DNA of 64,000 bases from Alphaproteobacteria bacterium UBA1908. GTDB taxonomy: Bacteria > Pseudomonadota > Alphaproteobacteria > Caedimonadales > UBA1908. The notes beneath the pieces are model-generated. The model made no database searches. It was not told the DNA's origin and saw nothing but the letters and a program-made list of their open reading frames with translations. Location of the stretch: NCBI GenBank assembly GCA_002337525.1, contig DDGG01000003.1, forward strand, positions 5,450-69,449. Reading direction: 5' to 3'. This document shows, piece after piece, positions 1-64,000 of this stretch. The translations under genes were made by a program, and so were the position numbers. The first letter of the stretch is position 1, and every line of letters begins with the position of its first letter.

Positions 1-28812: not shown

Positions 28813-29766
28813 CTAGGACTTTAAGGTTTTGAAAAAAGTGTGATGGGTGGTTATCAAAGTATTGATAAGGGCAGAGGATTGAAAATTTCCCTGCATAAGG
28901 TTTTCTTCAAGAATGAAAAAATCCTCATAAAGACCAGGGAAAGAGTTCAGACTATTCCTGTTTAAAGCTTTTGTAAAAAAAGGTTCTTTATCAAAGAAAA
29001 GAGGGAAACGAAGAGCAAAAAGAGCTGTCCGAAGGGGGATTCCTGCCTTTAATTGCAATAAAAGATTATGGAGTTTTTGACAGGCTCCCAGAAAAACCCT
29101 TGAAAAGGGAATGAAGTCAGTATCTTGAAACGACAGGATTGAAAGTCGATTTTGAAAAATTTCAAAGGGGCTAAAAAAAGCATCAATAAGATCATGATAA
29201 GGAGTTGCTGATTCCCGAGGCATAAGCTGATGCAAAGTCTCTCTGGTGGGAAAGGCATCAAGGTAGGGTAATTTCTCAATAACCTCCAATAGTGCTGATG
29301 GATGCAATTGGAAATGACCTTCTAGAAAAGAGAGGGATGATTGGTCAAGCGTTATCTTTATAGCAGATAACAAGGCGGTCATTTCGTGAAAAGAAGTGTC
29401 GTAGCAGGCAATAAAAGCAATATTAGGATCCGAGGCATATTTTTGGAAAAAACTCGATTTTTGATTAAAACGTTTTGGCAAGAAAAAGTAAAAATCATTT
29501 TTTTCTTTTAAAAAGGCAATATCATCGGGCAATTGTTTGACTGTTTTTAAGAAAATATTGGAACAAGACACTTCAAAAAGAGATAAAGTTGTTTTTTCTT
29601 CGAGAGTTTCAAGAGATCTATACTGGAGTTTTTCAAAACGGGCGTTTAGAAAAAGGCGTATCATTGTTGATTTTAGTGTTACGAAATCTTCATGACCATA
29701 AAAAACATACGCTTGTGGTAATGTTTCGGATGTTTTCAGAAGAGGAACAACGTTTTTAAGCTTCAT
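28813..29766 (-). CDS. holA: DNA polymerase III subunit delta
   Basis: 317 aa. Called mainly from the conserved leuS-lptE-holA synteny, size and N-terminal pattern (AYVFYGHEDF). Confidence 0.7.
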   Translation of the reverse strand: MKLKNVVPLLKTSETLPQAYVFYGHEDFVTLKSTMIRLFLNARFEKLQYRSLETLEEKTTLSLFEVSCSNIFLKTVKQLPDDIAFLKEKNDFYFFLPKRFNQKSSFFQKYASDPNIAFIACYDTSFHEMTALLSAIKITLDQSSLSFLEGHFQLHPSALLEVIEKLPYLDAFPTRETLHQLMPRESATPYHDLIDAFFSPFEIFQNRLSILSFQDTDFIPFSRVFLGACQKLHNLLLQLKAGIPLRTALFALRFPLFFDKEPFFTKALNRNSLNSFPGLYEDFFILEENLMQGNFQSSALINTLITTHHTFFKTLKS

Positions 29767-30271
29767 CGTTACTGTTTGAAAGGGTGTCAGTCCCTAAAAA
29801 GCTTGCAACCGAGATATGAATGTCATGGGCAAGCTGGGCCAAAGCACGTTTAATAGCATCTTTTTCCGAAACAATGAGGGGAAGTGAGGCAAAAGATGAA
29901 CTTGATCCCACCGAATAGCCTGTCAGAACTGATGTTTTTTGGTTCAGGATGATCTTTTGAGTCTTTGTATCTGTTAAGGTATACTGTGCGATAAGTGTAA
30001 GGCGTGTGCGTCGTGACGTTTCATCTCGTCGAAAACCAAGCTCTCCTTTGGTTGTTTTTAATGAAACATTCAGACGATAGGAATCCTGGTTTTTCTTCGT
30101 ATCCGTTCTGAAAAAATGCTGTAACTTATTACGAAGAATCTGTCCTTCACGATCCTGAATTGGGGCCACAAATACAGAATTCTTGCTTGTTTGGGGTGAA
30201 TACAAAGGATGAAATCCGCACCCCTGAAGAACAAGAAACGTTGTAAGTATAAAGAATGCCTTAATTTGCAA
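29756..30271 (-). CDS. lptE: LPS-assembly lipoprotein LptE
   Basis: Lipoprotein signal with lipobox (TTFLVLQGC) and synteny after leuS. I prefer the TTG at 30271 ([18 protein letters not shown]). The track ATG at 30337 would overlap leuS by 77 nt. Confidence 0.7.
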
Positions 30272-32831
30272 CAATGTTAATGACCTTTCCCGGAATAACG
30301 ATAACTTTTCGAACTGTTTTTCCTTGAATAAAATCAAGAACTTTTGAGTGTGATAAAGCCTTTTCTTTTAAGATCTCTTGATCTTCATCTTTGGAGGCAT
30401 CAAGAGTTGCTCTGACTTTACCATTGACCTGAAGCGCCAGGGTAACATGGCTCTCTTCACACAGAGCCGGGTCAAAGCTGGGCCATGCAGCTTGTGTTAT
30501 TAGCGTATCATGTCCCAGACGGTGCCAAAGCTCTTCTGCTAAATGAGGGACAACAGGATTCATCATCAGGATAAGCGATTCTGAAGCCTGAACAAGTGTT
30601 TTTTGTGAAAGGGGCGTTTTCCCCTCAAGTTTTGTAACAAGAACATTTGTAAGCTCTCTAAGGCGTGCGACATACTTGTTCAGGTTAAATGTTTCTAAAT
30701 CCTTTGTAATGTCACGTATTGTTTTATGGACACACTTTTGAAGTTCCAGGTCGTCCTTTGAAATACTTTCTGAATCCTTTGATAAAGAGGAAACCTGATC
30801 AATAATCTTTGATAAATTGCGCCAAACCCGGTTTAAATATTTCCAAACACCATGAATACCGCTATCTGTCCATTCCAGATCACGATCCGGTGGAGAATCA
30901 GAAATCATAAACAGACGAGTAGTATCAACACCGTAATCTTCAAGAATAGGGGGGATATCGACAACATTTTTCCTGGATTTGCTCATTTTTTCAGAGCGTC
31001 CTACAACAACTCGTGATCCATCAGAGGATGCTACAAAAGTACCTTCCTCTGTGCGTTCAACATCATTGGGTGAAAGCCATTCGCCTTTCGCTGACTTATA
31101 GGTTTCATGGCAGACCATGCCCTGGGTCATTAAGGCTTTGAAAGGCTCTTCATGTTTTGTAAGGCCAATTTTTTTAAGGGCTCTTGTAAAAAAGCGGGCA
31201 TAAAGCAAGTGAAGAATGGCATGCTCAATGCCGCCAATATATTGATCAACAGGCAGCCAGTGATCTATTTTTGCGGGGTCAACGGGGTCCTGATGTTTGG
31301 GAGACAGGAAACGGGCAAAATACCAGCTCGAGTTAAAGAAGGTATCCAGAGTGTCGGTTTCACGTAGTGCCGGTGCCTGACACTTGGGACAGCTGGTTTT
31401 TTGCCATTCCTTATCAGATTCAAGAGGATTGCCGGGTCGATCAAAAGAAACATTTTCCGGAAGCTGGATCGGTAAGTCTTTTTCTGGAACAGGAACAGGG
31501 CCACAGGTATCACAGTGGATAATAGGAATTGGACTTCCCCAATATCGTTGCCGGGAAATGCACCAATCTCTCAGGCGGTAAGAAATAGCAGTCTGCCCTG
31601 CGTCACAGTCTTGCAAAAGATCCAGGGCGGCTTTTTTCCCTTCTGCAACCGTAAGTCCGTCAAGAGAGCATGAATTATACAAGATGCCATCTTCAGTGAA
31701 GGCCTCTGACTCAATTTCAACAGAGTTTTTATCATGGGGGCGTACAACGGGTTTCACAGGTAAATTATATTTGCGTGCAAAATCAAGATCACGCTGGTCA
31801 TGAGCCGGTACCCCAAAAACAGCGCCAGTGCCATAATCCATCAAAACAAAATTTGCAATATAAACAGGCAGAGTACAGTCTGGATCTAAAGGATGTTGCA
31901 CAACAAGTCCTGTATCAATGCCCTTTTTTTCCATTTTTTCTAGAGTTTCTTCACTGGTGCCTGTTTGGCGGCACTCTTCCACAAAAGTCTTGATTTCGGG
32001 ATTTTGAGTGGCCAGTTGTTCTGTAAAGGGATGGTCCGGGGACAATGCTAAAAAGCAGGCCCCATAAAGTGTATCCTGGCGTGTTGTGAAAATTTTAAGT
32101 GTTTCAGTGTGGCCCTGAATTTTGAAGTGTATATGTGCCCCAACAGATTTACCAATCCAGTTACGTTGCATGGTGACAACTTTATCAGGCCAGTCCTTCA
32201 GATTTTCGAGTCCTTGAAGCAATTCTTCAGCAGCGTCTGTAATTTTAAAATACCATTGAGAAAGCTTACGTTTTTCAACCAAGGCTCCTGAACGCCATCC
32301 GCGGCCATCAATAACTTGCTCGTTCGACAGAACGGTGAGGTCGACAGGATCCCAATTGATAAAGCCTTCCTTACGGTAAATAAGTCCTGCTTCCAGAAAG
32401 GCCAGAAATAACTTTTGTTCCTGGCCATAATAATCAGGAGTACAAGTCGCTAGCTCACGGCTCCAGTCATAGGAGAATCCAAGGGATTTTAATTCATCCC
32501 GCATTGCGTTAATATTATCAAATGTCCAGCTGGCAGGGTTGACCTTATTTTTTATAGCGGCATTTTCTGCGGGAGACCCAAAAGCATCCCAGCCCATGGG
32601 ATGAAGGACTTCAAAACCTTGTGCACGCTTGAATCTGGCGACAACATCTCCAATCGTGTAATTACGGACGTGTCCCATATGTAAATGACCTGAAGGATAA
32701 GGAAACATTTCCAGAACATAATATTTTTCTTTTGTGCTTTTATCGTCAGTATCAAAAGATTTTTTTTCTTGCCAAATTTTCTGCCATTTTTGTTCGATGG
32801 CTTGAAAGTTATATCGGTTTTCCTGGGTCAT
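30261..32831 (-). CDS. leuS: Leucine--tRNA ligase
   Basis: 856 aa. HIGH motif ([11 protein letters not shown]), KMSKS motif (EKMSKSRKN), CP1 editing domain. Confidence 0.97.
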
Positions 32832-32863
32832 TTTTTTTCCAAAGTCTTGTTATCAGTTATTCT

Positions 32864-33373
32864 TTATCGACCATCTCTGATTTTCAGCTGGCGTGCGCGT
32901 GTCAAGATTGCATTTTCAAGACGCAAAACTGTTTCGGGATTAACCGCGGCATTCTGCCACTTTCCTCTCTCTATTTTCTGACGAAAAACAGATATTTTCA
33001 ACCCGTCTGCCCGTAAAACACGATCTAAAATCCTGATATCAACTTTTAGACGCTCTCCAGGGGTATGAGAGGGAGTATGCCATTCAGTTAAAATGACGCC
33101 ACCAAAAGGGTCAACGGTCCTTAACGGCATAAAAGAGAGGGTATCAAGGGTCGCTCTCCACAAATAGCTGTTGACACCAATTCCCGTTGCGTTGGCGGTA
33201 TCCTTTCGTGTGTCCCCAAACAGCAAGGCACTTTCTCCAAACAGCTTTCCAACTTCCCTGTCTCTTTTTTCACGGCGTGTCAGAATATCGTCTTCATCTT
33301 GGGTTGGTTCCTGATGAGCACACCCACTAGCAAAAAGAAACCCTAGAAGCAGGCAGAAAAGTCTGTTGTTCAT
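32864..33373 (-). CDS. DUF3576-type lipoprotein
   Basis: Start at the ATG at 33373 (AAGGA SD). Lipobox LFASGC. Conserved alphaproteobacterial position next to leuS. Confidence 0.65.
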   Translation of the reverse strand: MNNRLFCLLLGFLFASGCAHQEPTQDEDDILTRREKRDREVGKLFGESALLFGDTRKDTANATGIGVNSYLWRATLDTLSFMPLRTVDPFGGVILTEWHTPSHTPGERLKVDIRILDRVLRADGLKISVFRQKIERGKWQNAAVNPETVLRLENAILTRARQLKIRDGR

Positions 33374-33529
33374 TCGTCTATCCTTATGGTCATAATCAGA
33401 ACTCATGAGAATCTTTTATTTCCCATGATTCTTCCTTTTAAACTCATACACTTTTTTTAAGTTATTGTGAAAAGATTTGTTGTGAAATTGAATAAAAGTC
33501 TGGTGTTTGGAAGAAATTTTTCTTCAATG

Positions 33530-33566
33530 AAAAAGCCCCTTCCTTATGATCTTAAAAGGAAGGGGC
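33530..33566 (-). terminator. Rho-independent terminator of the porin gene
   Basis: Perfect 11-bp stem GCCCCTTCCTT/AAGGAAGGGGC with a 10-nt loop, followed on the minus strand by TTTTT. Confidence 0.85.
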
Positions 33567-33592
33567 CCTGGTATCTGGATTAAAATATAAGT

Positions 33593-34912
33593 CTAGAAAC
33601 GGACTTTGGTTCCTAACATAAAGACATGACCGTGATTGTTACCCACACCTTCTGAAATACTGGAAGCACCAGTTGCGCCAGAAGTTCGGGCTTTTTCTTG
33701 AGCCTGTACCCAGCGATCATCTGTTTTAAAGTCAAAATAGTTGGCTTCGGCAAAAACACTCAAGCCCTTTGCCAGCTTATGGTCATAGGTTAAAGAAATG
33801 ACCTTGGCCTTGGCCTTTGGGTTATCCGCTGCAACAATATCTGTTTGGCCAAAATGCTCGATGCGTGTTCCCAATTTACGCTCGCTGAATTGGTACCCAA
33901 GAGCAATTTTGTTCGCTCCAAACGTGTACCCGGCAGCTACCGTATACATTTGACCGGCGTCACGATCTTTAATGGCTTTCAGGACCTGGCTTTCTCCATT
34001 ATCAATGAATTCAAACCCGGCTTCAAAATTACCATAAGTAAGTAACAACCCAAGGGCATAGGACAGACTATTTGAACGCTCTCCACTATAGAGTGTCTCT
34101 GAAAAACGTCGACCTTCGCTATTAACAGGGCTTGTTCCCCGGCGTCTTATAGGCTGGGATTGACCTGTCAAGACGGTTAAAGAGGTTTTTACACCAAGCC
34201 CTTGAAGATCTGTTTTATAATTAACCCCTAATTCAACATTATTTTTGTCATAGGGATTAATCCCGCTGCTTCGGCTTGAGATGGTGCGGAGTTTTGCTTC
34301 ACCTTGTTGTTCACCGTGAGGCGTAAAGCTGACACCTGCCTGAAGACCATAATAGCGGGGCAAAACAAAAGTCACTTTGTTTGAATCTTTCTGGATACCA
34401 ACCATATCCGTTGAACGGTTGACACCTGTTGAAACATTCACAACATTTTTATAGTTGCCATCAAAGCCACCTGTGGAGCCCATCACAGAAAATGCACCTG
34501 TCGCCATACGATCAGCAACACCTCGATGTCCTCCAACGATCAAGCGCCCATGGCCATTGCGTAACATAATCCAGTTTTCTTCAACAGACGTTTTGCCGGC
34601 TTCTGTGTTACCTGTAATGCCTATAAATCCTGTATATTCAAGACCTCCCAGAACATCAGCTCTCCCTGAAAATCGGAAATTAAGGCGAGAATCTTCAACA
34701 CTGATATGAGATCCTTGTCCTTTACCATTGTTGGCTTCTTTTTTACCCTGATTAAACGAGTAAAATAAGACGTTTGTTTCGCCACTGATTTCAAGGCTTG
34801 GTCCCCTGGAAGTTTCGGTGCTGTTTTTTGAAACGTCTGATTGTGCTGGAGAGAGAGCTGAAAAAGCTATCAGAAGAGCAAAAGTGCTTGCACTTGCATA
34901 AAAATTTTTCAT
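33593..34912 (-). CDS. Outer-membrane porin (beta-barrel)
   Basis: 439 aa. Signal peptide, alternating amphipathic beta-strand pattern, C-terminal ...GTKVRF with a terminal Phe. Confidence 0.8.
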   Translation of the reverse strand: MKNFYASASTFALLIAFSALSPAQSDVSKNSTETSRGPSLEISGETNVLFYSFNQGKKEANNGKGQGSHISVEDSRLNFRFSGRADVLGGLEYTGFIGITGNTEAGKTSVEENWIMLRNGHGRLIVGGHRGVADRMATGAFSVMGSTGGFDGNYKNVVNVSTGVNRSTDMVGIQKDSNKVTFVLPRYYGLQAGVSFTPHGEQQGEAKLRTISSRSSGINPYDKNNVELGVNYKTDLQGLGVKTSLTVLTGQSQPIRRRGTSPVNSEGRRFSETLYSGERSNSLSYALGLLLTYGNFEAGFEFIDNGESQVLKAIKDRDAGQMYTVAAGYTFGANKIALGYQFSERKLGTRIEHFGQTDIVAADNPKAKAKVISLTYDHKLAKGLSVFAEANYFDFKTDDRWVQAQEKARTSGATGASSISEGVGNNHGHVFMLGTKVRF

Positions 34913-35244
34913 TTTGTCATCCTTTTTTGAGAAACTCGATTCAAAGTCATATTCTTAAATTGAGGAAAATATGAATTCCCGCTAACCGTTATGGCTAGTT
35001 ACTAACTTTTTAATTCGGAATTATTAATCTTAAAATCTATTCATACAATCAATAAATTTATTTTCAATTTTATTGATAAGAGAATGCCCCTAAATCTTTA
35101 AAGTGTGACATTCGGGAAACACGACTATATTTATTCTTGATAGATTTTATGTTGAGAAAGTCTTTTATTTTTTCTGTCCTTTTCTCCCGTAAAGGATTTA
35201 CGGTATAAGATACAGAATAATGAGTCTGAAATTTTGGTTGTAAT

Positions 35245-35964
35245 ATGAAAAAACCGTATATTGGTGTTAATCTTGACCATGAACCTGCCGGGGGTTATTC
35301 AGATTTCCCCTGGTATGCTCTTCGTCAAAATTATTTTGATGCCATCGAACATGCCGGGGGAATTCCTGTTGGCCTTACCTACCAATTTGATCTTATAGAA
35401 AGTTATCTGGATTTGATTCAGGGTCTTTTAGTGCCGGGGGGATTCTTTGATATTCACCCTTCTCAATTCGGAGAAGACGAGGTTCATGAGACTGTTGTAA
35501 CAAAAGATCGTCGTACACGTTTTGATTTGGGTATGACGAAAGGCGCTCTTGAAAGAGACATTCCCTTTCTTGGTATTTGTGCGGGGGAGCAACTTTTAAA
35601 TGTGGTGCGGGGTGGGAGTCTTATTCAACATATTCCTGATACAATTCCTGATGCATTGGAACATGAACAAAAAACGCCCAGAGATCAGCCAACACATTCT
35701 ATTGAAATCGTTCCAGGCACCCTGCTTCATGAGATAGCTGGCAGCACACAGGCAATGGTTAATAGCACACATCATCAGGCTGTTCGACACGCAGGAGAGA
35801 ATCTTGTTATTAATGCCCGGGCACCGGATGGAGTGATTGAAGGTATTGAAGACCCTTCCCTGCGTTTCTGTCTGGGAGTTGAGTGGCATCCTGAATATGA
35901 ATCTACAGATCTTGATCGTCGCATTTTTAAACGATTTATTCAGGAAGCCTCTACGTGTCGATAG
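35245..35964 (+). CDS. Class I glutamine amidotransferase-like gamma-glutamyl hydrolase (peptidase C26, PuuD-like)
   Basis: 239 aa. Nucleophile elbow GICAGEQLLN and a distal HHQAV / EWHPE His-Glu region. Confidence 0.8.
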   Translation: MKKPYIGVNLDHEPAGGYSDFPWYALRQNYFDAIEHAGGIPVGLTYQFDLIESYLDLIQGLLVPGGFFDIHPSQFGEDEVHETVVTKDRRTRFDLGMTKGALERDIPFLGICAGEQLLNVVRGGSLIQHIPDTIPDALEHEQKTPRDQPTHSIEIVPGTLLHEIAGSTQAMVNSTHHQAVRHAGENLVINARAPDGVIEGIEDPSLRFCLGVEWHPEYESTDLDRRIFKRFIQEASTCR

Positions 35965-36716
35965 CACCTTTAAAAGAACGTATTGCAAAAGTAATGGCCC
36001 GGTCAGGACTATGCTCCAGGCGAGAAGCAGAGAAATGGATCCTGGAGGGACGTGTCCATTTAAATGGAATTCTTCTGGAGTCACCTGCTGTTACAGTTGG
36101 GTTAGAAGATAATATTTGTGTCGATGGCAGACCTCTTGCTAAAAAGGAAGGTGCAAAGCTTTGGGCTTATCATAAACCTGCCGGGCTTTTAACAACCCAC
36201 CATGATCCAGAGGGTCGTCCAACATTGTTTGAAACGTTACCGCCGGAATTAGGTCGAGTTATTTCTGTGGGACGTCTTGATCAGAATTCAGAAGGGCTAT
36301 TGCTGCTTACAAATGATGGAGACCTTGCTCGTTTTCTGGAGTTGCCGCGAAACAGACTTGCGCGTGTTTATAAGGTTCGGGTTTACGGTAAAGTGGCCCC
36401 GGTAAAACTTTTATCCCTAAAAAATGGTATTGAGGTGGATGGTATGCACTATGGGCCTGTTCAGGCAGAATTGCTTTCCCAAAAAACAACCAATGCCTGG
36501 GTTTCTGTCAAAATTCGAGAAGGAAAGAATCGTGAGGTTCGCAAAATTATGGCGCATCTCGGATACCCTGTTAACAGGTTGATTCGTACACGATATGGTC
36601 CTTTTACTTTGGAAAACCTGCTGCCAGGTGAAATTGAGCCTTTGTCTCTTGAGACTTTGGGGAATCTTGGATTATTACCCCCAAAACTGTCCTTAAAAAA
36701 TCAGAATGAAATATGA
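35955..36716 (+). CDS. Pseudouridine synthase, RsuA/RluB family, with an S4 domain
   Basis: 253 aa with a GTG start. N-terminal S4 domain (RIAKVMARSGLCSRREAEKWI) and catalytic GRLDQNSEGLLLLTNDG. Confidence 0.88.
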   Translation: MSIAPLKERIAKVMARSGLCSRREAEKWILEGRVHLNGILLESPAVTVGLEDNICVDGRPLAKKEGAKLWAYHKPAGLLTTHHDPEGRPTLFETLPPELGRVISVGRLDQNSEGLLLLTNDGDLARFLELPRNRLARVYKVRVYGKVAPVKLLSLKNGIEVDGMHYGPVQAELLSQKTTNAWVSVKIREGKNREVRKIMAHLGYPVNRLIRTRYGPFTLENLLPGEIEPLSLETLGNLGLLPPKLSLKNQNEI

Positions 36717-37453
36717 TAGGAAAAAGATTCATGACATCCTCAACAGTTGATGAAGAAAATTTACGGGAATTCACAAGTCGTGCTGATCAATGGTGGGATC
36801 TTGAGGGAGCTTTTAAACCATTGCATGACCTCAATCCAGTCCGTATAGACTTTATCCTTTCAGAGATTTCAAAGGCTTTTAATCTGGAGAGTAAGGCTTT
36901 CGAGACCCTTTCGATTCTGGATGTTGGGTGTGGAGGGGGTCTTGTAACAGAGCCTCTTGCGCGTACAGGGGCTGTTATTACGGGCCTGGATGCGGGAGTT
37001 GAAAACATTACTGTGGCAGAATCTCATGCTAGAGAAGAGGGCCTTGATATACAGTATGTCTGCTCTCCTCTTGAGTCCTTTTTCCCCGACAAACTATTTG
37101 ATGTTGTTATTGCCCTGGAAATTGTAGAGCATGTAAGCTGTGTCGATACTTTCATCACAAACTGTTTTCGCGTTTTAAAGCCTAACGGTATAGTGATTTT
37201 CAGTACCCTTAACCGCACAGCAAAATCTTTTGTGCTTGGCATTGTTGCTGCCGAATATATCCTGAGATGGGTCCCTCGTGGGACGCATTCCTGGGAACAA
37301 TTCTTAAAGCCTTCAGAATTAGCACGTTCAGCACGTTATGCCGGTGGAACTCCTAAAACATTAAAGGGAATGGCATACCATCCCTTCTTGAAACGATGGT
37401 CTTTATCAGACAATTGTGAGGTGAATTACTTTTTTGTCACACAGAAAAAATAA
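36713..37453 (+). CDS. ubiG: Ubiquinone biosynthesis O-methyltransferase
   Basis: 246 aa. WWDLEGAFKPLHDLNPVRIDFI and ILDVGCGGGLVTEPLAR are typical of UbiG. Confidence 0.9.
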   Translation: MIGKRFMTSSTVDEENLREFTSRADQWWDLEGAFKPLHDLNPVRIDFILSEISKAFNLESKAFETLSILDVGCGGGLVTEPLARTGAVITGLDAGVENITVAESHAREEGLDIQYVCSPLESFFPDKLFDVVIALEIVEHVSCVDTFITNCFRVLKPNGIVIFSTLNRTAKSFVLGIVAAEYILRWVPRGTHSWEQFLKPSELARSARYAGGTPKTLKGMAYHPFLKRWSLSDNCEVNYFFVTQKK

Positions 37454-37560
37454 CTTTTATTTTTGATCTGTCGTAATACCGAAGGTGAAACTGTCATCGT
37501 GACAAGATATGACTATTTCCTCGTCGTCGTGAGGAGACCGCAGGTCGACGTGACGACCCA

Positions 37561-37583
37561 GTCCTTGAAAGGCAGGGACTTTT
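37561..37583 (+). terminator. Weak rho-independent terminator after ubiG
   Basis: GTCCTTG-aaagg-CAGGGAC (one G-T pair) followed by TTTT. Confidence 0.45.
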
Positions 37584-37618
37584 CACAGAAGTATTCTGGA
37601 TTCTTCTCTCGTTTTGCT

Positions 37619-37655
37619 CCTTCTGAATGACGCGATGGGGACGTCATTCAGAAGG
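37619..37655. repeat. Perfect 14-bp inverted repeat spanning the metQ stop codon
   Basis: CCTTCTGAATGACG-cgatgggga-CGTCATTCAGAAGG. The metQ stop (37644-37646) lies inside one arm. Confidence 0.8.
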
Positions 37656-38453
37656 CGGTGTTTTAACTTCCCATGCTGCAAGGACGGCTCCTTTAAATCT
37701 TTTCTCAATAAAAGTCTTTGTAGGCTCAGATTGATAGAGTTTTTTAAAAGTTTTGAGAGCTTTCCTGTTCTTGTCTTTTGTTCGAACAACAATGATATTG
37801 GTATAAGGAGAGTCTTTATTTTCCCTGGCAAGGGCCGTTGAGGGATCCAGACCTGCAACAAGAACCCAGTCTGTATTAATGACAGCAATATCGACATCTT
37901 CTAAAGATCTTGGAAGTTGAGGGGCTTCAACCTCAACGATCTTAAGATGTTTTGGATTTTCAATGATGTCGGTTACCATTGCCTCTGATCCCACGCCTTC
38001 TTTAAGTTTCAGGATGCCAAGGTCTTGTAGAACAAGCAAAGCCCGGCCCCCATTGGTGGGATCGTTAGGAATTGCAACCTTTCCTGTCCTTGGAACATCG
38101 TCAAGGGACTTGTATTTGAGGGAATAAACCCCCATTGGTAATAAAATGGTTTTCCCAAAATCCGTAAAGTCAAAACCACGAGTGGCTTTTTGGCTCTCGA
38201 GAAAAGGCCTGTGTTGATAAATATTAAGATCAATCTCACCTTCTGCAAGAGCAATGTTAGGCAAAATAAAATCATTAAATTCAATAAATTCCAGTTCTAG
38301 ATCTTTCTTTGAGGCTCTCTCTTTAAGATCTTGAAGAATGTCGATATGAGGCCCAGCTGTTACACCAATTTTGAGTTTATCGGCAGCATTAAGATGAAAG
38401 GGGCTTCCCGTGATGAATAAAAATCCCAAAAGTATTTTATAAATTATTTTCAT
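37644..38453 (-). CDS. metQ: Methionine ABC transporter substrate-binding lipoprotein
   Basis: 269 aa, NlpA/MetQ family, last gene of the metNIQ order. Confidence 0.88.
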   Translation of the reverse strand: MKIIYKILLGFLFITGSPFHLNAADKLKIGVTAGPHIDILQDLKERASKKDLELEFIEFNDFILPNIALAEGEIDLNIYQHRPFLESQKATRGFDFTDFGKTILLPMGVYSLKYKSLDDVPRTGKVAIPNDPTNGGRALLVLQDLGILKLKEGVGSEAMVTDIIENPKHLKIVEVEAPQLPRSLEDVDIAVINTDWVLVAGLDPSTALARENKDSPYTNIIVVRTKDKNRKALKTFKKLYQSEPTKTFIEKRFKGAVLAAWEVKTPPSE

Positions 38454-38455
38454 TT

Positions 38456-39094
38456 CTATTTCTCCAGTCTTCGTGCGAGCCAGTCTCCCGACATTTGTAT
38501 GCCTTGTACCATGGTAATCAGGATTAAAACAATCTGGAAAACAACATCGGTTTGATAGCGTTGATACCCGTAACGAATAGCAAGATCTCCAAGGCCTCCA
38601 CCACCAACAGCACCTGCCATTGCCGAAAAGCCAATTAAACTAATGATAACAAGAGTCATTCCTCCAATGAGTGAGGGAAGGCATTCGGGTAAAAGGACTT
38701 TAAGGATAATTTGAAGACGACTGGCCCCCATTGACAAGGCCGCTTCAATAAGGCCTTTAGGGACAGTTTTTAAGGACTCTTCTCCCACACGTGCAATCAA
38801 CATAATGGCTGCAATACTTAAAGGAACACAGGCTGCTGTGGTTCCAATACTGGATCCGGAGATTAACCTGGTGAGTGGAATCAATGCGATAATAAGAATA
38901 ATATAGGGGACCGACCGTACGGCATTCACAATAAAGCCAGCAATTTTATTGAAAACAGGGTTTTCATAAAGCCCTTTATTGTCGCTTGAAAAAAGGAGAA
39001 CAGCAAGGGGAAGGCCTATCAAAAGTCCCACAACTGTTGAAACGATAATCATGACTAGTGTTTGAAAAGTGGCCTCAATAAGAAGTGTTATCAT
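38456..39094 (-). CDS. metI: Methionine ABC transporter permease
   Basis: 212 aa with five TMs and the EAA-like motif (EAALSMGASRLQI). Confidence 0.9.
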   Translation of the reverse strand: MITLLIEATFQTLVMIIVSTVVGLLIGLPLAVLLFSSDNKGLYENPVFNKIAGFIVNAVRSVPYIILIIALIPLTRLISGSSIGTTAACVPLSIAAIMLIARVGEESLKTVPKGLIEAALSMGASRLQIILKVLLPECLPSLIGGMTLVIISLIGFSAMAGAVGGGGLGDLAIRYGYQRYQTDVVFQIVLILITMVQGIQMSGDWLARRLEK

Positions 39095-40131
39095 GCTAAA
39101 TATCCCAAAAGTTCAACATTAATCTGGCGTGCTTCAAGATAGGATTTAACCTGTGAGCAGGTCTCTTTTTCGTGAGGCACTGTAATAACCAAAGTGCCAT
39201 AGGTCGAATGACCCAGGTGGTCAAGAGCTCCTCCTGCGATACTGACTGAAATGCCCAGTTCCTGCGCAAGGTCTGAAATGACAGGTTTTTGTGAGTTACG
39301 TCCTGAAAAAACAAGCCGAAAAGCAACTTCAGAAGTTTTTGATGAGGCATTTTCGGAAAGACGTTCTTTTATGATTTGTGGAACACGGCTGTTAAAAAGG
39401 GATTGAACATAATCACGCGTTAAGGCTGTTTTGGGAGAGGAGAAAACAGATTCAACATTGCCGGATTCAAGAATTTCTCCTTTTTCCATGACGGCAACAT
39501 GCGTACAAATGTCTCGTACAATTGACAGGTCATGAGTAATAAAGACAATCGTTAACCCAAGGGTCTGATTTAATGTCATTAAAAGTGATAGAATATCTTT
39601 AGATGTTTTTGGGTCCAATGCCGAGGTCGGTTCATCACAAAGAAGGACTTTTGTTTCAAGTGCAAGCGCTCTTGCAATGGCGACCCGCTGGGCTTGACCG
39701 CCACTTAACTGTGAAGGGTAAGCCTGTTCTTTTTCTGACAGGCCAACAATATTAAGGCACTTGCGGGCCTTGCTAAGAGATTCTTGTTGAGAATGTTTGA
39801 AGAATTCCAGAGGTAGGAGAACATTCTCCAGGGCTGTTCTTCTTTTAAGGAGCTGAAAGTTTTGAAAAATCATTCCCATGTCATGGCGTGCTTGGCGCAA
39901 GTCTTTTTGAGATAAGGACATTAAATCTTTTTTTTGGAAGAAAACGCGACCTGTATCAGCTCTTTCAAGTCCGTTAAGACACCGTAATAAAGTACTTTTG
40001 CCGGCACCACTTCGCCCAATGATACCATAGATTGATCCTTGAGGGATAGCAAGTGACACATCATTAAGTACTTTAGTTTTTTGGTGGTGAGATATAAATG
40101 TTTTTGAAAGAGAATCCACCTGAATAAACAT
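39091..40131 (-). CDS. metN: Methionine ABC transporter ATP-binding protein
   Basis: 346 aa. Walker A GRSGAGKST, LSGGQAQRVAIARAL, Walker B LLCDEPTSALD, and a C-terminal NIL domain. Confidence 0.92.
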   Translation of the reverse strand: MFIQVDSLSKTFISHHQKTKVLNDVSLAIPQGSIYGIIGRSGAGKSTLLRCLNGLERADTGRVFFQKKDLMSLSQKDLRQARHDMGMIFQNFQLLKRRTALENVLLPLEFFKHSQQESLSKARKCLNIVGLSEKEQAYPSQLSGGQAQRVAIARALALETKVLLCDEPTSALDPKTSKDILSLLMTLNQTLGLTIVFITHDLSIVRDICTHVAVMEKGEILESGNVESVFSSPKTALTRDYVQSLFNSRVPQIIKERLSENASSKTSEVAFRLVFSGRNSQKPVISDLAQELGISVSIAGGALDHLGHSTYGTLVITVPHEKETCSQVKSYLEARQINVELLGYLA

Positions 40132-40270
40132 AAATAAAGCCCTTACTTTTTAGGATAATGCCAAAAGATTTTCTTTCCCCTAATGACAAAAATAATGCGT
40201 GATTTTCTATAGTCCCTCTATAGAGAAAGAAAGATAAATTATATTGATCCAGGAAAGCATTCGCCAACAA

Positions 40271-42544
40271 CTATTTTGTCGTAAGGTGAAAAACGCCATC
40301 CCAGTCCCGAGCAGGAGGGGACTTTTTGAAGTATTCACAGCGTTCAATATACATTTTAGCAACAGGGTCACCTGATTTTTTCTCAAGAACTTCTTTATAC
40401 AGCTTTATGGCATCATCCCAGTTCTGATTCAAGTAGGATTGAAATGCATATTGCGTTAATTGACTCCATTCTCGCTCAAGGGCCGTTGCAGCAAAATCAG
40501 GGTCGTCTGAAAGTTTTGCAATGAGTTCGTAAATGCGAATACCTTTTTCGCGCCCTTTGACGGCAACAATATCGAGCGGACGGCATAAATAAAGGTCCAT
40601 AATTTCTTGATGGACAGATTCACTGACAATAATTTCTGTTTTATAAATTTTATTTGCGCCTTCAAGACGCGATGCCAGATTTACACTATCACCAATAACG
40701 GTGTAATTCATACGGTCATCAGATCCTACATTACCTACAATTACTTCACCGTAATGAAGGCCAAATCGAGTTGGGAAGGGAACTTTTCCTTTTTTAGTCC
40801 AGTCTTCATTAAGAATTTTCAGTCGTCTTGAACATGTTAAGGCAGCCTGGCAGGCGTTAATAACCAGACGGGAATCTTCTTCAGGGGCTCCCCAAAAAGC
40901 CATGATTGCATCCCCAATGTATTTATCAATAGTACCTTTATGATCCAGAATAATACCACTCATGGCACTTAAGTAATCAGAAAGGTGATTCATCAAACTG
41001 TCCGAGTCCATGCTTTCTGAAATTGATGTGAAGCTTTCAATGTCAGTAAACATAATAGCCAGATTGCGGCGTTCTCCCCCTAATTTGGCTTCAACACCTG
41101 ACTGGATAAGAGACCTGACAAGGGCTTTTGGAACAAACTTGCTAAAGGAGGCAAGGCCTTCTTTCATAAGGGAGAGAGCTTCTTCTATATCTGCAATTTC
41201 TTCCAAAGAGGACTTTGACATTTCTTCGTGTTCAATATCCAGGTCTCGAATACGCCGCATTTGAACAGCGAGTGTTTCAATAGGGTAAGATATTTTATGA
41301 GAGAAAATGACCAATACAATTGTTGCCAGAATCAGAATAAAGATAGAAATTAGCATGACATCACGACTTGTTTCGCGAATTGGTCCCACAAAATCATCGG
41401 ATGGCGCAATCATTCCCAGGATCCATCCTTGAGAGAAATTCCCAATAAAATTAGAAAAATAGGCAATATATTCTATGTCATCATAAATATAGGTGAATTG
41501 GGGTGTTTTTTTAGAATGGTAAATTTCGTAGGCCTTGGCCAAATTGCCTTCCTCATGAAGGTCTGTGATTTTTGCGAGTCGGATATTGGTTATACTTTTA
41601 TCGTTTTGGTTAGAGTCATCCGAGATAAAAATCTTTTCATAATCAGGGAAAGCAACTAATTCTCCTGATTTATTCAGAATAAAGTTTAATCCAGATCGGC
41701 TGGCTTTCTGACGTGCCAGAAGATAAGAGATACTTTCAATGGAAATATCACAGGAAATAGCCCCATAGAAATTGCCTTCGCTATCAAAAATTGGCGTGGA
41801 CGCTGTTAATGTGAAACGGCGAGCAAACCAATCCGGGTAAATATCAGACCAATTTGGTTTTTTAAGCTTCTTGGTTCTGATATACCAATCCCTTTCTCTG
41901 TTATCATATTGAAGCTCTTTGGGAATAGAGGGGCGATATTCGCGGTCCAGTTCATGACCATCTTTGTCAAGGTATGCGCGATATTCAACATAGGTGGGAC
42001 CAGAATTTGAAATTACTTCCAGAACAAAAGTACTTCCATGCGGTAAGGGTTTGTCAGGAATATAGCTGAATACCCTTTTTTCTGGTAAGGGGGCAACAGA
42101 AACAAAATTGCCGTGCTCATCAGAAGCCATAAATAAAGTACTTTGTGGTAGGGACTGAAGGGAACCAATTAAAAAATTGCGTAAGACCTGGCTTTCAAGA
42201 ATAGACCCTGCATAATCTTTTTTTACCCAGGCCCCTATTGATGTCAGGGACATGGCGGGTTCAAAATAGCGGGACGCATCGTCCATAATTGTTTTTTGGG
42301 TTTTATTAATAAGATCGAGCGATGTAATTTCCATTACAGACTCAATATTAAAATGAGTGTATGTTGTTGTAAAAATTGTTGAAAGAGAGAGCATCCCAAC
42401 AAAAACACTTAAAATAGCAAAACGAATCTTACGTTTTCTATTGATGAACCTGGAAAAAATATTTTTCTTTTTTGTTTCTGTGCTCAATGTTAAAAAAACC
42501 TTTTTGGTTTTTAGAGTTAACTCCCTAATAAAGCAGTGTAGCAC
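40271..42544 (-). CDS. Membrane-bound class III adenylate/guanylate cyclase with Cache-like sensor, HAMP and a C-terminal helical (TPR-like) domain
   Basis: 757 aa. Periplasmic Cache-like region between two TMs. CYC domain motifs LAIMFTDIESFT, KYIGDAIMAFWGAP and GDSVNLASRLEG. Confidence 0.85.
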   Translation of the reverse strand: MLHCFIRELTLKTKKVFLTLSTETKKKNIFSRFINRKRKIRFAILSVFVGMLSLSTIFTTTYTHFNIESVMEITSLDLINKTQKTIMDDASRYFEPAMSLTSIGAWVKKDYAGSILESQVLRNFLIGSLQSLPQSTLFMASDEHGNFVSVAPLPEKRVFSYIPDKPLPHGSTFVLEVISNSGPTYVEYRAYLDKDGHELDREYRPSIPKELQYDNRERDWYIRTKKLKKPNWSDIYPDWFARRFTLTASTPIFDSEGNFYGAISCDISIESISYLLARQKASRSGLNFILNKSGELVAFPDYEKIFISDDSNQNDKSITNIRLAKITDLHEEGNLAKAYEIYHSKKTPQFTYIYDDIEYIAYFSNFIGNFSQGWILGMIAPSDDFVGPIRETSRDVMLISIFILILATIVLVIFSHKISYPIETLAVQMRRIRDLDIEHEEMSKSSLEEIADIEEALSLMKEGLASFSKFVPKALVRSLIQSGVEAKLGGERRNLAIMFTDIESFTSISESMDSDSLMNHLSDYLSAMSGIILDHKGTIDKYIGDAIMAFWGAPEEDSRLVINACQAALTCSRRLKILNEDWTKKGKVPFPTRFGLHYGEVIVGNVGSDDRMNYTVIGDSVNLASRLEGANKIYKTEIIVSESVHQEIMDLYLCRPLDIVAVKGREKGIRIYELIAKLSDDPDFAATALEREWSQLTQYAFQSYLNQNWDDAIKLYKEVLEKKSGDPVAKMYIERCEYFKKSPPARDWDGVFHLTTK

Positions 42545-42645
42545 AGAGAAAATTCTTGAAAAAGAAAGAAGGTTAGGAAAAATATTTTTTTAGATTTTTT
42601 TTCTGTATATTCAAAGAAATGGACAGGTGTACTCATAACAACAGG

Positions 42646-42688
42646 GAGAGAAGAGGCTCTCCTTTAAAGACAGAAGAGCCTCTCTCTT
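42646..42688 (-). terminator. Stem-loop between the arn operon end and the cyclase gene
   Basis: 9 bp perfect AGAGGCTCT/AGAGCCTCT, extendable to about 14 bp with a 1-nt bulge, 12 nt past the arnA-like stop. The T-run is only moderate. Confidence 0.5.
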
Positions 42689-42699
42689 TTGTTCCTGTA

Positions 42700-43752
42700 T
42701 TAGGCTGCGTCTTCTATTTCTGCTGCGTGAGAGCGATCACTTAAATGGTAATCAAGCGTCTTTTTTAAAGCTTCCTGAAGAGAAATCTTTGGTTCCCACC
42801 CTAGATATTTGCGAGCATTTTCGATAGAAGGCACCCGATAACCAAGGTCTTGATATCCTTGACCGTAATAATTACCTGATTCAACTGATTTAATGACAAC
42901 TTTTTCTGCTTTTTCACGGTAGTCTGGATAGGTTTTAACCTGATCAACAATCATATGAGCAAGCTCGATGATCGAGAAATCATTTTTAGGATTGCCAATG
43001 TTAAAAATTCGACGACTAGCTTGACCATCCTTGTTCTCAATAATCTTTAAAAGCGCGTCAATACCATCATCAATACAGGTAAATGAGCGTCGTTGTTGTC
43101 CTCCGTCAACAAGAGAAATCTCACCGTGGTATAAAATGTTACTGATAAACTGAGTCACAACCCGCGAGTTGCCCTCTTTTGCGTCATTAATACGATCCAG
43201 TTTTGGCCCCAGCCAGTTAAAAGGGCGAAAAAGAGTGTAGTCCAGACCATGTTGATCTCCATACGCATAAATAACCCGGTCAAGCATTTGTTTGGCACAG
43301 GAATAAATCCAGCGTTGTTTGTGAATTGGCCCCAGGACAAGATTTGTATTTTCTTCGTTGAACTCTTCTTCTGAGCTCATCCCGTAAACCTCTGATGTCG
43401 AGGGAAACAAGATGCGCTTGTTATAAAAAACGCATTGGCGCACAATTTCCAGGTTGGCTTCGAAATCAAGTTCAAAAACACGAAGAGGCTCCTTGACATA
43501 GAGAGCAGGGTTGGCAATGGCAACGAGAGGAAGAACAACATCACATTTCTTGATATGATATTCTACCCACTCTTTATTAATCGTGATATCCCCTTCAACA
43601 AAATGGAAACGGGAATTACCAAGGCTCGCTTCCAGTTTGTCAGAAGACATATCCATGCCATAGACTTCCCAGTTTGTTTTTTTAAGAATGCTTTCGGTGA
43701 GGCTGTTTCCAATAAAACCATTGACACCTAGAATTAGAACTTTGAGTGACAT
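42700..43752 (-). CDS. arnA: UDP-glucuronic acid oxidative decarboxylase, equivalent to the ArnA C-terminal domain only
   Basis: 350 aa. VLILGVNGFIGNSLTE...FHFVEGDITINKEWVEYHIKKCDVVLPLVAIA...PLRVFELDFE...FPSTSEVYGM closely parallels the E. coli ArnA dehydrogenase domain. No formyltransferase domain is present. Confidence 0.88.
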   Translation of the reverse strand: MSLKVLILGVNGFIGNSLTESILKKTNWEVYGMDMSSDKLEASLGNSRFHFVEGDITINKEWVEYHIKKCDVVLPLVAIANPALYVKEPLRVFELDFEANLEIVRQCVFYNKRILFPSTSEVYGMSSEEEFNEENTNLVLGPIHKQRWIYSCAKQMLDRVIYAYGDQHGLDYTLFRPFNWLGPKLDRINDAKEGNSRVVTQFISNILYHGEISLVDGGQQRRSFTCIDDGIDALLKIIENKDGQASRRIFNIGNPKNDFSIIELAHMIVDQVKTYPDYREKAEKVVIKSVESGNYYGQGYQDLGYRVPSIENARKYLGWEPKISLQEALKKTLDYHLSDRSHAAEIEDAA

Positions 43753-44798
43753 TAAAGGCTCCTTTTAAGAGGTTTTTTTTGACTTATATCTTTGGACTTA
43801 GCACGCTTTAAGGGTGCTTTACGACTTTTTTTCTCAATTTTATCTTCAGGATTTTTTTCCAGAATATCTCGAATCAGAAAACGTGGACGATGACGGACAA
43901 CCTGATATATACGGCCGACATATTCGCCGACAATACCAATACCCGTAATGGCAACGCTGATAAGGAAAAAGAGAATGGCAAAAAGTGTGAAAAGCCCCTC
44001 TGCTTCGGGGCCGACAATCAAACGGCGTGCAAAAAGGTAAGCGACAAGAAGGCCACTCAGTCCCGACACCAAGAAGCCAAAAACAGTAAAAACGTGAAGA
44101 GGTGCCATCGAAAAACCTGTAAAGAGATCAAAAGTGACCCGCACAAGTTTATAAAGGTCATATTTAGAGTCACCCTCTTCTCGTGCTACGTGTTTGATTG
44201 GGATTTCAACCGGGTTGCTGGCAAACGTATATCCAAGGACTGTAACAAAGGTTGAAGATTCATCACACTGAGTGATGAGATCAACGACTCGGCGGCTATA
44301 GGCTCTGAACATACACCCCTGGTCTTTGATACGAATTCCCGTTGCAAGACCACGTAAACGATTCATAATAAGGGAAGGAAGGCTTCTTAAGATAAAAGAA
44401 TCATCTCGCCCATCTCGATAGCTACCGACGTAATCATGCCCTTCCTCGTATTTCTCTAAAAGCTTTGGGATTTCCTCGGGTGGATTTTGCATGTCAGCAT
44501 CCATATTCACAATGACTTGACCCCGGACACGCTCGAAAGCTGCCATAATCGCCATATGTTGGCCAAAATTTCCGTTAAATTCAATAACACGAATTTGGTC
44601 GGGGCGGCGATTGTGGAATTCTTTCAAAATGTCACTAGAGTTATCTTTGCTGCCATCATTGGTGAAAATAATTTCAAAAGGTTTTCCAATATTATCACAA
44701 ACTTTTGTCAGGCGCTTGTATAAGCTTTCAAGGCAATCTTCTTCATTATAAACAGGAACTACGACCGAAAGATAAAGTTCATTTTCTGCAGCTGACAT
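43752..44798 (-). CDS. arnC: Undecaprenyl-phosphate aminoarabinose transferase-like GT2 glycosyltransferase
   Basis: 348 aa. GT2 core (SVVVPVYNEE...DADMQNPPEEI), two C-terminal TMs, and a Lys-rich tail. Confidence 0.82.
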   Translation of the reverse strand: MSAAENELYLSVVVPVYNEEDCLESLYKRLTKVCDNIGKPFEIIFTNDGSKDNSSDILKEFHNRRPDQIRVIEFNGNFGQHMAIMAAFERVRGQVIVNMDADMQNPPEEIPKLLEKYEEGHDYVGSYRDGRDDSFILRSLPSLIMNRLRGLATGIRIKDQGCMFRAYSRRVVDLITQCDESSTFVTVLGYTFASNPVEIPIKHVAREEGDSKYDLYKLVRVTFDLFTGFSMAPLHVFTVFGFLVSGLSGLLVAYLFARRLIVGPEAEGLFTLFAILFFLISVAITGIGIVGEYVGRIYQVVRHRPRFLIRDILEKNPEDKIEKKSRKAPLKRAKSKDISQKKPLKRSL

Positions 44799-44799
44799 T

Positions 44800-45993
44800 T
44801 TACGCCCTTTGAATAATTGTTTTCATGGTATCAATAACACGGTTTTGAGTATCAGGTGTCATACTGGCCCATAAGGGGAGACTCATAATTCGATTTCCTG
44901 CAGACTCTGCATGAGGAAAATCTCCAGACTTAAAGCCCCAGGTTTTCTGATAATAGGAAAAAAGATGAACCGCGGGATAATGGATGCCAAGACCAATATT
45001 GGCTTCCTTCATTTTTGTCACAAACGTGTCTCGATCAAGGCCTGCTTTTTCTGGATGAATCACAGGAGTGAAGATATGCCATGCATGGTCATGATCATAG
45101 TCTGGTATGGCGGGTAGTGAAAAAGCTTCTAAATCTTTTAACAAGGTACGGTATCGCTCAACATGTTGACGTCGTGCCTGGCAAAACCCCTCCAGTTTTG
45201 GAAGTTGAGCCAGTCCAATGGCAGCCTGCAAGTCAGACATATTGGCTTTATAGCCTGCTTCTACGACATCGAAAATTTGAGATCCTTTCTTTGTATACCG
45301 GTTCCAGGCATCTCGATCAATGCCATGAAAGCGCAAGCGGTTCAGGCGTTTTGCTAAATCATCATCATGGGTAACAACACAGCCTCCTTCGGCGGTTGTC
45401 ATATTTTTACAGGGATGAAAGCTGAAAACTTGTGTGTCTCCAAAGCTGCCAATTGCCCGGTTTTTATAACGAGCTCCTACCGCGTGGGCTGCATCTTCCA
45501 GAACGCGCAAGCCCCGGCGATGGGCAATTTCATACAAAGGGTCCAGATCGACAGGAAGCCCTGCAAAGTGAACGGGTAGAAGAACTTTGGTGCGAGGTGT
45601 AATGGCATCTTCCAGGCGTGAAACATCCATGTTTAGCGTTTTTGGGTCAATGTCAACCATGATGGGCCGAGCCCCTGTATGGACAATGGCATTAACGCTG
45701 GAAATAAAGGTAAGAGGCGTTGTAATAACTTCATCTCCCTCCTTAACATCCATCGCCAGGAGAGATAGATGAAGACCTGCTGTTGCAGATGTTAACAAAG
45801 CGGCATAAGGCGCGTGGCAGGTTTCTTTGAAAGCGGTTTCCAAAGCCTGAACGCGAGGTCCTGTTGCGATCCATCCTGATTTTAAGCAGTCAACGGCAGC
45901 TGCAATTTCTTCATCGCCAATATCAGGACGAGTAAAGGGAAGAAATTCATCCTGATGAAAGGTTGGTTTGTGAAGGCTAGCTTTTTGAGACAA
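44800..45993 (-). CDS. arnB: UDP-4-amino-4-deoxy-L-arabinose aminotransferase (DegT/DnrJ/EryC1 family)
   Basis: 397 aa. PLP-aminotransferase fold with FSFHPCKNMTTAEGG (the PLP lysine). Called in operon context. Confidence 0.85.
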   Translation of the reverse strand: MSQKASLHKPTFHQDEFLPFTRPDIGDEEIAAAVDCLKSGWIATGPRVQALETAFKETCHAPYAALLTSATAGLHLSLLAMDVKEGDEVITTPLTFISSVNAIVHTGARPIMVDIDPKTLNMDVSRLEDAITPRTKVLLPVHFAGLPVDLDPLYEIAHRRGLRVLEDAAHAVGARYKNRAIGSFGDTQVFSFHPCKNMTTAEGGCVVTHDDDLAKRLNRLRFHGIDRDAWNRYTKKGSQIFDVVEAGYKANMSDLQAAIGLAQLPKLEGFCQARRQHVERYRTLLKDLEAFSLPAIPDYDHDHAWHIFTPVIHPEKAGLDRDTFVTKMKEANIGLGIHYPAVHLFSYYQKTWGFKSGDFPHAESAGNRIMSLPLWASMTPDTQNRVIDTMKTIIQRA

Positions 45994-46351
45994 GGTAAAC
46001 CCCCCCTAAAATAACAATAATTCCCAGGATGCGTGTTGCTGACAAGTTTTCTTGCAGAAACCAGTATCCTGCCAGGGCTGTAAAGACGTATCCCAGACTT
46101 GATAGAGGATAGGCATAGCTGACATCAACACGTGATAAGGCCATCATCCAGAATCCTACACTTAGGACATAAAGGAAGAGACCTCCAATAATGGCTGGGT
46201 TCTGGGCAATCTTTAAAAATATAGGCCAGAAGTTTTGTAGAATAAAATCAAAATGCCCAATTGATTTCATCCCGACTTTTAGCAAAATTTGTGCGGCTGT
46301 ATTAAGCAGGACACAAAAAATAATCAGAGGCAAATAATGAAGGGCAGACAT
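45977..46351 (-). CDS. SMR/EamA-like 4-TM protein (ArnE/ArnF-type flippase subunit)
   Basis: 124 aa with four TMs, located between arnT and arnB. Confidence 0.7.
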   Translation of the reverse strand: MSALHYLPLIIFCVLLNTAAQILLKVGMKSIGHFDFILQNFWPIFLKIAQNPAIIGGLFLYVLSVGFWMMALSRVDVSYAYPLSSLGYVFTALAGYWFLQENLSATRILGIIVILGGVYLVSKS

Positions 46352-46355
46352 CTGG

Positions 46356-47999
46356 CTATGAACTCGTTTCTGCTTTTAAAAGCACATCGTTATGGCTTTG
46401 GGAAAGAATCTCTGTTCTGTATAACCCAAGCAGGTTTAGATCGTCCAGAAATTCCTTGCGTGTTACGATAAAAAAGCGACCTTCTTTTTGAGCAAGCGCT
46501 GCAAATTCCTGTCGTGTCATCATCCAGGAGGAGGTGTCTTCGATGCTCATGCCAAATTCCAGCTCTCCTTTCCAGTCTGTAACAATAATTTTTTCTCCTA
46601 CATAGGGAGGAAGATCCTGGTAGTATCTTCCAAACGCAACAATCTTGTCACCTGGTTGCTTTAGACGATTGATTTCAAGGGCCAGATTTTTGACAGAGCG
46701 ATGATCCAGCAAAGGCCAGGCACTGTTCAAAGTGACCAGTACAACAAGGCTGGTGATCATAATACCACCGAAGGTATGCCTCATATCGTACCGTTTCCAG
46801 AAAACATAGACAGATCCCATTAAAAGGGCAACGATAAGAGTAATCCAGTAGGGTTGTAAGGCTGTATTCATGAAAAGATTCTGATGCCAGAGAGCGACAG
46901 GGATGCCTAAACCTAGAACACAGGCCATAAGAATGAAAGAAAGCCACGGTGTGGGGTGTCTGCTGTCAAAAAGATCATCCAGTGTGCGTCCCATTAAGAC
47001 TGAAACTAAAGGGAAGACAGGAAGGATATAAGGAATTAATTTTGAGCTGGAGAGAGAGTAAAACAAGAAAATGACTCCCGCAGAAAGGAGTAGAAAAAAG
47101 GCTTCACGTTCGCGATCCAGGGATCGCCGAAGAGATCTGAAAGTTGAAGAAAGTGTCCTTAAGAATAAACCTGTCCAGGGAAAAAGCCCCAATAATAATA
47201 TAGGAATAAAAAACCAGACAGGCTGATAACGGCTGTGAGTTGTCGTTAAGAAACGTTCAAAGTGTTCATGTATAAAGTAAAACTGAAAAAATTCAGGATT
47301 TTTTAGGCTTACAGCAATATGCCAGGGAACAGCTATCAGAAAAAAGATCTCAATACCCCAGTGTTTAAAAGCCAGTTTCAGACTCCTCCAATCCTGACGC
47401 AAACAACACCACAATAATATAGAGGCTCCCGGCAGGACAGCACCGATTAATCCTTTTGTCAGGACGGCCAATGCGGCACATAAAAAAAACAGAAAAAGAT
47501 AGAAACGTTGATAAGAGGGCGCGCGTTCCCGGGTGGCAAGAAGAAAATTAAAGAGAGACCCTACAATAAAAGTTGAAACAGCCATATCAAGAATCAAAAT
47601 ACGGGTATGGGCATAAAAAAGAAGGCTTGTTGCCAGAATCCCGGATCCCAGAAGACCGGCTCGTCGACCATAAAGAAGACGGCCTGTCCCGTAAACCATC
47701 AAACATGTCAGGAGTCCCAAAAAGGCCGGCCAAAACCGTAAAGCCCACTCATTGACACCAAAAGCTTTTATGGAACTACTTGTGAGCCAGTACATTAAAG
47801 GAGGCTTCTCAAAATATTTGACCCCGTTCAAGCGAGGGGTAATAAAATCTCCTGAAGCTACCATTTCCCGGGGAATTTCTGTATAGCGGCCTTCATCTGG
47901 TGCTGACAAGGGCCTTGAACCTAACATAAAGGTAAAAAGAGACCCAATGGTTAGAATCAAAAGAAAAACATCTTTTAAGGCAGATCGCCGTGACAACAT
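46356..47999 (-). CDS. arnT: Lipid A 4-amino-4-deoxy-L-arabinose transferase-like glycosyltransferase (GT39/GT83, PMT_2)
   Basis: 547 aa, polytopic. N-terminal PDEGRYTEIPREM and KYFEKPPLMYW motifs typical of ArnT. Confidence 0.85.
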   Translation of the reverse strand: MLSRRSALKDVFLLILTIGSLFTFMLGSRPLSAPDEGRYTEIPREMVASGDFITPRLNGVKYFEKPPLMYWLTSSSIKAFGVNEWALRFWPAFLGLLTCLMVYGTGRLLYGRRAGLLGSGILATSLLFYAHTRILILDMAVSTFIVGSLFNFLLATRERAPSYQRFYLFLFFLCAALAVLTKGLIGAVLPGASILLWCCLRQDWRSLKLAFKHWGIEIFFLIAVPWHIAVSLKNPEFFQFYFIHEHFERFLTTTHSRYQPVWFFIPILLLGLFPWTGLFLRTLSSTFRSLRRSLDREREAFFLLLSAGVIFLFYSLSSSKLIPYILPVFPLVSVLMGRTLDDLFDSRHPTPWLSFILMACVLGLGIPVALWHQNLFMNTALQPYWITLIVALLMGSVYVFWKRYDMRHTFGGIMITSLVVLVTLNSAWPLLDHRSVKNLALEINRLKQPGDKIVAFGRYYQDLPPYVGEKIIVTDWKGELEFGMSIEDTSSWMMTRQEFAALAQKEGRFFIVTRKEFLDDLNLLGLYRTEILSQSHNDVLLKAETSS

Positions 48000-48116
48000 A
48001 TGTTAAAAAATATAAGGAACCATGGCGAAACATAGTCAAATTCATTAAAAATGTCAACCATTTCTATGTTAATATGATTTATTAAATGTAATTAAAAGGA
48101 GTAAAAAGAAATAAAG

Positions 48117-48389
48117 ATGAGCATTAATATTGTTATGTATACAAAAAACATTTGTCCCTATTGTGCAATGGCGAAACATCTTCTTGATGAAAAGGAACTT
48201 TCTTTTACCGAGAAAAATGCGGAACACGCTGATATCTTTGAGGAAATGATGTTGAAATCTGAAGGACGTCGTACTGTTCCCCAGATTTTTATTAATGATA
48301 AGCCTATCGGAGGGTTTGATGATTTAAATGCCCTGAACAGGTCAGGTGAGCTAGATCGCCTTATTAAAGAAGCGGGTTTTTCTTCCTAA
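48117..48389 (+). CDS. grxC: Glutaredoxin
   Basis: 90 aa. CPYC active site and the TVPQIFI...IGGFDDL motif. Confidence 0.92.
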   Translation: MSINIVMYTKNICPYCAMAKHLLDEKELSFTEKNAEHADIFEEMMLKSEGRRTVPQIFINDKPIGGFDDLNALNRSGELDRLIKEAGFSS

Positions 48390-49141
48390 TATCCCCAACC
48401 ATCAGCTTCTGTTTTTTCAGGATGCAGGGCAAGATACCCTGCACAGGAAAAGTGCGCGTAATGAGCCACTAAATTTTGAGAGGTGGACCATTTTAGCCGG
48501 TGACGATGGGGAGTGTCTGACTTTGCAGTATAGGGAAAATCAGCAAATCGAAGAGTTCTGGATTCATTGATTTTTTCGCCTGTGCCCTGAGGATTTTTAC
48601 CAGTTTCTCCTCGGCTGACAAGGACGACAGCAAGGGTTTCTGATGCAGGTAAATCCAGGAGATGATCAGCGGATGTTAGCAAGGTGATCTCTTTTGAGTG
48701 TGCGCTGCAGAAGTGTTTGACTTTATCACTATCTGATTCGGGAGGCGTTGTTAAAACCGGGTCAACACTATAGATAAAAAAATGTCCCCATCCATCTTTG
48801 ACATGCGATGAAGCCAGTCCAAGAGTTTCATACGGTACAGTCCCTATTGCTTTTGCTCCAGAGCATTTATGAGGAGCTTTTCCCGGGTGGTCAGAAAAGC
48901 CGGGACAGGGCAAGTGGCCATGGGTCAAGGCATAGTTGGCAAGGCTTGAAAGAATCCGTTCTTGATGAGAGGATGTTTTTATGACGCGATTATGTTTGCG
49001 TTGCTCTGTCAGATAGGGAAGCACAGCGGCTCCAATTACCCCCATTATTGCCAGGGCAATAGAGGCTTCCAACAGGGAGAAACCTGAATCTTCACCTCCT
49101 TTTTGTGAGAGTTTTTTTAAAACTGAAAATAGAGAACGCAT
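48386..49141 (-). CDS. Prepilin-type N-terminal cleavage/methylation domain protein (minor pilin/pseudopilin)
   Basis: 251 aa. Leader MRSLFSVLKKLSQKGGEDSG / FSLLEASIALAIMGVIGAAVL, with G at -1, F at +1 and E at +5. Confidence 0.8.
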   Translation of the reverse strand: MRSLFSVLKKLSQKGGEDSGFSLLEASIALAIMGVIGAAVLPYLTEQRKHNRVIKTSSHQERILSSLANYALTHGHLPCPGFSDHPGKAPHKCSGAKAIGTVPYETLGLASSHVKDGWGHFFIYSVDPVLTTPPESDSDKVKHFCSAHSKEITLLTSADHLLDLPASETLAVVLVSRGETGKNPQGTGEKINESRTLRFADFPYTAKSDTPHRHRLKWSTSQNLVAHYAHFSCAGYLALHPEKTEADGWGY

Positions 49142-49929
49142 GCTTTATCTTTGTAGTGTCCATTATATTTTCCCTGGGCCGTGACACAGGATCCTTTGGG
49201 AACATTTTTGCCATCGCGAGCCCTGATTTTTCCCTCTTTTGGGAGGCCACTATCAGCTTTTTCATCGAGGCTCATGGCCTGAAGAGGGGTTAATCCTGAG
49301 GTTCCCTGGGCCTCTCCCAGGACAAACCAGTGATGTCCTTCTCCAAAAACATTGTGTTGTACTGTGAATCCGCCTCCGATTTTGGCTTTTGGGGCTCCCT
49401 GACCGAAGTGTGCCTGTCCGCTGGAAGGTGGTTTCCCGGGAGATGAAATAAGGTTAGCAGCTGCAAGATGAGACCAGAAAGAGAGGGCTTCCTGCCCTCG
49501 GCCACCAGAGGCCAGCCCCGGGCCTTCGATAACGCCATTCCCATTTCCATTTTGTAGAGAAGAATGGATGTAGTCAGAAGCCCTATCATAATCACCGGGC
49601 AGGGCGTTATAACGATCCTCAAAAAGAGTCACCGCCATCTTATAGCTGTTGGCCTGGGTTAAAACAGATTTAAGACGGGCACTTTCCAGCAGATCTTGTC
49701 CCTTTAGGATGCCTCCAATAATCAGGCCCATAATTAAAAGGGCAATGGACAGTTCAACGAGGCTAAAGCCTGCTTCATCACTAATAAAATCTGGTGAAAG
49801 CTGACGAGGATTAAAGACTCTTTTCAGGAGTGATGTAGATTCCAGGGGCCTATGGATGCTGTCTTGTGAATTTTTCTTGGAGAAGAAAAAACTTTTACGG
49901 ATCCTGAGGGAGATGGTCTTTAAAAACAT
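49117..49929 (-). CDS. Prepilin-type pilin/pseudopilin with a C-terminal Cys pair
   Basis: 270 aa. Cleavage motif EAG/FSLVELSIALLIMGLIIGGIL, but only after about 53 residues from the sole ATG. C-terminal C-x16-C resembles a type IVa pilin D-region. Confidence 0.75.
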   Translation of the reverse strand: MFLKTISLRIRKSFFFSKKNSQDSIHRPLESTSLLKRVFNPRQLSPDFISDEAGFSLVELSIALLIMGLIIGGILKGQDLLESARLKSVLTQANSYKMAVTLFEDRYNALPGDYDRASDYIHSSLQNGNGNGVIEGPGLASGGRGQEALSFWSHLAAANLISSPGKPPSSGQAHFGQGAPKAKIGGGFTVQHNVFGEGHHWFVLGEAQGTSGLTPLQAMSLDEKADSGLPKEGKIRARDGKNVPKGSCVTAQGKYNGHYKDKACVLYFQF

Positions 49930-50490
49930 ATGTGTCCGGAAAGAATGAATACCGCCAGGATTATTGACAAAGAAACCAAAAATCTCAAGCCCTTAAAAAT
50001 AAATATTTAAAAAGGAGGGATAGGTAAGAATGTTTTTTTCAGACTTTATCTTTATTACCTTATTTGATCGTTAAAACAATATGTAAGACATGATATTTAC
50101 TGTGGCCAACATAAGGCGTGTAATAAGGAAAAAATCTTATTTTTTAAGTTGTTTTTGACTGTATAGGGTCGTGGAAATGAATGAATTGGCTGTCTCTCTT
50201 GGACGTTATTCGAACCACGAAAAATTACTTCATAGCAATAAGTGAAAATCATGGAAAGCATTACTATAAAAGAGATACAAAGCTTTATAGAGACTAAAAA
50301 TCAAGTACCACTGGTGTTGGAATCACCCCTCAATACTGGAGCTGGAAACACCTTAAAATTACTTGGTTTGAATCCTCGCTTGGGATTCGAATTGATATGA
50401 ATTTTGAATGCACAATCTTCTACATTTTTTACATACATAGTGAGGTGTAGAGATATAGTTTTATATTAAAAAATATGTTATTGGTATTAC

Positions 50491-52323
50491 ATGTCAGAAA
50501 AAATTACAGAAAACAGCTCAAGTTCAGATCAGGTAACTATTGATACTTTCTTGGAAAGAATTTCTGATTTTGTCACAACCGTTTATTTTAAGTTTAAAAG
50601 CTTGTTTGATTTCCCGAACCAAGAAGAGTGTGCTTATCAAATTTTAAATCTATGCTTTTATACTCCAACAGATAAAGCAACGGCTAGTATCTTTGGGTTT
50701 GCCGAGTTTATAGCAGCATTAGCATTGCTGGTGGTCGTCTACACCATTACGGATGTACGATATAAATTCAGAATACGCACTGCACGGTTGCCACTTCTAA
50801 AAATGGCTTTTTTCGTAATTAGTATTGTTGGCTTTGGCTCACTTATTACCGACTTCTGGATGGCTTCAAACTGTCCGGTACTCGACTCCTTCATTACATA
50901 TAGCGGTCTACAATTCTCTTATGGCTTTCTATTTTTATCTATGGTTTTGCTATGGTTGTTTTTTGCATTCATGCGCCCACCGAAGTTTAACAAAAGCAAT
51001 GCCAAAAAATATTTGCATGAGCTGTATCGCTATATCCTGCAAGGGTCAGAAACAGAGTTGCCAGTAATTGCTCATGAGTTAGGACGCTCTGCAAGAGAAA
51101 TTATAAACCTATCAGAAGAGTCTCCTTCAAGGAGGTTTCCAAAGGCCGACAACATATTTACTAAATTTTTCAAATCAGAGGACAAGACCGGACAATACGC
51201 CTACGAAATACTATTAATGATCGGCACAAGACGTTTATGCCGATATATGGCTGCTGTTGCGCCAGCGACTGTTATAGAATTTTTCTTGGAGTTCTCTGAA
51301 AATATCAAAACCAAAAGTTTGCCTATTGGGCAATTCGTGAGGAATATTTCTACGGAAGCCATTCTGAATAAAGATAGCGTCTTATATCATGAAGATGAAG
51401 GGTACAACTCTGGCTGGTTCGGATATGTACGCCCGTTTAGTAAAGCTGTGTACGGCGACTACGACTTGATAGAAATTCTTTCACAAGACCACTCGTCACC
51501 TTTGGATTTAGATTACAAAGCACTAGCGGGCTTGGATCCAGAACAATTCGAAGCATACACCCGCGTCACACTGATTACATTTGAAGAATATATAAAAAAG
51601 TACCCTGATGGCTTAACCAATTCCTATGCGCTAAACCAAGCATTTTCAAATATCAAAAGCGCCACTTTAAGCATCTACCAAATAAACAACATAACTGACT
51701 GGCACAATACAGATGTATATCGAAAATTCAGAACATCAGTAGACTTCATACGCGATGTAATACGTCTCCTGAACAAACACGGGCAACCTCGATTGGATAT
51801 CCTGAAAAGCACTGAAAATTACAAAAGAGGTGATATGTATGGTCATGTTGCCAATTTAATGTTTGAAATAATTTCAGCAGCTTCAAGGGTTAATAAAAAC
51901 CGAGATACATGTTGGGAAATTCATCATAATTCCGTTTGGACTGACTTTTTTAACTATGGAGAAAACAAGGATCCTCGAAAACTTGTGTTATTTAGGCTGC
52001 GACGTGCGCTCTATGATGAAATTTGTCGATTATCTGAATTGCCAAATTATAAATCAGCTAGGATCTTGGCTATATGCCTGAACGTAATGGGTCCGGTTAT
52101 TCCGAAAAAGGGAATCTTTATGTATAGCGAACAAAGGGCTTTGCATAAGGCTATGATTGGATGGTTAAAAAACAACTATTTAGACTTGATTGATAAGCAG
52201 CCTGATGTAGCCAATGCATGTATCATTGGTAGCATTTCCTATGATGAAGATAAAAAACAAATCATCAAGAGTTACATCAAAGGTTTAAGGCTTGAAGAAT
52301 CGAAAGAATACCTGTCACTTTGA
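50491..52323 (+). CDS. Hypothetical membrane-anchored protein (three N-terminal TMs plus about 440 aa helical cytoplasmic domain)
   Basis: 610 aa with no motif recognised. TMs at about residues 65-160. Lies in the tRNA-Gln-adjacent islet. Confidence 0.65.
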   Translation: MSEKITENSSSSDQVTIDTFLERISDFVTTVYFKFKSLFDFPNQEECAYQILNLCFYTPTDKATASIFGFAEFIAALALLVVVYTITDVRYKFRIRTARLPLLKMAFFVISIVGFGSLITDFWMASNCPVLDSFITYSGLQFSYGFLFLSMVLLWLFFAFMRPPKFNKSNAKKYLHELYRYILQGSETELPVIAHELGRSAREIINLSEESPSRRFPKADNIFTKFFKSEDKTGQYAYEILLMIGTRRLCRYMAAVAPATVIEFFLEFSENIKTKSLPIGQFVRNISTEAILNKDSVLYHEDEGYNSGWFGYVRPFSKAVYGDYDLIEILSQDHSSPLDLDYKALAGLDPEQFEAYTRVTLITFEEYIKKYPDGLTNSYALNQAFSNIKSATLSIYQINNITDWHNTDVYRKFRTSVDFIRDVIRLLNKHGQPRLDILKSTENYKRGDMYGHVANLMFEIISAASRVNKNRDTCWEIHHNSVWTDFFNYGENKDPRKLVLFRLRRALYDEICRLSELPNYKSARILAICLNVMGPVIPKKGIFMYSEQRALHKAMIGWLKNNYLDLIDKQPDVANACIIGSISYDEDKKQIIKSYIKGLRLEESKEYLSL

Positions 52324-52337
52324 TAAAAACTCTATCC

Positions 52338-52372
52338 TTTGATCTCCACTTAACAAACAAAAGGAGATCAAA
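52338..52372 (+). promoter_or_regulatory. Perfect 10-bp hairpin occluding the SD of the downstream gene
   Basis: TTTGATCTCC-13 nt-GGAGATCAAA. The right arm contains GGAG and ends 1 nt before the ATG at 52373. Confidence 0.6.
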
Positions 52373-53029
52373 ATGGAAAATAAACAAAACCAATCTACTA
52401 AATGGACTAAAAACAAAGTTACGAACGCTTTTGAAAAGAGCATTCGGACATTGAGGCTTTTGCCATACGCAAAAGTAAGGGGTTATTTCAATACTTGGCC
52501 TGATATCATTTATTCCGAATTAGAAGTATTGCAGCAGGAACATAAACCAAGAAAGCTGCGTGCTAAGGCTGAAGATATTTTAGAGCTGGAAGCCGTTTTG
52601 GAATGGATTGTATGGCTCGAAGAGAATGAGCGTAAACTCGTTTGGGCAAGAGCAAGAAGAAAGCCTTGGAAAGTCATATGCCGTGAATTTGGCTGTGGAC
52701 GTACAAAGGCTTGGCAAGACTGGAGCTATGCTATCGAAAAGATCGTGCATCAGCTTAATAAAGGGGAATCCACGAAAGAACGTCATGAAGACTTAATGAA
52801 GGCTGATATTCGTACCAAACAAAGATTTGTGAACAATATTACGTCACCTGGATTTTCTAACCAGCTAGGGCGGGCTTTCGAGGGACTTGGATATTCGCCG
52901 GAAGAAGGTCAAGAGGCTGCCGCGAACATTATCGCGTTCGGAAAATACATCATGGAGACTAAAATTGAGGAAGAAAAATCGAAATACCCTAACAGGACTC
53001 GAACCAAGCAAGCCACTGATAATAAATAG
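52373..53029 (+). CDS. DUF6362-like phage/mobile-element-associated protein (putative HTH)
   Basis: 218 aa. WT...FE..IRTLRLLP...GY..TWPDII ... LEWIVWLEENERKLVWARARRKPWKVICREFGCGRTKAWQDWSYAIEKIVHQLN matches the DUF6362 pattern I recall from alphaproteobacterial prophages. Confidence 0.6.
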   Translation: MENKQNQSTKWTKNKVTNAFEKSIRTLRLLPYAKVRGYFNTWPDIIYSELEVLQQEHKPRKLRAKAEDILELEAVLEWIVWLEENERKLVWARARRKPWKVICREFGCGRTKAWQDWSYAIEKIVHQLNKGESTKERHEDLMKADIRTKQRFVNNITSPGFSNQLGRAFEGLGYSPEEGQEAAANIIAFGKYIMETKIEEEKSKYPNRTRTKQATDNK

Positions 53030-53114
53030 TTTTTAATATTTAACGGCAGCCATTAACGAATTTTTGAACCTGAAAAATGAGGCCTGATAAGGTGTTCAGA
53101 AGGTGGTGAAAAAT

Positions 53115-53189
53115 TGGCTGGGGCGGCAGGATTCGAACCTGCGCATGGCGACACCAAAAACCGCTGCCTTACCGCTTGGCTACGCCCCA
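53115..53189 (-). tRNA. tRNA-Gln (anticodon UUG)
   Basis: I folded the 75-nt sequence by hand. Acceptor TGGGGCG/CGCCCCA, T-arm GCAGG-TTCGAAT-CCTGC, anticodon loop TTTTGGT (UUG), encoded CCA. Strong resemblance to E. coli tRNA-Gln. Confidence 0.92.
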
Positions 53190-53291
53190 AAACCAGAATT
53201 AAAATAAACATATTCTTTGGATAGACGCAAGAAAACTCTTTCGCCGAGGTGATTTTTTTTAGAAAAGGAGAAGTCTCCTTAAAATCAGTCC

Positions 53292-54212
53292 TTAATTTCC
53301 CGCGCTTTGAGGAAAGACACTATAATAATAAGATTTGCCTTTGATCAAAACTTTTGAAGCTTTCACAAGATCTTTTTGTGCATTTTCTAAGGGTCTTGAA
53401 AAAGCCCCCTTTTCATAGCGAACAATTTGATGAGAGAAATCTGACAGCTTTTCCCGTATCGGGGAGGTATAAATTTCTGAAGCATCCTCCAGTTCCTCCT
53501 GACTGGAGATATGGAAAATTTCCTTGCCTCGTTTAGAGACAAGAAGATAACTTCCCATGCCATCAATTGCGTAGAATTCCTGGATTTTATGATCTGCAAT
53601 ATATCGGTCAAAGAAAGTTTTGAAATCTTCCTCTTCCAATAAAGATTGCATGCCACGTAAAGAACTTCCAGCAATCTTTTCCGAAAGACCCAGGAAGAAA
53701 CGGTCAATATTACGGATGATTTCTGACTTTAAATGCTCGTCAAAATCTCGCAGGTGTTTTTTCAGGAATCCATGAATTTGGCCTTTATTGAAGGCTTCGA
53801 TGGCCAAAGTTTCATCTGCGGCATTTGTGATCAGGAGTTTTTGGACAAAACCATCTTGAATGTTTTCAAAAAGGGTTAATCCGTCTAAAGGTCCCAAATA
53901 ATAGTCCGAAACAATGATAGGGTATAAATTATCAAGAGTTTTCTTAAGTCGTTTGAACTGATTCAGATGAATTTCAGACGTAAAAACGCCTGCCTCGGGC
54001 TCATCGCCATAGAAAAGAGTTTCGACCGCTTGATCTACCCCCCCTAAAGAGTCTAACTTTTTGGCAATTGGGGGTGTTGTTTCAAATTTAAAAGAAGCTT
54101 CATCTTTCATGAGTTCACATAGTGCATGACTGAAATCAGGGTCATCTTCAACAAGTAAAACGCGAATAGGATATTTGATTAACGGAACTTTAAGCATTTT
54201 CTTGTCTCCCAC
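53292..54212 (-). CDS. Response regulator with an atypical receiver (long insertion) and an uncharacterised C-terminal output domain
   Basis: 306 aa. Receiver elements RVLLVEDDP, VSDYYLGPLDG and LLITNAADE...AFNKG..GFLKK. About 150 aa of the C-terminus has no recognised DNA-binding motif. Overlaps the kinase gene end. Confidence 0.7.
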   Translation of the reverse strand: MGDKKMLKVPLIKYPIRVLLVEDDPDFSHALCELMKDEASFKFETTPPIAKKLDSLGGVDQAVETLFYGDEPEAGVFTSEIHLNQFKRLKKTLDNLYPIIVSDYYLGPLDGLTLFENIQDGFVQKLLITNAADETLAIEAFNKGQIHGFLKKHLRDFDEHLKSEIIRNIDRFFLGLSEKIAGSSLRGMQSLLEEEDFKTFFDRYIADHKIQEFYAIDGMGSYLLVSKRGKEIFHISSQEELEDASEIYTSPIREKLSDFSHQIVRYEKGAFSRPLENAQKDLVKASKVLIKGKSYYYSVFPQSAGN

Positions 54213-56823
54213 AGTTAACTATCATTTCTGTAAAATGTCCTTCCTTTGTGAGGGCCACAATTGTCATGCCCATTTTGACCAGAACTTTTTTTACAAAAAA
54301 TAGTCCCAGGCCCGTTCCCCCTTTACGTGTAGAAAAGAACTCCTTAAACAAAAGGTTTTTCCTTTGCTGGGACATTCCTTCACCTGTGTCTTTAACAGAA
54401 AGAAAAATAGCGCCCTTATCTACATAGGTACGGATAAAGATATCTCCTTTTTGAGCACGCTCCAAACTTTCTGTTGCATTTTTGATAAGGTTTAAAATGA
54501 CATGCACAAAAAGATGCTCATCAACCTTAACAGGAAGAGGTCCTTGCGCAAGGTCTAATTTTATTCTGTTCGTATTGAACTTTTGATAAGGATACAAAGA
54601 GAGCGTCTTTTTAATAAGATCATTAAGATCGCAAGTTTGAATGAGAATCTTCTTTTGATGGCTAATCTTGGCCAGGAGATTATCAATGATAGCCTGAGCG
54701 TTGGTAACAACCCGTTCAATTGTTTCCAGGCTTTTATCAAGGTCTTCTGGATCTTTTCTGATAATTTTACAATTCATTTCAATTGATGCGAGAGGCGCTC
54801 TGATCTCGTGGGCAATTGTGCCTCCCATAAATTTCATTGTACGCAGCTTTTCTTCATAAATGAGCTCACGACGGCGAGAAAAAATAAAACCGAAGACCAA
54901 CGCAAAGGAATAAACGTAAATGAGGGGAAGTAGTATTTTTTTCGACTTTTCAAAGAGTTCCGTAAAGTCACCCCATATGAAAAAGAGCACGCTTGCAAGT
55001 ACAAAGCCTATTCCAAGCAGAAGAAGAAACTTTTTTGAGTCAACAAGAATCGATAAAAAGAGAGTAGAAATCAGAAAATGAACCATCCAAAACCAGTGAA
55101 ATTCATTTAAAAAAAGAAGATAGCTTGATAAAAAGGGTAGACAATAAGCCAGAACAACATACCAGTAAGCCAAAAACCCGACACTGTTATTATGTCGCAG
55201 TTTATCCAGAAAAAGAAGGCTGAAAAAAAGCAAGGCTGCTATCATTTTCAGGAGCAGGGCATGGGGATAGATTTGGTAAACCTCAGGCCAGAAGAAATAA
55301 GGAAAAATATAATTTATCAGAGCATAAAAACCAAAAAGGAAATAGGGGGGGGTATCATTATCAGAGAAAAATGTTTCTGAAATTTTTGAAGATAAGGACA
55401 TTTTATTTAAGAACCTTGGTTTTTTTAAAAGATGAAATTTTGACCCTAAGGACTTTTTCATAATAAAGTGAATGGTAAAAAAAGTTAAGGCATTCATTCC
55501 CATACTTGGTAAAAGGCTATCAAGTCCAAGGATTTTCTCAAGATCAAACACTATCCAAAATACAAAAACAGATACTCCTGCAAAGGCACTTCCCAGAAAA
55601 GCATACTTATTTGTGCGCAGACCAAAAAGTGTTGCAAACAAGGGAATAACAACGATGGGTCCCCAAACATTGAGAAAGCTCAAAATAAGATCCATGATGC
55701 TTTTTAACTGAAGAGCTGCAAAGATAGAGAAAATACCAATTAAAAGGGTACTGATTTTTGTGATCAGTAACTCTTTTTCCTGAATAATTTTACTCTGTGA
55801 TAAAGGTTTAAGAAAGTCATGAACAAAAGTGATGCCTGCCACGTTTAAGTAGGAATCTGCTGTTGACATAATAACAGCCAGTAAGCCTGCTACAACAAAG
55901 CCTTTAAAACCAAGGGGAAGGATTTGATCAATTAAAAAGGGGAAAATTGAATTAGGATCAATTTGGGGGGCTAGTGCCAAAGCAATAAAGGCGATAAGAG
56001 CAATGGTGAGGTAAAAAGGGACTTCTAGAAGGGCTGCCAGGTTCAGAGATGTCCGAATTTGGTCTCTGTCTTTTGCCATTAACATCCGCTGAACAACTGC
56101 TGGATCCAGAAAAGGAATACAGAAAATAAAAAACAACATTGTATAGCTTGAGTATGAAATAGTTTCGGGGCTAAGATCCAGTTTTGAGTCTGGAATATGC
56201 CTTAGTAACCCTTCATATCCCCCAAAATGTTGAAGTCCAAAACTGCAAATAGCAGGAATTGTAATCATTAAAGCAGCAAACTGAATAACGTCTGTCATCG
56301 TAACAGATCTAATACCACCAGATGTTGTATAGATAACGACTAATCCGCTTCCAATGATAACGCTCCATTGATAGGGGATTTCCAGAAAATAGCTTAATAA
56401 ATATCCAATGGCCCCAATTTGGGCACCAACATAACCAATGGAAAGAAGTGTTCCCGACAGTCCAGTAATCACTTTTCCAGACCATCCATAGTTTTTTTCC
56501 ATAATATCGCCAGCTGAGAAACAGTCTTCAAATTTTTCAAAATGGCGGGTTGCAACAAAAGATATTAAAAGGGCGTTAACAGGAAATGCCATAGAAATAA
56601 AGACGTATATCAACCCATCTGTGAAAACTTTTTCGGCAATTCCTATTGTGTTTTCTCCTCCGATAAAAGTTGCAACAAGGGTTGAAATCAGAAAAGGTCC
56701 TGCAAAGCTTCGGTCTGCAATTGCATAGTCTCTTATTGATTTAATTTTCTGGCCCTGATAAAGGCCTATAACAAGTGTTAGGATGAGGTACCCAATAATA
56801 ATGCCAACATCTACAGAACCCAT
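54190..56823 (-). CDS. Sodium:solute symporter (SSF/SLC5) domain fused to a histidine kinase (CbrA/CrbS-like architecture)
   Basis: 877 aa. The N-terminal roughly 480 aa is SSF-like polytopic, followed by extra TMs, an H-box (GGTIAHEIRAPLASI) and HATPase_c (DTGEGMS, GGTGLGLFFVKKV). Confidence 0.82.
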   Translation of the reverse strand: MGSVDVGIIIGYLILTLVIGLYQGQKIKSIRDYAIADRSFAGPFLISTLVATFIGGENTIGIAEKVFTDGLIYVFISMAFPVNALLISFVATRHFEKFEDCFSAGDIMEKNYGWSGKVITGLSGTLLSIGYVGAQIGAIGYLLSYFLEIPYQWSVIIGSGLVVIYTTSGGIRSVTMTDVIQFAALMITIPAICSFGLQHFGGYEGLLRHIPDSKLDLSPETISYSSYTMLFFIFCIPFLDPAVVQRMLMAKDRDQIRTSLNLAALLEVPFYLTIALIAFIALALAPQIDPNSIFPFLIDQILPLGFKGFVVAGLLAVIMSTADSYLNVAGITFVHDFLKPLSQSKIIQEKELLITKISTLLIGIFSIFAALQLKSIMDLILSFLNVWGPIVVIPLFATLFGLRTNKYAFLGSAFAGVSVFVFWIVFDLEKILGLDSLLPSMGMNALTFFTIHFIMKKSLGSKFHLLKKPRFLNKMSLSSKISETFFSDNDTPPYFLFGFYALINYIFPYFFWPEVYQIYPHALLLKMIAALLFFSLLFLDKLRHNNSVGFLAYWYVVLAYCLPFLSSYLLFLNEFHWFWMVHFLISTLFLSILVDSKKFLLLLGIGFVLASVLFFIWGDFTELFEKSKKILLPLIYVYSFALVFGFIFSRRRELIYEEKLRTMKFMGGTIAHEIRAPLASIEMNCKIIRKDPEDLDKSLETIERVVTNAQAIIDNLLAKISHQKKILIQTCDLNDLIKKTLSLYPYQKFNTNRIKLDLAQGPLPVKVDEHLFVHVILNLIKNATESLERAQKGDIFIRTYVDKGAIFLSVKDTGEGMSQQRKNLLFKEFFSTRKGGTGLGLFFVKKVLVKMGMTIVALTKEGHFTEMIVNCGRQENA

Positions 56824-57144
56824 TAAGTACTCCGCTTTCTTATTTTACGTTTTGGTTGGAAGTCTGTAAAAGCGATTCCAGATCAATCCAGATAAAGAGA
56901 CCTTGTCCTGATTGTTGCCTTTTTGTGTAAAATGTAAGCAACGGTACTAAGGTTCTGTAGGCTTTGATCTTTTTATTTGAACTGTTTTTTAAAGTTAAAA
57001 ACACGGATGCTTTTTGCTCTCCCTTGCAAAATTTTCTATTCTATTAAAATTTTATAAATGGATTCTACGTATAGTTAGGGTTAAAAATCAAGGCTAATGA
57101 CAATTAGGAATGTTGGTATAAAAAATAGAAAAGCTATTAAGGAA

Positions 57145-57192
57145 AGAAAAAAATCAAAAAAGAGAGGTTTTATAAAGACATAATGAACCTCT
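57145..57192 (-). terminator. Rho-independent terminator of the XRE-family gene
   Basis: Minus strand reads AGAGGTT-16 nt-AACCTCT followed by CTTTTTTGATTTTTTT, immediately after the stop codon. Confidence 0.7.
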
Positions 57193-57870
57193 TTATTCTT
57201 TTTGAGGGGAGGCTAAAGGAGAAACTTTTCTATGCCAGATGATGGGCGCAATTTTGTCAAGGTTAACATCGTATAAAATAGGGTACTTTAATGGGTCTTT
57301 CGATGATTGGGCAGAAAGTAGAATCACCAGGTTGGGATCTCCTGATTTTTTAACAAGAAAAGGTTGCCACTCTTCCTGATCCAGGATTTTTACCAGACAA
57401 AAATGATCAAAAAAACATTCTTTTCCTGAAAAATCATAAACTTCACCACCAACAAGATCTCCTTTTCTAAAAAAAGGAGCATTATTGTCTTCATTTATGG
57501 CGTATATAATTCTTTCAGGTCCTGCTTCAAGAAAGAAATTAGATTCATGTTCGACTGTTTTATCTTTAATATTTTGTGGATCATTTTGGGTGTTTGTTAT
57601 AAAGACGGGAAGTTCAGAACCATTTCCCCTTATCCATGATGCAGAAACAGAAAAACCTTCATTTTCGAGAGCTGCTGTAAATTTATCCATTAAGCGCTCT
57701 GAGATAGGACTAATATTTAACTCCCATGACCGTAGTGTTGATTCAGAGATTTGGTATTTATCAAAAAAAGCTTTTCTACTGAGGTTACACAGGCGTCTTA
57801 AATATTTTACTTTATCGCCTTGAGTTTCTAGCTTGTGAGAAATATGGTCTGAATCTATTCTGTTTTGCAT
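57193..57870 (-). CDS. XRE-family HTH regulator with a CI/LexA-like C-terminal domain lacking the obvious catalytic Ser
   Basis: 225 aa. HTH (LRRLCNLSRKAFFDKYQISESTLRSWE). The C-terminal GDLVGGEVY...CLVKIL...LVILLS...APIIW pattern resembles the S24 fold, but the GxSM site reads DNNAP. Confidence 0.65.
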   Translation of the reverse strand: MQNRIDSDHISHKLETQGDKVKYLRRLCNLSRKAFFDKYQISESTLRSWELNISPISERLMDKFTAALENEGFSVSASWIRGNGSELPVFITNTQNDPQNIKDKTVEHESNFFLEAGPERIIYAINEDNNAPFFRKGDLVGGEVYDFSGKECFFDHFCLVKILDQEEWQPFLVKKSGDPNLVILLSAQSSKDPLKYPILYDVNLDKIAPIIWHRKVSPLASPQKE

Positions 57871-58007
57871 AATTTACTTTAAAAATATCCATTATCATAA
57901 AAAATTAAAAAACAAATAAAATCAATAGCTTGCTTTTATTTTTGTTCTCTTAATATACGAATTGTACATTTTTTTATGAGAAAAATGACAAAAAAAATTA
58001 TTTTTGC

Positions 58008-58035
58008 TTTACATCTCCCTCAATTCCTGTATGAT
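58008..58035 (+). promoter_or_regulatory. Putative sigma70-type promoter of the candidate sRNA
   Basis: TTTACA-16 nt-TATGAT. Confidence 0.5.
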
Positions 58036-58042
58036 CATAATT

Positions 58043-58287
58043 GTAATGATGTTTACGGGAATTTTTTAGGGTTTCTGTGAGCAAGATCCTTTAAGGTATC
58101 ATATTTGATATCTTGATTGTGATTTTTTTTGGCCCGAGTGGTCATTACCGAGTTACGCTGTTTTTTGAAACAGCTAAACAGTTTCTTGAACCAGCAATTG
58201 GTTTGAGATCCCGCGCTAAATACTATGTTTAGCGCAAACCTCCCTGTTAAGACTTGGCCCCCCATTTTTTGGGGGGCTTTTTTTTTT
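58043..58287 (+). ncRNA. Candidate small RNA (orphan promoter-to-terminator unit); identity unknown
   Basis: No credible ORF on the plus strand. Internal hairpins (GCTGTTT/AAACAGC; GCGCTAAA/TTTAGCGC at 58213-58235). Strong terminator GGCCCCCC-a-TTTTTT-GGGGGGC plus a T10 run at 58256-58287. The 5' end is estimated from the promoter. Confidence 0.5.
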
Positions 58288-58504
58288 GAATGAAACCCTA
58301 CAAAATTTATCTAGGGGTTTCAACAATCTTTTAAAATCATAATACCTAGATAGTTAATAAAAAGTTAAGATACAATAAAAAGTTTCAGGAAAAAATTCAG
58401 GATTCGCTCTTTAAAACTTTTTGTTACTGATCATTCAGGTAGTTTTCTCGCTATAAAAAAAGCCGTGATAATTTACCAAAGCTTTTTTATAAAAAGTTTT
58501 TTGT

Positions 58505-59005
58505 CTATGCGGCCTTTTCCAGGATGTCCTCAACACGTTTTGTTGCTGCTTCTTCATCAATAGATTCGACAAGGGCCACTTCACAAGAAAGACGTTCCAA
58601 AGCTGAACGATAAATTTGACGTTCACTATATGATTGTTCAGGTTGGGTGTCTTTACGGTAGAGCTCTCTTAGAACTTCAGCAAGAGACGTAGGGTTCCCG
58701 GAGTTAATTTTGAGTTCGTATTCTTGTGCACGACGGGCCCAAACGCCCTTTTTGGCTTTAACTCGACGCTTTAAAGAGCCTAAAATCTCACCAAGTTGTT
58801 CTTTGGATGTTAATCGCCTTAGACCAGAGGCCTGAGCTTTTTGAAGGGGAAGACGCAGAGTCATTTTTGTTTTTTCAAAAGTGATGACAAGAACTTTAAG
58901 TTCACATCCTGCAATAGTTTGTGTTTCTATTGATCCAAGTTGTCCAACCCCATGAGATGGGTAAACGACAAAATCTCCCTGTGCAAAAGCTTCGCGATTT
59001 GACAT
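58505..59005 (-). CDS. carD: CarD/CdnL-family RNA polymerase-binding transcription factor
   Basis: 166 aa. FAQGDFVVYPSHGVGQLGSIE...LKVLVITFEKTKMTLRLP is typical of CarD_CdnL_TRCF. Confidence 0.9.
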   Translation of the reverse strand: MSNREAFAQGDFVVYPSHGVGQLGSIETQTIAGCELKVLVITFEKTKMTLRLPLQKAQASGLRRLTSKEQLGEILGSLKRRVKAKKGVWARRAQEYELKINSGNPTSLAEVLRELYRKDTQPEQSYSERQIYRSALERLSCEVALVESIDEEAATKRVEDILEKAA

Positions 59006-59286
59006 TTGTTGGAAATCCTTTTTTAAGTTAAAAGCATTCTAAGAAAAGCACAATATTCGTAAAAAGTCAATATTTTAAACGTCAAATAAATGTGCTGTTA
59101 ACTATTAACTGAAATTCACCAGAAAAACCTAATTAATAAAGGCATTTTAGAAAATAGAATATTTAATGGAGTTATTTATATATTGGGTGGACCCAGGTCA
59201 GTGGATAGAGCATTCCTGGATAAGAACAAAGTGATAGAAAAGATTTCTATCGAATGAGTTTAAACCAGGCTTTCATATGGGGTGAT

Positions 59287-61125
59287 TTATAAATCACTGA
59301 ATAAACGGTAGGTTCCCTTGCCTGATTTTTTAGCATCATACATTGCGGCATCGGCATTAGAGAGTAACTCCTCTGGAGTATTTGCATCTCCAGGAAAAAT
59401 GGCAATACCAATGCTTGTTCCAAAATTTGCTCGTACACCATCTCGTTCAACAAAGGTTCCAACAGACTCCAAACAGCGTGTAGCCGCTATTTTAGGGAAA
59501 TCCGTGTCATGAATATTGTAAAGGATCGCACAGAATTCATCTCCCCCTAAACGCGCGACAAGATCGGTTTCCCTAAGAGCCGTTCTTAATTTATCGGCAA
59601 CATTTGTTAAAACCAGATCTCCAAAATCATGACCAAAATCATCGTTAACTTTTTTAAAACCGTCCAGGTCAAAGAACATTAATGCAAAGGGTGCTTGACC
59701 TTTTGACGTTTGCTCAAAAGCTTCTTTAAGAAGGCGATCAAAGTAAGAGCGATTTGCAAGCCCTGTTAACCCATCAAAGTCTGCACGTCGTTGAACTTCT
59801 CTTTCACGACGTTTGCGTTCCGTAATATCTTTATGCAGACTCACTGTTCCCCCTGATGGAATAGGTGCATTGGTGACTTCTATCCAGCGCCCGTCCGAGA
59901 AATGAACTTCCTGGGGTTTTTTACCTGTTCTAAAATGCGTGATGGCCTCATCGAGCCACTCTGACTCGGTATAGTTTTTCTCGGTACTATAATTTTCATC
60001 TGATCTTCTTAATGATAAATAACGATTTAATTCAATGTTTTTCTTTAAAAAATCTGTATAGGAAAATCCTTTTTGATCCAGGACCTTGATTGCTGGATAC
60101 ATTTCAGAAAAAGTCTCATTTTTCATAACAAGATACTCGCAGGCATCAAAAATTGCAAAGCCATCCTCGATACTTTCCATCGCGGCATAAAGGGTATCCC
60201 GTGCCGTTTGAAGTTCTATAGACTGTTCTTTTTCTCGGTCTGCCGCCATTTTCTTTTCAAGGCAAGCATTAACACGAGCATTTAAGAGGACAGGGTCAAC
60301 AGGCATATCCAAATAGTCATCAGCGCCTGCATCAATACAACGAACAACACTATCAAGTTCACTAAGGCTTGAAACGACTAAAACCGGAATATTTTTAGTC
60401 TGTTGATTTTGCTTTAGGATTTCCAAAACTTCATGACCAGACATTTCTGGCATTAAGATATCAAGTAATATAAGGTCAACAGGTGTTTCTTCTGCTTTAA
60501 TGAGACCAGATTTTCCATCTGGACTTTCATCAATTTCGTGTCCTAGTCCTTCAAGATGGCGTCGTAGAATATTTCTTTTTTGTGGGTCATCATCGATAAT
60601 TAAAATACGGCCCAGGACTTTGGCAACAAGTTGAGGGCGAAGTTTAACAACTGTTTGGTTGGCTGATGTCTCATCAAGGCCTGATTGAGGAGTTATCTTT
60701 GCGATAAGAGGTAAAGTTTTTGTAACCTGGTTAATAAGGTCATGAAGGTTATCAATAAAAGGCTTTGGTGCTTTATCAATAAAATCCTCACTTATTAATT
60801 CGGCATAACTTTTGATAGCACCAACGTTGGCTCTTAAATCATGGCGAGCTTCTTTCCAGAATTCTTCATCAATGTTATTGCTGTGGCATAAGGAAAGAAG
60901 TTCAGGAATTTTAAGGGCCAGTTTTTTGAAAAGTCCTTTAATAACAGCGATATCTGAGTGAGCTTCCGTGAAACTTTCAGCAGCTGCAGAAGCGCAAGCT
61001 TTCTGGAAAAAAAATTCTAATGTTGGAAGGCTACGTTGAAGGGCAAGTAAATTTTCTGCTACGGACTTAAGACCTATATGACAGAGTTGTTCAGAAGTGT
61101 TTGACATCGTTTCCATCTGTGGCAC
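59287..61125 (-). CDS. Response-regulator diguanylate cyclase (N-terminal H-box helical domain - REC - PAS - GGDEF)
   Basis: 612 aa. H-box-like EARHDLRANVGAIKSYAELI; REC (ILIIDDDP...LILLDILMPEMSG); a PAS-like region; GGDEF (LTGLANRSYF...ARLGGDEFCAIL). Confidence 0.85.
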   Translation of the reverse strand: MPQMETMSNTSEQLCHIGLKSVAENLLALQRSLPTLEFFFQKACASAAAESFTEAHSDIAVIKGLFKKLALKIPELLSLCHSNNIDEEFWKEARHDLRANVGAIKSYAELISEDFIDKAPKPFIDNLHDLINQVTKTLPLIAKITPQSGLDETSANQTVVKLRPQLVAKVLGRILIIDDDPQKRNILRRHLEGLGHEIDESPDGKSGLIKAEETPVDLILLDILMPEMSGHEVLEILKQNQQTKNIPVLVVSSLSELDSVVRCIDAGADDYLDMPVDPVLLNARVNACLEKKMAADREKEQSIELQTARDTLYAAMESIEDGFAIFDACEYLVMKNETFSEMYPAIKVLDQKGFSYTDFLKKNIELNRYLSLRRSDENYSTEKNYTESEWLDEAITHFRTGKKPQEVHFSDGRWIEVTNAPIPSGGTVSLHKDITERKRREREVQRRADFDGLTGLANRSYFDRLLKEAFEQTSKGQAPFALMFFDLDGFKKVNDDFGHDFGDLVLTNVADKLRTALRETDLVARLGGDEFCAILYNIHDTDFPKIAATRCLESVGTFVERDGVRANFGTSIGIAIFPGDANTPEELLSNADAAMYDAKKSGKGTYRLFSDL

Positions 61126-61305
61126 TAACCTTCAACTTAGGGCTTGGGAGACAAATACAAAAAAAGGGAGCCTCCGTATTTTTAATTTAAAACCTATCAA
61201 TTTTTATTTTAAGGATTCTTTTAGATCTCACAATATTTGCTCTTGGTTTAGTTCAATCGTAAAAAATCTTACCTTATCTGTATCTCTTTAAAAAAATATA
61301 AATCT

Positions 61306-61671
61306 TTATTTCTCCAGGAAAGATTTAATTTTTTCCAGCAACCTCGGCAATTCAACAGGCTTGGTATCAAACTCATCACAGCCTGCTTCAATGGCCTTGT
61401 CGCGATCCTCACTCATGGCATGAGCAGTGAGGGCAATGACAGGAATAGAACGAGTCTCGTCAGAAGCCTTAATACGGCGAGTTGCCTCCCAGCCATCAAT
61501 TTTTGGAAGGCTCATATCCATTAAAATAAGATCAGGATTTTGACTCAAAGCCATTTCAACACCTTCTTCTCCATCAACAGCCATGACAATTTCATACCCT
61601 TTTCTTGTCAGGCGTCGCGAGAGCATATCACGATTCATTTCGTTGTCTTCTACGAGAAGTATTTTAGACAT
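61306..61671 (-). CDS. Single-domain CheY-like response regulator (DivK-like)
   Basis: 121 aa. KILLVEDNEMN, LILMDMSLPKIDGWE, VIALTAHAM, DEFDTKP. Resembles Caulobacter DivK and sits upstream of a REC-GGDEF gene. Confidence 0.8.
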   Translation of the reverse strand: MSKILLVEDNEMNRDMLSRRLTRKGYEIVMAVDGEEGVEMALSQNPDLILMDMSLPKIDGWEATRRIKASDETRSIPVIALTAHAMSEDRDKAIEAGCDEFDTKPVELPRLLEKIKSFLEK

Positions 61672-61749
61672 TGTTGCTCTTTAAACCTCTTGTTATGATC
61701 TATTATTAATAACTATACACTAAAAAACCCTTAAGATGGAGCCCGAATA

Positions 61750-62283
61750 ATGTCGGAAGAAATGGTCTATAAAATGGGACATCCCATTTTACGGCAACGC
61801 GCAAAAGAGGTTGAAACAATTAATGATCCGTCTTTTCAAAAGATGGTTTCAGAAATGTTAACAATGATTCGTGATATGCCTGCGGCGGGTCTTGCGGCTC
61901 CTCAAATTGGTGAGAGTCTTCGCGTGATTGTTTTCCAGGTTCATCCTGTTACGGCGGAGCGTAAAGGGATTGATCCTCTTCCTCCCATGGTTTTAATCAA
62001 TCCGGAAATTAAACCTGTGGGAAAAGAAAAATATGATGATTGGGAAGCTTGTTTGTCACTTGGAGACTTGATGGGAATTGTTCCCCGTTTCCAACGTATT
62101 GCTTACAAGGGCTTGAATGAAAAAGGCCAAAAAGTTTCAGGAGAGGCAACGGGCCACCATGCGCGGACTATTCAACATGAATATGATCACCTTGAAGGTA
62201 TTTTATACATTGATCGTATTAAAGATTTGAAAAATCTTATTTACCGGGATCAATATGATCATTGGCTCGCCGGTAAATTATAA
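61750..62283 (+). CDS. def: Peptide deformylase
   Basis: 177 aa with motifs GLAAPQIG, EACLS and HEYDHLEG. Confidence 0.95.
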   Translation: MSEEMVYKMGHPILRQRAKEVETINDPSFQKMVSEMLTMIRDMPAAGLAAPQIGESLRVIVFQVHPVTAERKGIDPLPPMVLINPEIKPVGKEKYDDWEACLSLGDLMGIVPRFQRIAYKGLNEKGQKVSGEATGHHARTIQHEYDHLEGILYIDRIKDLKNLIYRDQYDHWLAGKL

Positions 62284-62407
62284 GTTGCTTCCCATTCATC
62301 CTGTTTTTTGATGATATCGTGAAATCGGGGGATTTTCACTCTTCATTTGTAAAATCAACACAGTGACCGAGAAGAGGTTTTAGATCTTGAATCGAGTTTC
62401 TATTTTT

Positions 62408-63934
62408 TTAGAAGAGAATGCGGCGCTCTAGAATATGGCCATCAGTACGCACGATATAAAGAACACTTCTTCCTTTAATACTGTACTTTTCAAAAGCCTG
62501 GCCATCAACATCTTGAAAAACATCATTTCGGGGAGAATTTAAAAAGCTTGAGATCCAGAATGTTTTTTGAGGCTTACTTGCAAGATCTGAAAAATCCAGT
62601 TCAACTGGTGTTTTATCTGAAAAAACAAACGCGATAGGTTGTTTTTCCCCAAGTAAATGATAAAGAGAGGAGTTCTTTCCATCATGCGTTGTCAACGGCA
62701 CATCAGGGGCCATGTCTCCTTTTCCAAGAATAAAAGGGCGTGATAGAAAATGAAGGATCTCGTCTTTGGTGTTTGCCCATACACGGTAAGCAACATCTAG
62801 CGCTGCAAAGCGTCGACCCAATTTTTGTATCAGGAAAGGCAGGCGCAAAAAGAAGGGGAGGACATTTTTCCTTAAAGTAAAATAAACCGGTATTTTAGAG
62901 AAAATAAGTTCTGACATTATTTTCCGATTTTGACGTTCACACGTTTGAAAAGAGACTTGTTCTTTGTGGTATGTTTCCAGAGATAGTCTATTTCCCGAGA
63001 GTTTTTGACCCAGGTGATATCCTAAATGCAGAGCTTGATGGATATCCAGATCATACCCAAAATTGAGTCTTGAAATATCATAGAAATCCGGACGACCGCA
63101 CACCAGAACAGGCCCTTCAGGTAAATTAGGAGAGGTTTGTGGTTGTCCTATGACATTTTTTTGGGTCAAAATTTTTGTTGCTTTTAAAGAAGTCGTTGAT
63201 CTTTGGTCCAGAAATTCGTTGAGGGTCTCCAGTGTAAGACGTCCTTCCCTGAGAGAGGCTGACTGGATAATTAATCGAATCTTTTTCTCTGAAAGAGGTA
63301 CCGATCCAAGAAATTCTTTTTCATCAGCCAGGTGGATTTCAGATTGGGTACACAGGGGACTTTCATAGTTAACTTCTAATACTCTAAGAAGATTTTTTTC
63401 AGAGGTCTTTTGGGTCTCAAGTGATAATAAGGCAGCTATTTTCTCTTGTCCCTCATCACAGCCAATGACGTAGTCAAAAGTCTTTTTTACCGATCCTTTT
63501 TCTGTTTTAAAAATGGCTTCAACTCCTTTTGAGGACGAAGTAAGGCTCTCAAGCTTGTCTGAGGCAACTTTAATGCCGGAAGCTTTTGATATACCCTCCA
63601 GAATTTCTTTTTCAGGAAGTGTTACGAAAGAGGAAAAAGAGGTTCCCAAAGTCGTTAGGGCAATGTCGATCATGTGTGATGTTGAGAAGTGAATTTTAAG
63701 GCCCGAGACAGTGTACCCTTTTTGAAAAAAGTGTGTGTCAAGGCCCAGTAATTTAAAGATAGAAAGGCTTCCGGGCGATAAAGTCACTTCCTGATTTTGA
63801 GAAAGCCGTGATAGAGGGAGAGAAGCTGATGTTTTACTAAAAGCATCAATGAGATGAACGGGGACCTTTTGTCGGGATAAGGCTAAGGCTAGTGTTGACC
63901 CGACGATTCCTGATCCTACAATTAAAACGCCCAT
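62408..63934 (-). CDS. FAD-dependent monooxygenase with a C-terminal thioredoxin-like domain (phenol-hydroxylase-like architecture)
   Basis: 508 aa. N-terminal GVLIVGSGIVGSTLALAL dinucleotide-binding motif. The C-terminal GDMAPDVPL...G...SLYHLLG...IAFVF pattern is a thioredoxin-like fold without a CxxC. Confidence 0.65.
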   Translation of the reverse strand: MGVLIVGSGIVGSTLALALSRQKVPVHLIDAFSKTSASLPLSRLSQNQEVTLSPGSLSIFKLLGLDTHFFQKGYTVSGLKIHFSTSHMIDIALTTLGTSFSSFVTLPEKEILEGISKASGIKVASDKLESLTSSSKGVEAIFKTEKGSVKKTFDYVIGCDEGQEKIAALLSLETQKTSEKNLLRVLEVNYESPLCTQSEIHLADEKEFLGSVPLSEKKIRLIIQSASLREGRLTLETLNEFLDQRSTTSLKATKILTQKNVIGQPQTSPNLPEGPVLVCGRPDFYDISRLNFGYDLDIHQALHLGYHLGQKLSGNRLSLETYHKEQVSFQTCERQNRKIMSELIFSKIPVYFTLRKNVLPFFLRLPFLIQKLGRRFAALDVAYRVWANTKDEILHFLSRPFILGKGDMAPDVPLTTHDGKNSSLYHLLGEKQPIAFVFSDKTPVELDFSDLASKPQKTFWISSFLNSPRNDVFQDVDGQAFEKYSIKGRSVLYIVRTDGHILERRILF

Positions 63935-64000
63935 GTTTCCCCTTTCTTTTTCAAGAATGCTGTTTGCTCTGTTTCCCTGGATTTTTTTCTAATGTTCGTC

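Follow-up and report, generated by a model that had tools for sequence, protein, structure and literature searches.

An islet of two genes at the 3' end of tRNA-Gln

The 3.2-kb islet that extends from a pseudopilin-like gene to a tRNA-Gln gene probably represents the remains of an element that had inserted at the 3' end of the tRNA gene, and whose membrane protein was kept for an accessory benefit. Comparison with other loci revealed that both genes of the islet are of foreign, mobile or phage origin. We infer that they came by integration at tRNA-Gln, rather than by another way, and that retention of the membrane protein was due to such a benefit. The features of the window (the whole 64-kb stretch of DNA that was analyzed) that are relevant for this interpretation are the following:

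49117..49929, minus strand: left flank, gene for a 270-aa pseudopilin-like protein with an N-terminal methylation motif (Pfam N_methyl)
49930..50490, no strand: AT-rich intergenic region of 561 nt with 31-35% GC (composition, sequence)
50184..50216, minus strand: candidate att remnant (Site A), AATTGGCTG, 15 nt, ATTCGAACC, oriented as the tRNA 3' end (sequence)
50363..50395, plus strand: 14-pair hairpin with the T-loop-like arms GGTTTGAATCC and GGATTCGAA, and then a T-rich tail (sequence)
50491..52323, plus strand: ORF of the 610-aa membrane protein (ORF call; phrog_25374 profile match)
52373..53029, plus strand: ORF of the 218-aa DUF6362 protein (PF19889 and phrog_6836 matches)
52992..53004, minus strand: CAGGACTCGAACC, identical at 12 of 13 positions to the tRNA T-arm segment 53127-53139, in the same orientation (sequence)
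53115..53189, minus strand: tRNA-Gln (anticodon UUG/ttg) with encoded CCA, 3' end pointing left to the islet (ARAGORN; Rfam RF00005, 59.4 bits)
53292..54212, minus strand: right flank, gene for a 306-aa protein with a weak receiver domain (Pfam)

The original prediction had described a minus-strand tRNA-Gln gene with a leftward 3' end beside two plus-strand ORFs, and all of its coordinates proved to be correct. This tRNA is the sole tRNA within the window. Only 85 nt separate its 3' end (53115) from the stop codon of the DUF6362 gene (53029), so that the islet is located immediately at the tRNA 3' end. The two islet genes have the same orientation, with a gap of 49 nt, and they are the only ORFs of at least 60 aa in the islet interval, apart from ORFs nested inside them. 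The intergenic region 49930-50490 is the probable left limit, and the pseudopilin-like gene is not considered part of the islet. On the right side, the receiver-domain gene lies downstream of a symporter-histidine kinase fusion (54190-56823); both belong to host two-component signaling and are outside the islet.

Phage structural, packaging, and lysis genes, which would mark a prophage, are absent from the islet (one ORF encodes DUF6362, and Pfam searches with the other one yielded nothing). That an integrase is missing had been noticed before, and this was also confirmed. Pfam searches did not reveal an integrase domain in the islet or the flanking genes, and tblastn searches with two island integrases for a fragment or pseudogene in the window yielded only noise (E at least 0.75).

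The 610-aa membrane protein

Three N-terminal transmembrane segments and a large helical cytoplasmic domain had been predicted for the 610-aa protein, and hydrophobicity, charge, and an AlphaFold2 model are all in accordance with this topology. The three hydrophobic helices comprise residues 65-83, 102-120, and 142-160, the charge distribution places the C-terminal domain in the cytoplasm, and the model is all-alpha (pLDDT 87.4, pTM 0.82). The conservation profile revealed a conserved motif in the cytoplasmic domain (N285..E289..N293.D295-S296..Y299-H300-E301). Conservation within the protein is highest in transmembrane helix 1 and cytoplasmic loop 1.

The protein matched phrog_25374 with an E value of 1.4e-57. 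The match is limited to the cytoplasmic domain and covers most of the profile (residues 185-609 on profile positions 4-397 of 406). PHROG 25374 is a phage protein family without assigned function. Searches of Pfam, NCBIfam, and PADLOC yielded zero matches, as did a profile search of the PDB and tblastn searches of phage and plasmid collections. Foldseek comparison of the model with the PDB and BFVD retrieved generic HEAT/ARM solenoids alone, and these similarities were weak (TM <0.27). Longer variants of the family are extended at the N-terminus by about 200 aa, and this extension contains no Pfam domain.

The DUF6362 protein

The 218-aa ORF had been assigned to DUF6362, a domain associated with prophages, and this assignment held in the HMM search. 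Like the phage HTH proteins of PF19889/phrog_6836, the protein scores above the Pfam threshold over the full model (PF19889: E 1.6e-29, 102.6 bits with a cut-off of 31, model positions 2-98 of 98; phrog_6836: E 7.7e-32). Unlike these proteins, it carries a C-terminal helical extension of about 90 residues after the DUF6362 core (residues 29-124), and its gene is located at a chromosomal tRNA, outside of a prophage. In the structural model (pLDDT 77.5), the core appears as a putative helix-turn-helix domain similar to sigma-factor region 4, which was also the best local fold match, albeit a weak one (TM-target 0.65-0.80, E >1).

DUF6362 was found in 117 viral contigs, and Rhodobacter phages have homologues that are annotated as DNA-binding proteins of the HTH type. 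In prophages, it is positioned between primase and gpA-type terminase; it is thus a prophage gene with the replication and packaging modules on either side. We regard the 218-aa protein as a phage protein that binds DNA and probably regulates transcription. A literature search for 'DUF6362' retrieved no paper and no functional test of the family, and the 218-aa protein had no match in PADLOC-DB v2.0.0.

A DUF6362 gene in a similar position was found at another locus, L110. There, a distance of about 110 nt separates the 3' end of tRNA-Arg from the end of a DUF6362 gene with 46% identity, and the genes upstream of the latter encode a SMODS protein and a small membrane protein (163 aa, two hydrophobic helices). 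An integrase is absent from this locus. In the window and in L110, the DUF6362 gene closes the slot between the cargo and the tRNA.

Distribution and genomic context of the membrane protein family

The family of the 610-aa protein comprises 912 clusters at 50% identity. More than 150 homologues were found in unrelated phyla, none of them with a Pfam annotation. The closest homologues (85, 68, and 55% identity) are encoded at non-syntenic loci beside tRNA-Leu, tRNA-Arg, and tRNA-Val. Nucleotide homology between the window and the sister loci is confined to 50563-52313, inside the 610-aa gene, and homology to the loci of the closest relatives ends at the gene borders. The 85%-identical homologue (L003), which lies beside tRNA-Leu together with genes for an excisionase-like DUF771 protein and for regulators of the RovC type, shares 83% nucleotide identity with the window in the gene only. 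No neighbor is conserved across 92 family loci, and a conserved partner gene was not found: the genes downstream in the sister loci are unrelated and encode a TPR protein, a protein with DUF771, and uncharacterized proteins.

Several family loci have retained the signs of integration. L013 is an intact island with integrase and att repeat: tRNA-Val is followed by the integrase and the family gene, and 8 kb away the 3' end of the tRNA is repeated over 55 nt. The same order of tRNA (in this case tRNA-Glu), integrase, and family gene is present at L077, with an 18-nt repeat of the tRNA 3' end. At L065, tRNA-Leu and a repeat of about 41 nt enclose the family gene alone in a 2.3-kb islet that has no integrase. 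The survey of integration markers covered the 50 family loci whose flanks extend over 5 kb or more. Tyrosine integrases were present in 11 of these, the 3' end of a tRNA pointed toward the gene in 10 (the opposite orientation occurred in 3), and at least one of the two markers, i.e., an integrase or a tRNA 3' end facing the family gene, was found in 19.

Prophage and restriction-locus settings were also encountered. Nine viral contigs contain a family gene, one of them in a P2-like prophage and another one adjoining an integrase. In the P2-like prophage (L021), the gene is located after a homologue of tail gene D and next to an ApeA-type gene, and in Brocadia (L016-L018), as well as in L033, it is located after RhuM and HsdS. 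The best explanation is that members of the family move between genomes as cargo of one gene, carried by tRNA islands, defense islands, and the ends of prophages.

These results have to be weighed against the alternative that both genes are long-resident and vertically inherited, and that they are chance neighbors of tRNA-Gln that never belonged to an integrative element. The islet has no compositional signature, i.e., GC and GC3 of both genes are the same as those of their neighbors (GC3 of 0.375 and 0.402, compared to 0.29-0.43 in 13 other window genes measured), which is in line with vertical inheritance, as are the missing integrase, the missing significant repeat, and the presence of both genes in all sampled assemblies of the organism. 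An exact look-up of the left-flank protein gave the same picture: every assembly or contig that contains it also contains the islet. A genome with an empty tRNA-Gln site was not found, and a close syntenic relative is absent from the collections; a scan of genome collections with the 877-aa flank kinase retrieved distant kinase domains only. However, both gene families occur in prophages and islands, the closest homologues reside beside other tRNAs in unrelated contexts, and the 83% nucleotide identity to L003 stops at the gene. In addition, the receiver-domain flank gene has 65%-identical relatives without islet genes nearby; these relatives are non-syntenic, and one has a kinase gene upstream. 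Taken together, we regard purely vertical inheritance as improbable.

Candidate att repeats

The original prediction had proposed degenerate att repeats. The three 9-mers, the spacing difference of 5 nt, and the hairpin with one 9-mer in its arm were all found at their given coordinates, and the interpretation as att remnants is unproven. In the rest of the window, there are 69 exact matches to 9-mers of the 105-nt tRNA region, and, therefore, single 9-mer matches are no more than chance. Statistical alignment also remained at chance level, an outcome that the original prediction had named among those that would refute it. A strict local alignment of the tRNA and its flank with 49930-50490 yielded a score of 18, which was reached by 27% of the shuffles and 26% of the real windows, and a permissive gapped alignment of the att candidate yielded a score of 26, reached by 13% of the real windows and 5% of the simulations. 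A search with nhmmer detected nothing over the candidate att interval. Neither strand of the 64 kb contains the collinear 9-mer pair a second time, and it occurred in 2 of 20,000 Markov simulations, a statistic that was designed post hoc.

Direct repeats of the tRNA of at least 12 nt are absent from the window. As positive controls, the same search recovered the repeats of L013 (55 nt), L065 (about 41 nt), and L077 (18 nt). The att repeats of the sister loci are thus contiguous blocks of 18-55 nt, unlike the two 9-mers around an unalignable block. Site A (50184-50216) was also considered as a tRNA fragment and rejected: from reading of the sequence, a T-arm is not possible, and neither nhmmer nor the gapped alignment was significant.

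Motifs that resemble the T-loop are a second feature of the islet. With up to two mismatches to the 11-mer GGTTCGAATCC, 4 of the 10 non-tRNA matches are inside the islet, which represents 5% of the window (binomial P ~0.001, post hoc); two of these four pair with each other in one hairpin. This hairpin (50363-50395) closes a possible 52-codon ORF at 50242-50400. The CAGGACTCGAACC site lies within the 3'-terminal codons of the DUF6362 gene, and the residues encoded at 52992..53004 are partly conserved in P0126, an 80%-identical homologue.

Contig breaks and tRNA differences were also examined. Two Tara contigs, collinear with the window, cover 47679-50386 and 50388-52985 and meet mid-hairpin at 50386/50388. 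Population heterogeneity was rejected as an explanation, because the contigs are collinear and break in the middle of the 14-pair hairpin, so that the break is probably an assembly effect. Contig breaks inside the tRNA are uninformative, because the tRNA sequence is common to different genomes. The tRNA-Gln differences between the window and L013 are, according to the alignment, mostly stem positions that pair with each other, and therefore they are silent on the crossover point.

The motifs raise the question whether the islet is still mobilizable, as a cis-mobilizable element or satellite whose short T-loop-like end repeats (50383-50393 and 52995-53005, or 50184-50216 and the tRNA) are recombined by the integrase of another element. 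Cis-mobilizable elements are an established category (PMC5704250), and the enrichment of the T-loop-like 11-mers in the islet would fit to it. L065 exemplifies an islet of one gene that has good att repeats and no integrase, and L110 is another islet without integrase, with a DUF6362 gene at its end. However, the repeats in question are imperfect and only 9-13 nt long, compared to functional att cores of 18-55 nt in the sister loci, an islet-free variant is present in no assembly, and the Tara break at 50387 is more simply caused by the hairpin, as the contigs are collinear. Present mobility of this kind is highly improbable.

Origin of the islet

A highly improbable reading is that both genes form one functional system, in which the membrane protein senses a signal and controls the sigma-region-4-like DUF6362 protein in an anti-sigma-like manner: the genes are co-oriented and 49 nt apart, and the DUF6362 model weakly resembles sigma region 4 domains crystallized with anti-sigma factors, but the pairing occurs in this genome alone among the 92 family loci (a DUF6362 neighbor in 0 of the 91 others), and DUF6362 occurs without the membrane protein in more than 100 viral contigs and in L110, an absence of co-occurrence that speaks strongly against this idea.

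The proposal of a decayed tRNA-targeting element is supported by the comparative evidence, namely the mobile cargo, the att repeats of the sister loci, the association of family loci with integration markers, and the DUF6362 parallel at L110, and not by the 9-mers. Elements with a tyrosine recombinase insert into the 3' part of a tRNA gene, which is thereby duplicated as attL and attR. According to this scheme, an element would have inserted at the 3' end of tRNA-Gln by site-specific recombination through a tyrosine recombinase. It would then have lost the integrase, most of its genes, and the recognizable distal att repeat, and, without integrase and att repeat, it would therefore have become immobile and fixed in the population. 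The two survivors would be the cargo gene for the 610-aa membrane protein and the phage DUF6362 gene.

The islet resembles tRNA-associated genomic islands in its location directly at a tRNA 3' end and in its cargo from phage and island gene families, and the sister loci L013 and L077 show the arrangement of tRNA, integrase, cargo, and 3' tRNA repeat. In contrast to such islands, it has no integrase, no demonstrable distal repeat, and no deviating composition, and only two genes remain. CIMEs are decayed integrative elements that have lost the genes for integration and transfer and have kept attL and attR (PMC5704250). Like a CIME, the islet has no integration and transfer genes and would be the leftover of an integrative element. 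L065, with its att pair of about 41 nt around a single family gene, fits the definition. Unlike a CIME, the islet has no recognizable att sites and no contiguous att-type repeat. Because recognizable att sites are missing, its decay has gone beyond that of a CIME, and the islet is presumably immobile.

Possible function of the membrane protein

The most likely benefit of the membrane protein, albeit a tentative one, would be phage exclusion or defense; the effector would be the conserved membrane segment, and the cytoplasmic domain would serve as the sensor. The neighbors of family members include type I restriction genes with RhuM, a caspase-like protease, and Mrr, TIR, and HipA domains, which is only suggestive of a defense role. 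Accessory and defense genes have known hotspots at prophage ends and in defense islands, for example in variable loci of P2-like prophages or within operons for type I restriction-modification, and family members reside in comparable places in the P2-like prophage L021, in Brocadia L016-L018, and in L033. The family differs in that PADLOC revealed no link to a named defense system. A defense module had been considered for the islet, and the PADLOC check returned no match for either protein; with PADLOC-DB v2.0.0, 62 family members yielded three isolated hits alone, each with an E value of at least 0.015. Because many homologues adjoin ordinary housekeeping genes, a defense role is weakly supported. 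That the family represents a new anti-phage or exclusion system in which a single gene acts at the membrane, and which would spread as a cassette on tRNA islands, at prophage ends, and in restriction-modification loci, is rather doubtful.

Significance

The islet itself is a routine by-product of the decay of integrative elements, and its value lies in being a pointer to the cargo family. This family is well-folded and widespread (pLDDT 87, about 900 clusters, many phyla), and it is covered by no domain or defense database. It recurs in accessory slots, i.e., tRNA islands, prophages, and restriction-modification loci. The comparison loci form a clean series of cargo that outlasts the decay of its carrier, from an 8-kb island with integrase to a 2.3-kb single-gene islet with att repeats. 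In that reading, the common arrangement of the window and L110 would hint at a family of small islets without integrase that end in DUF6362 and carry interchangeable membrane-effector cargo. If the 610-aa protein is a defense or exclusion protein, its family would add a new membrane-anchored single-gene system.

Organization of the tRNA-Gln locus

The locus is most probably a decayed islet that lacks an integrase and adjoins the 3' end of a tRNA gene; features of this type are well known. Its genes and flanks are arranged as follows.

48386-49929, minus strand: two adjacent genes with prepilin-type N-terminal methylation motifs, left of the AT-rich gap
49930-50490: AT-rich gap of 561 nt (31-35% GC), upstream of both islet ORFs
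50491-52323, plus strand: 610-aa ORF, left of tRNA-Gln
52373-53029, plus strand: 218-aa ORF, left of tRNA-Gln
53115-53189, minus strand: tRNA-Gln (anticodon UUG; Rfam 59.4 bits), the sole tRNA gene in the window, 3' end pointing left
53292-56823: weak-receiver-domain protein (306 aa) and symporter-histidine kinase fusion, adjoining each other, right of tRNA-Gln

No integrase or integrase fragment was detectable in the window, and the two islet genes showed no compositional deviation, as GC and GC3 matched those of the neighbours. The islet was present in every assembly that contained the left-flank gene. Relatives of this organism were not found in the genome collection, and no synteny was found with the nearest relatives (65% identity) of the flanking receiver-domain gene.

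The two genes at 48386-49929 are pseudopilin-like in appearance; no further secretion or pilus genes lie near them, and the methylation motif of the 270-aa protein begins at residue 51. Their overall GC (0.46-0.47) exceeds that of the remaining genes for which it was measured beyond 40 kb; a sliding profile covering 44-60 kb has its maximum (0.45-0.51) there. On the right, the gene for the 877-aa sodium:solute symporter-histidine kinase fusion overlaps that of the 306-aa protein, which has only three relatives (65% identity) among 5.8 billion proteins and a weak receiver domain, located mid-protein and below the Pfam threshold.

Two Tara contigs abut at 50386 and 50388, in the middle of a hairpin. 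Although this break at first seemed suggestive, both contigs align collinearly with the window and their junction falls within the hairpin, so the break is more simply put down to assembly. Two independent assemblies break within tRNA-Gln, probably because the tRNA sequence is common to several genomes. A Logan contig ends at 53151, inside the tRNA gene, and the start of the Tara scaffold with the receiver-domain gene lies near 53164, judged from its gene coordinates.

Related genes in tRNA-associated islands

The closest relatives of the 610-aa gene were all found in different genomic contexts. At locus L003 (85% identity) the gene adjoins tRNA-Leu, together with an excisionase-like DUF771 gene and RovC-type regulator genes; at L007 (68%) it lies downstream of tRNA-Arg, and at L194 (68%) it adjoins a transposase fragment. 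L013 (55%) is a textbook island in which tRNA-Val is accompanied by a tyrosine integrase, the family gene and a caspase-like gene; a perfect 55-nt copy of the tRNA-Val 3' part closes it at a distance of 8 kb. At the nucleotide level, the window resembles the closest-relative loci (83% for L003) only as far as the gene borders.

A metagenome scan yielded two further examples. In L077, tRNA-Glu, an integrase and the family gene are closed by an 18-nt repeat. L065 (L065:1-2707) holds a 2.3-kb islet without integrase, in which the family gene (442-2124) stands alone between tRNA-Leu(caa) (15-99) and a repeat of about 41 nt of the tRNA 3' part (2425-2464), a clean single-gene example of a cis-mobilizable-type element.

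The association with integration markers holds across loci. Of the 50 that are flanked by 5 kb or more of sequence, a tyrosine integrase was present in 11, the tRNA 3' end pointed toward the family gene in 10 and the opposite way in 3, and 19 had either an integrase or a gene-facing tRNA. Nine viral contigs carry the family gene, usually at a prophage edge. No conserved neighbour family was found across the family loci.

A prophage gene at the tRNA 3' end

The assignment of the 218-aa ORF to Pfam DUF6362 was confirmed far above threshold (E 1.6e-29). Copies with about 48% identity occur in 117 viral contigs, with a D5-type primase on one side and a gpA-type large terminase on the other; judged by these homologues, the window's copy is a prophage gene. 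In Rhodobacter phages, the homologue bears the annotation HTH DNA-binding protein, and the nearest local likenesses of the structural model (pLDDT 77.5) were sigma-factor region 4 domains, which matched weakly (E >1).

Locus L110 (L110:7700-10830) provides a second islet without integrase whose final gene before the tRNA 3' end is a DUF6362 gene. It comprises a GIY-YIG gene, a SMODS nucleotidyltransferase gene, a gene for a 163-aa protein with two hydrophobic helices, the DUF6362 gene and tRNA-Arg(ccg); no integrase is present. The DUF6362 gene, 46% identical to that of the window, stops some 110 nt short of the minus-strand tRNA's 3' end. The geometry is the same as in the window, whereas the tRNA and the membrane-protein cargo differ. 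The L110 spacer contains a T-loop-like GGCTTCGAATCC and a terminator-like hairpin. The C-terminal helical motif SPEEGQEAAANIIAFGKYIME of the window's DUF6362 protein (52850-53029) resembles SEPEAREAARNLIGFVKTILE, a motif at the N-terminus of the L110 homologue P0128; on this resemblance, the two appear to be the same small module, attached to the DUF6362 core at its C-terminal side in one protein and its N-terminal side in the other. A functional pairing of the 610-aa and DUF6362 proteins is unlikely, as the two genes co-occur in this genome only.

The foreign origin of the two genes is indicated by the differing contexts of the family, the att repeats of sister islands, the prophage nature of DUF6362 and the end of similarity at the gene borders. 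The strong evidence for an islet is comparative: the original prediction of a decayed tRNA-targeting element was right in substance, but the 9-mers on which it was based are weak. Cis-mobilizable elements are defined as retaining their att sites (PMC5704250); decay has gone further than that in the window's islet.

The proposed att remnant

The original prediction regarded two 9-mers at 50184-50216, shared exactly with the tRNA 3' region, as possible att remnants. These, a third 9-mer, the hairpin and the 5-nt difference in spacing all lie exactly where described. A proper alignment, the yardstick set by the original prediction itself, did not bear out the match, and standard tests placed it at chance level. 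Strict local alignment of the tRNA and its flank with 49930-50490 scored 18, a value that shuffled sequences attained in 27% of cases and real windows in 26%; the permissive gapped score of 26 was attained by real windows in 13% of cases and by simulations in 5%, and nhmmer reported no match at the site. Single 9-mers carry no evidential weight: outside the 105-nt tRNA region, the window contains 69 exact 9-mer matches to it.

Two statistics, both devised after seeing the data, were unusual. A collinear 9-mer pair with a diagonal shift of at most 6 nt was not seen a second time on the two strands of the 64 kb and arose in 2 of 20,000 simulated targets. The T-loop motif GGTTCGAATCC (at most 2 mismatches) had 4 of its 10 non-tRNA matches in the islet, a stretch amounting to 5% of the window (binomial P about 0.001), but two of the four are both arms of one hairpin and not independent. 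A third, at 52992-53004 within the last codons of the DUF6362 gene, is identical to the tRNA T-arm at 12 of 13 positions. The block between the two 9-mers is wholly unalignable (10 nt versus 15 nt), and the fragment is unable to fold as a T-arm. Because genuine att repeats found in sister loci by the same script are contiguous (55, about 41 and 18 nt), we rate the 9-mers as a possible att trace.

The hairpin (50363-50395) has 14 pairs followed by a T-rich tail; a possible 52-codon ORF without Pfam match (50242-50400) ends in it. An imperfect, AT-rich 23-nt direct repeat (78% identity; 49986-50008 and 53009-53031) brackets the islet 3,023 nt apart, probably by chance.

The 610-aa membrane protein family

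The predicted architecture of the 610-aa protein was upheld, with three hydrophobic helices (65-83, 102-120 and 142-160) and a large C-terminal part that is cytoplasmic by charge distribution. The AlphaFold2 model was confident and nearly all helical (pLDDT 87.4, pTM 0.82). More than 150 strong homologues, none with a Pfam domain, come from unrelated lineages, with source names including Alphaproteobacteria, Brocadia, Scalinduaceae, Nitrospirales, Nitrospinae and Thermodesulfobacteriota. A full profile search yielded 912 family clusters at 50% identity, nearly all of 530-620 aa; in one subgroup (P0006, P0007 and P0034; 804-823 aa), an N-terminal extension of about 200 residues has no Pfam match. 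The protein matched phrog_25374 (E 1.4e-57). Searches against Pfam, NCBIfam and PADLOC, with 62 family members included, gave no match, nor did PDB sequences or phage and plasmid collections.

Conservation is strongest in the first transmembrane helix and first cytoplasmic loop (D88, Y91, R94), so that the membrane part appears from sequence to be more than an anchor. A cytoplasmic motif around N285-E301, including Y299-H300-E301, is also among the most conserved.

RhuM and HsdS (type I restriction) genes neighbour the family gene in Brocadia and two other loci; in L016-L018 (Candidatus Brocadia) and L033 it directly follows them, and in L018 an ISL3 transposase fragment comes next. An ApeA-type gene is the neighbour in a P2-like prophage. 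Other defence-type neighbours encode a caspase-like protease and Mrr, TIR and HipA domains, and many further neighbours are housekeeping genes. We tentatively infer that the 610-aa protein could be a membrane-acting exclusion or defence protein, giving this clearly less than even weight. In the working model, the cytoplasmic domain would sense and the membrane part would be the effector. This unannotated cargo family is the chief interesting residue of the locus; a second point of interest is that the order of cargo, DUF6362 gene and tRNA occurs twice.
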